Part shown: positions 1 to 64,000 of the stretch, piece after piece
Position numbering within the stretch: the first letter of the stretch is position 1
Layout: every line of letters begins with the position of its first letter
Assembly: GCA_021732145.1 (NCBI GenBank)
Contig: JAKFVN010000006.1
Location: 2,474-66,473, forward strand
DNA: 64,000 nucleotides
Source of the DNA: Alphaproteobacteria bacterium
Lineage (GTDB): Bacteria > Pseudomonadota > Alphaproteobacteria > UBA9219 > RGZA01
Direction of reading: 5' to 3'
The notes under the pieces: generated by a model
Databases searched by the model: none
Seen by the model: only the letters and a program-made list of their open reading frames with translations
Told to the model about the DNA's origin: nothing
Made by a program: the position numbers and the translations under genes

Positions 1-108
1 TTCCAGCGGGTGCAATTCGCAGAATTCCGAAATCTGGTCAAAGCTCAACGCGGTATTTTCAACGAGCCAAACGGCAGTTGCCTTGGGCATAAGAAGATTG
101 GTAGCCAT
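1..108 (-). CDS. trcR: DUF1013 family protein (TrcR-like), N-terminal part only; runs off window
   Basis: Manual translation from ATG at 108: MATNLLMPKATAVWLVENTALSFDQISEFCELHPLE, the typical DUF1013 N-terminus (LMPKATAVWLV.NT.L.F.QI..FC.LH.LE). Confidence 0.85.
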   Translation of the reverse strand, partial: MATNLLMPKATAVWLVENTALSFDQISEFCELHPLE

Positions 109-319
109 ATTCAGCCTCACTTTACATAAAAACAAAAAAACTCAACACTCTTCCCCTGCCGGGCGGCTTCTGGGCCATCCGGACGATCCGATAGTGGGGG
201 ACCGATTTAAAGGGGTATTCCTGCTTAACAGGTGCACACATAGTAGCGCAGTGCTCAGGAAAAGCTACCGTTTTTTATGCACCAAACCTTATGGAAAGGC
301 ACTAAATCTTTGATTTATC

Positions 320-1327
320 TTAGAACGTAAGCGCTAATTTGCCGAAATGCTTGCCTGTTTCCATGAGCCGGTGCGCATCCACGACTTCATCCAGCGTAAA
401 GGTTTTGTATAGCTGCGGCTTGACTTTGCCCGCTGCAATCCACGGCCAGACATGCGCTTCGATTTCGCGCGCTAACCGTGTTTTTTCGGCAATACTGCGT
501 TGGCGAAGCATTGAACCTGTCAGCGTTAAATTCTTTGCCATCACATCACGGAAATTGATTGCCGCCAGCGCCCCATGCATGGTTGCGATACTGACATGGC
601 GGCCCCCATACACCATGCATTCCATATTGCGCGGAAGATAATCTGCTCCAATCATATCCAGCACAACATCCACGCCGTGCCCATTGGTGAGTTCCATCAC
701 GGCTTTTTTATAATCCGTGCTTTCATAGCTGATGGCATGGGTTGCGCCCAGATTTTCGCATAATACCGCTTTTTCTTGACTGGCAACGGTCACGATTACC
801 TTTGCGCCCGCTGCAATTCCCATTTGAATGGCATAGGTGCCAATACCGCTGGTTCCGCCATGCACCAAGGCCGTATCGCCTTTTTTCAATTGGCCCGATT
901 CAAATAAATTGGCCCATACGGTGAACACTCCTTCGGGCAATGTGGCCGCTTCCACAATATCCAGATTGGCTGGAACGGGCAGACACTGGCCTTCGGGCAC
1001 GACGGCGTATTCCGCGTAACTTCCACCAGCCACCAGCACGCAAACTTTATCGCCCACTTTGAAACGCGACACACTTGCGCCTACCGCGATAATCTCGCCC
1101 GCGCCTTCCAGGCCCAAAATGCTGGTGATGCCCTGGGGCGGCTTATACTGCCCTTCACGTTGCAGCACATCGGGGCGGTTAATCCCCGAAGCGGCCATTT
1201 TAACGAGCACTTCGCTAGTGGCTGGCGTTGGCACCAGCATTGTTTTAACCTGTAATACTTCCGGCCCGCCAAATGGTTCGGCTATCACTGCGCGCATCAT
1301 TTGGGGTAGTTGGGATGAATTGGACAT
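320..1327 (-). CDS. NAD(P)H-quinone oxidoreductase, PIG3/zeta-crystallin family
   Basis: GINRPDVLQREG.Y.PP, LGLEGAG, HGGTSGIG nucleotide-binding motif, H.GKL C-terminus. Confidence 0.92.
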   Translation of the reverse strand: MSNSSQLPQMMRAVIAEPFGGPEVLQVKTMLVPTPATSEVLVKMAASGINRPDVLQREGQYKPPQGITSILGLEGAGEIIAVGASVSRFKVGDKVCVLVAGGSYAEYAVVPEGQCLPVPANLDIVEAATLPEGVFTVWANLFESGQLKKGDTALVHGGTSGIGTYAIQMGIAAGAKVIVTVASQEKAVLCENLGATHAISYESTDYKKAVMELTNGHGVDVVLDMIGADYLPRNMECMVYGGRHVSIATMHGALAAINFRDVMAKNLTLTGSMLRQRSIAEKTRLAREIEAHVWPWIAAGKVKPQLYKTFTLDEVVDAHRLMETGKHFGKLALTF

Positions 1328-1380
1328 CGGACGAATTCCTCTTTATGGTCTATGCATAACCTACACTTAAAAGATTGGTC

Positions 1381-1902
1381 ATGGCTAAACGAATCAAACC
1401 AACGAAATCCGCATCATCCAAATCACGCCCGTTAGTCGGTATTATCATGGGCAGCCAGTCGGACTGGGCGACCATGAACCACGCCGCAACCTTATTAAAA
1501 GAATTCGGCGTTGCCTGTGAGGTTGCGATTGTTTCCGCGCACCGTACCCCAAAGCGCTTATTTGATTATGCGGGCATGGCATCGGCGCGCGGCCTGAAAG
1601 TCATCATTGCTGGCGCGGGCGGCGCGGCGCATTTGCCCGGTATGGCGGCTGCCATGACCACCCTGCCCGTCTTTGGCGTGCCAGTGGAAAGCAAAATACT
1701 GAAAGGCATCGACAGCTTATTATCTATCGCGCAAATGCCAGCGGGTATTCCCGTTGGCACCCTGGCGATTGGTGAAGCCGGCGCAAAGAACGCAGCGCTG
1801 CTGGCGATTGCCGTCTTGGCATTGGAAGATAAAAAACTGAACAGCAAGCTGGCCCAGTTCCGCGCCATGCAAACCGCAGCGGTGGCAAAGCGGCCAAAAT
1901 AA
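1381..1902 (+). CDS. purE: N5-carboxyaminoimidazole ribonucleotide mutase
   Basis: [36 protein letters not shown]; ATG at 1381 preferred over TTG at 1375. Confidence 0.97.
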
Positions 1903-2684
1903 TGCTTCGGGTCATGCTGTCTTATCTAACCGATTTAGGGTTGTTCTTTTTCGTTGCACAGGCCGTGATTTTTTCGATTGGCGGCGGCGTGCCATTTTAT
2001 GGCGCGATTGTCCTGCTGTTTTTTTCGCTGTTTATCAAAATTGCGCGTGACAATAATTTTTTAGGCAAGCTTGTTGCAATCGCTCCCCGTGCATGTGGAC
2101 GCGAAGCCTTGCAACGCCTGTTTGCGCGTGATAATGCAGCATTATTTATCAACGGCGTTTTTCTGATGACGCTGGGCGTGCTAACCGTTCTGGACATCAT
2201 CTTTAATTTCAATCCTGATATGCTGTTCCAGAAAATCCTGCTCGCTGCAAACGGCTTTGGGTATGGCATGGCGAACATGCGCAAATCGGCAGAGCTGGAC
2301 GGGTTATGGGTCTTGCCAAACAAAACTACGATTGCAGGCAATATCATCGCCAGTCTTTCGCGCCCTGAATGCATCTCCGTTTATTCAACGATACCTGCTT
2401 CCATTCTTGGCAGCGCCATCGGCACATGGATGATTTTGCCATTGCTTATTCCTGCCTTCCTTTTCTGCATCAAAACAGGAATTGAAGAATTCGATAATGT
2501 GTTCCTGTCGCAACCCAAGCGCGTTGTTGCGGCGCGCATGTGCATCGGGCTTTCGAATTGTGTGGTGGGTTCCATCGCATTGCTGGATGGGCGGATGGGT
2601 GCAGGCATTGGCCTGTTCATGTTCTTTATCGGCAATTGCGGGATTGCCTATCGCACATACCAAGTTCAGCAAAAGCAGGCTTAG
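1902..2684 (+). CDS. hypothetical multi-pass membrane protein
   Basis: 260-aa ORF with several hydrophobic segments; start overlaps purE stop (TAATG). Confidence 0.7.
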   Translation: MLRVMLSYLTDLGLFFFVAQAVIFSIGGGVPFYGAIVLLFFSLFIKIARDNNFLGKLVAIAPRACGREALQRLFARDNAALFINGVFLMTLGVLTVLDIIFNFNPDMLFQKILLAANGFGYGMANMRKSAELDGLWVLPNKTTIAGNIIASLSRPECISVYSTIPASILGSAIGTWMILPLLIPAFLFCIKTGIEEFDNVFLSQPKRVVAARMCIGLSNCVVGSIALLDGRMGAGIGLFMFFIGNCGIAYRTYQVQQKQA

Positions 2685-3463
2685 GCAATCGCGTATTTCG
2701 TGCGTCTGTCATCAAAACGCAGTGCATTGCCGCGCATCGGCACTTTTGCCAATTCACCAATGGATTCTGCGATAATTTTTTGGCCAGCTTCAAAATTCTT
2801 GGCCATGACATTCCATCTATCCAGATATGGGCCCGCCATATCGCGGCGCCAGCCATCGCTCATTTGGTAAGCGTTGGATGCCTGGTCTACCACGGCTTCA
2901 ATCAATTCATGCAATGGCAATGTGTTGTCATCAATGCCTGCGGTTTTGGCAACGCGGTCGGTTATTTCTTCGATCAGCGCATTATGGATATAACGGCGTG
3001 GTTGCGCTTCGCCATCAAAGCGCCTGCCACTGATGGATTCTTCAACGCCCGTATAACCAATAGTGTCGCGCAATACCAAAACGCGCTTTAACGCATCTGG
3101 CTTAATTTCAAATCCATTGAACAGCGGTATGGGTCTAAACCGCCCCAAAATAGCAGCAGCGTCGCGGTTATCGGGATTGCCAATCGCATACAAAAAATTG
3201 GCGTAGGTGTTTCCGCCCCTATCCTTGTTTCCAATATGATCTTGGTATGCTTTTTCGGTCATTGCGCGCACCAATAATCCCAATTCCTGAAGATCGGTGT
3301 TATCCTGAACGGCATGGGCAACTTCCATGGGCAAGAACACAGGGTGTTGCTGCCCAGTTGGGCCGGTAATGAATGGGTTCTGCGCAAAGTTACCTGCGCA
3401 AACTAATGTTTGAACCAGTAAATTCGGCCCTAAAAAGCGGCCTATCACAACGTCAGCGCCCAT
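2681..3463 (-). CDS. hypothetical protein
   Basis: 260-aa ORF filling the gap before purK; no recognised motif. Confidence 0.65.
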   Translation of the reverse strand: MGADVVIGRFLGPNLLVQTLVCAGNFAQNPFITGPTGQQHPVFLPMEVAHAVQDNTDLQELGLLVRAMTEKAYQDHIGNKDRGGNTYANFLYAIGNPDNRDAAAILGRFRPIPLFNGFEIKPDALKRVLVLRDTIGYTGVEESISGRRFDGEAQPRRYIHNALIEEITDRVAKTAGIDDNTLPLHELIEAVVDQASNAYQMSDGWRRDMAGPYLDRWNVMAKNFEAGQKIIAESIGELAKVPMRGNALRFDDRRTKYAIA

Positions 3464-3541
3464 TTGATAAATTCCTAAAATATGCTATTTTGCGCGCCCA
3501 ATGTACCAATCGGTAATACTTTCAACAACATAGACTTCGTT

Positions 3542-4603
3542 ATGAAACTTATCCCACCAGGGGCAACCATAGGCATTTTAGGCGGCGGGCAATTGGGCCG
3601 CATGACCGCGCAAGCCGCACAAAGCCTTGGGTACAACGTTCATATTTATGCTGAACACGCTGATGAACCCGCCTGTCAGGTAACATCTTTTAAGACCCTT
3701 GGCGATTTTAACGATGAAACACAGTTAAAAAAATTCGCCGATGCCGTCGATGTGATTACGCTGGAATGGGAAAATGTTCCAGTAAGCACCATTGAATTTT
3801 TGGCAAAGCATAAACCGGTTCATCCCGGCGCAACGGCGTTGAAGATTACGCAGAACCGCGTTGCCGAAAAAAGCTTTGCGATTGAAAATTCGGTTTATGC
3901 CCCTGCCTTTGCTTATGCGGGCACACTTGATGAATTGCGCAATGGCGTAATGAAAATCGGTATTCCCTGCGTTGTTAAAACATGCCGCATGGGTTATGAC
4001 GGCAAAGGCCAAGCCATCATCCGCGATTTAAAGCAAATTGATGCCGCATGGGAAAGCCTGCAAACCGATGAAGCAATTATCGAACGCTTCGTGCCATTTG
4101 AAAAAGAAATCTCCGTCATCATCGCGCGGCGCGAAGATGGCGTGATGCAAGCTTATCCTCCCGTTGAAAATCGCCACAAGGATGGCATCTTGGATGAAAC
4201 CCAAGCACCCGCGATGCTTTCCACACAGATTGAAGAAATGGCGCTGAAATCTGCCAAGGCGTTGGCCGAAAAACTTGGCGTGATTGGTTTGCTCACGGTT
4301 GAATTCTTCGTGATTGATAACATGGTGGTCATGAATGAAATGGCCCCGCGCCCGCATAATTCCGGCCATTGGACGATGGATTATTGCGCAACATCACAGT
4401 TTGAACAGCTTATCCGCGCTATTTGTGGCCTGCCACTGGGCAGCACCGCCATTACCGCGCCATGCATGATGAAAAATCTGATTGGGGATGATGCCAATGA
4501 TTGGCAGAAATACCTGAACGAACCCAATGTTCATCTGCATTTATACGGCAAAGCCGAAGCGCGTAAAGGCCGCAAAATGGGTCACGTAAATAAGAAAGTC
4601 TAA
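3542..4603 (+). CDS. purK: N5-carboxyaminoimidazole ribonucleotide synthase
   Basis: IGILGGGQLGRM, GYDGKGQ, NEMAPRPHNSGHWT, LYGK..R.GRKMGH; start moved to MKLIPPG at 3542. Confidence 0.97.
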   Translation: MKLIPPGATIGILGGGQLGRMTAQAAQSLGYNVHIYAEHADEPACQVTSFKTLGDFNDETQLKKFADAVDVITLEWENVPVSTIEFLAKHKPVHPGATALKITQNRVAEKSFAIENSVYAPAFAYAGTLDELRNGVMKIGIPCVVKTCRMGYDGKGQAIIRDLKQIDAAWESLQTDEAIIERFVPFEKEISVIIARREDGVMQAYPPVENRHKDGILDETQAPAMLSTQIEEMALKSAKALAEKLGVIGLLTVEFFVIDNMVVMNEMAPRPHNSGHWTMDYCATSQFEQLIRAICGLPLGSTAITAPCMMKNLIGDDANDWQKYLNEPNVHLHLYGKAEARKGRKMGHVNKKV

Positions 4604-5817
4604 AATCTATCCGGTCTATATGGCGCATCGCTGGTGAACAGCGCCTCGCCTGTCATCATCTGCGCCAGCAACTTGCCTGTAGCTGGGCCAATGGTGAAAC
4701 CGGAATGGCCATGACCAATATTGAACCACAAGCCGTCATGATGCTGCGCGCGGCCAACAATCGGCAAGCTATCGGTTGTGCATGGGCGGCAACCCAGCCA
4801 TGCTTCGGCTTCACTCGGCTCGCCAATGTCCAGTAACTCACGCGCATGCGGCAATACACGTGAAATCTGCACAGGATTTTTTGGTGCATTCTGTGCGGCG
4901 AATTCCGCGCCTGTGGTGATGCGAATGCCTTTGGTGCAACCACCCATCACATACCCAATATCCGCATCCACAATTGCGTGGTTCATGGCCGCGCCTTTGA
5001 AATGCTGGTGATAGCCACGTTTCAGGCCAATCGGGAAGTTATAGCCCATCGGTTTTAAAAGGTTTGACGCCCATGGGCCAAGCGCAACAACGACATCCTT
5101 TGCCTGCGCGCCAGCCACTTCCCATTTGCCACCACTTTGCGTCAGTGTAGCTGCATCGCCTTTGATAAACGTGCCACCAGCTGCAATAAATCCTTGTGCA
5201 TATCCTGCCACAACCGCGCCGGGGTCAGTCACGCGCGCGGAGCTGCTCAGCTTCAGCGCCTTATAAAAAATCGGTTTGATGTTGGGTTCGATTTTCGCGA
5301 ACTCACTTGGGTCTAATACTTCAAACGGCACGCCAAGCTTGGTCAGTGTTTCGCGCTCAAACGCATCACCATCGAATGATGCTTTGCTGCGGTGAATTTT
5401 TACGCGGCCCGTTTTACAAAAATACTTCTCGGCATCATTACCCTTCATTAGGGCCTGATGTTCTGCAACCGCGTCCTGCACCAATGGGCGCATGAAAACC
5501 CCGTTTTTACTGCGGTTTTCAGCATTGGATTGAATATAAAAATCCAACAGCCATTTCAGCATGCGCGGCAGGAATACCAAATCCACGCGGGCGGATGCGT
5601 CCTTATCCAGCAAAATATCTTTAAATCGGCGCGGTGCGGGAAAACCAAATGGCAACACGAAGGATGCTTCGATGATGCCCGCATTGCCATACGAAGTTTC
5701 TTGCCCAGGGTCACGTACATCAACCAGTGCAACATTCTTACCGCGTTGCTGTAAATGCCGCGCGGTAGAAACGCCTGCGATGCCGCCACCCAAAACAATA
5801 ACGTCAAAGCTTTGCAT
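4600..5817 (-). CDS. FAD-dependent oxidoreductase, D-amino acid dehydrogenase (DadA-like) family
   Basis: GGGIAG, ETSYGNAG, KRGYH, W.G.RP...D.LP.VG, GHGH.G.T.GP.TG. Confidence 0.9.
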   Translation of the reverse strand: MQSFDVIVLGGGIAGVSTARHLQQRGKNVALVDVRDPGQETSYGNAGIIEASFVLPFGFPAPRRFKDILLDKDASARVDLVFLPRMLKWLLDFYIQSNAENRSKNGVFMRPLVQDAVAEHQALMKGNDAEKYFCKTGRVKIHRSKASFDGDAFERETLTKLGVPFEVLDPSEFAKIEPNIKPIFYKALKLSSSARVTDPGAVVAGYAQGFIAAGGTFIKGDAATLTQSGGKWEVAGAQAKDVVVALGPWASNLLKPMGYNFPIGLKRGYHQHFKGAAMNHAIVDADIGYVMGGCTKGIRITTGAEFAAQNAPKNPVQISRVLPHARELLDIGEPSEAEAWLGCRPCTTDSLPIVGRAQHHDGLWFNIGHGHSGFTIGPATGKLLAQMMTGEALFTSDAPYRPDRF

Positions 5818-5822
5818 ACAAC

Positions 5823-7412
5823 TTATTTGGAATTGGTTGCGGTAATCAGCGTCATGTCGTCTGGCGCTTTTTTCTCGCGCTTCGTCATCAGCTTCGTTAA
5901 ACCATGAATATAAGCGCGCGCGGATGCAACCAGCGTATCGGGGTCTGCCCCCTGCCCGTTTACCGTGCGGCCATTTTCCTCAAGTCTGACGGTCACTTCC
6001 GCTTGCGCATCCGTGCCTTGCGTGACGGCATGAACCTGATACAGCAAGAGCGAAGCTTCATGCGGAATAATCTGTTTAATCGCATTAAACGTCGCATCCA
6101 CAGGGCCGTTTCCGGTCGCGGTTACCTTGTGAACTTTTCCATCAAATTCCAATTCCAGCTCCGCGCGTTGCGGGCCTTTTGAACCGGCATAGATTTCAAG
6201 GTTCAGGAATTTAATGCGCGCCAATGCATTTGCCACTTCATCATCCACCAAGGCGATGATGTCATCATCAAACACATCGCGTTTTTTATCGGCCAAATCC
6301 TTGAAGCGTTTAAATGCATCTTCGAGTGCATTGTCGCCGAGTTCATAACCAAGCTCTTTCAACTTGGAGCGGAACGCATTGCGGCCCGACAATTTGCCAA
6401 GCTTTAATGACGATTTGGTCAAACCAACCGAAGCTGGCGTCATAATTTCATAGGTCTCACGGTTTTTAAGCATACCGTCTTGGTGCACTCCGCTTTCATG
6501 GGCAAACGCATTCGCGCCCACAATCGCCTTGTTCGGCTGTACAGGAAAACCTGTAATGCTAGACACCAAACGCGATGCTCTTGTGATGACCTCGGTATTA
6601 ATCCCTGTGGTGAATGGCATGCGGTCGCCGCGCACCTTCAATGCCATCGCGATTTCTTCCAAAGCTGCGTTACCTGCGCGTTCACCCAACCCATTCACGG
6701 TGCATTCCACCTGACGTGCGCCGTTGATAACACCGGAGAGCGAGTTTGCAACCGCCAAGCCCAAATCATTATGGCAGTGAACGGAGAAAATCGCCTGATC
6801 CGAATTCGGCACGCGGTTGATAAGGTTCTTGAACATCGCACCATATTCATCGGGCGTGGTATAGCCAACGGTGTCCGGAATATTAATCGTGCTTGCGCCA
6901 GCTTTAATCGCGGCTTCCACGCAGCGGCAGAGGAAATCAGGATCGGAACGTGAGCCATCTTCCGCGCTCCATTCCACATCATCGGTCAAATTGCGTGCAA
7001 AGCTCACGGCATCAATCACCGCTTGCAATACTTGCTCCGGCTCCTTCTGCAATTTGTACTTCATGTGCAATGGCGAGGTTGACAAGAACACATGGATACG
7101 TTTGCGCGCAGCCGGCTTTAATGCTTCGGCGGCGCGTTCAATATCGGTCTTGGCGGCACGGGCCAACCCGCAAATAGTCGAATTTTTGATAAGCTTGGCC
7201 ACTTCATTCACGGCCTGGAAATCGCCCGCTGAAGACACAGGGAAGCCCGCCTCGATGACATCCACGCCAAGCTCCTCAAGGACTGCCGCGATGCGCAGTT
7301 TTTCTTCAAGATTCATCGCCGCGCCGGGGGATTGTTCCCCGTCACGGAGTGTGGTGTCAAAAATGATGACACGGTTCTTGTCGTTTACTGCGTTCGTCGT
7401 AGGCTTAGCCAT
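5823..7412 (-). CDS. leuA: 2-isopropylmalate synthase
   Basis: FDTTLRDGEQSPG, HCHNDLGLAVAN, GERAGNA, HESGVHQDG, C-terminal regulatory domain GNGPVDA. Confidence 0.97.
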   Translation of the reverse strand: MAKPTTNAVNDKNRVIIFDTTLRDGEQSPGAAMNLEEKLRIAAVLEELGVDVIEAGFPVSSAGDFQAVNEVAKLIKNSTICGLARAAKTDIERAAEALKPAARKRIHVFLSTSPLHMKYKLQKEPEQVLQAVIDAVSFARNLTDDVEWSAEDGSRSDPDFLCRCVEAAIKAGASTINIPDTVGYTTPDEYGAMFKNLINRVPNSDQAIFSVHCHNDLGLAVANSLSGVINGARQVECTVNGLGERAGNAALEEIAMALKVRGDRMPFTTGINTEVITRASRLVSSITGFPVQPNKAIVGANAFAHESGVHQDGMLKNRETYEIMTPASVGLTKSSLKLGKLSGRNAFRSKLKELGYELGDNALEDAFKRFKDLADKKRDVFDDDIIALVDDEVANALARIKFLNLEIYAGSKGPQRAELELEFDGKVHKVTATGNGPVDATFNAIKQIIPHEASLLLYQVHAVTQGTDAQAEVTVRLEENGRTVNGQGADPDTLVASARAYIHGLTKLMTKREKKAPDDMTLITATNSK

Positions 7413-7540
7413 TATTTTAGTCCTTTTTTTCTAACCCAATTAGTGCAGAATAGACCTCGTGCTGTCCAGCATTTCATTTTGTTTTCAAGCGGTTTCCATT
7501 CATTTTGTTGCCTAAATAAGGCGTTTCAAGGCCCAGACAG

Positions 7541-8470
7541 ATGAAATTTTCTGTAATAGTTGTGAATGAAGGCGATGGAGGGATGCTTTCCCGCTGCCTT
7601 GCCAGCGTTGCGCAGCAAACCCAGCGCGATATTGAAGTGCTGGTGGTTGGCATAAAAACCCCGCTTCCGGATGAACGTTTCCGCAGCATTGAAATCGGTA
7701 CATCGAACCTGATTGCTGCAAAAAATCTGGCAGCCAAGCAGGCGAACGGCGAATGGTTATTATTCATCAATGAAACATCGGTGCTGGAAGAAGAGTGCCT
7801 TGCGCGGCTTTATGCCGCCAGCTTGCGTTTTCCCGATTGCGCAATGTTTGCTGCAACCCAGCTTGATAACGCAGCGCCGGAAATGCTGGCGGCGGCCGGT
7901 AAATCATACTTCTTTTCCGGCTTTCCATTTTGCGGCGGCAAAGATTGGCCGATGGATATTTTGCCCGATGAAGGCGAATGTTTTGGCGCAAACAACGCCG
8001 CGATTTTTATTCAAAAAAATGTATTCGAACAGCTTGGTGGATTTGATGCGGAGTTTGAAACATTCTGCGAAGATACGGATTTGGCGTTTCGCCTGCGCCT
8101 GCTTGGGCATCATGCCATGCTGGCCAGCGAAGCGGTGTTGTTCGTCACCGACCATCCGCATAAAGAAGCGTATTTTTATGAAAGCCGCAACATCGCCTGG
8201 ACGTTCGTCAAGAATATGCCGGATGCGCTGTTCTACCCGCTCATTCCGCTGCACATCCTTGCCCATGTCTTTCTGCTGTGCGACCTGCTGCATGTTAATG
8301 CGCGGCTTGCTGGCTTGATTGATGCATTCAAGCACCCCAAAAAGCTCTGGCAGAAACGCAAAGCGGTTCAAGCGACGCGCAAGGCGGGCATCATGCGCAT
8401 TGCCAATGCCCTTACATGGAATTTAAGCACCGTCTTTTGGCGCAAGCCTGATGTCAGAAAGAAAAAATAG
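7541..8470 (+). CDS. glycosyltransferase family 2 protein (divergent)
   Basis: FSVIVVN, N.AA..A.GEWLLF.N, GGFD..F..FCEDTDL.FRLRL.G. Confidence 0.8.
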   Translation: MKFSVIVVNEGDGGMLSRCLASVAQQTQRDIEVLVVGIKTPLPDERFRSIEIGTSNLIAAKNLAAKQANGEWLLFINETSVLEEECLARLYAASLRFPDCAMFAATQLDNAAPEMLAAAGKSYFFSGFPFCGGKDWPMDILPDEGECFGANNAAIFIQKNVFEQLGGFDAEFETFCEDTDLAFRLRLLGHHAMLASEAVLFVTDHPHKEAYFYESRNIAWTFVKNMPDALFYPLIPLHILAHVFLLCDLLHVNARLAGLIDAFKHPKKLWQKRKAVQATRKAGIMRIANALTWNLSTVFWRKPDVRKKK

Positions 8471-8472
8471 CG

Positions 8473-8502
8473 GCCAATCTATCTGCTGCCAATCTATCTG
8501 CT
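8473..8502. repeat. 15-bp tandem duplication
   Basis: GCCAATCTATCTGCT x2 immediately after the GT2 stop. Confidence 0.85.
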
Positions 8503-8579
8503 GGGTGAGCTGACACAGCTAATAATTCCGGATAGGCGAATTGAGCAGGCCCCAAAAGAATAGCGCGTCAGAATAAGAA

Positions 8580-8894
8580 TTATTTTTCTTCTTCTTTATC
8601 GTCGTCATCTGCCTCAACTTCAACGTCGTCGCCGCCAAGGTCATCGGTGTTTTCCAACACTTCATCGCTCTCGGTCTCCTCGACTTCTTCTTCGGTATCC
8701 ACCACTACTTCTTCAACGGTTTCAACCTTCTTCACTTTTTCTTCCGGCATGGCGCGGCGGCGTGACTTCAACAGCGCTTCAGGGTCAAACACCGTATTGC
8801 AGCTTGGGCATTCGGGTGCCTTCTTCTTGAAATCGTAATATTTAGCGCCGCAGGAATGGCAGGTGCGCTTAATGCCCCAATCCGGATTGACCAC
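8580..8894 (-). CDS. TIGR02300 / FYDLN_acid family protein
   Basis: WGIKRTCHSCGAKYYDF...CPSC zinc ribbon plus acidic tail; GTG at 8894 preceded by GGGAG. Confidence 0.88.
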   Translation of the reverse strand: MVNPDWGIKRTCHSCGAKYYDFKKKAPECPSCNTVFDPEALLKSRRRAMPEEKVKKVETVEEVVVDTEEEVEETESDEVLENTDDLGGDDVEVEADDDDKEEEK

Positions 8895-9027
8895 GTTGTA
8901 ACTCCCTAGAATGACTATTGGAATCTTGTATATTGTGAAAAACAGAGCCGCTGACTTGCCATAGGTGAGGTTTGCTGTCAAAACTATTTTGAAAACACCC
9001 TAACTACCTTGTTTTAAAGAACTTTTC

Positions 9028-10359
9028 ATGTCGCACGCATCCCAGCCCCTAAGCAGTCATAAAGCCAATTCCATAAAGGGTGAACTGGCCGTTCCGGGCG
9101 ATAAATCCATCTCCCACCGCGCGCTGATGCTGGGCGGCATGGCCATTGGCAAAACCACCATCCGCGGCCTATTGGAAGGCGAAGATGTTTTGAACACAGC
9201 CAAAGCACTGTCCCAAATGGGTGTGCAATCCGGCACAAATGCCGATGGCTCATGGTGGGTGCAGGGTGTTGGCGTCGGCGGTTTATTGGAACCCGATAAT
9301 GTTTTGGATTTGGGAAATTCAGGAACCTCCACCCGCTTGCTGATGGGTTTGGTGGGCAGCTATGGCTTTACCACTTTTTTTACAGGCGATGATAGCTTGC
9401 GCAAACGCCCGATGGCGCGCGTCACTATTCCACTTCAACAAATGGGTGTTGGGTTCCATGGCCGCTCTGCTGGGCGTTTGCCACTCGCAGTAATCGGCAC
9501 GTCATCTCCCATTCCGATTACCTATTCATTGCCCGTTGCATCGGCGCAGGTGAAATCGGCTGTATTGCTGTGCGGCCTGAACACCGCTGGCATTACGACG
9601 GTTATTGAACCAACGCCAACGCGTGATCACACCGAAACCATGCTGGAACATTTTGGCGCGAAGATTACCTACGCCAAAAATAAGGAGGGCAAAAACGTCA
9701 TCCATCTGCATGGCCAACCTGAATTGGTTGCAAAGGATATTGATGTTCCTGCCGACCCATCATCGGCCGCCTTCCCTGTTGCGGCGGCGCTGATTACCCC
9801 TGGTTCAAACCTGCTTGTTAAAAATGTCTGCATTAATCCGCTGCGCGCTGGGTTCTATGACACCGTGCGCGAAATGGGCGGCGATGTGGTTTATGAAAAC
9901 GAACGCATGCAGGCGGGCGAAAAAGTTGCAGATATCCGTGTGAAGCATTCCGCGCTGAAAGGCGTGCATGTGCCAGCTTCCCGCGCCGCATCGATGATTG
10001 ATGAATATCCCGTATTATCGGTACTGGCTGCATTTGCCAGCGGCACCACGACGATGGATGGTCTGTCGGAATTGCGCGTGAAGGAAAGCGACCGCTTGGC
10101 GATGATTGCATCTGGCCTGTCGGCTTGCAGCGTGGAACACGAGATTAAGGGTGAAACATTGATTGTGAATGGCAATGGCCAAGCACCAAAAGGCGGCGCG
10201 AATATCGCCACCGCGATGGACCACCGCATTGCCATGAGCTTTCTGGTGATGGGTTTGGCATCTGAACAACCCGTAAACATCGATGATGGCAGCTTCATTA
10301 ACACCAGTTTCCCGAATTTCGTTGGCCTGATGAACAACCTTGGAGCAAGCATCCGATGA
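9028..10359 (+). CDS. aroA: 3-phosphoshikimate 1-carboxyvinyltransferase
   Basis: PGDKSISHR, GNSGT, ASAQVKSA, RDHTE, ELRVKESDR, DHRIAM. Confidence 0.98.
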   Translation: MSHASQPLSSHKANSIKGELAVPGDKSISHRALMLGGMAIGKTTIRGLLEGEDVLNTAKALSQMGVQSGTNADGSWWVQGVGVGGLLEPDNVLDLGNSGTSTRLLMGLVGSYGFTTFFTGDDSLRKRPMARVTIPLQQMGVGFHGRSAGRLPLAVIGTSSPIPITYSLPVASAQVKSAVLLCGLNTAGITTVIEPTPTRDHTETMLEHFGAKITYAKNKEGKNVIHLHGQPELVAKDIDVPADPSSAAFPVAAALITPGSNLLVKNVCINPLRAGFYDTVREMGGDVVYENERMQAGEKVADIRVKHSALKGVHVPASRAASMIDEYPVLSVLAAFASGTTTMDGLSELRVKESDRLAMIASGLSACSVEHEIKGETLIVNGNGQAPKGGANIATAMDHRIAMSFLVMGLASEQPVNIDDGSFINTSFPNFVGLMNNLGASIR

Positions 10360-10958
10360 ATGACCAACCCGTTAAAAAAACATCCGACATCCATCTGGTT
10401 GACGATGCGGATATGGCGCTGTTTACCGGCAAAAACTGGGCGCAATACGAGCCCACATGGCGCGCGCTGAAATATGCAGAGCGCCCGAAAAACCTGTTCG
10501 ACTTTAAAAATATCAACTGGCTGGCCTTGGCGCTCGCGCCCGTGTGGTTTTTGTACCGCAAAATGTATTGGTCGATGCTGGCCTATTTCGTCATCGTCTA
10601 TTTCATTGACCTTGGCCTTGAAATGATAGGCATTAAAAACATTCCCGGCGTTGTCTATGCTGTTGCCGTGCAACAAGTCAGCCGCATGATTTACCTGCAA
10701 ATTAACGCCAAGCGCATTCTTGAAATCCGCAAACTTGGCGAAACCGAAGAAGTCGCCACCAAAAAACTGGCGGAGGCTGGCGGCGTTTCCAGCACTGCCG
10801 CTTATATCGGCACGGCCGTCATTGCGGGTTACCTTGGCTATGCGATTTACGACACGGCCATCAACCGCAAAGAAATTATCACGGGTACACCATACCATAT
10901 GGAAGCGCCGGTTGATGGTTCCATCACCACTGACGGCACCAACACCGAACAAAAATAA
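10356..10958 (+). CDS. DUF2628-like membrane protein
   Basis: NW.AL.L..VWFLYRKMY motif and L...GGVS segment typical of DUF2628. Confidence 0.7.
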   Translation: MNDQPVKKTSDIHLVDDADMALFTGKNWAQYEPTWRALKYAERPKNLFDFKNINWLALALAPVWFLYRKMYWSMLAYFVIVYFIDLGLEMIGIKNIPGVVYAVAVQQVSRMIYLQINAKRILEIRKLGETEEVATKKLAEAGGVSSTAAYIGTAVIAGYLGYAIYDTAINRKEIITGTPYHMEAPVDGSITTDGTNTEQK

Positions 10959-12362
10959 CTAGCGTTCGGATGCCAATCGGCTTTGCATTTTGCGCAAATT
11001 AAATGGCCGCATCGGCGTGACGTCTTGGCCAAAAACGCGCGCTTCCGTATAGGCCCAGCGTTCATTTAATGCAATTCCTGCAAGGATTTTTGCAAAGCGA
11101 ATGGAAAACGCATTGCCATGCCCCGCCAGCCCAAACACGCCAATGATGGGCGCACGCGGAATATGCCGCGATGTTTGCCCTGTCGTTAATTCAGGCATCG
11201 GGGTAAGTTGTTTGGAAGCCGGGCTTGCCATCACGAATTGTGGAATTTCATTTTCGGTGTAATGCAATTCACGCGCCCATGATGTGGTGATGGCAATCGA
11301 CTGATCATCCAGATACGGTTCCAACATCGGGAAGATGCGCAATAATTCATTCAGCACATCTTTGCCGATTTCATCGGTTTCGTTTTTGCCTGCCCTGCCG
11401 CCTGCGCCGAATAGCAAACGATGCTTGCCATCTTCCATTTCTTCAAACCGCCAATAGGGCGGGCTATAGGTGGCACTGCCCTGCACGGGCACATCCGGCC
11501 CCGTGCCATTTGCTATTAGTTTAAATAGGTTATCAGGCAAAGCTGATGTAGCCAGCATGGCGGTTACAACGGGCTGGGGCTTTACCAATCCCTGCACCCA
11601 ATGCAGCAGATTATAGGTTCCGCCGCCTGCCAGAATAACGCGCTTGGCGTTTAACTGATAGCCATCCTTGGTTGTCACATTGACGCTGGATTTTGTGCCC
11701 GCTTCCATCGTTTCTACTTCTGTATTCTCAAACACATCCACCGATTTGCCATGGAGATGTTTCAGCAGGCTAAGAATGGTCGTCGCGGGATTATAGATGC
11801 CCCCGTTTTTTGAAAAATAACCTTTGGGATATTCCGCGCTGCCGGTTTGGTGTCGCTCAAGAATGGATTCCGTTTTGATTTTATAAATATGCGGGAAAAG
11901 CTTTGCCATGAAAGCGCGCATCTTGCGGTAATCCGCCCATTCCTGCGCACGGCTGAATACTGTTATATAGCCAACGCTTTTAAATGCGGTTTTAATGCCG
12001 TGGTCACGCTCCAGATGGCGCAGATCATTCACGGCCGTAAGGCTGGTTTGCGCAATCTTTTGAGCAATCGCTTCGCCATTCGTTGCATGGTAACGCTTCG
12101 CCAATTTAATGGGCGAACCCTCCATCAAATCCAGAACAATGCCGCCGTTGTTCCCTGCTGCTTCACTGCCAATCGCACCCTTATCCATCACGCATACTTT
12201 TTTGCCGCGCTTGGTCAGGATGAACGCAGCCAAGAGCCCCATAATGCCCGCGCCAATAATCGCGACATCATAGCTTTCCTTGCCGTCTTCGGTCATTTTG
12301 CGCGCGGCACCGCGCTTATGTTCCCAATAAACCGACGGCGCTGTGAAGTCTTCCGATGCCAT
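10959..12362 (-). CDS. FAD-dependent oxidoreductase (PuuB/OrdL-like, divergent)
   Basis: S.YW N-terminus, DVAIIGAGIMGL, IGSEAAGNNGG, G.AGHG near C-terminus. Confidence 0.8.
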   Translation of the reverse strand: MASEDFTAPSVYWEHKRGAARKMTEDGKESYDVAIIGAGIMGLLAAFILTKRGKKVCVMDKGAIGSEAAGNNGGIVLDLMEGSPIKLAKRYHATNGEAIAQKIAQTSLTAVNDLRHLERDHGIKTAFKSVGYITVFSRAQEWADYRKMRAFMAKLFPHIYKIKTESILERHQTGSAEYPKGYFSKNGGIYNPATTILSLLKHLHGKSVDVFENTEVETMEAGTKSSVNVTTKDGYQLNAKRVILAGGGTYNLLHWVQGLVKPQPVVTAMLATSALPDNLFKLIANGTGPDVPVQGSATYSPPYWRFEEMEDGKHRLLFGAGGRAGKNETDEIGKDVLNELLRIFPMLEPYLDDQSIAITTSWARELHYTENEIPQFVMASPASKQLTPMPELTTGQTSRHIPRAPIIGVFGLAGHGNAFSIRFAKILAGIALNERWAYTEARVFGQDVTPMRPFNLRKMQSRLASER

Positions 12363-12463
12363 AAAAATCGCTATTTTTAAAACTGGTCACTGTTATAAAG
12401 TGATGCTAGAAGAATTTCATTTCTGCCTAAAGTCAATCACTGAGCGCATATGATTATCGCCCT

Positions 12464-13102
12464 ATGCTTATAGCCATCGACGGCCCATCTGCCAGCGGCA
12501 AGGGCACCATTGCCCGTAAGCTCGCTGACCATTTCAAGCTCCCCTATCTTGATACGGGGCTGCTGTACCGCTGGGTGGCATTAAACCTTAAACAGCAGAA
12601 TAAGGCAGCCGATGATGTAGCCAGTGCGACGAAAGCTGCCATTCACCTGCGTCAGCACATTAAGACCATTTCATTTGATGACCCAGACCTGCGCAGCCAT
12701 GCGATTTCACAGCCCAGCAGCCAGGTTGCGGCCATGCCGGAAGTGCGCCGTGAACTGGTTGAATTACAGCAATCCTTTGCGGGTCAGGCCGGCGGGGCCG
12801 TGCTGGATGGCCGTGATATCGGCACGGTTATCGCCCCCCATGCCAAAATTAAGCTGTTTATTACCGCTTCTGCCGAAAAACGGGCCGAGCGGCGATTTAA
12901 AGAGTTGCAAAACAAGGGTGAAACCACTACATATGATGCCGTTCTAACGGATTTACAGGCGCGTGATGCAAGGGATGAAACCCGAACAACGGCGCCTTCC
13001 AAGATTGCGGCGGATGCCGTGAAACTGGATACCAGCGATTTGAATGTGGATGAAGCCTTCCAAGCCGCCCTGAAAATCGTGAACTCCCAAAGAAATACGT
13101 AG
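12464..13102 (+). CDS. cmk: cytidylate kinase
   Basis: IAIDGPSASGKGT, LDTGLLYR, VLDGRDIGTV; upstream of rpsA. Confidence 0.97.
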   Translation: MLIAIDGPSASGKGTIARKLADHFKLPYLDTGLLYRWVALNLKQQNKAADDVASATKAAIHLRQHIKTISFDDPDLRSHAISQPSSQVAAMPEVRRELVELQQSFAGQAGGAVLDGRDIGTVIAPHAKIKLFITASAEKRAERRFKELQNKGETTTYDAVLTDLQARDARDETRTTAPSKIAADAVKLDTSDLNVDEAFQAALKIVNSQRNT

Positions 13103-13144
13103 GGCGGGTTGTGCCGACAGGCACAGACGCATCACGTAAATAAT
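13099..13144 (+). repeat. GYAG-headed REP-like hairpin, copy 1 (overlaps cmk stop)
   Basis: GTAGGGCGGGTTGTGCC-GACA-GGCACAGACGCATCACGTAAA; aligns with 15150-15194 and the reverse complement of the 54817-54978 units. Confidence 0.75.
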
Positions 13145-13279
13145 AAGTTCAACATGTGTTGAACGATGATGATGTGTTTCACTACACCCGTGCGGACGGG
13201 TTAGATGACAAAAAACACTTCGTCATTTTAAAACCAAACCCCTCCGCCGAAAGCCAACGGCTTTCAAGAAAGAAACCCA

Positions 13280-15145
<1,866 letters not shown>

Positions 15146-15149
15146 GAAC

Positions 15150-15194
15150 GCAGCCGCGGTTGCGCCGTAAGGCGCAGAGCAGTCGCGTAAATAT
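15150..15194 (+). repeat. GYAG-headed REP-like hairpin, copy 2
   Basis: GCAGCCGCGGTTGCGCC-GTAA-GGCGCAGAGCAGTCGCGTAAA between the rpsA stop and its terminator. Confidence 0.75.
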
Positions 15195-15195
15195 C

Positions 15196-15229
15196 AAACA
15201 CCCGCCCTTAAAAAGGCGGGTGTTTTTTT
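15196..15229 (+). terminator. intrinsic terminator of rpsA (probably bidirectional)
   Basis: AAACACCCGCC-loop-GGCGGGTGTTT followed by a T run. Confidence 0.88.
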
Positions 15230-16688
15230 ATCGCAGCGATGGCGGGAATGTAATGTCGTGGAAAATGGTTTCCAGTGTTGGGCGCTGCGCCAGCTTCTCG
15301 CGGTATTGGCGCAAGAACGCATTACCGTTGCTGTTCAGCTCTGCATAAGCTTCGCCGGTCATGACCTGAACCACGTCATAGCCTTTATGACCCAGTTGGA
15401 ACGGCTTGCAGATTTTAACAAGGCCGATGTTGCTGCCAGCGCGCGTTGGCTGCGTTTCCAATTTCATATCCGCAGGCGTACGATCCGTCATCAATGTGCC
15501 TGCATAAACCGTTGCGCTGATTTCTTTTAAAAATGTGCAGCCCAGCGCCGCAATTGAATTCGCTGATACATAGTCCATCGCCTGAACGGCGCAATCATGC
15601 ATAAACAAAATGCCATCCACCCGTATATTATAAAGCGCAAAAGCCTCGCGATGCAGTTGGTAGGGCGAGCGCAGCTTGTTCAACATCAAATCGCCCGCAA
15701 CATGCAGCGTTTGATGGCGGTGCCGATCCACCAAATCCAGATAACTAACCAACCCGCTTGTGGTTTTCACAATGCCCGTGCGGTACACATGCGGGGTTAC
15801 ATCCAACCCATAGTCTGTTGCAAAATCAATAATCGCAGCCATGTATTTTCTGTTCAGCAATTCGCTTTGCTTGCCGCTGGCTTCCTGAATAACGCCGTTT
15901 TGTACGCTGAGCAGTCCATGAACTTCACCCTGCGCACCGCATAGCGCAATAAATTCTACCCTGCCCGACTGGAATAAGGACTGATAATCCAGATGTAATT
16001 CATTATCGCGCGGCTTGTTACGCAAACAATTCTGCAAATCCTTGCCCGCTTTATTCAGCGCAGCGAGTGATTTAATGCGCACAAAACGCAGCCCGTCTTT
16101 GGTGATGGCCGGGCGGCCGTTTAAACGCACCGTTTCATAATCAAGCCCGCGCGCCAAACCGGCCATGCGAAAGCCTTTGAAATCGGCATGGGCAAGCTTA
16201 AGCAAGCCTTCACCCTGCTGTTTGGAATGATTGAACAAATCAATGCGACCCAATTTGTCATAGCTGAACAGCCAGTGTTTTTGCTTGTCCACCGCATCCA
16301 CCAGCCAATCGATGACTAAATCAAGGCTGTATTGCTGCACTTTGAAATCACCTTCAAACCCAAGTGACTGACGCAATTCGCGCTTCACGCGGTTCATGAA
16401 GCTGGTCATTTCATAACCTGCTTGCAAAAACTCAGCAGATAACGCGCTCCAACGTTCCATCGCTTTCAAATAACGCGGTGTACGCTTTTCGTGATTTTCA
16501 ACGCGGCCCGTTTTTGCAACCACGGGCAATAATGCCTGACCCAAGCAATCAATCAGCTGTACTGCTTTTTTCTGGTCATAAGGGAAATGCTGCTCGGCGA
16601 TGTGCTGAAAATAACCTTGAAGGGCATCTTCTGCTTCAAACCAATAGGTAATACCTTGCCTATATGCACGTTGTTCGTCGGTCGCCAT
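15228..16688 (-). CDS. hypothetical protein with PcfJ-like segment
   Basis: 486-aa ORF; FVRIKSLAALNKAGKDLQNCL...IQEASGKQS resembles the PcfJ-type L..EG..M.hCV / Q.rG..N signature. Confidence 0.6.
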   Translation of the reverse strand: MATDEQRAYRQGITYWFEAEDALQGYFQHIAEQHFPYDQKKAVQLIDCLGQALLPVVAKTGRVENHEKRTPRYLKAMERWSALSAEFLQAGYEMTSFMNRVKRELRQSLGFEGDFKVQQYSLDLVIDWLVDAVDKQKHWLFSYDKLGRIDLFNHSKQQGEGLLKLAHADFKGFRMAGLARGLDYETVRLNGRPAITKDGLRFVRIKSLAALNKAGKDLQNCLRNKPRDNELHLDYQSLFQSGRVEFIALCGAQGEVHGLLSVQNGVIQEASGKQSELLNRKYMAAIIDFATDYGLDVTPHVYRTGIVKTTSGLVSYLDLVDRHRHQTLHVAGDLMLNKLRSPYQLHREAFALYNIRVDGILFMHDCAVQAMDYVSANSIAALGCTFLKEISATVYAGTLMTDRTPADMKLETQPTRAGSNIGLVKICKPFQLGHKGYDVVQVMTGEAYAELNSNGNAFLRQYREKLAQRPTLETIFHDITFPPSLR

Positions 16689-16860
16689 TCATAAAGCCAT
16701 AAAATATTACAGTGAAATATAGTGTAAAATATGCGCCTATTGATATGGGAAAAACCACCCCGATTTACAGGTTAATTTTACTTTCAAAGCCAAATTGCCC
16801 TGATTGCATGGCTATAGTTTCAGCCTTATTTGGTATAACATCGCAACATCTTGAAAAGAT

Positions 16861-17457
16861 ATGGATATGAGCCAGTTAAACCTCATCACCTTTACGCCGC
16901 ACGAATTTAAGACGGTTGCCCATGAACTGGGCGAACGGGTTGCGCCCTACTTCGCGCCGCCGAACCGCATTAATGTTATCCGCACCGATTTAATCGGCAT
17001 CAGCGGCAGTGGCAAATCAACGTTTCAACTTTCCATGGCGCGTCCCATGATGTTCGGCAATATGGTTACAGCTCCAACGAATTATAACGACGAGCTCGCC
17101 TACTCCTTTGAAGCACAAACCGCCGCAGGCGTAGTGCGCCAGGCCATTTTTGTGGATAGCCGTGGCCTCGATTACATTGTGCAAAAGCGCGACATTCCGG
17201 AACGCACCGCGCCCGGCCCATTATTCGTGCAGCATCCCGCATGCGATAAACATCTAACGCCTGAAAATGCGGCGAAGATTGATACCGCAACGCAGGTTAC
17301 CGTCAGCCTGATACGCTATGCCGATAACGAACACAGCATCACCATGAATGTTGATATTCCGAATTTCCCGATGGATCGTTTGGTGGGCCGATTAATTCAA
17401 AAGAACATCATCACGCCGCCGCGCCGCAAACTGAACCACGTTGTAGCTTCGCGTTAG
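16861..17457 (+). CDS. hypothetical protein with P-loop-like motif
   Basis: LIGISGSGKST (Walker A-like) and IFVDSRG (DxxG-like). Confidence 0.6.
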   Translation: MDMSQLNLITFTPHEFKTVAHELGERVAPYFAPPNRINVIRTDLIGISGSGKSTFQLSMARPMMFGNMVTAPTNYNDELAYSFEAQTAAGVVRQAIFVDSRGLDYIVQKRDIPERTAPGPLFVQHPACDKHLTPENAAKIDTATQVTVSLIRYADNEHSITMNVDIPNFPMDRLVGRLIQKNIITPPRRKLNHVVASR

Positions 17458-17459
17458 AA

Positions 17460-17990
17460 CTACTTATTCTTCGCGTCTTCAATGCCTTTGGTGATGAGCG
17501 CCTTGGCTTCTTCCGGGCCAACCCATTGCACAATCTTCACCCATTTGCCTTTTTCAAGGTCTTTATAATGCTGGAAGAAATGCGCGATTTGCTCGCATAA
17601 ACTCTGCGGCAAATCCTTATAGGACTGCACTTTTGAATAGAACGGGTGCAGCTTATCAACTGGCACCATCAAAATCTTTTCATCGCCGCCGGATTCATCT
17701 TCCATCAGCAATGCGCCAATGGGGCGCGAACGAATTACAGCGCCTGGCACAACCGGCATCTGGCACACAACCAGCGCGTCTACGGGGTCGCCATCGGCTG
17801 AAAGCGTGTGGGGAATAAATCCGTAATTACTTGGGTACACCATCGATGTATGCAAAAAACGGTCAACGAATATCGCGCCGCTCTCTTTATCAAATTCATA
17901 CTTAATTGGATTGCCGCCTTGGGGAATTTCAATAATCACATTCACTTCATCCGGTGGATTTTTTCCAATCGGAATTTTCTTAATTTCCAT
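17460..17990 (-). CDS. ppa: inorganic pyrophosphatase
   Basis: IKYEFDK, YPSNYGFIPHTLSADGDPVD, HFFQHYKDLE. Confidence 0.98.
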   Translation of the reverse strand: MEIKKIPIGKNPPDEVNVIIEIPQGGNPIKYEFDKESGAIFVDRFLHTSMVYPSNYGFIPHTLSADGDPVDALVVCQMPVVPGAVIRSRPIGALLMEDESGGDEKILMVPVDKLHPFYSKVQSYKDLPQSLCEQIAHFFQHYKDLEKGKWVKIVQWVGPEEAKALITKGIEDAKNK

Positions 17991-18101
17991 AACGAATACG
18001 TCCTACTTTTTAAAAATACCAAACTCGCGGGATGATGTAGGCCTCACGCCATTTAACGTCAAGTTTCATCTTGGTTTTTCAGACTCTTCAACTTTAAGGT
18101 G

Positions 18102-18117
18102 TGTTTCACGTGAAACA
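18102..18117. promoter_or_regulatory. parS centromere-like site (ParB binding)
   Basis: TGTTTCACGTGAAACA, a perfect match to the canonical 16-bp parS palindrome, intergenic. Confidence 0.88.
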
Positions 18118-18255
18118 TTTCATGCAAATAGCTGATATATAAGACTAATTTTTAGCGGCCTTTTTGCTTTACACCCTGCCCTCCAACCCTCTATAAACAC
18201 GGCCATCCTTGCTCATGGCGGTGGTCGCTGTGGGCTATGGTTTGGCGGGATTTTT

Positions 18256-18377
18256 CAATCTCGCTGTAACTAAGGATTTTTAGTGTTCTTCGAGAACCGG
18301 AGCGCAGCGTACGTTTAAGTACGTGAGCACCGGAAGCGGAGAAAACGCTAAAAAGCCAACGTTACAGTTAGAGATTG
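18256..18377. repeat. RPE1-like long palindromic element in the rpsF leader
   Basis: Core GCAGCGTAC-GTTTAA-GTACGTGAG inside nested arms CCGG/CCGG, TTTTTAGTGTT/AACGCTAAAAA, CTGTAAC/GTTACAG, CAATCTC/GAGATTG. Confidence 0.72.
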
Positions 18378-18412
18378 CCCGCACTGACCTGAGCATCCAT
18401 AGGGAATATAAA

Positions 18413-18862
18413 ATGCCTCTATATGAAACCGTGTTTATTGCACGGCAGGATTTAACGCCTGCACAAGTCGAAACGCTTACGGGCGAAATCGAAACTACAC
18501 TGAAAGCCCAAGGCGGCAAAGTGACCAAGACCGAACAATGGGGTCTTCGCACACTTGCTTACCGCATCAACAAAAACAAAAAAGGCCATTACACGCTCAT
18601 CAATATTGATGCGCCTGCGGCGGCTATCACCGAAATGGAACGCACCATGCGTATTCATGACGACGTAATGCGTTACATGACCATCCGTGTTGATGAGCAT
18701 GAAGAAGGCCCATCGGCTATTCTTCGCCGCGCGAATGATGATGAACGCCCATCCGGTGGCTTTGGCGATCGTCCAAGCCGCGGTGGTGATCGTGGTGACA
18801 GAGGTGGTGACCGAGGCTTTCGTCCTCGCGCGCCACGTAGCGAAGAAGGAGACGCAGCATGA
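18413..18862 (+). CDS. rpsF: 30S ribosomal protein S6
   Basis: [13 protein letters not shown]...[16 protein letters not shown]; start corrected to ATG 18413. Confidence 0.97.
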
Positions 18863-19185
18863 GACGCGAACGTGAACATACCCGCGGAGCATCCGCAAAT
18901 GCAGAAGAAGGCGCGAGCAGCGCAACCGGCGGTGCTGGTGGCGGTGGTCGTCGTCCATTCTTCCGTCGTCGCAAGACTTGCCCGTTCAACAGCATCCACG
19001 CTCCAAAGCTGGACTGGAAGGACGTGAAGTTGCTAGGCCGCTACATTTCCGAACGCGGAAAAATTGTGCCAAGCCGCATTTCTGCCGTATCCACGCATCA
19101 CCAACGTGATCTCGCAACCGCGATTAAGCGCGCGCGTTTCATGGCGTTGTTGCCTTACGCTCGTGAATCAGGAGACTTCTCATGA
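18859..19185 (+). CDS. rpsR: 30S ribosomal protein S18
   Basis: [38 protein letters not shown]. Confidence 0.97.
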
Positions 19186-19799
19186 TTGAAGTAATTCTAC
19201 TCGAAAAAGTTGGCCGCATCGGCCAAATCGGAACCGTGGTGAAGGTTAAGCCCGGTTATGCACGTAACTTCCTTCTGCCAAAGAAGAAGGCTCTGCGCGC
19301 GACCAAGGAAAACCTCGCTTACTTTGAAGCTAAGCGTTCGGAAATCGAAGCAGCAAACGCCGCAGCGCGTGCATCTGCCGAAAAATCCGGCAAGAGCCTC
19401 GATGGTAAGAAGTTCACTACCATCCGCCAAGCATCAGAAGTGGGTCAATTGTTCGGTTCTGTTACCGTTCGCGACATTGCTGAGCTTATCAAAGCTGGTG
19501 GTTTCACGGTTGAACGCCAATACGTTATGTTGGCTGCGCCAATTAAGACCATTGGTGTGTTCCAAATCCCAGTGAAGCTGCATGCGGACGTGAGCGTGAC
19601 CATCTCGCTCAACATCGCACGCACCGAAGACGAAGCAAAGATCCAGGAAAAAACTGGTAAGGCTGCTAAGTCACGCGAAGGCGCGGCTGAAGACAAGAAG
19701 GCAGAAGCAGAAATTAATGCTGAAAGCTTCTTTGAAAAGCCACCTGAAGAACTGGTTGCGCAAGCCACCGAAGCAGAAGCTCCAAAAGCTGAAGGCTAA
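19182..19799 (+). CDS. rplI: 50S ribosomal protein L9
   Basis: VILLE...[24 protein letters not shown]. Confidence 0.97.
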
Positions 19800-19854
19800 C
19801 ATCCATGAACCGCCCTTCCACTGCGGCACAAGGTTTTGAAACACCTGTTAAGGG

Positions 19855-19885
19855 GGAAATAAATCCCAGAAATGGATTTATTTCC
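19855..19885. terminator. hairpin downstream of rplI, putative terminator
   Basis: GGAAATAAATCC-7nt-GGATTTATTTCC perfect 12-bp stem; weak U-tract. Confidence 0.55.
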
Positions 19886-19941
19886 TTCGGTGGCATTAGC
19901 CACCGCTGTGCCACTTGGCACAGATTTGCTCGGTCATCCTT

Positions 19942-20247
19942 ATGACCGAGCAAATGGCATTAAGTGATTTCGAGCTTGTCCGCAATGCGAAGGGCGAATG
20001 GCTTTTAATTGTTACATCAGCCCCTGCTCCATTCCTTGATAATCCCCTGCAAACATTGACCGCGCAGATTGATGGCGCTGGCATTATTGTCCAAAGCGCA
20101 GTCGCTAAGATGCAGTTGCAGAACATCCTTTCTTCCCAATACATCGCTGCCTTGCAAACAGATAAGCCCTCAGCGCTTTTCTTTAGCGTGGTGGATGATG
20201 ACGGCATCAAACAATTCAGCGCATCAGTCCCCGTTATTTGGGACTAG
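19942..20247 (+). CDS. hypothetical protein
   Basis: ~100-aa ORF; start ATG 19942 or 19954; no recognised motif. Confidence 0.55.
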   Translation: MTEQMALSDFELVRNAKGEWLLIVTSAPAPFLDNPLQTLTAQIDGAGIIVQSAVAKMQLQNILSSQYIAALQTDKPSALFFSVVDDDGIKQFSASVPVIWD

Positions 20248-20261
20248 ACGAGTTCGCATCC

Positions 20262-20450
20262 ATGAACCTGAAAACCACCCGCACCATTGCCAGTTATTTG
20301 CACATCTTCGTTGCGGTGTTTCAGCTTTCGTACATTTACACGCCATTGCATAATGTGCCGCACATACTTAGCGTAGTGCAGTGGGTTTCAACCCCTGCTC
20401 TGCTCATCACCGGATTTTGGCTGAGCTCGGGTAAGAAGTTTTACAAGTAA
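20262..20450 (+). CDS. small membrane protein
   Basis: 62 aa with two hydrophobic helices ending ITGFWL..GKK. Confidence 0.6.
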   Translation: MNLKTTRTIASYLHIFVAVFQLSYIYTPLHNVPHILSVVQWVSTPALLITGFWLSSGKKFYK

Positions 20451-20484
20451 GCAGTTTTATAAGTATTTTTTATAGGAACTTAGT

Positions 20485-21027
20485 ATGGCTATTTCAGTCC
20501 GCAAGCTCGCGCTTGCAACAGCAGCAGCACTTGCATTGTTTGCAATGTCATCCACAGAAGTCGCTGCACAAGCGACAGTGGCGCCCACGCAAATTAATAC
20601 AGTTCCGAATACTCTGCCACCTGTAGACCCAGCAACAAAGGCAGCAACGATTGCAAAGTTAAAAAGAGTGGTAACAGTTGCTGGTGACACCAAAGGACAA
20701 GAACTACCAGAAGCTTGCAACATTCGGATAATCGCTTTTTCTCAAGCACTTCTCAAATACAGCAGAGATCCTGTACTTCAGCACGTTCTTATTAACGTAA
20801 GCGAAGATACACTTATGAATTATGCTCATTTTGTTAATTGCACAGATAAGACTGACGCTAAAATTAGAGTTGTAAACTCTGCGGACGAAGATCGTTTGCG
20901 CACATTGATGGTTGCGAATGGCGTCATTCCAAATACAGAGACGGCATATGGTCCTGCATACGGGCCACAACGACGCACTCCGCAAACTAAAGGTAGTCCT
21001 GCATTGAAAGATGCGCCAAAAAAATAG
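20485..21027 (+). CDS. hypothetical exported protein, paralog A
   Basis: Signal-peptide-like N-terminus (..EVAAQ); strong similarity to 21382-21933. Confidence 0.8.
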   Translation: MAISVRKLALATAAALALFAMSSTEVAAQATVAPTQINTVPNTLPPVDPATKAATIAKLKRVVTVAGDTKGQELPEACNIRIIAFSQALLKYSRDPVLQHVLINVSEDTLMNYAHFVNCTDKTDAKIRVVNSADEDRLRTLMVANGVIPNTETAYGPAYGPQRRTPQTKGSPALKDAPKK

Positions 21028-21381
21028 CGCGCGTTTTTTCAAATAAATTTTCCATAACTATTTTTTTATAAAAAAAGTTTTCTGCACAAATTTTTTGCGG
21101 AAATATTTTGCATAAATATTTTGCTGGGTGATTTGCATTTTTCATGTGTAATTTTTTACTGGCCAAGTAATTCTGGACTCATTCAGTAGTAATTACTGTT
21201 GTCATGCCTTAAATGTAGCCAATTTGGTCATATATACTGGCTTGAAACTAATGAGTAATGAAAACAGTAAAGAATCCAATGACTTGGATATTTACTTTTC
21301 TATGGCAGTAATCAAGTCAAATAGTTACTATTTACAGGCCTAAATAAAGACAAAAACGCCTTTTGTGGCTGGGAGTCTATT

Positions 21382-21933
21382 ATGTCAGTTTCCATTCGTG
21401 ATGTCGCGCTCGCAACAGCAGCTGCACTTGCATTGTTTGCAATGTCATCAACAGAAGTCGCTGCGCAAACAACAGTAGCGCCCACACACATTAATGCAAT
21501 TCCAAACGGCTTACCGCCAGCTTTCAAAGATCAAGCAGCTCAAGACGCTTATAACGCAAAAATGCGCCGTGTTATTACCTTGGCATCAACACACCCTACT
21601 GGTGAAGTTTCTGAATTAAGCCGCGCTAGAGTTATTGGTTTTGTAGAAGCACTTAAAAAGTACAATAGAGACCCTGTATTGCAGCGCCTGCTTATTGTGC
21701 TCCCAGAAGATACGCTGAATAACTACGCACGGTTTGTCAGTGGCGTTGATAAAACAGATGCTAAGATAAGAGTTGTTAACTCAGCGGATGAAGATCGTTT
21801 CCGCACATTGATGGTTGCAAATGATGTTATTCCAAATAGCCCAACGGCATACGGCCCTGCATACCTGCCAGAACGACGTACATCGAGCCTTGAAGATCGC
21901 GCTGGCGCGACGCTTGCAGAAAACAAAAGATAA
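21382..21933 (+). CDS. hypothetical exported protein, paralog B
   Basis: Shares ALATAAALALFAMSSTEVAAQ and DKTDAKIRVVNSADEDR.RTLMVAN.VIPN..TAYGPAY with paralog A; GGGAG RBS. Confidence 0.8.
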   Translation: MSVSIRDVALATAAALALFAMSSTEVAAQTTVAPTHINAIPNGLPPAFKDQAAQDAYNAKMRRVITLASTHPTGEVSELSRARVIGFVEALKKYNRDPVLQRLLIVLPEDTLNNYARFVSGVDKTDAKIRVVNSADEDRFRTLMVANDVIPNSPTAYGPAYLPERRTSSLEDRAGATLAENKR

Positions 21934-21983
21934 GCTGCATTCTAAAGCCGCTTAGTTATAAAACCAAAATATTCAGTTAAAAG

Positions 21984-23546
21984 TTAGCCTATTCGTGGCG
22001 CGTTTGGTGCTGGCGTTTTAGCAGCCACTTGTGTTGTTGCCGTTGCCGCAGCAGTTGTTGTAGATGCTGGTGCAGCGCTTGGTGTATTGTGCGCCACTAC
22101 TGTTGCTGAAGGTGAACCACTAGGTGCTCCCGCCGTGCTTTGTGCGACTACGGTTGCCGATGGCGAACCGCTTGGCGTGGATGCTGCAACTGCCACAGAT
22201 GAAGGAGTGCCTGTTGGAGCATCAGCACGTTGCGTTGCAGTTGGTGCACCACCAAATTCATCCAAGGCCGACACTACAGATGCGACCTCTCTACGTTCAA
22301 GCGCAGTTGTTGATGGCGTTGCAGCAGATGGAGCTGCCGATGGTGTAGCAGTTGGCGAACCTGTAGGTGAAAGTGTAGCTAAGTGCGTTTGTCTTGCTAC
22401 AATTGACGCATCTTGCTGGTGGCCATGTCTATCGCGAGCGGCTTGCATTCTTGCTCTTATTTCTTCTAATGAGCGCGGGCCATGCGTTGGATGCATAGTG
22501 GTTGCAACTTCGGCTTCAGTCTTAGTAGCAAGTCTATCAAGCGTTGAGCGAGCATCAGGAGGTACACCCTGCTGCTGATGGCGCTCATGATGCTGTCTTT
22601 GCAACTCTTCGTATTGACGTGCTGCAGTAGCCATTCCGGCTTCATCCTTATTTTTCTTGGCTTCTTCGTATGCTTTCATGATATCTCGTAAGCGTTGACC
22701 ATGTTGTCTAACATGATCCAAATCACCAGTGGTTGCAGCGCCGCGCTGAGTGCGTAAAAGTGCAACATCCGCTGCAACACTATTTGTAAAGCGAGTGTTC
22801 TCTTTACCTGCGCCAAGACCGATGCGGCCCACATCGCTGACAACTTGTTGCATCTGCGCTTCGCTGCGCACGCCCAAATTCCACAAGTCGCGGGATACGC
22901 CAGCATTGAATCCATATCTTGTATGGCCATATGCCGCATACGAACCATAATCGCGGAATGCTGTGCCACCGTAATTCGGATATGAACTATTTGCACTGCT
23001 GCTGGATACGTTATCAACGCTTCCAACTGAACCGCCATTACCGATACTGCGCGCTGCAAAGATAGCTGCTTCAAGGTTAGGGAATGCGCCATAACGCGCC
23101 ACAACAGCGTTATAATCAGCTTCGCTAACTTGCTTCGATTTAAGATATTCCTGGAATGCTTTCTTTGATTCATCCGGCAATGCGGCGCCGGCGGCTGCAA
23201 CAACTGCCTGCATAATCGCTTCCGTGTTTACAGTTCCAGTAGGCCCTGTAACGCTATTTGCTGCGCTTTCAGCTGCGGCGATAACATTGCTTAGATCCGC
23301 ACCACGAAGCGGCTCAAGCCCTCTTGCGCGGCGCATGTCGTTAACGGCATCGATTTGCTTACGGATGATGAGATTGCGCTGTTCGCGGTTTAGCGGAAAT
23401 TCAAGGCGTTCCGGCAGCTGGCGGTTCTGTTCTTCACGTGTCAGACCAGTAACGCTGATGGCAACGCGCTGTGCTCCGCGCAGGTGCGACGCACGGTGCA
23501 GCGGCAATCTGTGAACGTTGTTGTCTGGTCTGTCGCCCATCGCCAT
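21984..23546 (-). CDS. hypothetical protein with coiled-coil middle and Ala/Thr/Ser/Pro-rich tail
   Basis: 520-aa ORF; PSGSPSATVVA occurs twice. Confidence 0.75.
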   Translation of the reverse strand: MAMGDRPDNNVHRLPLHRASHLRGAQRVAISVTGLTREEQNRQLPERLEFPLNREQRNLIIRKQIDAVNDMRRARGLEPLRGADLSNVIAAAESAANSVTGPTGTVNTEAIMQAVVAAAGAALPDESKKAFQEYLKSKQVSEADYNAVVARYGAFPNLEAAIFAARSIGNGGSVGSVDNVSSSSANSSYPNYGGTAFRDYGSYAAYGHTRYGFNAGVSRDLWNLGVRSEAQMQQVVSDVGRIGLGAGKENTRFTNSVAADVALLRTQRGAATTGDLDHVRQHGQRLRDIMKAYEEAKKNKDEAGMATAARQYEELQRQHHERHQQQGVPPDARSTLDRLATKTEAEVATTMHPTHGPRSLEEIRARMQAARDRHGHQQDASIVARQTHLATLSPTGSPTATPSAAPSAATPSTTALERREVASVVSALDEFGGAPTATQRADAPTGTPSSVAVAASTPSGSPSATVVAQSTAGAPSGSPSATVVAHNTPSAAPASTTTAAATATTQVAAKTPAPNAPRIG

Positions 23547-23821
23547 AAAAAATTCAGCTCAAAAAAAATAAAAAAATCTGTTTAAAAAAACATGCGTTTA
23601 CGCGCATAAAAAATTTCCCGCAAAAATGCTGCGAGACACTGGTAATATTGCGTTATTGAGGTATTTTTTTTCTTAATATTGGCCGACATTTTACGCGCTG
23701 TTAATGAACGCAACAGGATTTGGCGTAGCGTGGTAAAACAAACTTAAGCTTTAACAAATTAGTTTTTTAAAACTTCGCCGTTCAACAAATTAGTTTGTAG
23801 TGCGCGTGAGTGGGTCTAAAC

Positions 23822-25153
23822 TCACTTTGGCAGCACATCCGCGCTGATTTCACCGCGTTTTATCCAGCGGTTTAAGCGCCATCCGAAAGATAACAGCGGA
23901 ACCATGCGCCCCGCCCATGCAAATATGCCGTGCTTATCAATCCATAATCCGTACTGAACATAAACGGGATCTTCGGCAAGGATGCGTTCTTCGGCCCATG
24001 CACGCGCACCGAATATGACGCACACAAAGAAGAATGCGATTGTTAAACGGATGCATTCAAGAATGGTATCGCCTGACATAAACGGCAGCCACACCAACAC
24101 CCATGTCACGCATTTGAAGACATAGACCGGATGCTTGCAAAAATGGAATGGCCCTGCGGTGATGATGCCGCGATTGCACAGGTTTGATGAACGCGCGCCA
24201 AATATAGCTTCGCCCCAATAGTGCACCAGCTCCGATAAAATGATGATACCGCCGATGGTATAAAGCAAAATCTCATTGCTGTGGAATTGCGATACCCACG
24301 GCTTCATCCATTCCGGTTCCGGCGTAACGGGATGGTAATTGGCCCAGCGGCCAAATACGCCGCCAACCAGCGGCGCATAGCAAATCAGCGTTACAATATA
24401 CGCAAACCATGTATCGCTGATGCGGCGGATATGCGTGCCAAAAATGCGCGCGCTGAACAAATAACCCGGCATAATCGCCGCAATAATCAGCGCGTAGATA
24501 ACCAGCACAATCATCGGCTGCAATTGCGGCCATGGCATTTGCAATATCATATCCTCGCGGCCACGGAACGCTTTCAGCGTTTTGGGAAGTTCACAAAAAT
24601 TGATGGCAAAGAAAAACCCTTTGATAAACCAGGTGAGGAGCTCATCGCGAATACCATCCCACTTTGCTTCCTTCCAGCGCAGCAGGGTAAACAGGCCCAA
24701 ATCCTTCCCATCCCCACCCGATGGGCCAAGGCGCCATTCGGTATATAAATGCGTTAGGAACATAATCGGCGGGGTAATCATCAACGCATGGGGAAGCACT
24801 GCAAATAAAGGGAAATATTGCGCACGTTGGTATTCCTGTAATGCCCACCAGAAGAACAGCACCACCACCAACCCCGTCATGCTGCCAACCCATTTCAGCG
24901 CGGCGGATTTCAGCACGTCGTTAAATGGAACCTGCGGGCGCGGCGTGCCGCGCCACGGCGCACGCAACACTTCCAAACCGCACATCACGACGCTGAGCGT
25001 CACCAGAATAATTAGCGTGAGCTCCAGATTGGTTATCTCTGTCGCACGGAAATAGAGATAGATGCCAACAATAATAATCAGAAATAAAAACGGGTCATAC
25101 CAATGCGCGATGGATTTTGGCTTTGTGAGCTGCTGCGGCGGGGATGATTGCAT
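23822..25153 (-). CDS. multi-pass membrane protein, isoprenylcysteine carboxyl methyltransferase/PEMT-like C-terminus
   Basis: SNLCNRGIITAGPFHFCKHPVY and RAW.EER.L..DP.Y..Y; start set to MQSSPP at 25153. Confidence 0.75.
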   Translation of the reverse strand: MQSSPPQQLTKPKSIAHWYDPFLFLIIIVGIYLYFRATEITNLELTLIILVTLSVVMCGLEVLRAPWRGTPRPQVPFNDVLKSAALKWVGSMTGLVVVLFFWWALQEYQRAQYFPLFAVLPHALMITPPIMFLTHLYTEWRLGPSGGDGKDLGLFTLLRWKEAKWDGIRDELLTWFIKGFFFAINFCELPKTLKAFRGREDMILQMPWPQLQPMIVLVIYALIIAAIMPGYLFSARIFGTHIRRISDTWFAYIVTLICYAPLVGGVFGRWANYHPVTPEPEWMKPWVSQFHSNEILLYTIGGIIILSELVHYWGEAIFGARSSNLCNRGIITAGPFHFCKHPVYVFKCVTWVLVWLPFMSGDTILECIRLTIAFFFVCVIFGARAWAEERILAEDPVYVQYGLWIDKHGIFAWAGRMVPLLSFGWRLNRWIKRGEISADVLPK

Positions 25154-25257
25154 GTGCTTAAACCGTGTGAATGTGTTCCGCTTATTCTCGCGGGCAAAGG
25201 TTAAGCAAAAAATAAGCTCACATCGCCGCTTGCACATTACGGGGAATGTTGCGCAGG

Positions 25258-25419
25258 TGAATCAAATTTGAATCGAGTTTGAATCGCGTTTGAATCAGCG
25301 GGGCCGATTCATTTGTGAGTCTTATGCGCAACACTTTTGCGCATTTACCGAAAATCGTTCGCGCGGCGCGGCCGAAGCACTGAATCACGAATAAAAATAT
25401 GGTAAAGAAACTATGAATC
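25258..25419. promoter_or_regulatory. cluster of eight GANTC sites, four as TGAATC at 11-bp period
   Basis: TGAATC at 25258, 25269, 25280, 25291; GATTC 25306; GAGTC 25317; GAATC 25382 and 25415, in a divergent intergenic region. Confidence 0.7.
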
Positions 25420-25470
25420 TGAACGAAGCTACTAACAGAAATAATTCGGGGAAAATTCGAACCAGAGCAT

Positions 25471-26622
25471 ATGACTGAAACGGCCAAATCCATCCTCGCC
25501 AGTACAAATACCAGTTACAGGGGCGAACTAACACAAGCGGCGTTTGATGCATTCTTCGCCGCCGGCGGATTGACCGTTTATGCCGCAACCTCCTCGCCTT
25601 GGCGCTGGTTGATTTGCGCGGGCCAGCGCAATTTCCAAACCACGCTCATCTCGCCTGAAAGCATGTTCGAAACGGGTGTGGGTGAACATACCGTCACGCC
25701 GCTGGTTATCCGCGAGAAACCCCAGGTTAAAAACAATCGGCGCAAAACATTCGAACAAAGCAAGCTGGTGCAATGGTTGCTGCGCGCCGCCCAGCAAACA
25801 ACCGATATCGCGCCCGCCGCGCATTATAATAAGCTGGCCGAGGAAGCCGATGTGGAAGCCTTCACCACATTGGTGCGAATGGATAGGAATGAGTGGGATT
25901 TGTTGAACGCCCTGCCTTCCCTTTCGGCCGCTGAAATCCGGTATTTCGAGCAATCCCACAATGCCGCGCTATCCGATATTGAAAGCGCATTCCTGCCAGC
26001 CAAGCTGGAACTCCCCGCCGCCCTTGCCAATTTTTATATCCGTTACCTCACGCAAGCGCGCCGTGATGTGGAAGCATCCCTCACCATCGCGCAGGCAACG
26101 CACTCCACCCGGCTTCCGCGTCTGATGTCCGATGCCTTGGCGGTCAGCGCATTTGAAGGCGCGCAAGTGGAACCGGTGCGTCATGAAAATAATCAATACG
26201 CATCATCGGCATTAACTGACACATCCGTTTTCATTGATGCAGCCCTACGCATCGCGCAGCAAAAACTCAGCCTGCCCATCGACCATGACAGCCATTTGCT
26301 GCGCCTGAACGTGCAGGAAATGAACCGGCTGGCGGCTGATATTGTCGACCAGCACCGCCTGCACCCCTTCGCTTTCTTGCTCAAAGCCAAGGAATTGCTG
26401 ATTGGCCGTGCCGATGTGTCGCGCTTCCCGCCCCTGCTACGCTTTGCCACAGCCGTGCAGGAACGTGATTTAAACGGCGACGAGCCGTGGGTGCAGCGCA
26501 TTGCGCTGGCGTATGAACGCCTGTTTGAAGGCAAGGCCCCATCAGTTACACATGGGCCTGTTCCCGATATGCCGCATATGAGCCAAGAAGCAGAAATTTT
26601 ACGCTTCACCCGCAAAGCATAA
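25471..26622 (+). CDS. hypothetical protein
   Basis: 383-aa ORF, mostly helical-looking; no recognised motif. Confidence 0.7.
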   Translation: MTETAKSILASTNTSYRGELTQAAFDAFFAAGGLTVYAATSSPWRWLICAGQRNFQTTLISPESMFETGVGEHTVTPLVIREKPQVKNNRRKTFEQSKLVQWLLRAAQQTTDIAPAAHYNKLAEEADVEAFTTLVRMDRNEWDLLNALPSLSAAEIRYFEQSHNAALSDIESAFLPAKLELPAALANFYIRYLTQARRDVEASLTIAQATHSTRLPRLMSDALAVSAFEGAQVEPVRHENNQYASSALTDTSVFIDAALRIAQQKLSLPIDHDSHLLRLNVQEMNRLAADIVDQHRLHPFAFLLKAKELLIGRADVSRFPPLLRFATAVQERDLNGDEPWVQRIALAYERLFEGKAPSVTHGPVPDMPHMSQEAEILRFTRKA

Positions 26623-26639
26623 GAACACTATAATAGCTT

Positions 26640-26981
26640 ATGCAGAATGTTACCCCGCTCCAACTCGAGACTGAAGTTTCCTACACCAAGGATGGCCTTG
26701 TCGCCGTCATTGCGCAGGACGTAAAAACCAAAACCGTTCTGATGATGGCGTGGATGAATAAGGAAGCATTAAGTATCACTCTCAAAACGAAAGATGTGAC
26801 ATATTATTCACGCTCCCGCCAAAAACTTTGGCGCAAAGGCGAAACGTCCGGTCATACGCAAAAATTAATCGAAGCTTTTATTGATTGCGATGGCGATACA
26901 CTGCTGCTGCTTGTTGAGCAAATCGGCGCAGCGTGTCATACGGGTGCACCTCATTGCTTTTTTCGCGCCATTAAAGATTGA
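26640..26981 (+). CDS. hisI: phosphoribosyl-AMP cyclohydrolase
   Basis: [41 protein letters not shown]. Confidence 0.96.
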
Positions 26982-27071
26982 TAAATACGTTTTTAACCCA
27001 GCATCAACCCTTTGTTGCTAGAAACCGTTCACCCGTAAATCAAACGGGAAAAAACAATAAGGGCTGAACCG

Positions 27072-27251
27072 ATGCAAAATCATTCTCAAGAACTTCATGA
27101 ATCCTGGGCGCTCGCCGGTTTGATGCGCGCGCAGTATGGCGAGCAAGCATTACCGCAAGCGGTATCCCACGCTCGCAACGGGTCAGACAGCGACACCGCA
27201 CCCATCTGGTTATCCGTTGTGGAATGCCTGTCGTTCATGAACAAGCGCTAA
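27072..27251 (+). CDS. small hypothetical protein (59 aa, below ORF-track cutoff)
   Basis: MQNHSQELHESWALAGLMRAQYGEQALPQAVSHARNGSDSDTAPIWLSVVECLSFMNKR; preceded by TAAGGG; fills the intergenic gap. Confidence 0.6.
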   Translation: MQNHSQELHESWALAGLMRAQYGEQALPQAVSHARNGSDSDTAPIWLSVVECLSFMNKR

Positions 27252-27263
27252 TCTACTTTTTGT

Positions 27264-27947
27264 TTAGCGGCGATAAACGAACAGATTGCCCTTAAAGGGG
27301 GTGTACATCGTTATCGCTTCCGGCGCTGGCCAGCGGCCTTTCAGTTCAAACTCATTGGTAATCACCAGCGCGCCCATTTTCAGCTCGTTATACAGCTTTT
27401 CGCCTAAAAGCTCCGTCATACGGCCATTTAAGAAAATAACGACGGCATCGACATTGCGACAGTCATGGGCAAAGAAATCCTGCTGCTGATAGTCGATATT
27501 TTTAAAGCCCATCACTTTTTTAAAAAACTGCGATTGCCGATATGGCAGCGTTGCCATTTCAAGCCCCAGTACCTGCGCCGCTGGTACCGCACGCGCAATC
27601 GTGCGCGTCATCTGCCCTTTTCCTGAACCGCAATCCAATACATTGTAATCCGGTTTGTTCTTGGCTTTGAAATCTGCCTTTATCAGCTCAGCTATTTTTT
27701 TGATTTCAAAAAAGCCCGTCGCCATGGTTGGCACATTCGCGCGGTTGAATGTGAATTCATAAAAAATGCGCAGCATGTAGTATGAAAGAATGGCGAGCAG
27801 AATTCCTTTTTCAAAACTCACCTCGCCCGATAACTGCGCGACCATGAACGCGATATAACCGAAAAACAGCGCGAGGATGAGGAAATCCACACTGCGAAAT
27901 CCGGCAGCTTTCATTCGTTGCAAAAACCGTGCTTTGGGCGTGATCAT
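27264..27947 (-). CDS. class I SAM-dependent methyltransferase with N-terminal membrane helices
   Basis: VLDCGSGKG motif I, GLE motif II, QDFF, LK.GALVITNEF. Confidence 0.85.
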   Translation of the reverse strand: MITPKARFLQRMKAAGFRSVDFLILALFFGYIAFMVAQLSGEVSFEKGILLAILSYYMLRIFYEFTFNRANVPTMATGFFEIKKIAELIKADFKAKNKPDYNVLDCGSGKGQMTRTIARAVPAAQVLGLEMATLPYRQSQFFKKVMGFKNIDYQQQDFFAHDCRNVDAVVIFLNGRMTELLGEKLYNELKMGALVITNEFELKGRWPAPEAITMYTPFKGNLFVYRR

Positions 27948-28107
27948 TACCAGCTCTTATTTGCTGCGGGTTAGGGACGCGTTTACCTTTATTAACCATT
28001 TAAGGTTAAGATTAAGTAACTTTTACTGAGCAGATTCACGCGCCCAAGTCTGGGGCACGATCTGCTCAGGGATGATTTCAAAATTGTACATCGCTTTTCT
28101 AATCTAA

Positions 28108-31100
28108 ATGAGCCGGATGCCACTCGATAACAACACAACGCTTGAAGACCTCCGCCGCCGGATAACGCAGCTTACGCTGGCCGATGAAGAAAGCTGTGTT
28201 CGCGCCCTTTCCCCCTTAAGCCGCCTTTCCATTCAAGATGAACGCACGGTAAGCGCGCAGGCAAAAGAATGGCTTACCTATTTACGGGATGCTGCGCAAA
28301 AAGCCGAGCCGATTGAAAAACTCATCCACCGTTTTCGCTTAACGGACAAGGAAGGCGTTGCGTTGATGGCGCTGGCCGAAGCACTGCCACGTGTTCCCGA
28401 TGATTTAACCGCTGATGCGCTGATTGCCGATAAATTATCGCAAGGCAATTGGCGCGAATATCTGAATCAATATCCCGATATGATTTCGAAAATGGCCTGG
28501 CTTGGCCTTTCGCTGGGTAAAGACGTCAGTTCATCCAATCCATTAAGTTCGTGGGTTAACAAGATAAGCCAGCACGGTTTACGTGAAGCCGTGCGCATGG
28601 GTATGAAGCGTTTGGGTGAGCATTTTGTATTAGGCACAACAATCGAAAACGCCTTAAAAAATTCACTTGGGCAAAACAGCGGTAAAAAGAAACATGCGTT
28701 GGAGCGTTATTCCTTCGACATGCTGGGCGAAGCAGCCCATACAAGTATTGATGCGGAGCGTTATTTTAACGCCTATAAGCACGCGATTGAAGTGCTGGCA
28801 GGTTACCATTCCGCGCATAAAATTGGCGGCAATGCCGTGCATGGGCCATCCATTTCTGTAAAACTATCCGCGCTGCATCCGCGCTATGAATGGGCGCAGC
28901 ATGAACGTGTGCTCAACGAAATTACGCCGCGCTTGATGGATTTGGTGGAGATTGCCGCGCATCATAACATTGGATTGACCATTGATGCGGAAGAAGCCGA
29001 GCGGCTTGAGCTGTCATTGGCGATTATTGAGCAGGTTTTGGCGAGCCCGCATTTGAAAAACTATTCTGGTTTTGGCGTGGCGGTGCAGGCATACCAGAAA
29101 CGCGCGCCCGCTGTGCTGGATTGGCTATATGAACAGGCGCAATTGCAGGGCGTGAAGATAACAGTGCGTTTAGTAAAGGGCGCATATTGGGACACGGAAA
29201 TTAAACGCGCACAGGAACGTGGCCTTACCAATTATCCCGTTTATACACGAAAAGAAGCGACAGATATTGCGTATCTGGCATGCGCCAAAAAGCTGCTGGG
29301 CTGGCGCGATGTGATTTTCCCGCAATTTGGTACGCATAATTTGCGTACCGTACTTTCCATTCGCGCTATGGCGGGCAGTGAACGCGATTATGAAATTCAA
29401 CGACTGCACGGCATGGGCGAAGATTTGCACGCGCGCATGTTGGAAGAAGGCGTTCCAAGTTGTGTCTACGCCCCCGTTGGCCCGCATAAAGAATTGCTGA
29501 GCTATCTGGTACGCCGTCTGTTGGAAAACAGCGCCAACACATCCTTCGTCAACCAATTGCATCAAGGCACGATGGATGTGGATGCACTGACCGCAGACCC
29601 ATTACAAAAATGGGAAGATGCAGATGTGAAACCCCACCCCGCTATCCCCTTGCCGCAGCATATTTTTGGCGCGGAGCGCATGAATTCATCTGGCCTCAAC
29701 CTGCATGACAGCAGCGTAACGGCCAAAACCAGCGCGATGCTGAAGAACGCAAAAACGCAAGTGTGGCAGGCATTCCCAGTCATTGATGGTAAGAAGCAAA
29801 AAGACAATCTGGCGCGGGAAATGAATAGCCCCGCCAACAGCTATCAAAAAATTGGTGAATGCGTTGATGCCATTCCATTGCATGTGAACGCCGCGATGCA
29901 AAGTTTGGATGCAGCCTTTCCTGCATGGTCAGCAAAACCTGTAAGCGAACGATGCATTCCGATTGAACGCCTTGCACATAAACTGGAAGAAAACCGCGAC
30001 GAGTTGATGGCGCTGCTGTGCTATGAGGGTGGCAAAACCATTGCCGATGCGATTGGCGAAATCCGTGAAACGGTTGATTACTGCCGTTATTACGCAGCGC
30101 GTGCGCGTGAAGTATTTGGAAGCCCAACGCATCTGCGCGGCATAAGCGGCGAAAGCAACGAATTACGCATTCATGGGCGCGGCGTGTTTGCATGTATCGC
30201 GCCGTGGAACTTCCCACTCGCCATCTTTGGCGGACAAATCATTGGCGCGTTGCTGGCAGGCAATACGGTTGTTGCAAAGCCGGCTGAGCAAACACCGCTG
30301 GTAGCAGCCAAGTTTATTGATTTGATGCTGGAAAGCGGCGTTCCAGAGAACGTTATCGCCCTCCTCCCCGGTTATTCGGATGTGGGTGCGCAGATTATCA
30401 ACCACCCATTACTGGCCGGTGTTGCGTTTACAGGTTCAACGCCCACCGCGCGCGCGATTAACCGCGCGCTGGCAGCTAAAGACGCGCCCATTATTCCGTT
30501 CATTGCGGAAACGGGCGGCATCAATGCGTTGATTGCTGATAGCTCTGCACTGCCGGAACAGATTGTTGATGATGTGATGTTGAGTGCATTCCGCAGCGCG
30601 GGGCAGCGTTGCTCCGCCGCGCGGTTACTGGTGTTACAAGACAGCATTGCCGATGATGTGATTGCGATGCTGAAAGGCGCATTACTGGAATTGCGCGTCG
30701 ACGACCCCATGCATTTATGCGCGGATGTTGGCCCAGTGATTGACCAACACGCCAAAGAAATGCTGGAAGCGCATGAACGCACATTAAAAGGCAGCGCGAA
30801 ATTGATTGGCAGCGCACGCGCAACGGAAGCCGTAAATATGGGGCATTTCATCTTGCCGCAAGCGTGGGAAATTCCCACCATCGCATCATTAGACAAAGAA
30901 GTGTTTGGGCCCATTCTGCATGTTGTGCGTTTTAAAACGGGCGAACTGGTTCAGACATTCAACGCCATCAACATGCTGGGCTATGGATTAACCGGCGGCA
31001 TTCACAGCCGCATTGATACAGTGATTGAACTTGCCAAAAAACATCTGCGCGTTGGAAATCTTTACATCAACCGCTCCATCATCGGCGCGGTTGTGGGCAG

Positions 31101-31245
31101 CCAGCCCTTTGGCGGTGATGCGTTATCGGGCACAGGGCCAAAAGCTGGCGGGCCCAACTACCTCATGCGCTTTGCAGCCGAACGCGCGATTACGCAAAAC
31201 CTTGCAGCCGCTGGCGGCGATGTGAATTTGCTGAAGCTGGATTAA
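28108..31245 (+). CDS. putA: bifunctional proline dehydrogenase / P5C dehydrogenase
   Basis: SFDMLGE, SVKLSALHPRY, IDAEE, RLVKGAYWD, YLVRRLLEN, ETGG, SAGQRCSA, EVFGP. Confidence 0.98.
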   Translation: MSRMPLDNNTTLEDLRRRITQLTLADEESCVRALSPLSRLSIQDERTVSAQAKEWLTYLRDAAQKAEPIEKLIHRFRLTDKEGVALMALAEALPRVPDDLTADALIADKLSQGNWREYLNQYPDMISKMAWLGLSLGKDVSSSNPLSSWVNKISQHGLREAVRMGMKRLGEHFVLGTTIENALKNSLGQNSGKKKHALERYSFDMLGEAAHTSIDAERYFNAYKHAIEVLAGYHSAHKIGGNAVHGPSISVKLSALHPRYEWAQHERVLNEITPRLMDLVEIAAHHNIGLTIDAEEAERLELSLAIIEQVLASPHLKNYSGFGVAVQAYQKRAPAVLDWLYEQAQLQGVKITVRLVKGAYWDTEIKRAQERGLTNYPVYTRKEATDIAYLACAKKLLGWRDVIFPQFGTHNLRTVLSIRAMAGSERDYEIQRLHGMGEDLHARMLEEGVPSCVYAPVGPHKELLSYLVRRLLENSANTSFVNQLHQGTMDVDALTADPLQKWEDADVKPHPAIPLPQHIFGAERMNSSGLNLHDSSVTAKTSAMLKNAKTQVWQAFPVIDGKKQKDNLAREMNSPANSYQKIGECVDAIPLHVNAAMQSLDAAFPAWSAKPVSERCIPIERLAHKLEENRDELMALLCYEGGKTIADAIGEIRETVDYCRYYAARAREVFGSPTHLRGISGESNELRIHGRGVFACIAPWNFPLAIFGGQIIGALLAGNTVVAKPAEQTPLVAAKFIDLMLESGVPENVIALLPGYSDVGAQIINHPLLAGVAFTGSTPTARAINRALAAKDAPIIPFIAETGGINALIADSSALPEQIVDDVMLSAFRSAGQRCSAARLLVLQDSIADDVIAMLKGALLELRVDDPMHLCADVGPVIDQHAKEMLEAHERTLKGSAKLIGSARATEAVNMGHFILPQAWEIPTIASLDKEVFGPILHVVRFKTGELVQTFNAINMLGYGLTGGIHSRIDTVIELAKKHLRVGNLYINRSIIGAVVGSQPFGGDALSGTGPKAGGPNYLMRFAAERAITQNLAAAGGDVNLLKLD

Positions 31246-31250
31246 AAAAC

Positions 31251-31297
31251 TGGCGACCCCGATACGATTTGAACGTACGACCTATTGCTTAGAAGGC
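31251..31297 (-). repeat. 47-bp duplication of the tRNA-Arg 3' portion (att core, distal copy)
   Basis: Identical to 32352-32398 (TGGCGACCCC...TTAGAAGGC), then diverges. Confidence 0.93.
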
Positions 31298-31514
31298 CCA
31301 GTACTTATTAAGTAAATCAAATGGCTTTCAAACTATTTCACGATATGTTCATGCAAAAATTGTCATTTTAAATCAAAGGGTATTTCTTAAAGTTTGAAAC
31401 CTCCCCACTGGTAGGCGCTAATACTTATGGCGATTCATAGCTATTTAGACCAAATCACCATTTGATATTAATTTATTGTTAGGCTAATTTTAGCATAATC
31501 AAGGAGTATGATGC

Positions 31515-31895
31515 ATGGCACGCAAAAATCTTCACTGGATAGGCTCTTCAAAGAAAGACTTGAAGAAAGAGAGTGATGACGTGAAAAGACAAGTGGGCTA
31601 TGCGCTATTACTCGCGCAAGAAGGCGATAAGTCAGCGGTAGCATGTCCGTTGACCGGCTTTAAAGGCGCTGGAGTTTTAGAAGTTGTTGTTGACGATGCG
31701 GGGGATACTTATCGTGCGGTTTATACAGTGAAATTTGCTAAAGCGGTTTATGCACTCCACTTCTTTAAAAAGAAGTCCAAGAAAGGCATTAAAACCCCTC
31801 AGCCAGATATTGAATTGATTAAACAAAGACTGAAGGAAGCTGAAAATCACTACACAACTAACTACATCAACAACAAACAGGCGATGGAGGCTTAA
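31515..31895 (+). CDS. type II toxin, RelE/ParE superfamily (HigB/Gp49-like)
   Basis: WIGSSKKDL, GVLEV, YRAVYTVKF..AVY.LH.F.KKSK.GIKTP..DIELIK.RL. Confidence 0.9.
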   Translation: MARKNLHWIGSSKKDLKKESDDVKRQVGYALLLAQEGDKSAVACPLTGFKGAGVLEVVVDDAGDTYRAVYTVKFAKAVYALHFFKKKSKKGIKTPQPDIELIKQRLKEAENHYTTNYINNKQAMEA

Positions 31896-31896
31896 A

Positions 31897-32229
31897 ATGG
31901 CTAGAAAAAGAAAAAACACAGTTAGCGATGCCGTCACCGATGTATTTGCAGACCTCGGCATTCAATTAACTCAAGAAGATTACATAAAGATTGGTTTAGC
32001 CAGAGCTATCAATAATAAGATTGTTGATAAAGGGCTAACGCAACAACAGGCTGCCAAACTCATGAAAATTGATCAGCCAAAAGTATCCGCAATACTAAGA
32101 GGAAAACTAAAAGATTTCTCAACAGATAGATTGATGTCTTTTATTACTAATCTTGGTAGTGATCTTGAGATAAAAATTCATAGACGGCAAAAAGGAATTG
32201 GCACTGTTAAAATAAAAGAATGTGCTTAA
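31897..32229 (+). CDS. XRE-family HTH antitoxin
   Basis: VFADLG, LTQQQAAKLMKIDQPKVSAIL.GKL..FS.DRL..F...LG.D.EI; toxin-first order. Confidence 0.9.
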   Translation: MARKRKNTVSDAVTDVFADLGIQLTQEDYIKIGLARAINNKIVDKGLTQQQAAKLMKIDQPKVSAILRGKLKDFSTDRLMSFITNLGSDLEIKIHRRQKGIGTVKIKECA

Positions 32230-32239
32230 TACTTAAGGA

Positions 32240-32274
32240 AAAGGGTATAAGCAATTTCATTGCTTATACCCTTT
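32240..32274. terminator. perfect 16-bp hairpin, probable bidirectional terminator
   Basis: AAAGGGTATAAGCAAT-TTC-ATTGCTTATACCCTTT between the TA operon and the convergent tRNA-Arg. Confidence 0.8.
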
Positions 32275-32351
32275 CTAATTAATCGTCTACTTGTGTCTTT
32301 TATAGAAAGTTTGAAGGGTTTTTAAAACACCTTCTAACTCATTGAAAAGAA

Positions 32352-32428
32352 TGGCGACCCCGATACGATTTGAACGTACGACCTATTGCTTAGAAGGCAA
32401 TTGCTCTATCCAGCTGAGCTACGGGGTC
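32352..32428 (-). tRNA. tRNA-Arg (TCT)
   Basis: GACCCCGTAGCTCAGCTGGATAGAGCAATTGC-CTTCTAA-GCAATAGGTCGTACGTTCAAATCGTATCGGGGTCGCCA cloverleaf with CCA. Confidence 0.96.
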
Positions 32429-32562
32429 ATTAGTGAAACACGCGTGTTTAGACAATTATGGCGTAGCATAAAGTCAAAGCGTTAAAAAGTGTTGAGTTAG
32501 GAAAATACCGCCATTTACCTGCGCCGTTTCGGCACGTTAATCTATTTGCCTTCGGCAAAGAG

Positions 32563-32874
32563 TTACTCGTCCTGCGGGCGGGTTGTCTTGAAATTATCAA
32601 GGTAGTTCTTGGGCGTGATTACACGCACCGCTGGTTCAGCAACCGAATATTCCCAACCCTGTTTTTCTGCAAAAGCAATGGCCTGCGCGCGGTCGTTAAA
32701 CTGCATTCTGTATTTAAGTTCGCCCATCGTGTCGCCCGCACTAACCCAGCCCATGATGGGTTCAGGTGTGCGCGCGGTTAGCAAGTCAGGCTCGATGCTC
32801 CATTCGCCGGATTTACCGCGACCGGATTGCATGGTGCTTTTTGCTGCTTGGAAAATACGAACGCGAAGGGTCAT
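32563..32874 (-). CDS. ETC complex I subunit (NDUFS4-like)
   Basis: RIFQAAKSTMQSG, EPIMGWVS.GD, F.....AIAFAEKQG..Y.V, Y.DNF; start corrected to avoid tRNA-Pro. Confidence 0.9.
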   Translation of the reverse strand: MTLRVRIFQAAKSTMQSGRGKSGEWSIEPDLLTARTPEPIMGWVSAGDTMGELKYRMQFNDRAQAIAFAEKQGWEYSVAEPAVRVITPKNYLDNFKTTRPQDE

Positions 32875-32896
32875 ACGTGAGATGATACTGGATAAA

Positions 32897-32974
32897 TGGT
32901 CGGGGCGCACGGATTCGAACCGTGGGCCTCTAGTACCCAAAACTAGCGCTCTAGCCAGGCTGAGCTACGCCCCG
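32897..32974 (-). tRNA. tRNA-Pro (TGG)
   Basis: CGGGGCGTAGCTCAGCCTGGCTAGAGCGCTAGT-TTTGGGT-ACTAG...GGTTCGAATCCGTGCGCCCCGACCA. Confidence 0.96.
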
Positions 32975-33033
32975 AAGTATTTAGAAGTAGGTTTTGTAGG
33001 CGTTTAAGCGGGTTTATTCAATAGCAAAATTAG

Positions 33034-33546
33034 CTACTTATCCGTATTGCCAAAATAGCTGTTATATACGGTATCGCCGAGTTTTATGCCCCTTGCCGCC
33101 ACCTGCCCACCCTTGATTTCAAGGGTCGCGCGAACCGGAAAATGGGACGAAATCACCCTTTCATCAAAGGGCTTGGTGTTCTCTGCAATCCAGACAATTT
33201 TGCCCTTATTATCGATAAACAGCATATCGAGCGGGATAAGGGTGTTCTTCATCCACATCGTTGTTTCCTGAACACTGGTATAGACAAACAACATCCCATA
33301 ATCATCGGCAATTTCTTCACGATTCATCAGCCCTTTTTGTTGTTCAGGTACCGTCAGCGCAAGCTCGATGTTGAAGACGTGCTGTTTCTTGTCGCCCGTA
33401 ACAATCATCAGCTGGTCGGATTTAAGGCTGCTGGCTTCCATCGCTTCATGGACACCCTTCCCCGATACGAATAAGCCATTGAAAATAACCGCTGTGCTAA
33501 GGGCGATGAGCAGATAGGCAACCCATTTAAGAATTTGTTTAGGCAT
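33034..33546 (-). CDS. DUF192 family protein
   Basis: GLMNR, GMLFVY, MWMKNTLIPLDMLFI, TLEI.GG. Confidence 0.92.
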   Translation of the reverse strand: MPKQILKWVAYLLIALSTAVIFNGLFVSGKGVHEAMEASSLKSDQLMIVTGDKKQHVFNIELALTVPEQQKGLMNREEIADDYGMLFVYTSVQETTMWMKNTLIPLDMLFIDNKGKIVWIAENTKPFDERVISSHFPVRATLEIKGGQVAARGIKLGDTVYNSYFGNTDK

Positions 33547-33658
33547 TTCGCGCTCAATACTGGGGGTAAACAGGATGCGCCTATTATGCCCCGATTGCTT
33601 TTGGGCATTCAAGGCAGCAAAATGGTTTCAGAATCAGGCCAGTAAAAAACGGGTACCC

Positions 33659-34441
33659 ATGCGGGCATATCATCGGTTTTCAGCGTTGCTGCTTTTCATG
33701 CTTGGCATAAGCATGAACACGCCCATGCAAGCACACGCGCAAGACATGTTTGTTCGCCCCAATAACCAGGCCGCACATCCCGTTGATTTGGGAATTGCCG
33801 TAAAGCCTGCTCCCGCCCAGCCAGCGACTACGCAAAAAGCGACACCGCCTTCACAGCAGCAACCTGCCCCCCAACAGGCCGGGCAACGCCCAGCACCATC
33901 CTCTGTTCAGCAAGCACAGCCCGCACCGCAACCTGCTCCCGTGCAACAGCAACCAAATTTTGTACCGCCACAACCCGATGGCACACTTCAAGTTGTTACC
34001 GTTAATCAACCCCCAGTCGTTATTCCGCCAGGAAGCGGTGCAAACACATTCAGTGTTGGATTACAACCCGCAGCGATTGGCCAGATGGAAGTAAATGCTC
34101 TGTATAAACAGCTTGGCTTAAGCCCGCAGGAAATTGTCGCGAACTGCACATTTGAAAACATGGTTGTGCTCGCCATGGGCGAACGCAATGGCTCTGCGCT
34201 AAACATGGGCCGCACGACATCTGCGCAGCAACGCTTTAGTATGCCATTGACGGAAGTAAACGTGCTTCCAACGCTGGCATGCAAAAAAATCAAGCCGCCA
34301 GTTAGTGGCACGGTGATTGACCAAGGTGGATTTTATAAAATCAGCGCAGGGAGCGTAAGCTGCCCGCCAACGCATGGCGGATCCATTGCTCTGAGCTTCA
34401 AGTATCTGGGTAATGGCAAAGGTGAGTGCAGCTATCAATAA
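33659..34441 (+). CDS. hypothetical exported protein with Pro/Gln-rich linker
   Basis: Signal peptide ending AHA/Q; P/Q-rich tract; four Cys in the C-terminal domain. Confidence 0.7.
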   Translation: MRAYHRFSALLLFMLGISMNTPMQAHAQDMFVRPNNQAAHPVDLGIAVKPAPAQPATTQKATPPSQQQPAPQQAGQRPAPSSVQQAQPAPQPAPVQQQPNFVPPQPDGTLQVVTVNQPPVVIPPGSGANTFSVGLQPAAIGQMEVNALYKQLGLSPQEIVANCTFENMVVLAMGERNGSALNMGRTTSAQQRFSMPLTEVNVLPTLACKKIKPPVSGTVIDQGGFYKISAGSVSCPPTHGGSIALSFKYLGNGKGECSYQ

Positions 34442-34448
34442 ATGATGC

Positions 34449-35453
34449 CTAGTTCCGGCGGCGATGCTTTGTTGCGGGCGCGGGCTGCGCTGCTGGTGCT
34501 TGCTGAACAACAGGTTGCTGAACAAGGGGTTGCTGCGCAACAGGCGGCGCGGCAAGCGGTGCAACGGGCGCAGATGGCGCGGCAGGCTGAAGCGCTGGCG
34601 CGGTTTGCTCCAAGCCCGCCATGAACGCGAAGATATTCCTTACAATATCGGGCGAAGAATAAATTTCCATATGCCCCGCCTTGATGTTCGTCAGCATGCT
34701 TTTGGGTGGCGGCGTTGCTTCGAATAACTTCTTGGCAAAGATGGGCGGAATAACCTTGTCTTGCCCTGCCTGCAAAATCAGCACGGGCGCTTTGATATTC
34801 TTCATCTTGGCTACCGATTCATATCTGTCCCACAGCATCCAGAAAATCGGCACGAATGGATAGCGATAGGCCCCCACTTCCGGAATGGATGTATAGGGAA
34901 CTTCCAGAACAACGCCGGCTGGCGGGGCAACACCGCCCATTTCAGCGGCCATTTCAACGGCAACGCCAGTGCCAAGGGATTCCCCGTAAAGAATCATATT
35001 GCTGATGGGAACGCCCTTTTGGCGGATGGCATCAATCGCGCTGCGCGCATCTTGATATAATCCGGTTTCACTTGGGCTACCTTCATTTTTTTCAAAGCCG
35101 CGATAGGTTGCCAGCATCACGCCGTAACCCTGGTCGCGCCACATCTTGATTTTCTCAACACGCACGCCCAGGTTTTGCGCATTGCCCTGGAAAAAGACGA
35201 TGGTTAAACGGCGCGGCGATTTTGGCGGCGCAAAAAAACCATGAAGCTTCACGCCATCTGCGGCGACATAATTGAGTTCTGTGAATCCTTCCAAATGCGC
35301 CTGAGCAGGCGAGAAGCGTATATCATCGGGGAAATACATCAACTGGCGCTGAACCAGCACCAAAAAGGCCAAAAACACGACATAAATGGCAAATATGGTG
35401 CCGAAAATACCCACAAGGCGTCTTAAATAGTTCGGTTCGAGGGTTGAACGCAT
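34449..35453 (-). CDS. alpha/beta hydrolase (ABHD13/YhfR-like)
   Basis: QR.LMYFP, YRGF...G.PSE.GLY.DA, GESLG nucleophile elbow, D.VIP, AGH. Confidence 0.9.
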   Translation of the reverse strand: MRSTLEPNYLRRLVGIFGTIFAIYVVFLAFLVLVQRQLMYFPDDIRFSPAQAHLEGFTELNYVAADGVKLHGFFAPPKSPRRLTIVFFQGNAQNLGVRVEKIKMWRDQGYGVMLATYRGFEKNEGSPSETGLYQDARSAIDAIRQKGVPISNMILYGESLGTGVAVEMAAEMGGVAPPAGVVLEVPYTSIPEVGAYRYPFVPIFWMLWDRYESVAKMKNIKAPVLILQAGQDKVIPPIFAKKLFEATPPPKSMLTNIKAGHMEIYSSPDIVRNIFAFMAGLEQTAPALQPAAPSAPVAPLAAPPVAQQPLVQQPVVQQAPAAQPAPATKHRRRN

Positions 35454-35555
35454 AAAAATCCTTTTCTTTGCTTGACGCGGAGTATGAGGGGAGCTTACTA
35501 GGGAACGGATAAATGTAAATGCCCCACTTTAATTTTTGCCTTAATAATTGAGTAA

Positions 35556-36302
35556 ATGCAGTATCACCCACGACCATTTGTAACCAAGCGTAAAGACCCC
35601 ATTCGCAGGTGGTTTGCGCGTCTGAGTCATGAGTTTAAAAGCGCCAGAGGCCCCATGGAAACCCAGGGGCAGCGCGCATTGGCGGTTGTGGAATCCCTAT
35701 TCATCGACCATACGATTGTCAGCATGCTTAACCCCAACCGCCATCGCGTGACGGATGGATTGTGGCGGTCAAGCCAGCCTACGCCATCGCAAATTGCGGC
35801 ATTGGCAAAGGAAGGCATTCGCACGATTGTGAATCTGCGCGGCGAGCGCGACTGCGCATCCTATTATCTGGAAGCCGAAGCATGCCGCGAAAACGGCGTG
35901 GAGCTGATTAATTTCCCGGTGAATTCCCGCCAGCCGCCCAAGCGCGAAGTGCTGGAACAGTTGGAAGCATTATTTGCGCGCGTTAAAAAACCGGCATTGA
36001 TGCATTGCAAGGCTGGCGCTGACCGCGTGGGCATCATGAGCGCGCTGTATCTATTAATTCATGACAAAGTGCCAGTTGAAAAAGCGCTGCAGCAGCTTTC
36101 ATTTAAATATGGTCACGTGAAACAATCGAAAGCTGGTGTGCTGGATAAATTCTTTGAAACCTACCGTGATTTCAACGCCAAAACTCCCATGCCCTTTATG
36201 GAATGGGCAATGAACCATTATGACCGTGACAGCGTTATCGCATCCCATAAAATCGCGGGTTGGGCTGAATGGCTGTATAATGATTTCTTGAAGCGGGAAT
36301 AG
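35556..36302 (+). CDS. dual-specificity/tyrosine phosphatase family protein
   Basis: RSSQP, VNLRG, HCKAGADR (CX5R) signature. Confidence 0.9.
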   Translation: MQYHPRPFVTKRKDPIRRWFARLSHEFKSARGPMETQGQRALAVVESLFIDHTIVSMLNPNRHRVTDGLWRSSQPTPSQIAALAKEGIRTIVNLRGERDCASYYLEAEACRENGVELINFPVNSRQPPKREVLEQLEALFARVKKPALMHCKAGADRVGIMSALYLLIHDKVPVEKALQQLSFKYGHVKQSKAGVLDKFFETYRDFNAKTPMPFMEWAMNHYDRDSVIASHKIAGWAEWLYNDFLKRE

Positions 36303-36321
36303 ATAGCATCCAATTATAACA

Positions 36322-36349
36322 CCTCATGCCGACGAAAGTCGGCATCCAT
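36322..36349 (+). repeat. 28-bp palindrome, left end of GIY-YIG cassette
   Basis: CCTCATGCCGAC-GAAA-GTCGGCATCCAT. Confidence 0.88.
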
Positions 36350-36350
36350 G

Positions 36351-36641
36351 TTAGTTATTTAGACAATCATAGAGATCATTCCATTCTGGGTTATCTTTTT
36401 CAATTAAATCAATTTTCCATTGCCGCTTCCATTCTTTCATTTGCTTTTCACGTTGAATTGCAAATAACAATTCTGCAAATTCTTCATAGTACACCAAGCA
36501 ATGAACCGCGTATTTTTTTGTAAACCCTTCGATAATATTGTTTTTATGTTCAAGCATTCGGCGGTAAAGATTTTTAGTAACACCAATGTAAAGGGTACCA
36601 TTTTTCTTGCTTGCCAAAATGTAAACAAAGCTTCGAGGCAT
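36351..36641 (-). CDS. stand-alone GIY-YIG nuclease
   Basis: VYILAS..NGTLYIGVT.NL.RR..EH, AIQREKQ.K.W.R.WKI.LIE..NP.W.DL. Confidence 0.93.
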   Translation of the reverse strand: MPRSFVYILASKKNGTLYIGVTKNLYRRMLEHKNNIIEGFTKKYAVHCLVYYEEFAELLFAIQREKQMKEWKRQWKIDLIEKDNPEWNDLYDCLNN

Positions 36642-36657
36642 GTTTCACAACAATCAA

Positions 36658-36685
36658 ATGGATACCGGCTTACGCCGGTATGAGG
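36658..36685 (-). repeat. 28-bp palindrome, right end of GIY-YIG cassette
   Basis: Reverse complement CCTCATACCGGC-GTAA-GCCGGTATCCAT; 23/28 identical to the left copy. Confidence 0.88.
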
Positions 36686-36691
36686 AAAAGG

Positions 36692-38467
36692 CTAAGCTTT
36701 AAACTGCAAACGATAGAGTTCGGCGTAGGCGCCATTCTTGGCGAGCAATTCGTCATGCTTGCCCTGTTCAATCACTTGGCCTTTATCAATCACATAAATC
36801 ACATCGGCCTGACGCACGGTTGATAAACGGTGCGCGATGATGAATGTGGTGCGGCCTTGCGCCAAACGTTTAATCGCGTGCTGCACCATTTCTTCCGATG
36901 CTGCATCAAGCGCTGACGTTGCTTCATCCAGCAACAAAATGGGGCTATTGCGCAGGAATGCACGCGCCAGCACCAAGCGTTGTTTTTGTCCGCCGGATAA
37001 TGAACTGCCCTGCTCCCCCACTACGCTGTCGTAACCCGCAGGTAGTTTGGCGATGAATTCATGCGCTTCGGCTGCGCGCGCGGCATCCTGAATATCTTCA
37101 ATGGTTGCGCCCCCCGTTTTACTATTTGGGCGGCCATAGCCGATATTGGCGGCTGCGCTTTCGTTAAACACAATTACATCCTGACTAACCAGCGTTACGG
37201 CATCGCGCAGGCTTGGAATAGTCACATCGCGCACATCCTGCCCATCAATCAACACCTGCCCGCCCTGCACATCATATAGGCGCGTGAGCATATTAAAGAT
37301 TGTGGATTTACCGCCGCCGCTCCGGCCAACCAATGCAACGGTTTGGCCTGCTTCAGCAACCAAATTCAAATTTTGCAATACGGGGCGTTCAGGTTTGTAG
37401 GCAAACACAACTGATTTCAATTCAACACGCCCTTGCTTTACATCCAGCGGCATGGCGCTTGGGCGTTCGGTAATTTGCGGATGTTCATCCATGATTTCAA
37501 ATACGCGCTGCGCGGCAGCCAGCCCTTCCTGCATCACGGCATTCAGATTTCCAAGGGAACGTACAGGCTGTGCAGCCATCAGTAATGCTGTTACAAAGCC
37601 AGTAAAATCACCAACGGTTCCTGTGCCCGATGCAACGCGCCATGTACCAAATGCAAGTACGCCCGCCACAGCAAAACCACTGGCAACCTCCAATAAAGGG
37701 TCAACGCGGGCACGAAGGCGCGATGCTTTAATAAGCGCGGTATATAGCGTTTTAAACGCACCATCGGCGCGCTGTTCTTCATCGCGTTCCAAGCGGTAGG
37801 ACTTAATCATCCGCACGCCCAAAAAGCTTTGCTGCAGGAATGCGGTTAAATCACCAATCCCTGCCTGCAATGAACTGGCGGTTTTGCGAATGCGTTTTCC
37901 GATTTGAATAATCGGGTAACCCATGACCGGATAAACGACGAGCACGATAACCGTGAGCAGCGGGTCGATATATAAAATGGTGCCAAGCAGTGCGACTACC
38001 GTCAGCCCGTCGCGCACAATGCCTGTCAGGCAGCGGTTGATGGCCATGCGCAACGCTTCCACATCGGCCGTAAAGCGTGAAGTCAGTGTGCCCGCCGCAT
38101 CACGCTGCAAACGTGCAAGGTCGGAACCCAGCAAATGGCGGTACAGCGCATTTTGAATATCCAGCACAATCTGGTTCACCATTGTGCTGGTCGAAATCGC
38201 CTGAAAGTACAACGTCGCGGCGCGGCATGTGGTTACCGCAATAATCAGAATGGGTATCAGGTAGATGGTCTTGGTGTCTTTTTGGTCAATCAGCTTGAAC
38301 GTCCACTGAATAACCAGCGGGTAAGCCGTAGTCATTACGGCAGCGAGCACCATCAGCAGGAATACACCGATGATTTGGGTGCGGTATGGTTTTATCCAGA
38401 GATGCCACAGGCGGGAAACAAGCGTGGCGGTACGGTTATCAATAGGCTGTAGCACAGGTTTAAGCAT
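36692..38467 (-). CDS. ABC exporter, fused permease/ATPase (MsbA-like)
   Basis: N-terminal TM domain, GRSGGGKST, LSGGQKQR, LLLDEATSALD, IAHRLST. Confidence 0.93.
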   Translation of the reverse strand: MLKPVLQPIDNRTATLVSRLWHLWIKPYRTQIIGVFLLMVLAAVMTTAYPLVIQWTFKLIDQKDTKTIYLIPILIIAVTTCRAATLYFQAISTSTMVNQIVLDIQNALYRHLLGSDLARLQRDAAGTLTSRFTADVEALRMAINRCLTGIVRDGLTVVALLGTILYIDPLLTVIVLVVYPVMGYPIIQIGKRIRKTASSLQAGIGDLTAFLQQSFLGVRMIKSYRLERDEEQRADGAFKTLYTALIKASRLRARVDPLLEVASGFAVAGVLAFGTWRVASGTGTVGDFTGFVTALLMAAQPVRSLGNLNAVMQEGLAAAQRVFEIMDEHPQITERPSAMPLDVKQGRVELKSVVFAYKPERPVLQNLNLVAEAGQTVALVGRSGGGKSTIFNMLTRLYDVQGGQVLIDGQDVRDVTIPSLRDAVTLVSQDVIVFNESAAANIGYGRPNSKTGGATIEDIQDAARAAEAHEFIAKLPAGYDSVVGEQGSSLSGGQKQRLVLARAFLRNSPILLLDEATSALDAASEEMVQHAIKRLAQGRTTFIIAHRLSTVRQADVIYVIDKGQVIEQGKHDELLAKNGAYAELYRLQFKA

Positions 38468-38646
38468 GGGGGGCTTTATAGCAGGGTTTGCGCCGCAAAA
38501 TGTGACTTATGTTGCACAACAGCAAAAAAAATGAGCAATGGCAATGCAGTTTCAATGGCTATCAGCCCTTTGGCGGCAATAAAGTCTTTAGAACTAGTCC
38601 TCTATAATGCCCTTAGCAAGCAACCCCTACCCCTGACCAACCACCC

Positions 38647-39651
38647 ATGAACGAACGCACCGCAAACCCTTCCCGCCGCAAAATTGGCTTGGCACTTGGC
38701 AGCGGATTGGCACGTGGCTGGGCGCATATCGGCGTTATCCGTGGATTGAAGCGTTTGGGTTTGGAACCAGACATTATCGCCGGCGCATCCATCGGCGCGG
38801 TCGTGGGCGGATTATATCTTGCCAATAAACTGGACGAGTTGGAGCAATGGGCGCTTGGGCTCAATAAGAAAAAAATCATCAACTTTCTGGATTTGCGCAT
38901 TCGCACTGGCGGATTAATTGGCGGCGAAAAAGTAACCGATGAAATTCGCAGCTATGTTGGCGAAACCAAGATTGAAGATTTGGGTCATCCTTTTACCGCG
39001 GTTGCCACTGACCTTGTCACCGGCCATGAAGTCTGGCTGCAAAAAGGAAGCATTGTGGATGCGATGCGCGCATCCTTCGCCATGCCCGGCGTATTCACGC
39101 CTGTCAAAATGCAAGGCCGCTGGTTGCTGGATGGCGCGCTGGTGAACCCTGTGCCTGTGGCGGCGTGCCGCGCGCTGGGCGCCGACATGGTCATCGCCGT
39201 GAACCTCAATTCCGATATTATCGGTAAATCCCGTAAATCCGGCTCATCCATTCCAACGGCGGCTGGCTTTGATTTGCTCAAGATGATTGACCAGACGGGC
39301 GATGAAGGCGCGCCCACGGTGGATAGCCTGTCGCGCCGCGTATTCCGCCGCGAAAGCGATGCGCCAAGCCTGTTTGGCGTGATGGTCGCAACACTGAACA
39401 TCATGCAGGATCGTATTACCCGCTCCCGCATGGCGGGCGAACCGCCTGACGTGATGATTGCACCGCGTTTGGGTAATGTGGGCTTGCTGGAATTTGACCG
39501 CGCCGAAGATGCCATCGCAGAAGGCGAATTAGCCGTTAGCCGTGTGCGCCCTGAAATCGCCGATGCATTATCGGTATTGGCGCAAACGGTGGTTCAGGAA
39601 GATAAGGACATCGATGAAAAAGAAATCGATGAAGACGAACGCGAAGATTAA
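38647..39651 (+). CDS. patatin-like phospholipase (RssA/NTE family)
   Basis: LALGSGLARGWAHIG, GASIG, DGA. Confidence 0.92.
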   Translation: MNERTANPSRRKIGLALGSGLARGWAHIGVIRGLKRLGLEPDIIAGASIGAVVGGLYLANKLDELEQWALGLNKKKIINFLDLRIRTGGLIGGEKVTDEIRSYVGETKIEDLGHPFTAVATDLVTGHEVWLQKGSIVDAMRASFAMPGVFTPVKMQGRWLLDGALVNPVPVAACRALGADMVIAVNLNSDIIGKSRKSGSSIPTAAGFDLLKMIDQTGDEGAPTVDSLSRRVFRRESDAPSLFGVMVATLNIMQDRITRSRMAGEPPDVMIAPRLGNVGLLEFDRAEDAIAEGELAVSRVRPEIADALSVLAQTVVQEDKDIDEKEIDEDERED

Positions 39652-39664
39652 TCCGCGCCTTGAA

Positions 39665-40648
39665 TTACAGCCATTTTTTGAATTTAAAATACACAAACGG
39701 CAAGACAGCGCTCATGACCATGAGGGTTACGGCAGCCGGATAGCCAAAATGCCATTCCAGTTCCGGCATCCATTTAAAGTTCATGCCATAAATGCTGGCC
39801 ACCAGGGTGGGCGGCATCAGTACCACCGACACAACCGAGAACAGCTTGATGATCTGATTTTGCTCAACGTTGATCAAGCCCAGCGTTGCTTCCAGCAGGA
39901 ACCTGACTTTGTCCGACAAATAATCCGCATGCTCGGATAAGTGCGTGCTGTCACGCTCAATGGTGGCAAGACGGGATGCCGCATCCTTATCCAGCGTGAC
40001 GTGATTGGACTGACCATACAGGAACGTCGCCATGCGCGAGAATGACACCAGCCCTTCGCGGATGACCGCCAGCATCTGGCCCAACATGCCGATGTGTTGC
40101 AGCATGTTGCGCCAATTACGCACCGAAAAGCTGTTAAGCGACTTTATTCTCAGCGCGTGGGGTTGCGTGAAAATTGAACGGCCAATCCCATCCAAACGCG
40201 CCGTTTTCTTTTCCAGCAAATCAGCGAATGCGGCGACAAACGCCTCCATCATGCTCAGCAGCAATTCCTGCGCCGTTGGCGCAGATTTACGCAGCAGCCT
40301 GGTTGCAAATGGCGTAATCACGCGCGTAAGCACATAACGCATGGTAACGATATAATCCTTAGCCACAACAAAGGTGATATTCACATTCGAATAATCATCC
40401 TCCGCCTGTTCAACGGGAAAGGATGCGATGGCAAATAACTGCTGGTCTTCACTGTAAAGGCGCGCGGAAACTTCCAGTTCCTGCATTTCCTCGCGCGTGG
40501 GCAAATCAATGCCCAGCAAGCTTTCAATGAACGCTTCGTCTTCCTTGGTGGGGTTCAGAATATCGTACCAGAAAATGCCGGCCGTGCTGGTGGGCTTGGT
40601 TTCAGTGACCGAGATAGCGCCGTTTTGATTGGAGTAGTATTGAATCAT
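39665..40648 (-). CDS. corA: CorA family Mg2+ transporter
   Basis: PTREEM.E.E.S.RLY, N.EQN.IIK.FS, PPTL.ASIYGMNF..MPEL.W; start corrected to ATG 40648. Confidence 0.93.
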   Translation of the reverse strand: MIQYYSNQNGAISVTETKPTSTAGIFWYDILNPTKEDEAFIESLLGIDLPTREEMQELEVSARLYSEDQQLFAIASFPVEQAEDDYSNVNITFVVAKDYIVTMRYVLTRVITPFATRLLRKSAPTAQELLLSMMEAFVAAFADLLEKKTARLDGIGRSIFTQPHALRIKSLNSFSVRNWRNMLQHIGMLGQMLAVIREGLVSFSRMATFLYGQSNHVTLDKDAASRLATIERDSTHLSEHADYLSDKVRFLLEATLGLINVEQNQIIKLFSVVSVVLMPPTLVASIYGMNFKWMPELEWHFGYPAAVTLMVMSAVLPFVYFKFKKWL

Positions 40649-40689
40649 TGGCGTAACACCCGCGCTGGAAACCCATTCCGGACGAAATG

Positions 40690-40869
40690 AGAAATGGTGA
40701 CCCCGATGGGATTTGAACCTCATGCGGAGCATGGATAGGTTATGGGTTCAACACCCGCAACCCCAGAAATGGTGACCCCGATGGGATTTGAACCTCATGC
40801 GGAGCATGGATAGGTTATGGGTTCAACACCCGCAACCCCAGAAATGGTGACCCCGATGGGATTTGAACC
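40690..40869 (-). repeat. 75-bp tandem array (2.4 units) built from the tRNA-Lys 3' end
   Basis: TGGTGACCCCGATGGGATTTGAACC at 40695, 40770 and 40845 with identical 50-bp intervening segments. Confidence 0.93.
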
Positions 40870-40920
40870 CATGACCACTCGATTAAAAGTCGCGTGCTCT
40901 ACCAGCTGAGCTACAGGGTC
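40845..40920 (-). tRNA. tRNA-Lys (TTT)
   Basis: GACCCTGTAGCTCAGCTGGTAGAGCACGCGA-CTTTTAA-TCGAGTGGTCATGGGTTCAAATCCCATCGGGGTCACCA; one G.A mismatch in the anticodon stem. Confidence 0.94.
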
Positions 40921-41103
40921 TTTATTTCAAAGATGTGTCTAGATAGCGGTTACGGGCGCTGGGGTCAACATTTCAATTTACATGGCTTTTATAAGGGTTA
41001 CCGCGCCTTGCGCTGTGCATAACCATGCCTGAAATGCCCGAAAAACCCTTAATTACTTTCCAAGGCCGATGCTAGGTTAGCGCCATATTTTAAAGGATTT
41101 TTG

Positions 41104-41751
41104 ATGAATACCGTTAGCTGTGCTTCCATTCCGTCCGATGACCTCGATCAATTGCGCGAGATTATCGGTTATCACTGCCGCCTGATTCAGTCCCCGGTTG
41201 TTCAGCAACATCTGGCGGCTATTCCCAACATCTATGTGCTCGATACCATGATACGCGGCGGCGCGAATCTTCGTGCTTTTAGCGATGTGGTTGATACATT
41301 CCGCCATTGCCAAACCCACGGCAAGGTTATTGTGGCCAAGCGCGGCAATACGCCAATCGGCTATGCTGCCTACACTTCGTTTCCCGGCAGGAAGCTGGGC
41401 ATTACGCACCGCGCCAATGAACCCGTTGCATTCATCAACTTTTTCCGCGTGGCCGATTTGCCAACAGGCCAGCATGATGCCGATACCGCCATTAAACTTG
41501 TAACGACGATGCTTGATGAATTACGCGAACATTCAAGGCATTTCCGAATTGCGTACCGCTTTATCACGCCGCCGGAAAACGTGCTTACCTACCTTGCGCA
41601 GATTATGAAGCCAACGGCATTGGGTTTTGATGATTATGGCACATGGCGCGTGGCAGGATTAAATGCCGCTGACTTATCCTTGGGGATTATTCGCCGCCCC
41701 GCCAAGGCAGCCCCCAAACAGCCGGCTGCCATGCAGGCCAGCAAGCTTTAG
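41104..41751 (+). CDS. hypothetical protein, possibly degenerate GNAT fold
   Basis: VIVAKRGNTPIGYAAY hairpin followed by AFINFFRV; no clear acetyl-CoA motif. Confidence 0.55.
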   Translation: MNTVSCASIPSDDLDQLREIIGYHCRLIQSPVVQQHLAAIPNIYVLDTMIRGGANLRAFSDVVDTFRHCQTHGKVIVAKRGNTPIGYAAYTSFPGRKLGITHRANEPVAFINFFRVADLPTGQHDADTAIKLVTTMLDELREHSRHFRIAYRFITPPENVLTYLAQIMKPTALGFDDYGTWRVAGLNAADLSLGIIRRPAKAAPKQPAAMQASKL

Positions 41752-41752
41752 G

Positions 41753-42280
41753 CTATTTCAGCTTTTGCTTGATGTGTTTTAAAACGCGCTCGCTGACAAA
41801 CGGGCTGACCTCGCCGCCCAGACGCGCGATTTCTTTTACAAAACGTGACGAGATGAATTGGTATTTATCCGATGACATCAAGAACACGGTTTCCAAATCA
41901 GGCGCGATTTTGCGGTTCATTGCCGCCATTTGAAATTCATATTCAAAGTCGGATACCGCGCGCAGGCCGCGAATAATCACCTTCGCGCCCACCTGGCCTG
42001 CAAAATCAATCAGCAGGTTTTTAAACGGGCGCACGTCAATTTCAATGCCGGTATCCAGCTTGGCCACTTCCGCTTCGACCATTTTAATGCGGTCTTTCAG
42101 GCTGAATAGCGGGCCTTTGCCTGCATTATCGGCAACGCCCACTACCAATTTGTGCACGACCTTTGCGCCGCGCAGAATAATGTCGGTATGGCCCAAGGTG
42201 ATGGGGTCAAACGTGCCGGGATATAGGCCAATCAGTCTATCGCTGCTGTTAGACGTGCGGGCTGGGTTCGTCTTTTTCAT
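41753..42280 (-). CDS. coaD: pantetheine-phosphate adenylyltransferase
   Basis: [36 protein letters not shown]; start overlaps gyrA 3' end. Confidence 0.97.
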
Positions 42281-44987
42281 CCGTTGTTTCTTCCTGAATA
42301 AGGGCTGAGGACACAACGTGTTCGCCTTCGGCAACGCGGAACAGGGTTACGCCCTGTGTCGCACGGCCAGCCACGCGAATGTCCTTCACCGGCATGCGGA
42401 TGATTTGGCCGCCATTGGTGACCAGCATCAAATCCTGCGTCAGTTCAACGGGCAGCGACGCCACAATCGCGTTGTTCTTCGTGCCCATATTCATGACCCA
42501 GATACCCGAACCACCGCGACCGGAGATACGGTATTCGTAGGATGATGTGCGCTTACCAAAGCCGGATGTGGAGACAGTGAGGATGAATTGCTCGGCATCC
42601 GCCAATTGCTTCATGCGTTCGGGTGACAGTGTAATGCTTGCTACGCTACCATCTTCATCAGAAGCTTCCACGGTTTCTTCAACGCCGCTTTCAGCGCGGC
42701 GAAGAGCTGCAGCCGCACGCAAATATGCAATGCGTTCTTCAGCGGTTGCTTCGGTGTGCTTGATGATGGACATGGAAATCAGTTCATCGCCATCAGATAA
42801 TTTAATCCCGCGCACACCCATAGAGTTACGACCCGCAAATACGCGGATGTCGGTCACGGCAAAGCGGATAGCCTTACCAAGGCGTGATGCGAGCAATACG
42901 TCATCTTCTTCATCACAGGTGTGAACGGAGATGAGCTTTTCGCCCTCCTCCAGCTTCATCGCAATCAAACCGGATTGGCGGATGCTGGTGAAGTCGGACA
43001 GCTTGTTACGGCGAACGGTACCAGCCGAAGTTGCAAACATGGCGTAGAGGTATTCCCAGCGGGATTCTTCTTCCGGCATGCGCATGACGGCGGTGATGGT
43101 TTCGCCCTGCTGCAATGGTAACAAGTTCACCAAGGCTTTACCGCGTGCGGCGGGGTTACCCAGCGGCAGCTTATACACCTTCATTTCATACACCATGCCG
43201 CGCGATGAGAAGAACAGCATTGGCGTGTGGGTGTTAGCCACGAATACATCCACCACCACGTCTTCTTCCTTGGTCGTCATGCCGGTGCGGCCTTTACCGC
43301 CACGGCGCTGCGCGCGGTAGGTTGAAAGCGGCACACGTTTGACATAGCCCGCCTGCGAAACAGTAACCACCATGTCTTCGCGCTGGATTAAATCTTCGAT
43401 ATCGCTTTCAAACTCTAAATCCTCAACCGTAGTACGGCGCGGCGTATTGAATTGCAGCTTAATCGCCGCCATTTCATCACGCATAATAGTAAGTACGCGC
43501 GGGCGATTGCTTAAAATATTGATGTAATCAGCGATACGCGCGGCAATTTCCTTCAAATCGTTGGAAATCTTTTCGCGTTCCAGACCGGTTAAGCGGTGCA
43601 AGCGCAAATCCAGAATTGCCTTCGCCTGAATTTCATCGAGGCGGTAGGTCTTGCGTGACTTATCTTCGCTGCCTTCCACCAGAACCAGCAATGGCGCAAT
43701 CGCATCTGCCGACCATTCGCGGGCAAGCAATTCAGCCTTCGCAATCGCAGGGTCAGAAGCACCGCGAATGATTTTGATAACTTCATCAATATTGGCAACG
43801 GCAATCGCCAAGCCAACCAAGATGTGTGCACGGTCACGGGCTTGTGACAATTCGTATTCGGTGCGCTTGTTAATGGTCTGTTCGCGAAACGCTAGGAACG
43901 CTTCCATCACCTGCTTGATATTCAGCAATTCCGGGCGGCCATCGCGCAGCGCCAGCATGTTCACACCGAAGGATGTTTGCAGCGGCGTATGCTTGAAAAG
44001 CTGGTTCAGCACAATTTCAGGCATCGCTTCGCGCTTTAATTCAATCACGATGCGAACGCCGTCGCGGTCGGACTCATCACGCAAATCGGAAATGCCTTCA
44101 ATCACCTTGTCATTCACCTGCGATGCGATGATTTCGATGAGGCGGAGCTTGTTCACCTGATACGGAATTTCGTTGACGATAATCGCCATCTTATCCTTGC
44201 GCACTTCTTCAATTTGCGTGCGTGCGCGGATGATGATGGAACCGCGGCCCGTATGGAACGCGGAGCGAATGCCGTTACGGCCGAGAATAATACCGCCAGT
44301 TGGAAAGTCTGGCGCTGGCATTACTTCCATTAAATCTTCAATCGACGCTTCCGGGTTATCAATCAACATGCAACATGCATCAATCACTTCGCCCAGATTA
44401 TGGGTTGGAATGTTGGTGGCCATACCCACCGCAATACCGCCCGCACCATTGATAAGCAGGTTTGGAAAACGTGCAGGAAGCACAGTTGGCTCGAATACGG
44501 ATTCATCGTAATTGGGCTGGAATGCTACGGTTTCTTTATCAATATCTTCGAGAAGCGTTTCAGCGGTTTTGCCCAGACGTGCTTCGGTATAACGCATCGC
44601 GGCTGGCGGATCGCCATCCATCGAGCCGAAGTTACCTTGGCCGTCAATGAGCGGCAGGCGCATGGAGAAATCCTGCGCCATACGAACCATTGCATCATAA
44701 ATCGCGCTATCACCGTGCGGGTGATATTTACCCATCACGTCACCAACGATGCGGGCGGATTTTTTGTAAGGCTTGGAGCTGTCATAGCCGCCATCTTTCA
44801 TGGCGTATAAAATTCTGCGGTGAACTGGTTTTAATCCGTCGCGCACATCTGGCAGAGCGCGGCTCACGATTACGCTCATCGCGTAATCGAGGTAGGATTT
44901 CTTCATCTCATCTTCAATAGTGATGGGCAGCGTATTGGTGTTGGATGGTGGCTGCGCCGGTGGCATGGTGTTTTGATTACTGCTCAC
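42249..44987 (-). CDS. gyrA: DNA gyrase subunit A
   Basis: [28 protein letters not shown], GyrA-box QRRGGKG. Confidence 0.98.
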
Positions 44988-45211
44988 GTGGTTTTCCTAA
45001 GATTTATGATTCTAATGCTGGAGAGTGTAGGCATGGCGCACAGAAAAGCAAGCATTTATAAGCCTAAATAACGCTTAATAATCAAGACGTTACAGGGTGA
45101 TTTTAAGGGGATTTTTTATATGGCAGTTTAGAAAGAAGATTTGCCATTCTTTGCTACTTCCACTAGTTAAAAAGCTTCAAATCTCAATCCTATTCAGTTG
45201 AAGGTCATCTT

Positions 45212-46141
45212 ATGAAACTCACCCGTAAAGTTCGCGAAATTCTTGATAATTATGAAAGCGATTGCCCCGGCACCAAAGCCAATCTTGCCCGCATGTTGAT
45301 GGCAGGACGTTTGGGCGGCACCGGCAAAATGATTATCCTTCCCGTTGACCAAGGATTTGAACACGGCCCCGCACGCAGCTTTGCGCCAAACCCGGAAGCA
45401 TACGACCCGCACTATCATTACCAATTGGCGATTGATGCAGGCCTTAATGCCTATGCCGCTCCTCTTGGAATGTTAGAAGCTGGCGCATCAACCTTCGCTG
45501 GCACCATTCCAACCATTTTGAAAATGAACAGCGCCAACAGCCTGTCACGCCAAAAGGAAGCGCCCGATCAAGCCGTTACCGCCAGCGTAAAAGACGCGCT
45601 GCGTTTGGGCTGCTCTGCAATCGGTTTTACGATTTATCCCGGTTCGGATGTGATGTATGACCAATACGAAGAATTCCGCGACCTGTCACGCCAAGCAAAA
45701 GAAAACGGCTTGGCCGTGGTGTTGTGGTCGTACGCTCGGGGCGGCAATTTGTCGAAGGATGGCGAAACCGCGTTTGACGTAATTACGTACGCTGCGCACA
45801 TGGCGACACTTCTTGGCGCACATATTATCAAGGTCAAATTGCCGACTGATTTCCTGGAACAACCGGATGCGAAGAAGGTTTACGAAGCCAAGGCCATTCC
45901 AAAAGCAACGCAAGCCGACCGCGTGAAGCATATTATGCAATGCTGCTTTAATAATCGTCGCATTGTTGTATTCAGCGGCGGCGCAACCAAGGGCGAAAGC
46001 AGCGTGTTTGATGATGCGCGCGCCATTCGTGATGGCGGCGGCAACGGCTCCATCATCGGGCGCAACTCCTTCCAGCGCCCACGCGAAGATGCATTAAAGC
46101 TGCTTGATGAATTGGTAAAAATCTACCAAGGCAAAGCGTAG
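45212..46141 (+). CDS. fbaB: class I fructose-bisphosphate aldolase
   Basis: ILPVDQGFEHGP, AIGFTIYPGS, IIKVK, FSGG, IIGRN.FQR. Confidence 0.93.
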   Translation: MKLTRKVREILDNYESDCPGTKANLARMLMAGRLGGTGKMIILPVDQGFEHGPARSFAPNPEAYDPHYHYQLAIDAGLNAYAAPLGMLEAGASTFAGTIPTILKMNSANSLSRQKEAPDQAVTASVKDALRLGCSAIGFTIYPGSDVMYDQYEEFRDLSRQAKENGLAVVLWSYARGGNLSKDGETAFDVITYAAHMATLLGAHIIKVKLPTDFLEQPDAKKVYEAKAIPKATQADRVKHIMQCCFNNRRIVVFSGGATKGESSVFDDARAIRDGGGNGSIIGRNSFQRPREDALKLLDELVKIYQGKA

Positions 46142-46176
46142 CTATATTCAGGTCGCGCGCGGATGGAGAGCAACCT

Positions 46177-46809
46177 CTGACACGCATTTATCTTATCACC
46201 CCGCCGGAGTTTGAGCTGGCTGCGCTGTCGCAGCAGCTTCCGTCGGTGCTGGATAATGCGGACATTGCCTGTGTACAATTACGCATCAAAGACAAAACCA
46301 ATGATGATTGGGAACGTGCCATTGAAACGCTGATGCCCATTTGCTGGAAGCGCGATATTGCGTTCATTTTGAACGATCGCGTGGATTTGACGAAGCGTTT
46401 TAGCGCCGACGGCGTGCATATCGGCAAGGAAGATATGACGTACACCATGGCGCGCAGCATTTTGGGCAAAGACAAAATAATCGGTGTCAGTTGCTATGCC
46501 AGCAAAGACAGCGCGATGGATGCCGCCGAAGAAGGCGCGGATTACGTGGCGTTTGGCTCCGCCTTTCCATCATCCACCAAGGAAAATGCGCCGCTTGTTC
46601 CGTTAAGCGTATTTGAGGACTGGGTGATGGCCGTCAAAACACCCTGCGTTGCCATTGGTGGCATCACGGCGCAGAACTGCGCCCCGCTGGTCAAGGCAGG
46701 CGTGGAATTCGTTGCTGTTATCGGGCAAGTCTGGAATCACGCAGACGGCGCAGCTGCGGGCGCGAAGGAACTGCAAAAAGCAATCGACCAGCATAAAAAA
46801 ACAGCTTAA
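46177..46809 (+). CDS. thiE: thiamine phosphate synthase (start uncertain; CTG proposed)
   Basis: In-frame RIYLITP upstream of the track start, QLR.K, ILND, DGVHIG..D, GADYVAFG, VAIGGI. Confidence 0.85.
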   Translation: MTRIYLITPPEFELAALSQQLPSVLDNADIACVQLRIKDKTNDDWERAIETLMPICWKRDIAFILNDRVDLTKRFSADGVHIGKEDMTYTMARSILGKDKIIGVSCYASKDSAMDAAEEGADYVAFGSAFPSSTKENAPLVPLSVFEDWVMAVKTPCVAIGGITAQNCAPLVKAGVEFVAVIGQVWNHADGAAAGAKELQKAIDQHKKTA

Positions 46810-46843
46810 GGTTTTAGCTTCAGTTTTTTGCCGCGAGGTTTTT

Positions 46844-47266
46844 ATGGTCAACACCCCTTCCGTCACGATTTTATATGCAGGGCTTTTCGGGTTATTGCTG
46901 CTCGTGCTCTCGCTCAACATTTTCCGCGAATATATCCGCGTCGCGATTAACGCCAAATCAAGCAATGAAGAATTATGGCGCCGCGCGGAACGCGCGCAGC
47001 ACAGTTTCGTTGAATTTGTGCCGATGTGCCTTGTGCTGATGTTTCTGATTGAAGTGCATGGCGCGCCCGCGCCCGTGCTGCATTGCCTTGGCATCATGCT
47101 GCTGACCGCGCGCGTGCTCCATGCATACGGCGTTGGCAAAGATAGCGCCGCGAATGTCATGCGCATTATCGGTACGCAAACAACCTATTTGACGTTAATG
47201 ATTAGCAGCCTGGCTGCGATTTACTACGCCTTACTGCCAATACTGGTTGTGAAGATTGCCGGCTAG
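46844..47266 (+). CDS. MAPEG family membrane protein
   Basis: LYAGL.GLL..VLS, RAERAQ.SF.EFVP, LH.LG.ML..AR.LHA.G. Confidence 0.85.
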   Translation: MVNTPSVTILYAGLFGLLLLVLSLNIFREYIRVAINAKSSNEELWRRAERAQHSFVEFVPMCLVLMFLIEVHGAPAPVLHCLGIMLLTARVLHAYGVGKDSAANVMRIIGTQTTYLTLMISSLAAIYYALLPILVVKIAG

Positions 47267-47346
47267 AAAGTAATTAACCGCTATAGCCCTTTCCACTTCT
47301 TTGCTATTCCTACTGCCAACTATTTTAAAAAATTAGGCGGTAAGCA

Positions 47347-47949
47347 ATGCGTATATACGTTCCATCCAAAGACACCACTGCGCTGAACAGATGGGATTAT
47401 TTATTCGCCCAAATCAAAAGCAAACCAACCATTCCTGCCGATAATATTATTCCGGATATTTCCGGTGATTGGGTGCGCACCGACCGCGCGATGGAATGCC
47501 GCAATGCAGATGAAGCACCAGGCCTAAAATGGTTTGTAACGCCCAATGGTTCACGCAGCGAAGTTTCCCCGCCAGACATTGACCGCGCAACCAAACGCGC
47601 GCGCATGTTGCACTGGTTTATTACCAATAGTGAAATCACTGGCAAGTTTACGGGTTCAGGCGCGGGCTCCGCGCATGACCACGGCTCCGTGATTGAATAC
47701 ACGGGCATGGTCGATGGGCAGCATGTTTTTAAATACACGACAACGCGCAGCGTATTGGATAAAACGCAAGGTGAGATTAAAACCGATATGTATGGTGTGC
47801 TGGTAGTTGATTTGGATGAATACGGAAAACCACGCAAGCTGACCAGTGTTGTTTATGACAATGATGGGCGTGACCCCGATTTGCCAAAAACCCCTGATAA
47901 GGTTTTCAAAGAAATTTCAATCTGGAAATTGAACGCAGCGCCAGCTTAG
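47347..47949 (+). CDS. hypothetical protein
   Basis: 200-aa ORF with beta-rich C-terminal half; no recognised family. Confidence 0.65.
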   Translation: MRIYVPSKDTTALNRWDYLFAQIKSKPTIPADNIIPDISGDWVRTDRAMECRNADEAPGLKWFVTPNGSRSEVSPPDIDRATKRARMLHWFITNSEITGKFTGSGAGSAHDHGSVIEYTGMVDGQHVFKYTTTRSVLDKTQGEIKTDMYGVLVVDLDEYGKPRKLTSVVYDNDGRDPDLPKTPDKVFKEISIWKLNAAPA

Positions 47950-48182
47950 TTGATTAGGAATAGCGTTCCCTGAACAAGGCAACCAAGCCCCAGCACCATT
48001 AAGGCAATGCCATAGACTATTACACCCATAAAGCTTGGGCGCTTGCTGTTTATGCTGGACAGCCCTGCGTCGGCTTTTTCGGGATTCATCGAATCGCCAT
48101 ATGCCCAAAGGAGCAAGCCGCCGATTGAAAGAAATGATAGCCCCGCTATCACGCACCATGCCGCCCAGTCCATTATTGCCAT
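47946..48182 (-). CDS. small two-helix membrane protein
   Basis: 78 aa, two hydrophobic segments, GGAAGGA RBS upstream. Confidence 0.6.
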   Translation of the reverse strand: MAIMDWAAWCVIAGLSFLSIGGLLLWAYGDSMNPEKADAGLSSINSKRPSFMGVIVYGIALMVLGLGCLVQGTLFLIN

Positions 48183-48247
48183 GATTGTTCCTTCCTAGCT
48201 CGTAACGTCTTTTAGAATATATCGGTTCTATCCTTTGTTCAACTTCG

Positions 48248-48263
48248 TTAAATTCTCTTTAAC
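48248..48263 (+). promoter_or_regulatory. CtrA-type binding box upstream of motA
   Basis: TTAA-ATTCTCT-TTAAC, exact TTAA-N7-TTAAC consensus ~90 bp before motA. Confidence 0.7.
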
Positions 48264-48354
48264 ACTCACTGGTCAATAATTAACAAAGTATCGCAGGCTC
48301 CGTTTAACTCACCAAATTACCTAAACCTTTTTCATAACTTTTTGAACAGTCTCT

Positions 48355-49218
48355 ATGAACGCAATTATCGGTATTTTGGTTGTTATCTTGTGCACCATGG
48401 GAGGCTATGCCTTCGATCACGGCAACCTTGCCGTATTATGGATGCCATTTGAATTCATCATCATCCTTGGTTCAGGCATTGGCGCATTCATTACATCAAA
48501 TACGCCTGCGACATTGAAGCGTGTTGGCAAATTATTGCCCACCGCATTCAAAAAACCCGCGCACACCAAGCAAAGCTATATCGAATTGCTGAGCGTTTTA
48601 TATCAAACCTTCAAGCTTGCAAAAACCAAGGGCATGCTGGCACTGGAAGCGCACGTTGAAAAACCCGATGAAAGCACGCTGTTTCAGCCCTTCCCCAGCT
48701 TTCTGGCCGACCACCACGCGGTTGAATTTTTCTGCGACTATTTGCGCCTCGTGACATTGGGCGCGGATAAAGCTTATGAACTTGAAACATTGATGGATCA
48801 GGAAATCGAAGTTCACCATCAAGAAGAGCACGAAGTGTCCGGTGCCATTCAAAGCATGGCCGATGGTATGCCCGCGCTGGGTATTGTGGCTGCGGTGCTT
48901 GGCGTTATTAAAACGATGGGGTCGATTACCGAGCCGCCCGAGGTATTGGGCCACATGATTGGCGGCGCGCTGGTGGGTACATTTTTTGGCGTATGGGTTT
49001 CCTATGGTTATCTGGCCCCATTAGCAAACGCATTGAATGCACAATTTGCCCTGAACGGTAAGTACTACCAAGTCATCAAGGCCGGTTTGCTGGCGCATTT
49101 GGGCGGTTATGCGCCATCCATCTCGATTGAATATGCACGCAAATCCATCCCCAATGATTTGCGCCCGACCTTTCTGGAAATGGAAGAAGCTACATCCGCA
49201 TTGCCAGCCCCTGGTTAA
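48355..49218 (+). CDS. motA: flagellar motor stator protein MotA
   Basis: P.EFIII.G, G.LALE.HVE.P..S, PALGIVAAVLGV, GGALVGTF.G, EYARK. Confidence 0.96.
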   Translation: MNAIIGILVVILCTMGGYAFDHGNLAVLWMPFEFIIILGSGIGAFITSNTPATLKRVGKLLPTAFKKPAHTKQSYIELLSVLYQTFKLAKTKGMLALEAHVEKPDESTLFQPFPSFLADHHAVEFFCDYLRLVTLGADKAYELETLMDQEIEVHHQEEHEVSGAIQSMADGMPALGIVAAVLGVIKTMGSITEPPEVLGHMIGGALVGTFFGVWVSYGYLAPLANALNAQFALNGKYYQVIKAGLLAHLGGYAPSISIEYARKSIPNDLRPTFLEMEEATSALPAPG

Positions 49219-49236
49219 CCTTACAGGACACATATC

Positions 49237-50430
49237 ATGGCCAAAGGTAACGACAGCGGCGGCACAACCATCATTATCAAGCGTATCAAAAAAGGCGGGC
49301 ATGGCCATCATGGCGGCGCATGGAAAGTGGCTTATGCCGACTTCGTGACGGCGATGATGGCGTTCTTTTTGCTGTTATGGCTTTTAAACGTCACCACCGA
49401 CGTAGAACGCAAAGGCATTGCCGATTATTTCTCCCCTGCCTCCATCTCGAAATCGGAATCCGGCGCGGGTGGCGTATTTGGCGGCAAGACCGTCACCACG
49501 GAAGGTGCGCAAATCAGCGAAACATCGCCGCCGGGATTAAGCAAGGCCGTTCCTGAACAGAACGAAACCGATGAAGATCACCAGGAAGACCCCGCTTATG
49601 GAACACCTGCCGGCACAAATAAAAACATGAACGACAAGCTGACCAGCGGCGATGCGGCCGCGGTTTCACAGCTTCAAAAACTGGTGGCGCCAAAAGTCCC
49701 CGATGAAGTCGCGCCCGATAAAATGAACGAAGCTGCTTTGGAAGAAGCCAAGAAACGCGAAGAAGAAAGCTTTAAGAAGGCCGAGGACGCGCTGCGCGAA
49801 GCCATCAAGCAATCCCCTGAAATGGCATCCCTGGAAGAAAACCTGCTGATTGACAGTACGCCAGAGGGCCTGCGCATTCAAATCGTCGATAAGAACGGTT
49901 ATTCGCTGTTTTCAACCGGCAATGCCAATCTGGTTGGCCGCAGCCGCGATTTGGTGATGACGGTAGGCAAGGTTATCTCCCGCCTTCCGAACAAGATTAC
50001 GATTTCAGGCAATACCGATAGCACTCCCTATCGCGGGATTTCGCGCAGCAATAACTGGGAACTGTCATCGGGCCGCGCTTTTTCCAGCATGATGGCGTTG
50101 ATTGCAGGCGGCTTTACCGAAGACCGCGTGATGGATATTCGCGGCAAGGCTGACCGCGAGCCATTGATGAAGGAAGATACCAAGAACCCGCAGAACCGCC
50201 GCATCAGCATTGTATTGCTGCGTCGTTATGGGAATGAAAAACAGGAAACACAGCCAGATGCGGCCAAGAAGCAAGATGCTGAAGCAGCGCCGCCCGATAC
50301 AAATGGGGGCCCTGCAATTCATCCTGCTGCTGATTTTACGAATAAGATGCCGGAAGAAAAACCCGCTGCATCACCCGCGCTTACGCCCGGCAATGTGCCG
50401 CGCTTAACGCCGCCCTCACCAATTCATTAG
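49237..50430 (+). CDS. motB: flagellar motor protein MotB
   Basis: HHGGAWKVAYADFVTAMMAFFLLLWL, OmpA-like G.TD, NWELS..RA, NRRISI. Confidence 0.96.
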   Translation: MAKGNDSGGTTIIIKRIKKGGHGHHGGAWKVAYADFVTAMMAFFLLLWLLNVTTDVERKGIADYFSPASISKSESGAGGVFGGKTVTTEGAQISETSPPGLSKAVPEQNETDEDHQEDPAYGTPAGTNKNMNDKLTSGDAAAVSQLQKLVAPKVPDEVAPDKMNEAALEEAKKREEESFKKAEDALREAIKQSPEMASLEENLLIDSTPEGLRIQIVDKNGYSLFSTGNANLVGRSRDLVMTVGKVISRLPNKITISGNTDSTPYRGISRSNNWELSSGRAFSSMMALIAGGFTEDRVMDIRGKADREPLMKEDTKNPQNRRISIVLLRRYGNEKQETQPDAAKKQDAEAAPPDTNGGPAIHPAADFTNKMPEEKPAASPALTPGNVPRLTPPSPIH

Positions 50431-50957
50431 TTCTGAGGTGGCATTGGTGCGCGCGTTGGCGTACCGCGCAGAGCTTCCGATGGTGCAGAAAATGGCACAG
50501 TTGATGGCACAGAGATTGGCCCAGTAGGTGTAGGCGAAGACGATGGTGTTGCAGCAGCAGATGCAGCGCCATTGATGATTGCTACCATACCTGCGCGGTC
50601 AGCGGCATTGATATTTGACGTGGTTGGCGTTGATGCCTTGATAACCATGGATTTGACCATCGCTTCAACCATGTCAACGTTATAAGGGGTCGCACGCATG
50701 GTATCGCGCAATTGATTGACCATATCTGCGGGGAACTGTTCGTTAGAAGTTCCATCCACAACATGACCCCATAATTTACTGAAATTTTCCTTACCGCCAG
50801 CACGGTTTTCAAACCAGTCACTGCGGTCCATACTCATGGCTATGCGCATACCCACAAAATTTCTATGGAGATTGAATCTATCATATGCTGACAGGGCTAA
50901 TGGTTGACCATTCGATGGTTCAACTGCATTTGAAAATGCCTTGCTAAAATCAACCAT
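50427..50957 (-). CDS. hypothetical protein with Ser/Thr/Pro-rich tail
   Basis: 176-aa ORF with AAAGGA RBS; convergent 4-bp overlap with motB. Confidence 0.65.
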   Translation of the reverse strand: MVDFSKAFSNAVEPSNGQPLALSAYDRFNLHRNFVGMRIAMSMDRSDWFENRAGGKENFSKLWGHVVDGTSNEQFPADMVNQLRDTMRATPYNVDMVEAMVKSMVIKASTPTTSNINAADRAGMVAIINGAASAAATPSSSPTPTGPISVPSTVPFSAPSEALRGTPTRAPMPPQN

Positions 50958-51064
50958 AAAAAATCCTTTTCAAAAATCTGATAAGGGAAATATAGTTTAT
51001 TGGGCTTAACCAACTCTGAATTCTGCTTAAGAATTGCTTCAAATTTTAGGTATAGGCTGGTTTT

Positions 51065-51802
51065 ATGTCGTTTATTGGCGAAGAGCTGAAAGAACTGCCC
51101 TTTTATCTAACGCGGCCAAGCCCTTGCCCCTATCTGGATGGGCAGGTGGAGCAGAAGATTTTTACCCGGCTTTTGGGAAATGGCCCGTCTGACTACCTGC
51201 TTACCAGCCAATTAACGCCTTTTGGCTTCCGCCGCAGCCAGAGCATTATATATAGGCCTGCCTGCCCGACCTGCATGGCCTGCGTTCCCGTACGCATCAA
51301 GGCGAATGAATTTGCCCTCACCCGTAACCTAAAACGCATCCACGCCAAAAACCGTGATTTGACGACGAAGGTGATTTCAACCAGCGAAGCCGAACCGCTG
51401 TTTGAATTATTCAGCGCATACCAAAACGCGCGGCATAATCAGGGCGACATGGCGCAAATGCAATTGCCTGATTTTACCGCGATGATGCATGAAGGCAGCG
51501 AAAACAGCGCCTTGCTATGCCTGCACGACAAAGCGGGCATTACGGTTGGCGCAATGCTGATGGACAAATTGGCGGGCGGCACATCTGCGGTTTACAGCTT
51601 TTTTGACCCTGAGCTGGATAAACGCAGCCTTGGCAGCGAATTGATTATTCGCTTGGTTGAAGAAACGAAAAACCAACGGTTGGAATTCGTGTATCTGGGG
51701 TATTGGATTAAGCAATCGCGCAAGATGGCGTATAAGGCGCGCTTTCCTGCGCTGCAATGCCTCACCGCGAATGGCTGGGAAGATTTTGTTCCTGAGGATT
51801 AG
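51065..51802 (+). CDS. bpt: Ate/Bpt family aminoacyl-tRNA-protein transferase
   Basis: PCPYL.G..E.K.F, GFRRSQ...YRPAC..C.AC, SAVYSFFDP, YLGYWI..S.KM.YK. Confidence 0.9.
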   Translation: MSFIGEELKELPFYLTRPSPCPYLDGQVEQKIFTRLLGNGPSDYLLTSQLTPFGFRRSQSIIYRPACPTCMACVPVRIKANEFALTRNLKRIHAKNRDLTTKVISTSEAEPLFELFSAYQNARHNQGDMAQMQLPDFTAMMHEGSENSALLCLHDKAGITVGAMLMDKLAGGTSAVYSFFDPELDKRSLGSELIIRLVEETKNQRLEFVYLGYWIKQSRKMAYKARFPALQCLTANGWEDFVPED

Positions 51803-54051
51803 GCAGGCTTGGTTTCAGTTGCGATAACCGTTGCCGTTTTTGAATCCAGTTGTTGCCGGTTTTCACCCTGCAATGCCATATCAATCGTTTTTTGAACGCT
51901 GATGGGGTACGGAATATCGATGCCCGCCTTATCAAACGCGGCTTTTAAGCGCAGCATATATTCGCGCTTGATCGCCCATTGCTTCTGGCCATCGGTTTTC
52001 ATGCGCGCGCGCATGGCAATGGATGATGCATCAAAACGCTCAATCCCGAAGATTTCCATCGCTTCGTAGATATAACGCGTATAGGCCTGATCTTTGCGCA
52101 TGACATCGGCAACCTGCTTCATTATTTCCATGACTTGCTTCAAATCGGCATCATAGCCAACGCCCACATCAACCAGGACATAGGCATAATTTTTGGTCTG
52201 GTTGACAATGCTGGTCACTTCACTGAAGGGGATGGAATGCACATGGCCTGTTATATCGCGCAATCGAAGCGTACGGATGGTGAAGCTTTCGACAACGCCT
52301 GAATGTTCCCCGACCTTCACGACATCACCTATGGAAATGGTATCTTCAAGAAGGATAAAGAGGCCGGTGATAAAGTCTTTTACAAGGGTTTGCGCACCGA
52401 ACCCCACCGCCAAGCCGATGATACCAGCACCCGCAAGAAGCGGCGTGATATTAAGCCCGAATTCGGAAAGGATAATGAAGCTCGCAATGATAATCAGCGT
52501 TGCATGCGATGCATAGCGGACAAGCGGCAACAGTGTGCGCATGCGCGCACTGCGTTCAATGCAACGGCCATGCGCATCTTCGCCTTGCAAATACCGATCC
52601 ACGCCGTTGCTGACAAACTCCCACGCCACAATAACAATGAACAAGGTAATCATGATGGAAACGGCAGACGAGAGAACCTTCTTGCCGATGGGCGATGCAA
52701 ACCATGCCGCTGTATCAAAGCCCCATGCACTTAAAATAATGAACGTGCCGATAATCCAGGCAAACGCCTTTACCACCCGATCCAGAATGGGAAGATATGA
52801 ATTGGTACGCTGCTCAAGAAACGGGTACTGGCGTTTTAATTCCTCGGGCAGCGCAAAGCCCTTCTCCACCAGGTGGTTAATACTGGAAAGAATAAACCGG
52901 AACAGGATAAACGTCACAAGCGTGATCAGCGTCGCCTTAATCAGCGTCGTAAAGCCCTGCTCAATATCCAGCGCGGCAATCACATAGCCGATCACCAGAT
53001 AGACAATCGCCAGCACGTGCCACACATCGGCAACGCGTTCCCGCGTGGATTGAACAAATCCTGACTGCTGTTCCTTGTGCTTGCCACGCAGCCAGCTTGA
53101 AACCTGCGCGCGGTTTTGCAGAACAATAATCACCACCATCAAGGTAATCATCAATCCGATGAAGGACGAGAATGCATGGACAGATCCCTTTGGCACATCC
53201 AGATACAGCGCGGCTTGCGACAGGAAGAAGCCGAATACGATGAAGGCCGATAAACGCGTGCACCATACGAACAGATAGGCCGCGCTTTCATCTGCCAGCG
53301 GCAGGAAGCGCAACCGTGGCGCACGTTCCGCGAAAATCATTTGCAATACCCATGTAATCACATGCTGCACAATGAAGGCATCAAGGAAAGCCACCATCGC
53401 CTTGGCCGGCTTGGGTTCAAGCTCGAACACACCAAGCGTAAACAGTGCCGCGGCCGTGAACCCGATGACCGGCAGCAATGATAAGAGATGGTAGCCAAAA
53501 AATGCACCCAGCTTGGAGGGCAGGTTATTGAAATTCAATTCAGCAAGCATGCGGCGTGGACGGCGCAAAAACAGCTTCACGATATATTTGGCAATCAGCC
53601 CTGCCATGATGGCTGCTGCGGCCTGCGCAAAGAAATTAAGCCATGCCGCGCGTGCCTCCTCGCTATCAAACTGCTTTTGCAGCCATTTGGATATCTGCGG
53701 TAAATCGGCAAAGCTTCTCACGATCATCGTAAAGGTCGAGCTTGCCGCTGTCATCGAATTGGTGATGGCATCAAGCGCCTGAACACTGGGCACGGCAGGT
53801 TGTTTACTTGTTGCATCGGTTGAGGCGGTGGCGGCTCTTAATGCCTTCAGCTTATTGAGGAACGCGTCACGCTCTGCCTGGTTTTCCAAGGTCTGAATGA
53901 CCGTGTTGATCTGCTCATCGGTCAGCTTGGTGTCATTCTTTTTCAACGCCTCTTCTACTTTTTGCGCAACCGCAGGCCCGGACGGCAATTGCGCAACCGC
54001 AGGCGCGCCGAATGATAAAACCAGCAGAAGGATAAGTGGAAGGTACCGCAT
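51799..54051 (-). CDS. large MscS-family mechanosensitive channel (YbiO-like)
   Basis: Signal peptide, many TM helices, PLLAGAGIIGLAVGFGAQTLVKDF.TG, GDVV.VG..SG.VE, G.VH.IPF. Confidence 0.93.
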   Translation of the reverse strand: MRYLPLILLLVLSFGAPAVAQLPSGPAVAQKVEEALKKNDTKLTDEQINTVIQTLENQAERDAFLNKLKALRAATASTDATSKQPAVPSVQALDAITNSMTAASSTFTMIVRSFADLPQISKWLQKQFDSEEARAAWLNFFAQAAAAIMAGLIAKYIVKLFLRRPRRMLAELNFNNLPSKLGAFFGYHLLSLLPVIGFTAAALFTLGVFELEPKPAKAMVAFLDAFIVQHVITWVLQMIFAERAPRLRFLPLADESAAYLFVWCTRLSAFIVFGFFLSQAALYLDVPKGSVHAFSSFIGLMITLMVVIIVLQNRAQVSSWLRGKHKEQQSGFVQSTRERVADVWHVLAIVYLVIGYVIAALDIEQGFTTLIKATLITLVTFILFRFILSSINHLVEKGFALPEELKRQYPFLEQRTNSYLPILDRVVKAFAWIIGTFIILSAWGFDTAAWFASPIGKKVLSSAVSIMITLFIVIVAWEFVSNGVDRYLQGEDAHGRCIERSARMRTLLPLVRYASHATLIIIASFIILSEFGLNITPLLAGAGIIGLAVGFGAQTLVKDFITGLFILLEDTISIGDVVKVGEHSGVVESFTIRTLRLRDITGHVHSIPFSEVTSIVNQTKNYAYVLVDVGVGYDADLKQVMEIMKQVADVMRKDQAYTRYIYEAMEIFGIERFDASSIAMRARMKTDGQKQWAIKREYMLRLKAAFDKAGIDIPYPISVQKTIDMALQGENRQQLDSKTATVIATETKPA

Positions 54052-54074
54052 GAATGATAATACGCTGTATAGGG

Positions 54075-54413
54075 TTAGATGGCGGCTGCGCCACGTTCTT
54101 GGGTGCTGATGCGCACCACCTGTTCAATGTTGTAAACAAAGATTTTGCCATCGCCCACTTTACCGCTGCCGGCGGATTTCAAAATGGTGTCCACAACGGC
54201 ATCGACCTGGCTATCTTCCACTGCAATGTCAAATTTTACTTTGTTAACGAAACTGGTCGCGGCTTCCGCGCCCACATACATTTCCGAATTGCCTTTTTGG
54301 CGGCCATAGCCGCGCACATCCGTCACGGTCATGCCATGCACGCCCATTTCATTGAGCGCTTCACGCACTTCGGTAAGCTTGAAAGGCTTAATGACGGCAA
54401 TAATCATCTTCAT
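54075..54413 (-). CDS. P-II family regulator, divergent T-loop (Tyr51->Ala)
   Basis: MK.I.AVIKPFKL..VREAL, GYGRQKG, G.VGDGKIFV; 112 aa. Confidence 0.93.
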   Translation of the reverse strand: MKMIIAVIKPFKLTEVREALNEMGVHGMTVTDVRGYGRQKGNSEMYVGAEAATSFVNKVKFDIAVEDSQVDAVVDTILKSAGSGKVGDGKIFVYNIEQVVRISTQERGAAAI

Positions 54414-54510
54414 GTAAGGGCTCCGGCAATCGTGATGTCTGGTATGAAATTCTGTGTTGTATATCCAGTGAATTGGCCTAAATTATAGCAATCATTTGAA
54501 CCGGTCAATT

Positions 54511-55875
54511 ATGCGTAAAACAAGCGAAAAACAAAAAAAACAGCACGATGTCATCATCGCGGGCGGCGGCCTTGCGGGGCTTGTCATGGCAGCGCGGCTT
54601 GGCAGCGCCGGGCTTGACGTAGCGGTGGTTGAACGCATTGCCCAGGCCAACATGACCAGCACCGCCTTTGATGGCCGCTCCACCGCCATTGCCTATGGCT
54701 CCGCCAGAATTCTCGATGCATGCGGTGTGTGGAATAAAATTAAAGATACCACCTGTCCGATTGATGATATTCGCGTCGCCGACCAACGCAGCGCCCTGAC
54801 ACTGGATTTCGAAAGTAAGGACGTATTTTTATGCGATGCCTCTGCGCCAAATGGCGCAACCGGCCCTGCTAAGGACGTATTTTTATGCGATGCCTCTGCG
54901 CCAAATGGCGCAACCGGCCCTGCTAAGGACGTATTTTTATGCGATGCCTCTGCGCCAAATGGCGCAACCGGCCCTGCTGGGGGCGATAAGGCTTTTGGCT
55001 ATATTGTTGAGAACACGGTTTTCAGAACCGCGTTGTTTGAGCGGTTGGCCGAACTAAACAACGTAACGCTCGCCTGCCCAGTTGCCATACAAGCTATTCA
55101 TTATGAAGACGATGCCATAACGCTGGCTTTAGATGATAATTCAACGCTGCGCGCCAGGCTGCTGATTGCGGCGGACGGCAAAAAATCATTCTGCCGCGAG
55201 CATGCGGGCATACAAGCGCGCCATTGGTCATATAACGAAACCGCGCTGGTGGTCACGATTAAGCATACCATGCCGCATCATAATCTGGCGCTGGAATACT
55301 TTTACCCCGGCGGGCCATTCGCTGTGTTACCGATGAGCGATAACCGATCCAGCATCGTATGGACTGAAAAGCCTGATACCGCCGCAGCATTGCACACAAT
55401 GCCGGAAGACGAGTTTATTGGGCTATTGAAAGAACGTGGCTGCGAAAACCTTGGCGGCATTTCGCTGGCAACACCGCGCCAGCAATACCCGCTGCGCTTT
55501 ATGCTGGCAGATAGTTTGCACGCCCCACGCCTTGCCTTGATTGGCGAAGCCGCGCACAGCATGCACCCCGTCGCGGGCCAAGGATTCAATCTAACTGTAC
55601 GCGACATTGGCGTATTGGGCGATTTGATTGAAATGCGTTTCAAAACCGATGGTGATATTGGCGCGGATGAATTGCTGCAACGCTATGATGCTGGGCGGCA
55701 GCTTGACCACTTCACCTTCATGACTGCAACCGATGTACTGGTAAAATTATTCTCAAATAATGTCCTTCCCTTGCGCCTTATCCGCCGCTTTGGCTTAGCG
55801 TTGATTGAGAAAATTCCGCCTGCAAAAAAATTCTTCTCGCGCATGGCGATGGGCTTGATCACCAGCGGTAAATAA
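54511..55875 (+). CDS. UbiH/UbiF/VisC (UbiL-like) FAD-dependent hydroxylase with internal repeat insertion
   Basis: GGGLAG, FDGRSTAI, AADG..S, GPFAVLP, GEAAH.MHP.AGQG.NL. Confidence 0.92.
   Translation: MRKTSEKQKKQHDVIIAGGGLAGLVMAARLGSAGLDVAVVERIAQANMTSTAFDGRSTAIAYGSARILDACGVWNKIKDTTCPIDDIRVADQRSALTLDFESKDVFLCDASAPNGATGPAKDVFLCDASAPNGATGPAKDVFLCDASAPNGATGPAGGDKAFGYIVENTVFRTALFERLAELNNVTLACPVAIQAIHYEDDAITLALDDNSTLRARLLIAADGKKSFCREHAGIQARHWSYNETALVVTIKHTMPHHNLALEYFYPGGPFAVLPMSDNRSSIVWTEKPDTAAALHTMPEDEFIGLLKERGCENLGGISLATPRQQYPLRFMLADSLHAPRLALIGEAAHSMHPVAGQGFNLTVRDIGVLGDLIEMRFKTDGDIGADELLQRYDAGRQLDHFTFMTATDVLVKLFSNNVLPLRLIRRFGLALIEKIPPAKKFFSRMAMGLITSGK
54817..54978 (-). repeat. 3 x 54-bp perfect in-frame tandem repeat containing the REP-like hairpin
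   Basis: AAGGACGTATTTTTATGCGATGCCTCTGCGCCAAATGGCGCAACCGGCCCTGCT at 54817, 54871 and 54925, encoding (KDVFLCDASAPNGATGPA)x3. Confidence 0.95.
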
Positions 55876-56035
55876 TAGCCGCCGCATAATCGGGCCGGGC
55901 AACCAGTCAAGTAACGCCTTGAAATTGTATCGTTATTTTCGAATAACATTGAATCGTCACAATTGGCTATTATGTTCTGCATGCGCGCATCACCACACCC
56001 AAGCTTTAACACGCGCTTCATAGGAGAACAAAAAC

Positions 56036-56773
56036 ATGACGAACAATCCATTCAATCGCGGCGCTGATAGTGCGAGCATTGAACGCCTTGGCATGGACGC
56101 AGGCCTTCGTGCCCATATGCTGCGCATCTATAATTACATGGGATTAGGCGTTGCCATTACCGGTCTCATCGCCTGGCTGATTGGCGAAAACCCGGCGCTG
56201 TACGCACCGTTCTTTAATGAAGTAACGCGTAAAATTTCCATCCTTGGCTATGTCGCCATGTTTGCCCCGCTGGTATTCATGCTGTTCATGGGCGCTGTAT
56301 CGCAGCGTTCATCCGCATCAACCCTGCAAGGCATGTTCTGGCTGTTCTGCGCCCTGATGGGTGTTTCGATGTTTAGCGTCTTCATCATCTTTACAGGCGC
56401 AAGCATTGCAAACACCTTCTTTGTGTCGGCGGGTATGTTTGCTGCAACATCATTGTCGGGATATACGACCAAAGCCGATTTGACCAAATTCGGCAGTTTC
56501 CTGATGATGGCAGTCATTGGCCTGATTATCGCATCCATCGTGAACATCTTCCTGAATTCCACGATGATGCAGTTCATCATCTCTGGCGTTGGCGTGCTGG
56601 TATTCGTGGGCTTGACCGCGTATGACACCCAGCGCATCAAGGACAGCTATTCGGAAAGCTATGGCGCAGAAAGCAACGACAAGCTGGCTATACTGTCGGC
56701 ATTACAGCTTTACCTGAACTTCGTGAACTTGTTCCAGTACATGCTGCAATTCATGGGTAGCCGCAGGAACTAA
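56036..56773 (+). CDS. Bax inhibitor-1/YccA family membrane protein
   Basis: DAGLRAHML.IYNYM, GYTTK.DL..FG.FL.M, GLTAYDTQ.IK, AL.LYL.F.NLF. Confidence 0.93.
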   Translation: MTNNPFNRGADSASIERLGMDAGLRAHMLRIYNYMGLGVAITGLIAWLIGENPALYAPFFNEVTRKISILGYVAMFAPLVFMLFMGAVSQRSSASTLQGMFWLFCALMGVSMFSVFIIFTGASIANTFFVSAGMFAATSLSGYTTKADLTKFGSFLMMAVIGLIIASIVNIFLNSTMMQFIISGVGVLVFVGLTAYDTQRIKDSYSESYGAESNDKLAILSALQLYLNFVNLFQYMLQFMGSRRN

Positions 56774-56794
56774 GCGCTACGCATAACCGATTAT

Positions 56795-56827
56795 AAAACC
56801 GCTCAGCGAAAGCTGGGCGGTTTTTTT
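56795..56827 (+). terminator. intrinsic terminator
   Basis: AAAACCGCTCAGC-GAAA-GCTGGGCGG followed by T7. Confidence 0.9.
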
Positions 56828-56894
56828 ATGACCCATATGCGCTCAAACGCCGCGTAGCTTCGCACCATTTAGGTGCGAGCCGCCCTTGGCGGCC

Positions 56895-58184
56895 TTAATT
56901 CTTATTGATTGATTGCTTGTGCAGCGGCGTTGCCCAGTGCAGCGTATTAAAGCGGTTGCAGGATGCGCAAATGCCCTGCCATTCACCATGCGGCTGCTTG
57001 CAGGATGTGCACACCCATGCTTCATCGGGCGGCGCGGAAACCGCCAGATTTTTCCATTGCGCAACGGCAGCTTTATCATTCGTTTGAACATCTTCGATAT
57101 GCGCCAGCAAATCATAATAATCGCGGCGCGGATGCGCTTCGGCCAATGCCTTGGCATAACTGCGCGCCTGGCCCCAAAGCCCAGCCTTGGTCAATGCGCG
57201 TGCAACAAGGAGTTTTGAGCCCGGATTGGCCAGATTGCTGTTGGCCAGTTTTTCGGCGGCTTGCGCTTTCTGCAAATCGCTGCGGCCGGTTTTCAAGCTT
57301 AAGTATAAATCGCCCAGCTGTTCATGCCCGCAATGCGGCCATGCGCGTTCAATGAGCGCCGCGGCTTCCTTTGCCTTATCCTGCTTTGCCAGCGCCCTGG
57401 CAGATGTCAGCACCGTTGGCACCCAGTGGGGGTGCATGCGGTCAGCCTGGAGAGTCATTTCAAATGCCTGCGTCGGGTGATTATGTTCCAGCGCTTCGCG
57501 CGCGCGTTCGGTCAGCAATGCCGCCTTGGTATCGCGCCATTCCTTGCGCGGCATGCTGTGGTGAACGCGAAGCTGTTCCAGTGTCTGCATCGCCTTTTCC
57601 CAGCTGCGCTGACGCACCAGCACTTCGAATAACAGTTTTTTGGCAAGCGGCAGTTGTGGATGCTTTTCGGCAAAGCTGGTGGCGGCTTGCAATGCCTCAC
57701 CCTGCTTGTTGTCGCGCAAATGCTGTTCAATGATTTGCTTCCACGCATAGGGCGAACTGGTTTCGGCCACCGCGCTGGTGGTGGGTTCCTCTGCCTGCTG
57801 CCCTACATGCGATTTCACAAGATCAACAATCTGCGATGGGCCAAGCAGCTTTTCAGCCTTGCGCAGGAACTTCACGCCCTTGCCTTTTTTCTGCTCGGAA
57901 AACGCGCCAATCGCATCGGTAAGCATTTTTTGACCCAGGCGCTGCTGGCGCAAATGGGTGTGCATGCGGTAAAGGCGCGGCGTATTGCGGATGGCCGCAA
58001 TGGTCTTTGCGGTTTTATAGGAAATGACAACCAGCAGCGCCACAACGCCCAACGCAAGCGCAGCCGATGTTTCAATAACACTGTCTTTCCATTCAAAGGT
58101 AATCCGGCCCGCACGCTCCGCCACCCATACGGCGACAAAGACAACCAGAATGATCTTTAAAAGGAATACGAGTAATCTAATCAA
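56895..58184 (-). CDS. HemY-like TPR membrane protein
   Basis: N-terminal TM with G.I...W...VIETS, TPR-like helices, C-terminal D.AWVC..C....WQ..C..C..F.TL.W; lies in hemC-hemD-COG4223 order. Confidence 0.85.
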   Translation of the reverse strand: MIRLLVFLLKIILVVFVAVWVAERAGRITFEWKDSVIETSAALALGVVALLVVISYKTAKTIAAIRNTPRLYRMHTHLRQQRLGQKMLTDAIGAFSEQKKGKGVKFLRKAEKLLGPSQIVDLVKSHVGQQAEEPTTSAVAETSSPYAWKQIIEQHLRDNKQGEALQAATSFAEKHPQLPLAKKLLFEVLVRQRSWEKAMQTLEQLRVHHSMPRKEWRDTKAALLTERAREALEHNHPTQAFEMTLQADRMHPHWVPTVLTSARALAKQDKAKEAAALIERAWPHCGHEQLGDLYLSLKTGRSDLQKAQAAEKLANSNLANPGSKLLVARALTKAGLWGQARSYAKALAEAHPRRDYYDLLAHIEDVQTNDKAAVAQWKNLAVSAPPDEAWVCTSCKQPHGEWQGICASCNRFNTLHWATPLHKQSINKN

Positions 58185-59305
58185 TGGACGGGTTCCTCAG
58201 ATACTTTTTCTGGCGCTTTCTTTACCGCAGGTTTTTCTGCTGGCGCAGCAACGGAGGCTGGTGCTGGCGGTTCGGCAACGGGAATGCCGACATCCTTTAA
58301 ATCATTTAAAACGAGATGTTGCAGGGCATTCACTGCTTCTTCGGTCAATGCGCGGTCACGCAGTTTTTCCTGCCAGCTTGCAAAATCCTTTGGCAGTTGC
58401 GCGGGGTTTTTCTCGGTAAAGGTTGAAGCAATACTGGTCGCCCTTGGCCAGTCGCCGGTTACGATGGCCGTTTGCAATTCATCCAGTGATTTGCCGATGG
58501 GGGTTCCATCATCCACCTGCCCGCTTTTTTTGCGCACCACGACCAGCTTTTGCAACTGGATGCCGATTTTATCCATCAGGCCATCGGCCTTATCGAGTTT
58601 CTCCCGCGCAAGGAAATCAGGCGCGAGTGCATGAAGGCCGTTTAGTAATGCAGTGTCGGATGCCAGTGGCTTATCAAAGCCTTTCAGCATATTATAAGCG
58701 TGCGCTGATGTTTCATTGGGAATGATGGTCGCTTCCAGTTCCTTCACATCATTCTGGAAGGATAAACCCAGCTGTGCCTTGCGCGTAATGCGTTCCAGCA
58801 CCGATAACGCGGCGATGTTCTTTGATTTGGCCAGCAGTTCCGCCTTGATGTGCTGGCGCAGTTCCGCGTTTTGCTTTTCCCAATCCGCCATTTTGATATT
58901 TACGGCAGCGGCCGTGCCGGAAAGCTCCGCTGTATCCTTTGCTGGCGCTGGCATTTCATTCAGCTTTTGCGCCAGCGCATCCAATTGCTTTTTGAACGTG
59001 TCATTCATTACCGTCAGGGTGTTTTCCTGCGCCTTTAAGCGGCTTGCCATATCGCTCGATGAGTTTTCGGTCATCAATGGCGACACCACCTTGCCTTCGC
59101 GTACATCGGCGGTTGACCACAGTTGATAGCCGGAAATGCCCAGCGCAAGCAGCGAGAAAATAAATGCAATTGTCGCGCGTGTCGTGCCGGCGACATGCGG
59201 CGACTTCGGATTAATCGTTGAATCGGATTTCATCAGCGAGGAGCTGGTGGAGGGTTCGTTGGTCATGCGTGGCACCGGTTTATGCAACTGGGTTGTATCA
59301 ATCAC
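58181..59305 (-). CDS. COG4223 / mitofilin (Mic60-like) membrane protein
   Basis: Single TM, long coiled coil, LVVVRK motif, W....R.R C-terminal helix; position between hemD and hemY. Confidence 0.75.
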   Translation of the reverse strand: MIDTTQLHKPVPRMTNEPSTSSSLMKSDSTINPKSPHVAGTTRATIAFIFSLLALGISGYQLWSTADVREGKVVSPLMTENSSSDMASRLKAQENTLTVMNDTFKKQLDALAQKLNEMPAPAKDTAELSGTAAAVNIKMADWEKQNAELRQHIKAELLAKSKNIAALSVLERITRKAQLGLSFQNDVKELEATIIPNETSAHAYNMLKGFDKPLASDTALLNGLHALAPDFLAREKLDKADGLMDKIGIQLQKLVVVRKKSGQVDDGTPIGKSLDELQTAIVTGDWPRATSIASTFTEKNPAQLPKDFASWQEKLRDRALTEEAVNALQHLVLNDLKDVGIPVAEPPAPASVAAPAEKPAVKKAPEKVSEEPVH

Positions 59306-59323
59306 CCCACTAGCATGTGGCTT

Positions 59324-60052
59324 TCAAAGGCCTTTTGCAAGACAATCCCTTAAACAATCCATCATCGCCTGATGGGTGGGCGATTTTGCAACGAAAACCG
59401 ATTTCCATGCGGTTTTATCAAGCGATGCAGCAATGCTGTCGCTCAAGCAAAATGCGCGAAGGCGTTTGGTATTTCCCTGTAGCCCAGCCGCTGTTATGAG
59501 GGTATTGAAAATATCCGCCGTGCGCGCGGAATAAAACAACACGCCCGCCAGTTTGCTTTGCTCCAAGGCATTCAATGTTGCCGCATCAAACTGCTTTACC
59601 GCATTGGCGGTATAGACCAGACGCTGGTCAATGCCAAAACCTGCATCCAGTAACGGCTCATAAAATTCGGTATGCGCATGTTCCGATGTAATATGCAGCA
59701 GCGCGCCTGCATTTGGTTGCACCGATGCCTTGATAAGGCGTGGCAAATCAGCGGATTGCTCAGCGGTGGCGGCGATATTTTTAAAGCCTGCCGCCTTGAA
59801 CAGGGCTGCGGTTTCCTTGCCTACAATAAACATCGGCAATGTTTCGGCGTTTTCCAGCGCTTTGATGCCCACCAGCGCATTGCGGCTGGTAATAATCAGG
59901 GCAGATGTGGTTGCAGAAATGGGTTCCACGCCCGTAATCGGCTGAATATCCATCATCGGGTCAAGCAATGTACTGGCCCCCAGCGCTTCCACATCCTTTT
60001 GCGTTGCGGCGGCATGTTCAATCGCGCGGGTGATAAGAATAACTGGTTTCAT
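59324..60052 (-). CDS. hemD: uroporphyrinogen-III synthase
   Basis: ILITR, ITSRNA, VG..TA, VY.A, LFYS.RTA, CLS; directly after hemC. Confidence 0.92.
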   Translation of the reverse strand: MKPVILITRAIEHAAATQKDVEALGASTLLDPMMDIQPITGVEPISATTSALIITSRNALVGIKALENAETLPMFIVGKETAALFKAAGFKNIAATAEQSADLPRLIKASVQPNAGALLHITSEHAHTEFYEPLLDAGFGIDQRLVYTANAVKQFDAATLNALEQSKLAGVLFYSARTADIFNTLITAAGLQGNTKRLRAFCLSDSIAASLDKTAWKSVFVAKSPTHQAMMDCLRDCLAKGL

Positions 60053-60053
60053 A

Positions 60054-61001
60054 TTATTCCGGTAAGATGCCTGCGGGAACCTGTTTGCGTAATGCGCGGC
60101 CAACTTCGCGGCCAAGGCTTACCGCATCGCTGACAACGGCATATTGCTGGCTTTGCCACATGCCCTTGCCGTCGGGGTGCGCAACAAGACCTTGCAGCAG
60201 CAAGCCATCGGCATTATGCACTGCAAGCCCCGCGATGGGGGTGTGGCATGAACCATCCAAGACTTCCAGCATGGCGCGTTCTGCCACCATGGATGACATG
60301 GTTTTGGCGCAATTGATGACGCTAAGGTTGCTGCGAATGCTGTCATCGGTGGCGCGGATTTCAAGGCCGATAATCCCCTGTGCAACCGCAGGCAAAATGC
60401 TGGTCGTATCCAGAATGGCGTTGGCACGTGATGCAAGCCCAATGCGTTTCAACCCCGCATGGGCAAGCAATGTGGCATCCACCTGCCCGGCTTCCAGCTT
60501 TTTAATGCGCGTTTCGATATTGCCGCGCAGTGGCACGACCTTTAAGTCAGGGCGCTTGTTCAACATCTGCGCCTGGCGGCGAAGGCTGGATGTACCCACC
60601 ACCGCGCCTGCCGGCAGCGCATCAAGGCTATCAATGCCATTGGTAATCAGCACATCGCGCGGATCTTCGCGCGTCAGCGTGGCTGCGATTTCAAGGCCTT
60701 TGGGCAGCCATGTCGGCACGTCCTTCATCGAATGCACCGCAATGTCGATGCGGTTTTCCAACAGCGCTTCTTCCAATTCCTTGGTGAACAGGCCTTTGCC
60801 GCCTACATCCACCAGCCGTTCGTCCTTGCTGCCAAGCACATGATCGCCGGAGGCTTTTAGCACCACGATTTCAACAGCCGCAGAATCATTTAATTCGGGA
60901 TAATGCTTGCGCAGCTGGGTTAGCACCGTTTGCGTTTGCGCCAATGCCAATGGACTTGAACGCGTGCCGAGGCGTAATACTTTTGAAAATCGATTCTGCA
61001 T
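60054..61001 (-). CDS. hemC: hydroxymethylbilane synthase
   Basis: GTR.SPLALAQ, GGKGLFTKELE, VHSMKDVP, GTSSLRR, RGN..TR, L.GSC.TPI; start ATG 61001. Confidence 0.97.
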   Translation of the reverse strand: MQNRFSKVLRLGTRSSPLALAQTQTVLTQLRKHYPELNDSAAVEIVVLKASGDHVLGSKDERLVDVGGKGLFTKELEEALLENRIDIAVHSMKDVPTWLPKGLEIAATLTREDPRDVLITNGIDSLDALPAGAVVGTSSLRRQAQMLNKRPDLKVVPLRGNIETRIKKLEAGQVDATLLAHAGLKRIGLASRANAILDTTSILPAVAQGIIGLEIRATDDSIRSNLSVINCAKTMSSMVAERAMLEVLDGSCHTPIAGLAVHNADGLLLQGLVAHPDGKGMWQSQQYAVVSDAVSLGREVGRALRKQVPAGILPE

Positions 61002-61396
61002 TGATGGTCTTTTTTGGGGTGGCTTTCGAGAAAAAAACGGCGAAGGCCGATTTAGGAAAAAAATTTCGTGGCGGAGATAAAACACAGTTTAGTTAAAGCG
61101 TCACCTGAATCTTCATGTGCCAAATGGCTGATTTCCTAGGGTTTCGTTGCGATGCGACAAAGTGTCGTTAAGCTTTGCTAATTTTCTGCAAATATCCAGT
61201 AAAATTTGAGCCAATTTTCGCCAGTTTTTCTCCGGTAATTAATTGAATTTAACCATAAAATCGCCTGAAACTATTGTAAGCGATGCGCAAATGAAGAGTT
61301 TTTTAACGATTACAGTGTTTACTGATATGGCTATTAAGAAATTAGGTGGAATTTTGAATTATTTCCGAACGATTTAGGGAAACAAAGAATTATAAC

Positions 61397-62521
61397 ATGA
61401 ACGTAACTATCGGCGAAAAATTACCAGAGATTTTCAATCTCGCCAGAGAGCGTTCCGAGCCGAGCCGCGTCAAGCTGGCTGGCATTCTTGCAGACATCTT
61501 CCTTTCCGATAACGCACTCAGCGATCGCGAGCAAATTCTGATCAACGAAATCATCGACGAGCTGGTTGGCAACACCACGCCGCAAGTCAAGCAGATGCTG
61601 TCGCAGCGCCTTTCCTTCTCTGCCAATGTTCCGCACCGCGTATTGCTGAACCTTGCATGCGATACGCACCCGGAAGTTGCAAAACCAGTTCTTATTAATA
61701 GCGCGCGCCTGAAAGACGAAGACTTGATTTTCGTGATTGAAGCGCGCGGTACCGACCATGCCCTTTCCATTGGCGAACGCACCAGCATCAGCGAAGCTGT
61801 TGTGGATGCAATGGTGGCAACCGGTGACGTTGATGTGATGGCTGCGGTTGCAGCTAATCTTGGCGCAAAACTTTCAGCCCGCACACTTCATGTAATGATT
61901 GAAGCCGCACGCTTTGGCAAAAAGCTGCATGAACCATTGGCAAACCGCCCAGAACTGACCGCAGATATGGGCAAGCAATTGTACTGGTGGGTTGGCGCAG
62001 AACTCCGCCGTTCGATTGTGTCACGCTTTGGCATTAGCGCTGGTCAGGTTGACCAAGCATTAGAAAACTCCGTGAACGATTTGCTGACCAGCATGGAAAC
62101 CGATCGCAATGACGATTTGGCCATGCAGAAGGTTGCCGAATGGTTCCATGAACGCGATGCCGTTAATCCACGCGCGATGATTCAGGCACTGCGCATGGGC
62201 TTCTTCAAGTTATTCGACATCATGCTGGCGATGAAAACCGGTCTTGATGTATCGATGATTGACATGATGGTTTCGGAAGATGGCGGCCGCTCCGTCTCCG
62301 TTCTGTGCAAAGCCATCGGCGTTGACAAGCCAAGCTTCGTATCCATTTTCTTGCTGAGCCGCGGCGCGCGCCCTGGCGAGCAAATCGTCAATCCAAAAGA
62401 ACTGTCATCTGCCCTTGCCGCGTTCGACAAGCTTGAAAGCGCAACCGCAAAGACATTGATTGAAAGCTGGAAGAAAGATCCAAGCTATCTGCTCAGCCGC
62501 CTTAAAACCGCGATTCACTAA
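61397..62521 (+). CDS. DUF2336 family protein
   Basis: LA.D...VA.PVL..S..L.D.DL, H...I..R..ISE.V.D..V..GD..V...V..N.GA. Confidence 0.85.
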   Translation: MNVTIGEKLPEIFNLARERSEPSRVKLAGILADIFLSDNALSDREQILINEIIDELVGNTTPQVKQMLSQRLSFSANVPHRVLLNLACDTHPEVAKPVLINSARLKDEDLIFVIEARGTDHALSIGERTSISEAVVDAMVATGDVDVMAAVAANLGAKLSARTLHVMIEAARFGKKLHEPLANRPELTADMGKQLYWWVGAELRRSIVSRFGISAGQVDQALENSVNDLLTSMETDRNDDLAMQKVAEWFHERDAVNPRAMIQALRMGFFKLFDIMLAMKTGLDVSMIDMMVSEDGGRSVSVLCKAIGVDKPSFVSIFLLSRGARPGEQIVNPKELSSALAAFDKLESATAKTLIESWKKDPSYLLSRLKTAIH

Positions 62522-62580
62522 GCATTTTCTTGCCATTCTGCCATATTCCCATATGCCACAATTTGTTCTAGCATTGTGTC

Positions 62581-63741
62581 ATGAAGAATGTGCTTATCGC
62601 ATCAACACATAACAGCCGTGGACTAAGCAGTGAACATCCCGCTTTGTTCAAACGCGCCAATCTAACGACCACGGTAATTGCCCATCCCAAATACAAACCT
62701 TATGCAGGACGCGATGTCTCGCACTGGATTAATGGGTCGGACAACCCCGACCTTGTCATTACCCAAATCGCCAAGCTGGTTACAGACAGCCCCGATGCGT
62801 TCGACTGGATTATTCTGGGCGATGATAATTTGGTGCGCGCGGTCGCCACCAGTGCCATCAGCGATGCGTTGAAAACCAGAATTGGCCCGGTTCAAAACGC
62901 GCAATATATTGATTTGCAAAAAGGCAAAAGCGCTGCAAGCACTGTATTATCATCGCTAGGATTTCAGGTTGCGCCATTCAGGATATGCCAACAGATTGCC
63001 GATATTCCAAATGCGATTGCTGCCATCGGCTTGCCCGCGATTGTAAAGCCCGACCATAGCCTTGGCAGCGAAGGCGTAATTATCTGTAAAACGCAGGATG
63101 ATGTTACGGCCTGCCTCGGCCAATGCCGCGAAGGCGCTTACATTGTTGAGAAATACATCATTGGCAAGCAGGTGCGCATCGACCCGCTGTTCTTTAACGG
63201 TGAATTGGTTGCCTGCAATTCCAGCCTGATGCTGGGCATGATACGCGGGGATTTAGGCGTTTCAACAGCACGCGGCGTAGTTTCAGCAGCGCCTTACATG
63301 GAGTTTTTAAAGAAACTGGGCGCAACGCTGAAATTGCACGGCATGATGAATATCGGCGTGTTGCATGAAGGGGGCGGAAAAGACTTCCATATTTTTGAAA
63401 TGGATTGCAGGCCCAATGGCTATCCCTGCCAGATTAAGCGGTTCGAGAATGATTTTGCTGAAGCGATACTCGCCTATCAACGGCCCGATTTTGATGCGCG
63501 CCGGTTTCTTTCGCCCGATAACAATAAGATCGCGCGGAACTTTGAGCGCGACATGATTTACAATGCGCGCAAAGGCAATATCAAAGGGATGCTGGCATGG
63601 CTATTCAACGAAGATCGTCGCTGGGAATGCCTGCCATTGCATGACCCGCGCCTGATGCTGTTCACCCTGTGGCTGGTAATAAAGGGAATCGTCGGCGGGG
63701 CTTTTAGAAAACTTATGAAAGCGCTGAAAGTAATGCGCTGA
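62581..63741 (+). CDS. ATP-grasp domain protein
   Basis: IGLPAIVKP..S.GS.GV, IVEKYI.G, FEMDCRP (E-x-N-x-R-like). Confidence 0.8.
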   Translation: MKNVLIASTHNSRGLSSEHPALFKRANLTTTVIAHPKYKPYAGRDVSHWINGSDNPDLVITQIAKLVTDSPDAFDWIILGDDNLVRAVATSAISDALKTRIGPVQNAQYIDLQKGKSAASTVLSSLGFQVAPFRICQQIADIPNAIAAIGLPAIVKPDHSLGSEGVIICKTQDDVTACLGQCREGAYIVEKYIIGKQVRIDPLFFNGELVACNSSLMLGMIRGDLGVSTARGVVSAAPYMEFLKKLGATLKLHGMMNIGVLHEGGGKDFHIFEMDCRPNGYPCQIKRFENDFAEAILAYQRPDFDARRFLSPDNNKIARNFERDMIYNARKGNIKGMLAWLFNEDRRWECLPLHDPRLMLFTLWLVIKGIVGGAFRKLMKALKVMR

Positions 63742-63999
63742 TTAGCCGCAGAATGCTTCGGCAATCACGTTGCGATGATCGATAATCAAATTCAGACGCT
63801 TGGAATTATTCGCATCTGCATCGTTTGCTTGCGGATGCGGTTGCCTGGCATCAAACACGCGTGAGCCTGCTGGCAGTTTTGAAACATCCACTTTCCGGCT
63901 GCCGGGAGCAAGTATTTCATCTTTTGCAAGAATGCGCAGGCCAACATAACTGGCAGCGCCGCCGCAGGCATCCATTGGCCTTTCTTGCGCTTGCGCGGT
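63742..63999 (-). CDS. peptidase inhibitor I78-like protein, C-terminal part; start lies beyond window
   Basis: DACG near mature N-terminus and RLNLIID....I.EAFCG C-terminus; frame open to window edge (TAQAQERPM). Confidence 0.7.
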   Translation of the reverse strand, partial: TAQAQERPMDACGGAASYVGLRILAKDEILAPGSRKVDVSKLPAGSRVFDARQPHPQANDADANNSKRLNLIIDHRNVIAEAFCG

Positions 64000-64000
64000 T

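Follow-up and report, generated by a model that had tools for sequence, protein, structure and literature searches.

A single-domain GIY-YIG nuclease gene between inverted CCTC-tagged hairpins in an alphaproteobacterial genome: a probable Ssn/SRM cassette with its own hairpin pair

Introduction

Ssn nucleases and their hairpin repeats, NTS/SRM, were described by Chenal et al. (2025, Nat Commun, PMC11893778), and the account given here draws on parts of that paper. The 94-aa SsnA of Neisseria meningitidis consists of a single GIY-YIG domain. Its binding to the hairpin repeat NTS (CGTCATTCCCGCGMAVGCGGGAATCYRG) is confined to single-stranded DNA, and it cuts the hairpin-bearing strand upstream of the hairpin by a few nucleotides (3 nt from the NTS), leaving the complementary strand, duplex DNA and RNA uncut. 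The three bases preceding the palindrome matter for cleavage and the C right after it for binding, and the substitutions Y6A, Y17A and E64A in SsnA abolish cutting. Ssn homologs of three other species act alike on their own repeats. Homologs were recognised by tblastn (E < 1e-10) and the repeats by the SRM string HGTCWY...RNCYNB; in CDD the family falls under cd10448 (GIY-YIG_unchar_3). At least one SRM is found in 71% of the homolog loci, and 42% have an SRM on both sides. The distribution of Ssn across phyla is patchy, and pathogenic Neisseria carry hundreds of NTS/SRM copies. SsnA lowers transformation by NTS-bearing DNA, and the NTS-ssnA-NTS arrangement was likened, as a hypothesis, to an insertion sequence and to RAYT/REP systems (PMC11893778).

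Hairpins of a similar build had been defined earlier as CGTC-tagged REPs by Di Nocera, De Gregorio and Rocco (BMC Genomics 2013, PMC3733652), a paper that is likewise used here in part. In these repeats, a stem of 8-9 bp that begins with AT carries a loop of 4-5 nt and is followed by a CCA tail; TGTC and CCTC occur as tag variants. They occur mostly as dimers in opposite orientation, apparently without a dedicated transposase. REPs have also been proposed to be elements that work at the RNA level (cited abstract, PMC3733652). Transposition by the Ssn family is not reported in the literature that we found, in which citing papers were represented by their titles and the beginnings of their abstracts. 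Literature searches that combined GIY-YIG with REPs or with COG2827 returned nothing relevant.

RAYT genes, which encode an HUH Y1 (IS200-like) transposase, lie between inverted REPs. IS200/IS605 elements have subterminal hairpins, make both cuts on one strand and proceed through covalent enzyme intermediates. GIY-YIG enzymes are hydrolytic, and we know of no strand-transfer or joining step for them.

Here we describe a hairpin-bounded GIY-YIG gene in a 64,000-nucleotide stretch of alphaproteobacterial DNA (the window; all positions refer to it) and compare it with these systems. The genome that holds the window is called G000, and G001-G004 are its congeners.

Results

Layout of the focal locus

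The locus consists of the following features, from left to right.

35556-36302, + strand: PTPase-like gene, whose stop abuts the insert (open reading frame and Pfam)
36303-36691, no strand: whole insert, 389 nt, from the PTPase-like stop to the ABC-transporter stop (empty congener sites and GC)
36303-36321, no strand: left filler, 19 nt, outside the left hairpin (G000 only, against the empty sites)
36322-36349, + strand: left hairpin, CCTC-ATGCCGAC-GAAA-GTCGGCAT-CCAT (tag, 8-bp AT-first stem, loop, tail)
36351-36641 including the stop, - strand: ssn-type gene for a 96-aa single-domain GIY-YIG nuclease (open reading frame list and Pfam)
36642-36657, - strand: 16-nt spacer from the right (upstream) hairpin to the ATG
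36658-36685, - strand: right hairpin, CCTC-ATACCGGC-GTAA-GCCGGTAT-CCAT (tag, 8-bp stem, loop, tail)
36686-36691, no strand: right filler, 6 nt, outside the right hairpin (junction alignment)
36692-38467, - strand: ABC transporter with membrane and ATPase domains, upstream of ssn and co-directional with it (open reading frame and Pfam)

The hairpins bound a 364-nt cassette, which is the core of the 389-nt insert (19 + 364 + 6). They are inverted, and their tags face outward. The left one lies 1 nt from the ssn stop codon and the right one 16 nt before the start, a spacing that the original prediction had given and that the coordinates confirm. The stems of the two hairpins diverge at positions 3 and 7, where the partner bases compensate, and the loops at one base, both being of the GNRA type; the sequence is exactly as predicted in this respect. 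DNA fold energies of the 20-nt hairpin cores are -8.9 and -8.5 kcal/mol. The neighbouring genes converge on the cassette, the PTPase-like gene on the + strand and the ABC transporter on the - strand. The cassette has a GC content of ~35-36% against a genome mean of 51%, so that a GC trough marks it, and it is compositionally foreign. The earlier description of an AT-rich 96-aa GIY-YIG gene between convergent genes is thus borne out.

When both hairpins were merged into one degenerate pattern and as many as 3 mismatches were tolerated, the window had two sites and 100 shuffles had none. The same two sites are the only ones across the whole 2.09-Mb, 54-contig G000 genome. An Rfam search of 36100-36900 gave two chance-level matches only (E 1.3 and 8.3). 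We note that the left filler (36303-36321) contains GCATCCA, the letters of the 3' end of the left hairpin, and may be what is left of an older one. No promoter-like site was found in the 16-nt spacer (36642-36657). As this spacer has no room for a promoter of its own, ssn is likely to be transcribed by read-through from the ABC gene.

The encoded protein resembles SsnA

The 96-aa protein matches Pfam GIY-YIG (PF01541) over residues 5-77 (E 3.3e-15) and contains no other domain. No NCBIfam family scored above its cut-off, and a PDB sequence search gave no match at E up to 0.01. When a plasmid collection was searched by tblastn, two chromosome-sized Neisseria gonorrhoeae records were matched (E 9e-24). 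The matching open reading frame encodes 94 aa with Tyr6, Tyr17 and Glu64, and it is flanked by an NTS hairpin after its stop and an inverted one upstream. Judging from its length, residues and NTS flanks, we infer that it is the SsnA ortholog. By BLASTP, the focal protein shares 46 of 86 residues with it (53%) in a gapless alignment (E 3e-34), and Y7, Y18 and E65 of the focal protein align with Y6, Y17 and E64. Among 30 aligned relatives, Y7, Y18, R28 and H32 never vary, and at least 90% keep E65. By these residues, the active site of the focal protein is intact.

With the gonococcal frame taken as SsnA, the focal protein falls within the published homology limit (tblastn E < 1e-10), and its gene is bracketed by hairpins built like the NTS, with a tag of 4 nt, a stem that opens with AT and a C following the palindrome. 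We are therefore highly confident that, as far as sequence can tell, it belongs to the Ssn family. By analogy with the characterised members, the protein quite likely performs hairpin-directed cleavage of single-stranded DNA.

The published SRM string HGTCWY...RNCYNB matches neither focal hairpin, and relaxing its G recovers the right one only. The miss is due to the tag CCTC and one stem position, and CCTC is a natural tag variant in the description of the CGTC REPs, as far as that paper is used here (PMC3733652). The miss is a limit of the string and not of Ssn membership. Taken together, the locus is probably an Ssn/SRM cassette whose cognate hairpins are a pair of CGTC-family REPs of its own, of the CCTC variant.

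Empty sites in the genus point to a gain

We examined the focal site by a DNA search of 40 relatives and by junction alignments. The 389-nt block is absent from three congeners, in which the gap between the stop codons of the PTPase-like and ABC genes measures 1 nt (G002), 3 nt (G003) and 1 nt (G004) and holds no hairpin. In G001, the same PTPase 3' junction (L009:2104-3603) is occupied by unrelated mobile DNA. That DNA contains two small - strand frames that are toxin-antitoxin-like and an open-ended transposase-like frame, as read from their translations.

Presence and absence are equally exact at the sites of three further cassettes of the genus. The second ssn cassette of G000 is absent from G002, G003 and G004; a cassette common to G002 and G001 is absent from G000, G003 and G004; and the G003 cassette is absent from G000, G001, G002 and G004. 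At five of the six readable ends of the focal, G002 and G003 cassettes, the insert ends 4-9 nt outside the tag, in letters that are not repeated; the sixth is the focal left end, 19 nt outside its tag. No convincing target-site duplication was seen at the junctions of the focal, second G000, G002 and G003 cassettes. The original prediction had remarked on the lack of a duplication at the focal site, and comparison of G000 with the empty sites agrees with it.

The second G000 cassette, on contig C42, encodes a paralog that is 50% identical to the focal protein and is boxed by inverted hairpins of other sequence. These hairpins (L002:1450-1816) read CGTCATTGCGAGC...GCGAAGCAATCCAG, with stems broken by a GA/GAA internal loop and a distal stem whose length differs between the two sides. 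Solitary relatives of this hairpin occur on G000 contigs C17, C5 and C41.

The same pattern of presence and absence could have arisen if the cassettes were ancestral and had been precisely deleted in the congeners, with the hairpins as ordinary REPs or terminators and the GIY-YIG gene as a passenger. In favour of this, deletion is promoted by inverted repeats, the right hairpin has a weak terminator-like score at the end of the ABC gene, and REPs as RNA-level elements have been proposed (cited abstract, PMC3733652, used in part). However, each of the four cassettes would need a clean loss in 3-4 of 5 genomes, with gaps of 0-10 nt left behind (42-64 nt at the second G000 cassette). The GC trough over the cassette, the divergence of the paralogs (48-60% identical), the cross-phylum relatives and the matching of a hairpin type to each paralog, described below, also speak against such losses, and we regard this explanation as very improbable. 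The focal cassette was very probably gained rather than lost, and the gain appears to be recent.

An identical cassette lies between diverged flanks

The cassette is present at the focal site in contigs from four public runs, each belonging to a different study, and 1601 nt were compared. No RNA data set was listed among the carriers. One run represents the strain of the window, and the other three share a second haplotype. This haplotype has 34 substitutions in the 1601 nt, 19 in 36053-36288 and 15 in 36743-37079. There are none in 36289-36742, which includes the whole insert, nor in the outer 353 and 221 nt. The immediate flanks of an identical cassette thus diverge by 4-8% between strains. 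If the substitutions were evenly spread, the chance of a 454-nt stretch free of all 34 would be ~1e-5, a figure that overstates the case because the substitutions are clumped.

Two origins may be considered for this pattern: a tract of ~1 kb may have been imported from a donor with an identical cassette and flanks diverged by 4-8%, or two tracts may have ended at the cassette. A single imported tract would make the cassette younger than its flanks, and two tracts stopping at the cassette are what Ssn cutting of incoming single strands predicts. Both readings tie the divergence pattern to the cassette.

The pattern also bears on whether Ssn is a domesticated host function, as proposed for Neisseria. 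In that role it would restrict single-stranded DNA, incoming or exposed, at hairpins and shape recombination tracts, and the layout would be a relic. The lowered transformation by NTS-bearing DNA (PMC11893778, in part) fits this explanation, and the strain-variable patches 36053-36288 and 36743-37079 flank the cassette as if tracts had stopped there. However, the second haplotype has a 1-nt deletion in an A/T homopolymer (36513) that shifts the frame past about residue 42, upstream of the catalytic Glu, which argues against strong selection for ssn. The gene is missing in close relatives, with no ssn match in G004, and some four pattern hairpins in 2.09 Mb make a genome-wide role implausible. 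We consider a domesticated function unlikely here.

No cassette-less contig and no joint across 36303-36691 was found in the four runs, in contigs that can hide rare variants. Run X5 has a contig of 52 nt in which 22 letters resembling the reverse complement of a PTPase 3' end are fused to the middle of ssn (36555-36584), and its cassette contig has a depth of 28, the flanks one of 17-18. This run may contain the cassette in more than one context.

Homologs are patchy and carry matched hairpin pairs

Of the 71 genomes examined in the order, 44 have ssn homologs (E <= 1e-5), and the number per genome ranges from 0 to 8. The top match, 71% identical, is in another family, and the best congener matches reach only 56-60%; the homologs are therefore patchy and non-orthologous. 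Their non-syntenic positions and the empty congener sites agree with the patchy, position-variable distribution that had been predicted, and are the opposite of the syntenic fixation that had been named as counting against it.

Perfect-stem hairpins lie on both sides in 43 of 52 ssn units of the order (31 units were read first), which upholds the earlier expectation of flanking inverted hairpins. Within a unit, the two hairpins agree at a median of 24 of 26 tag, stem and tail positions, and 27 of the 43 units reach at least 22; this within-unit figure is conservative, since some low values are register errors of the script. Between units, the median is 15/26 (903 pairs), and for the 41 pairs from the same genome it is 16/26, with 3 pairs reaching 22. 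Tags vary by paralog (CGTC, TGTC, CCTC, GAAC, GTAC and AGGC among others), as do tails (CCAG, CCAT, CCAC, CCCA and CTCC among others). The matched hairpin pair is particular to each Ssn paralog in its tag and tail type. The paralogs are 48-60% identical, and no recent intragenomic copies of gene-bearing cassettes were found, the highest nucleotide identity between frames being 83%. One homolog in G006 (contig C110, L197:1-721), 62% identical, has inverted repeats of another kind (CGGGGCCCATC...), with 10-11-bp stems that are not of the CGTC type.

A wider scan with a 6-sequence alignment as query and one genome per species gave 584 relatives. The best 80 of the 584 are 57-73% identical and come from Acetothermia, Latescibacterota, Planctomycetota, candidate-phyla-radiation lineages, Dehalococcoidia, Legionella, Methylomonas, Bradyrhizobium, a cyanobacterium and a Halobacteria MAG; the best relative (73%) is in an Acetothermia MAG. 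Among these best 80, 78 loci had enough flank, and 43 of the 78 have a strong inverted repeat upstream and downstream, nearly always of the GTCAT...ATCC kind. One Methylomonas locus carries the exact NTS consensus. The focal protein had no match in a phage collection. The plasmid collection yielded 34 records, of which 33 are typed as non-mobilizable and several are chromosome-sized; these records gave no evidence for a plasmid vector of the cassette.

Hairpin repeats are abundant in relatives and rare in G000

The pattern TCATNCCS-N6-12-SGGNATCC was counted in the 71 genomes of the order, with the reversed pattern as control. Copies range from 0 to 251 per genome, and the control gives 0 or 1. 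There are 4 in G000, none in G003 or G004, 251 in G025 and 202 in G006. Hairpin and ssn counts are correlated across the 71 genomes (Spearman 0.61; median 51 hairpins with ssn and 4 without), a relation that we take as descriptive, given the shared ancestry of the genomes. Among the 40 genomes that have at least 20 hairpins, 8 gave no ssn match to the focal query, for example G050 (121) and G043 (81).

The CTC-tagged form is concentrated in the taxonomic family of the window, with 62 copies in G006, 39 in G005, 6 in G007, 2 in G000 and at most 1 in the others. A count of solo palindromes had been suggested: relatives have up to 251 hairpins in all, and the hairpin of the focal type occurs in G000 only at the two focal sites. 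Both CTC-tagged hairpins of G000 flank the gene, and this genome gives no support for the supposed spread of free palindromes. Relatives contain many gene-less inverted doublets of ~100-150 bp with outward tags and a conserved inner sequence, among them a CCTC-tagged family of ~104 bp in G006. These doublets look MITE-like.

Other searches of G000 were less specific. The published SRM regular expression has 8 matches, only one of them hairpin-like by eye, and a loose definition (TC, a stem of at least 6 and CC) gives 268 sites against 246-277 in five Markov controls, which is uninformative. One solitary canonical hairpin, TGTCATCCCCGCGAAGGCGGGGATCCAC, lies on contig C10 (9158-9185) with no adjacent ssn. 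The PF01797 (Y1/HUH) profile had no match in G000, G005, G006 or G025, three of which are the most hairpin-rich.

A further possibility is that the cassette is an autonomous transposon, in which Ssn acts as the transposase, cuts at the outward tags and moves both the unit and, in trans, the MITE-like gene-less doublets. The abundance of outward-tag doublets in relatives and the lack of an HUH transposase in the hairpin-rich genomes checked favour it. So do the four cassettes present or absent at exact sites within one genus, the insert ends 4-9 nt outside the tag at 5 of 6 ends, which is the side on which meningococcal SsnA cuts, and the cassette that is identical across strains with immediate flanks diverged by 4-8%. 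However, no target-site duplication and no recent intragenomic gene-bearing duplicates were seen, G000 has no free CCTC hairpin copies, 8 of 40 genomes with at least 20 hairpins have no ssn match, and no contig in the four runs skips the cassette. A single cut per strand is predicted, GIY-YIG enzymes are hydrolytic with no strand-transfer step that we know of, and the literature that we found, part of it as titles and opening lines of abstracts, reports no transposition by the family. We regard this as a serious possibility that falls somewhat short of being probable.

Discussion

Our reading is that the focal block was horizontally acquired, that it is selfish or semi-selfish, and that its ends are set by the interaction of the nuclease with its hairpins. 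Judging from the characterised homologs, the protein would bind each hairpin once the region is single-stranded and would nick the tagged strand a few nucleotides 5' of the tag. The predicted cuts are at the outer edges of the cassette, on the + strand to the left of 36322 (~36316-36320) and on the - strand to the right of 36685. The comparisons suggest horizontal transfer of the unit, with insertion at gene-end junctions. Since inverted hairpins lead to one predicted cut per strand, a clean excision does not follow readily. Ssn itself might drive the movement, a suggestion that we make with some reserve.

Still more tentatively, hairpin-ssn-hairpin cassettes might form a distinct class of prokaryotic mobile elements, with ends set by a ~95-aa GIY-YIG single-strand nuclease that cuts 5' of outward hairpins, insertion or "homing" at gene-end junctions with hardly any co-conversion of the flanks, and gene-less doublets as non-autonomous derivatives. 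If so, the CGTC REPs would have the dedicated enzyme that they appeared to be without.

Chenal et al. left the question of whether hairpin-ssn-hairpin units move, and the focal genus offers clean comparative material on it, namely four exact-site cassettes in one genus and an identical cassette between diverged strain flanks. The paralog-specific tags and tails are also a natural panel of nuclease-hairpin specificities, which would be useful for Ssn single-stranded DNA tools. We note that counts made with the published SRM string come out too low for tag variants such as CCTC.

Compared with classical insertion sequences and MITEs, the focal unit has inverted ends, with no target-site duplication at three well-resolved junction sets, and its kind lacks near-identical copies, the top nucleotide identity between frames of different copies being 83%. 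With the "peel and paste" IS200/IS605 elements it shares hairpin recognition in single-stranded DNA and a cut offset from the hairpin, both predicted at the focal locus; unlike in those elements, the focal hairpins are inverted, so that one cut per strand is predicted. Like the free-standing, I-TevI-like GIY-YIG homing endonucleases, it is a small, putatively selfish GIY-YIG gene found at the same site in diverged strains with hardly any co-converted flank. However, the focal protein has no separate DNA-binding domain, the empty congener sites hold no hairpin target, and the Ssn family does not cut double-stranded DNA, according to the parts of PMC11893778 used here.

The original prediction had proposed a REPtron-like unit. 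With REPtrons and RAYT-REPIN systems the locus shares an enzyme gene flanked by an inverted repeat that the enzyme recognises (as predicted at the focal locus), repeat doublets scattered in genomes and an enzyme gene that is usually single-copy per type, whereas the enclosed gene encodes a GIY-YIG hydrolase and not an HUH/Y1 transposase. The proposal is supported in part: hairpin recognition by the family stands, having been demonstrated for homologs; the analogy with insertion sequences and RAYT/REP is not new, as it had already been published (PMC11893778, in part).

The focal hairpins have the CCTC tag, the 8-bp AT-first stem, the 4-nt loop and the CCA tail of CGTC REPs, and they form an opposite-orientation heterodimer whose stems differ at two pairs. 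They differ from CGTC REPs in that the pair encloses a nuclease gene and that copy number is low in G000 (4 pattern matches, 2 CTC-tagged).

The closest likeness is to the Ssn/SRM system itself, with which the locus shares a ~95-aa single-domain GIY-YIG protein, 53% identical to the gonococcal one with the Y/Y/E residues aligned, hairpins that have a 5' tag, a stem beginning with AT and a C next to the palindrome, their placement on either side of the gene and a patchy distribution across phyla. It differs in its CCTC tag, by which both hairpins escape the published SRM string, in the near absence of other copies from G000, against hundreds in pathogenic Neisseria, and in the outward direction of its tags. 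Around the gonococcal ssnA-like frame (L208:330-960), the nearest hairpin tags face the gene, and tags facing the gene are also seen at several loci of the order (L035, L042). The focal locus is a further example of the published Ssn/SRM system and adds no new category to it.

What the first reader, a model, noticed from the sequence alone, without database searches (positions are those of the whole stretch)
54817..54978. REP-like element inserted in frame and triplicated inside a ubiquinone hydroxylase
Seen: three perfect 54-bp units encode (KDVFLCDASAPNGATGPA)x3. Removing the insert leaves ...LDFESKDV-GGDKAFGYIVEN, a normal-looking UbiH-family loop. The 45-bp core is the reverse complement of the intergenic hairpin family at 13099 and 15150, and the 9-bp AAGGACGTA appears to be host sequence carried along in the amplification. 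Known: Rickettsia palindromic elements create new peptide segments in this way. Inference: a repeat family generating protein sequence, with a variable-number tandem array in a probably important enzyme.
Basis: partly seen in the sequence, partly recalled or inferred. Interest (0 to 1): 0.78.

Follow-up and report, generated by a model that had tools for sequence, protein, structure and literature searches.

The report
Translated hairpin repeat tripled in UbiH gene
A small hairpin-forming DNA repeat that normally sits between genes was inserted in frame into a loop of this bacterium's only ubiquinone hydroxylase and then copied three times in tandem, a known kind of event seen here in a new repeat family.

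Summary
Window 54817-54978 holds three perfect 54-bp units, in frame in the genome's only UbiH/UbiF/COQ6-family hydroxylase gene.

Orthologs show the site is empty in two species of the same genus, in another genus and in 15 of 20 aligned homologs. A single 48-bp (16-aa) insert sits there in two sister species. The window's unit is 9 bp of host sequence (K-D-V) plus 45 bp of that insert.

The insert belongs to a genus-restricted REP/RPE-like hairpin family of about 36 loci. No cognate RAYT transposase was found. Eleven loci lie in frame inside verified genes (PheT, HolA, HisF, XseA, HemH, MnmA and others), always in one of two Ala/Gly/Pro/Ser-rich frames.

Unit number varies between public metagenomes: one unit in two runs, about two and about three in two others. 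A related element is also tripled in frame in a DnaJ-domain gene.

AlphaFold models the insert as a disordered loop in an otherwise intact UbiI-like fold.

Orthologous in-gene copies stay nearly invariant at synonymous sites while the host genes have diverged (combined P about 7e-8).

Intragenic REPs and Rickettsia RPEs are already described, so this is a new member of a known kind.

The parts
54496..55875 (+). UbiH/UbiF/VisC/COQ6-family FAD-dependent ubiquinone hydroxylase gene. The ORF is 459 aa; the start shared with orthologs is probably the ATG at 54511 (MRKTSEK...).
   Evidence: ORF. TIGR01988 402.8 bits against a cut-off of 224.65, and Pfam FAD_binding_3 at 2.9e-31. Foldseek best hits are E. 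coli UbiI 4k22 and A. baumannii UbiH 7mwa. It is the only TIGR01988 gene over the cut-off in the genome.
54817..54978 (+). In-frame tandem array of three identical 54-bp units (54817-54870, 54871-54924, 54925-54978), encoding residues 108-161, (KDVFLCDASAPNGATGPA)x3.
   Evidence: AlphaFold gives pLDDT below 50 for residues 113-163.
54817..54825 (+). Host codons AAG GAC GTA (K-D-V), carried along in the duplication and repeated at 54871-54879 and 54925-54933.
   Evidence: Orthologs G002 and G003 have these codons once, upstream of a single insert. Empty-site orthologs end the strand with a Val codon followed directly by Gly.
54934..54981 (-). The 48-bp element as originally inserted: TTT...GCT GGG on the + strand, with the family consensus reading on the - strand. 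Truncated 45-bp copies lie at 54826-54870 and 54880-54924.
   Evidence: DNA alignment of filled sites (G000, G002, G003) with empty sites (G001, G004, G005). nhmmer E 5e-13.
13098..13141 (+). Intergenic copy of the same family, the GTGCC/GGCAC stem variant with a 5' GTAG, just after a gene end.
   Evidence: E 5.4e-9. As single-stranded DNA it folds at -11.8 kcal/mol, z -3.96.
15149..15193 (+). Intergenic copy of the same family (GCAGCCGC... variant), just after a TAA stop and upstream of a terminator-like hairpin.
   Evidence: E 3.6e-10.

Best explanation
A short, non-autonomous REP/RPE-like hairpin element (consensus GCAGGGCCGGTTGCGCC-N4-GGCGCAGAGGCATCGCGC) was inserted once as 48 bp into the codon boundary Val|Gly of a loop of the ubiquinone hydroxylase. 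This happened in an ancestor of G000, G002 and G003. The insertion survived because three conditions were met: its length is a multiple of three, it is read in one of the two benign Ala/Gly/Pro/Ser-rich frames, and it sits in a loop that does not disturb the fold. Later, in the G000 lineage, 45 bp of the element plus the 9 upstream host bases were duplicated in tandem. The first step was probably illegitimate recombination or slippage at the hairpin, with 1 nt (T) of junction homology. After that, ordinary slippage or unequal exchange between 54-bp units would do. The result is a variable-number in-frame array of 1, about 2 and about 3 units in natural populations, adding 16 to 52 residues of disordered loop. 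Shown here: the insertion, its boundaries, the family, the frames used, the copy-number variation, and nucleotide-level conservation of the element. Inferred: the duplication mechanism, that the enzyme stays active, and what mobilises the element.
For: - Array and frame.
- Empty and filled orthologous sites at protein and DNA level.
- Family: 39 nhmmer hits at E<0.01, which is 36 loci.
- Distribution of the core pattern: 21 matches in G000 and 4 to 9 in each of the 4 other genomes of the genus. Other genera of the family have 0 or 1. In other families 2 of 33 genomes have one match. The reversed control gives 0.
- Stem kept by compensatory change: C:G in 18 copies, T:A in 7.
- Copies inside verified genes: 11 of 36 loci. 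All 5 of 5 same-strand copies read A-G/E-P-V...AEASR and all 6 of 6 opposite-strand copies read ...SAPxGAT....
- The HisF copy is present in G000 only.
- Copy number: the X1 contig bridges with 1 unit. X2 has no cover of the junction, and its two pieces overlap by 30 nt. X3 has an 84-nt junction unitig at depth 13.1 against flanks of 7.2-8.7. X4 has 55-nt and 59-nt unitigs at depths 24 and 15.7, a ratio of 1.53, roughly the 3/2 expected for three units.
- Four further tandem arrays of related hairpin units exist in the genome. One is 48 bp x3 in frame in a DnaJ-domain gene and is absent from 3 orthologs.
- Structure: the insert has pLDDT below 50 in both the 3-unit and the 1-unit models, and the rest of the fold is confident.
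Against: - All read evidence comes from k=31 contigs, not raw reads. The exact unit number in the window's source (3, or more collapsed to 3) is not proven, and one of the multi-unit runs may be the window's own sample.
- No mobilising enzyme was found. Y1_Tnp is absent from G000, G002, G003, G004 and G005, and the two Y1_Tnp genes of G001 are not flanked by the element.
- Several 'insertions' are not clean. In PheT and HisF native loop residues were replaced as well.
- Presence and absence across species fits no single tree: UbiH in G000, G002, G003; PheT in G000, G002, G001; HolA in G000, G001. Losses, recombination or repeated insertion must be added.
- Enzyme activity with 1 or 3 units is untested.
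Confidence: 0.85

Rival explanations
1. The triplication is an assembly artefact, and the real genome has one unit.
For: The genome is a 54-contig draft. The repeats are perfect. Contigs of runs X1 and X2 are consistent with one unit.
Against: Runs X3 and X4, from two other studies, hold unitigs that contain the unit-to-unit junction, which cannot exist with one unit. In X4 the depth ratio of unit-internal to junction unitigs is 1.53. The genome carries four other perfect or near-perfect arrays of related units. One of X3 and X4 may be the source sample, so independence is not assured.
Confidence: 0.06
2. The three species acquired the element independently at a hot-spot site, rather than through one ancestral insertion.
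For: Presence and absence across the genus is patchy for every host gene examined. The non-loop part of the element is nearly identical between species although the host gene has diverged. In HolA, G000 and G001 carry different subfamily variants at the same place.
Against: The three UbiH copies share the insertion point to the base. They also share a locus-specific loop (AAAT, AAGT, AAGT) that differs from the loops of other copies in the same genome. The same holds for PheT (CAC, CAA, CAA). The element ends have diverged like old sequence.
Confidence: 0.1
3. The insert has been recruited for a function of the enzyme, for example a flexible tether or a partner- or membrane-contact loop, and its unit number is selected.
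For: It has been retained in three species while host synonymous sites diverged by 40-47%. This is the only hydroxylase of its family in the genome.
Against: The same peptide types occur in at least 10 unrelated enzymes. P0003 has lost half of the insert. The insert is modelled as disordered. Conservation is at the nucleotide level, including synonymous sites, not specifically at the peptide level.
Confidence: 0.08
4. The segment is an ancestral part of the protein that other lineages lost.
For: None found beyond its presence in three related species.
Against: It is absent from 15 of 20 aligned homologs down to 41% identity, and from G001, G004 and G005. Its DNA belongs to a dispersed family with intergenic copies. 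Solved homologs run straight through the site.
Confidence: 0.01

Closest known systems
Intragenic REPs of the GTAG- and CGTC-tagged palindromic repeat superfamilies (Di Nocera, De Gregorio and Rocco 2013, PMC3733652; passages read)
   Same: Both are short hairpin repeats (stem 5-13 bp, loop 2-20 nt), mostly placed after genes, with some units lying wholly inside genes for known proteins, tRNA synthetases and replication or repair genes included. The paper reports clusters made of units reiterated in tandem together with flanking DNA, and clusters that encode 43-82 aa. The CGTC type is common in Alphaproteobacteria and has no dedicated transposase.
   Different: The 5' tag here is mostly GCAG (GTAG in one of 24 aligned copies) and there is no CGTC tag. 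No RAYT was found. No inverted dimers appear in the hit list. A high share of loci is intragenic (11 of 36). I did not see the paper's Additional file 3, which lists target genes and peptides, so I cannot say whether a related family or a ubiH target is listed there.
Rickettsia palindromic elements, RPE (Ogata et al. 2000, 2002; known to me only through passages of PMC10969869 and PMC3733652; the originals are not held)
   Same: Both are palindromic repeats inserted in frame into unrelated metabolic and housekeeping genes of an alphaproteobacterium, adding peptide segments judged compatible with the fold. No transposase is known for either.
   Different: RPEs are about 100-150 bp, three times longer, and confined to Rickettsia, an obligate intracellular genus. 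This family is about 45 bp and lives in a free-living aquatic Rhodospirillales-type genus with a 2.1-Mb genome. Sequence relatedness was not tested because no RPE sequence was at hand. An in-frame tandem array with population polymorphism, and conservation at synonymous sites, are not mentioned in the passages I read.
Variable-number tandem repeats inside bacterial genes (for example mycobacterial MIRU-type loci; recalled, plus the search listing of PMC12817950)
   Same: Units of about 50 bp, multiples of three, whose copy number differs between strains.
   Different: Here the unit is a mobile hairpin element plus 9 host bases, inside a core respiratory enzyme rather than a surface or intergenic locus.

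Membership tests
Ubi-OHases (UbiH/UbiF/VisC/COQ6 hydroxylases, TIGR01988) | Score above the curated cut-off on the family model | tested here: met
   402.8 bits against a cut-off of 224.65, in two stretches interrupted at the array. No equivalog model (UbiH, UbiM, UbiI and others) reaches its own cut-off, so the regiospecificity is open.
Ubi-OHases (UbiH/UbiF/VisC/COQ6 hydroxylases, TIGR01988) | Class A flavoprotein monooxygenase fold with an N-terminal FAD-binding Rossmann motif | tested here: met
   The GGGLAG motif is at residues 23-28. Model pTM is 0.80. Foldseek gives 4k22 (UbiI) at E 1.8e-34 and 7mwa (UbiH) at 3.2e-32.
REP (repetitive extragenic palindromes, GTAG type, RAYT-associated) | Short imperfect palindrome repeated many times in the genome | tested here: met
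   36 loci at E<0.01. The stem has 7 positions with a loop of 3 to 4 nt in 19 of 26 scored copies, and is kept by compensatory changes.
REP (repetitive extragenic palindromes, GTAG type, RAYT-associated) | Conserved GTAG tetranucleotide at the 5' end | tested here: not met
   23 of 24 aligned copies have GCAG at that place; one (window 13099) has GTAG.
REP (repetitive extragenic palindromes, GTAG type, RAYT-associated) | A RAYT (Y1 transposase, PF01797) gene in the genome, flanked by the REPs | tested here: not met
   0 matches in G000 (completeness 100%), G002, G003, G004 and G005. G001 has two Y1_Tnp genes without the element nearby (nhmmer E 0.28 or worse). A draft genome can miss a gene.
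REP (repetitive extragenic palindromes, GTAG type, RAYT-associated) | Predominantly extragenic, often as inverted pairs (REPIN/BIME) | tested here: inconclusive
   18 of 36 loci lie in no ORF of 140 aa or more, 11 lie inside verified genes and 7 are unresolved. No closely spaced inverted pair stands out in the hit list, but this was read off the list, not tested formally.
CGTC-tagged REPs | CGTC tetranucleotide at one end of the stem | tested here: not met
   The consensus GCGCAGGGCCGGTTGCGCCGCTAGGCGCAGAGGCATCGCGCAAAAA holds no CGTC on either strand.
Rickettsia palindromic elements (RPE) | In-frame insertion into unrelated protein-coding genes | tested here: met
   UbiH, PheT, HolA, HisF, XseA, HemH, MnmA, RdgB, an epimerase and two sites of a hydrolase.
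Rickettsia palindromic elements (RPE) | Sequence membership in one of the RPE families (about 100-150 bp, Rickettsia) | not tested
Length (45 against 100-150 bp) and host speak against membership. Rfam has no matching family: only 3 tRNAs were found in the window.

The most novel reading that the evidence does not exclude
The translated copies are not decaying passengers. While being read as protein they stay under purifying selection, or active maintenance, at the DNA or RNA level. Across species, the third codon positions of the element are invariant at 14 of 16 (UbiH), 11 of 13 (PheT) and 12 of 14 (hydrolase) codons. Only 40%, 35% and 50% of host third positions are invariant. Variation is confined to the loop and the ends, and the host codons differ right up to the boundary. 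This would mean the hairpin with its flanks has a sequence-specific cellular partner or role. It would also make the element a dual-coding module that seeds in-frame length polymorphism in core enzymes.
Probability: 0.45. Interest if true: 0.6.

Novelty: new member of a known kind. Interest (0 to 1): 0.4.

Why it matters
It adds a well-documented case of protein sequence created by a mobile hairpin repeat, outside Rickettsia and in a free-living aquatic alphaproteobacterium. Three stages of the process can be seen side by side:

- empty sites in sister species;
- single old insertions shared by species;
- a recent in-frame tandem expansion that is polymorphic between natural populations, in the only ubiquinone hydroxylase of its family in the genome.

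The conservation of the element at synonymous sites bears on an old question: whether REP-like repeats are merely selfish or are kept for something. Here the question becomes testable, because each in-gene copy comes with its own neutral control, the synonymous sites of the host gene.

Tried and rejected
- **Classical REP-RAYT system:** rejected for now. No Y1_Tnp was found in G000 or in 4 of 5 relatives, and the two genes in G001 are not flanked by the element.
- **CGTC-REP membership:** rejected because there is no CGTC tag.
- **Known RNA family:** Rfam at gathering thresholds finds only 3 tRNAs in the window.
- **Hairpin energy of the UbiH copy as evidence:** a single unit folds no better than shuffles (z -0.84 and -1.33 as DNA). 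The three-unit mRNA stretch gives z -2.38. I rest the hairpin claim on covariation across copies, not on these energies.
- **Gene conversion between paralogous copies as the cause of synonymous-site conservation:** judged unlikely. Loops are locus-specific and shared by orthologs. It is not excluded.
- **Universal 'only two frames' rule:** holds for the 11 verified in-gene loci of the main subfamily. The related CCCGAGCGGTTGCGC... subfamily is read otherwise: PERLRDSAERMA in the DnaJ-domain gene, and other registers in HisF and HolA of G001.
- **Weak profile hits (0.01<E<1):** these lie in PurD, RluB-like, RsmI, DnaG, PyrD, a glycosyltransferase, RecN and an M15 peptidase. I did not count them as insertions.
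- **ORFs L007, L009 and L013:** they have no family match and were left unresolved.
- **Ogata et al. 2002:** could not be read.
- **Earlier notes of this scan:** a search by sequence found no look-alike.
- **RNA runs:** none held the stretch, so expression was not examined.

Full report
**1. The observation**

Window 54816-54978 is a perfect tandem repeat: period 54, 3.0 copies, 100% matches, TRF score 326. The 44-nt core occurs three times without mismatch, nowhere else in the window within 3 mismatches, and none of 100 shuffles gives 3 matches. The array lies in frame in the ORF 54496..55875(+), 459 aa, and reads (KDVFLCDASAPNGATGPA)x3.

The ORF is a UbiH/UbiF/VisC/COQ6-family hydroxylase. 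It scores 402.8 bits on TIGR01988 against a cut-off of 224.65, in two stretches split at the array, and 2.9e-31 on Pfam FAD_binding_3. No equivalog model reaches its own cut-off. It is the only gene of that family over the cut-off in the 2.09-Mb, 54-contig genome.

**2. It is an insertion, and where its ends are**

A search of the large protein collection gave 964 homologs at E<=0.001 among 8000 scored candidates, of which 120 were listed. I aligned the window protein with 19 of these:

| Group | Sequences | Site |
|---|---|---|
| No insert | 15 of 20 | ...DF(E/D)Sxx-V directly followed by G-(D/N)xAFGYIVEN |
| One 16-aa insert | P0002, P0004 | FLRDASAPSDATGHAT, FKRDASAPDGATGPAA |
| Half an insert | P0003 | FKRDASA |
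| One unit, otherwise identical to the window | P0001 | one unit |

In whole genomes of relatives, G002 and G003 (same genus) carry one insert. G001 and G004 (same genus) and G005 (another genus of the family) have the empty site.

At the DNA level the insert is 48 bp between a Val codon and a Gly codon. The window's 54-bp unit is therefore 9 bp of host sequence (AAG GAC GTA) plus the first 45 bp of the insert. The last insert codon, GGG at 54979-54981, stands once after the array. There is no direct repeat of the 9 bp after the last unit, so it is not a target-site duplication but host sequence carried along in a tandem duplication. The two junctions share a single T.

**3. The family**

A profile built from the first fuzzy matches and iterated once finds 39 matches at E<0.01 in the genome. 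That is 36 loci when the two arrays are counted once.

- The consensus is GCGCAGGGCCGGTTGCGCC-loop-GGCGCAGAGGCATCGCGCAAAA.
- The stem has 7 positions and is kept by compensatory changes. At its fourth position 18 copies have C:G, 7 have T:A and 1 has T:G. Other copies have longer loops that extend the stem.
- A core pattern gives 21 matches in G000 and 6, 8, 9 and 4 in the four other genomes of the genus. It gives 0, 1 and 1 in three genomes of two other genera of the family. In the other two families of the order, 2 of 33 genomes have one match. The pattern read backwards gives 0 anywhere.
- No Y1/RAYT transposase (PF01797) is found in G000, G002, G003, G004 or G005. G001 has two, neither with the element nearby.
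- Rfam has nothing for it.

**4. The same family is translated in many other genes**

Of the 36 loci, 11 lie inside ORFs confirmed by NCBIfam or Pfam:

| Host gene | Position of the element (aa) |
|---|---|
| UbiH | 108-161 (array) |
| PheT | 650-664 |
| HolA | 198-215 |
| HisF | 148-166 |
| XseA | 205-213 |
| HemH | 144-153 |
| MnmA | 163-176 |
| RdgB/Ham1 | 99-115 |
| NAD-dependent epimerase | 148-162 |
| alpha/beta hydrolase, site 2 | 140-154 |
| alpha/beta hydrolase, site 3 | 223-237 |

Eighteen loci lie in no ORF of 140 aa or more. Seven are unresolved, being ORFs without a family match or positions upstream of the modelled protein, as for MnmG.

All 5 same-strand copies are read as A-(G/E)-P-V...AEASR. 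All 6 opposite-strand copies are read as ...(D/R)xSAPxGAT.... The consensus has no stop in four of its six frames, and only loop-dependent stops in the other two. The unused frames would encode Arg/Cys/Leu-rich peptides. By my arithmetic, chance agreement is between (1/2)^9 and (1/3)^9.

A related subfamily (CCCGAGCGGTTGCGC...GCGCAGAGCGAATGGCG) is read in other registers, so the rule is one of the main subfamily only.

**5. History**

Presence differs from gene to gene:

| Host gene or site | Genomes with the insert |
|---|---|
| UbiH | G000, G002, G003 |
| PheT | G000, G002, G001 |
| HolA | G000, G001 (different subfamily variants) |
| HisF | G000 only |
| Hydrolase, three sites | different subsets of species |

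Orthologous copies share locus-specific loops: UbiH has AAAT, AAGT, AAGT and PheT has CAC, CAA, CAA. This argues for one insertion per locus followed by losses or exchange between species. Repeated insertion at hot spots is not excluded. Some events also replaced native loop residues (HisF, PheT).

**6. Conservation at synonymous sites**

| Host gene | Species compared | Host third positions invariant | At four-fold sites with conserved residue | Element third positions invariant | Binomial P |
|---|---|---|---|---|---|
| UbiH | 3 | 39.6% | 34% | 14 of 16 | 1.1e-4 |
| PheT | 3 | 35.3% | 28% | 11 of 13 | 3.8e-4 |
| Hydrolase site 3 | 2 | 49.7% | 44% | 12 of 14 | 6.1e-3 |

The Fisher combined P is 6.9e-8. 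The variable positions are in the loop and at the element ends. The host codons next to the element differ at 5 of 8 and 5 of 11 third positions between G000 and G002.

So the non-loop part of the translated copies is held constant at the nucleotide level. Selection on a DNA or RNA signal is the simplest reading. Conversion from other copies is made less likely by the locus-specific loops. The species are few and related, so the P values are indicative.

**7. Unit number**

Only contigs (k=31) of public runs could be laid.

| Run | What was seen | Units implied |
|---|---|---|
| X1 | A 24,814-bp contig with no other difference over 54300-55500 skips 108 bp | 1 |
| X2 | No cover at 54874-54914; two pieces ending at 54867 and starting at 54946 overlap by 30 nt in unit register | 1 |
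| X3 | An 84-nt piece spans the unit junction, depth 13.1 against flanks of 7.2-8.7 | about 2 |
| X4 | A 55-nt unit-internal piece at depth 24 and a 59-nt junction piece at 15.7, ratio 1.53 against 3/2 expected for three units | about 3 |

The four runs belong to four studies. One of the multi-unit runs may be the window's source. Contigs show presence, not absence, and raw reads were not available.

**8. Tandem amplification is a habit of these elements**

TRF over the genome gave 148 rows. It finds five arrays whose unit is a hairpin element of this or a related subfamily plus some flank:

| Place | Period x copies | Context |
|---|---|---|
| Window 54816-54978 (UbiH) | 54 bp x3 | in frame |
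| C8 22570 | 48 bp x3 | in frame |
| C3 47981 | 44 bp x7.1 | intergenic |
| C27 24897 | 47 bp x3.9 | no ORF spans the array |
| C8 45148 | 62 bp x2 | intergenic |

The C8 22570 array reads (KPTPERLRDSAERMAQ)x3 in a DnaJ-domain protein. It is absent from the orthologs of G001, G003 and G004, and G002 has a different sequence there.

**9. Effect on the protein**

AlphaFold2 models were built with the ortholog alignments.

- 3-unit protein: mean pLDDT 79.5, pTM 0.80. Residues 113-163 are below 50, lying between strand 102-106 with helix 107-111 and strand 168-172.
- 1-unit protein (P0001): mean pLDDT 84.1, with residues 108-122 below 50.
- The rest of the fold is the same in both.
- Foldseek places the model with E. 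coli UbiI (4k22, 1.8e-34) and A. baumannii UbiH (7mwa).
- In the best sequence match to a solved structure (4n9x) the chain runs on without a gap where the array sits.

This fits a surface loop, but solvent exposure was not computed and activity is untested.

**10. What is known**

- Passages of Di Nocera et al. 2013 (PMC3733652) describe REPs of the GTAG and CGTC superfamilies inside genes for known proteins in several species. They also describe clusters of units reiterated in tandem with flanking DNA, clusters encoding 43-82 aa, and CGTC REPs without a transposase.
- Passages of a 2024 review (PMC10969869) and of Delihas 2011 (PMC3184786) summarise the Rickettsia RPEs and other in-frame repeat fusions.
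- The original RPE papers are not held.
- Earlier notes of this scan list the same kind of thing in many other genomes: 83 notes in at least 82 genomes. None has this sequence.
- I saw no supplement of PMC3733652. Its Additional file 3 may bear on whether such a family or target is already listed.

**11. Verdict**

The thing is a new family, and a clean worked example, of a known kind. Two features are worth keeping: the population-variable in-frame array in a core respiratory enzyme, and the nucleotide-level conservation of translated copies.

Noticed in passing
window 40690-40920: tRNA-Lys(ttt) at 40845-40920(-) is followed by two extra tandem 75-bp copies. Each holds the last ~27 nt of the tRNA plus 48 nt with a small hairpin (TRF 75 bp x2.5, 99%). 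Similar arrays of tRNA 3' fragments lie at G000:C43:5181-5390 (89 bp x2.4) and C5:39462-39670 (89 bp x2.3). A 79 bp x6.2 array at C30:2844-3335 starts beside a tRNA-like end. Their origin, integration scars or slippage, is open.
   Followed up: partly
G000:C8:22570-22711 (locus L040): A second in-frame triplication: 48 bp x3 of a related hairpin subfamily gives (KPTPERLRDSAERMAQ)x3 in the N-terminal linker of a DnaJ-domain protein. It is absent from the orthologs of G001, G003 and G004.
   Followed up: partly
G000:C3:47981-48293: An intergenic array of 7.1 nearly perfect 44-bp units, each a hairpin of the related subfamily (GAGCGGTTGCGCGTAAGCGCAGAGCAAATGGC on the other strand).
   Followed up: no
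G000:C24:32554-34937 and C21:34-205: A CRISPR-like array: a ~36-nt repeat GGTTCTGGCTAGACCGCAAAATCCTGTCTGATATAAT with ~30-nt spacers (66-bp period, about 30 units).
   Followed up: no
L003 (G000:C3:64080-65060): One alpha/beta-hydrolase gene carries element copies at three sites (aa 30-43, 140-154, 223-237). Each site is filled in a different subset of the five species compared.
   Followed up: partly
L021 and L032 (G001 HisF and HolA): G001 carries copies of the other subfamily at the same loop positions where G000 carries main-subfamily copies. This suggests preferred slots or replacement of one variant by another.
   Followed up: no
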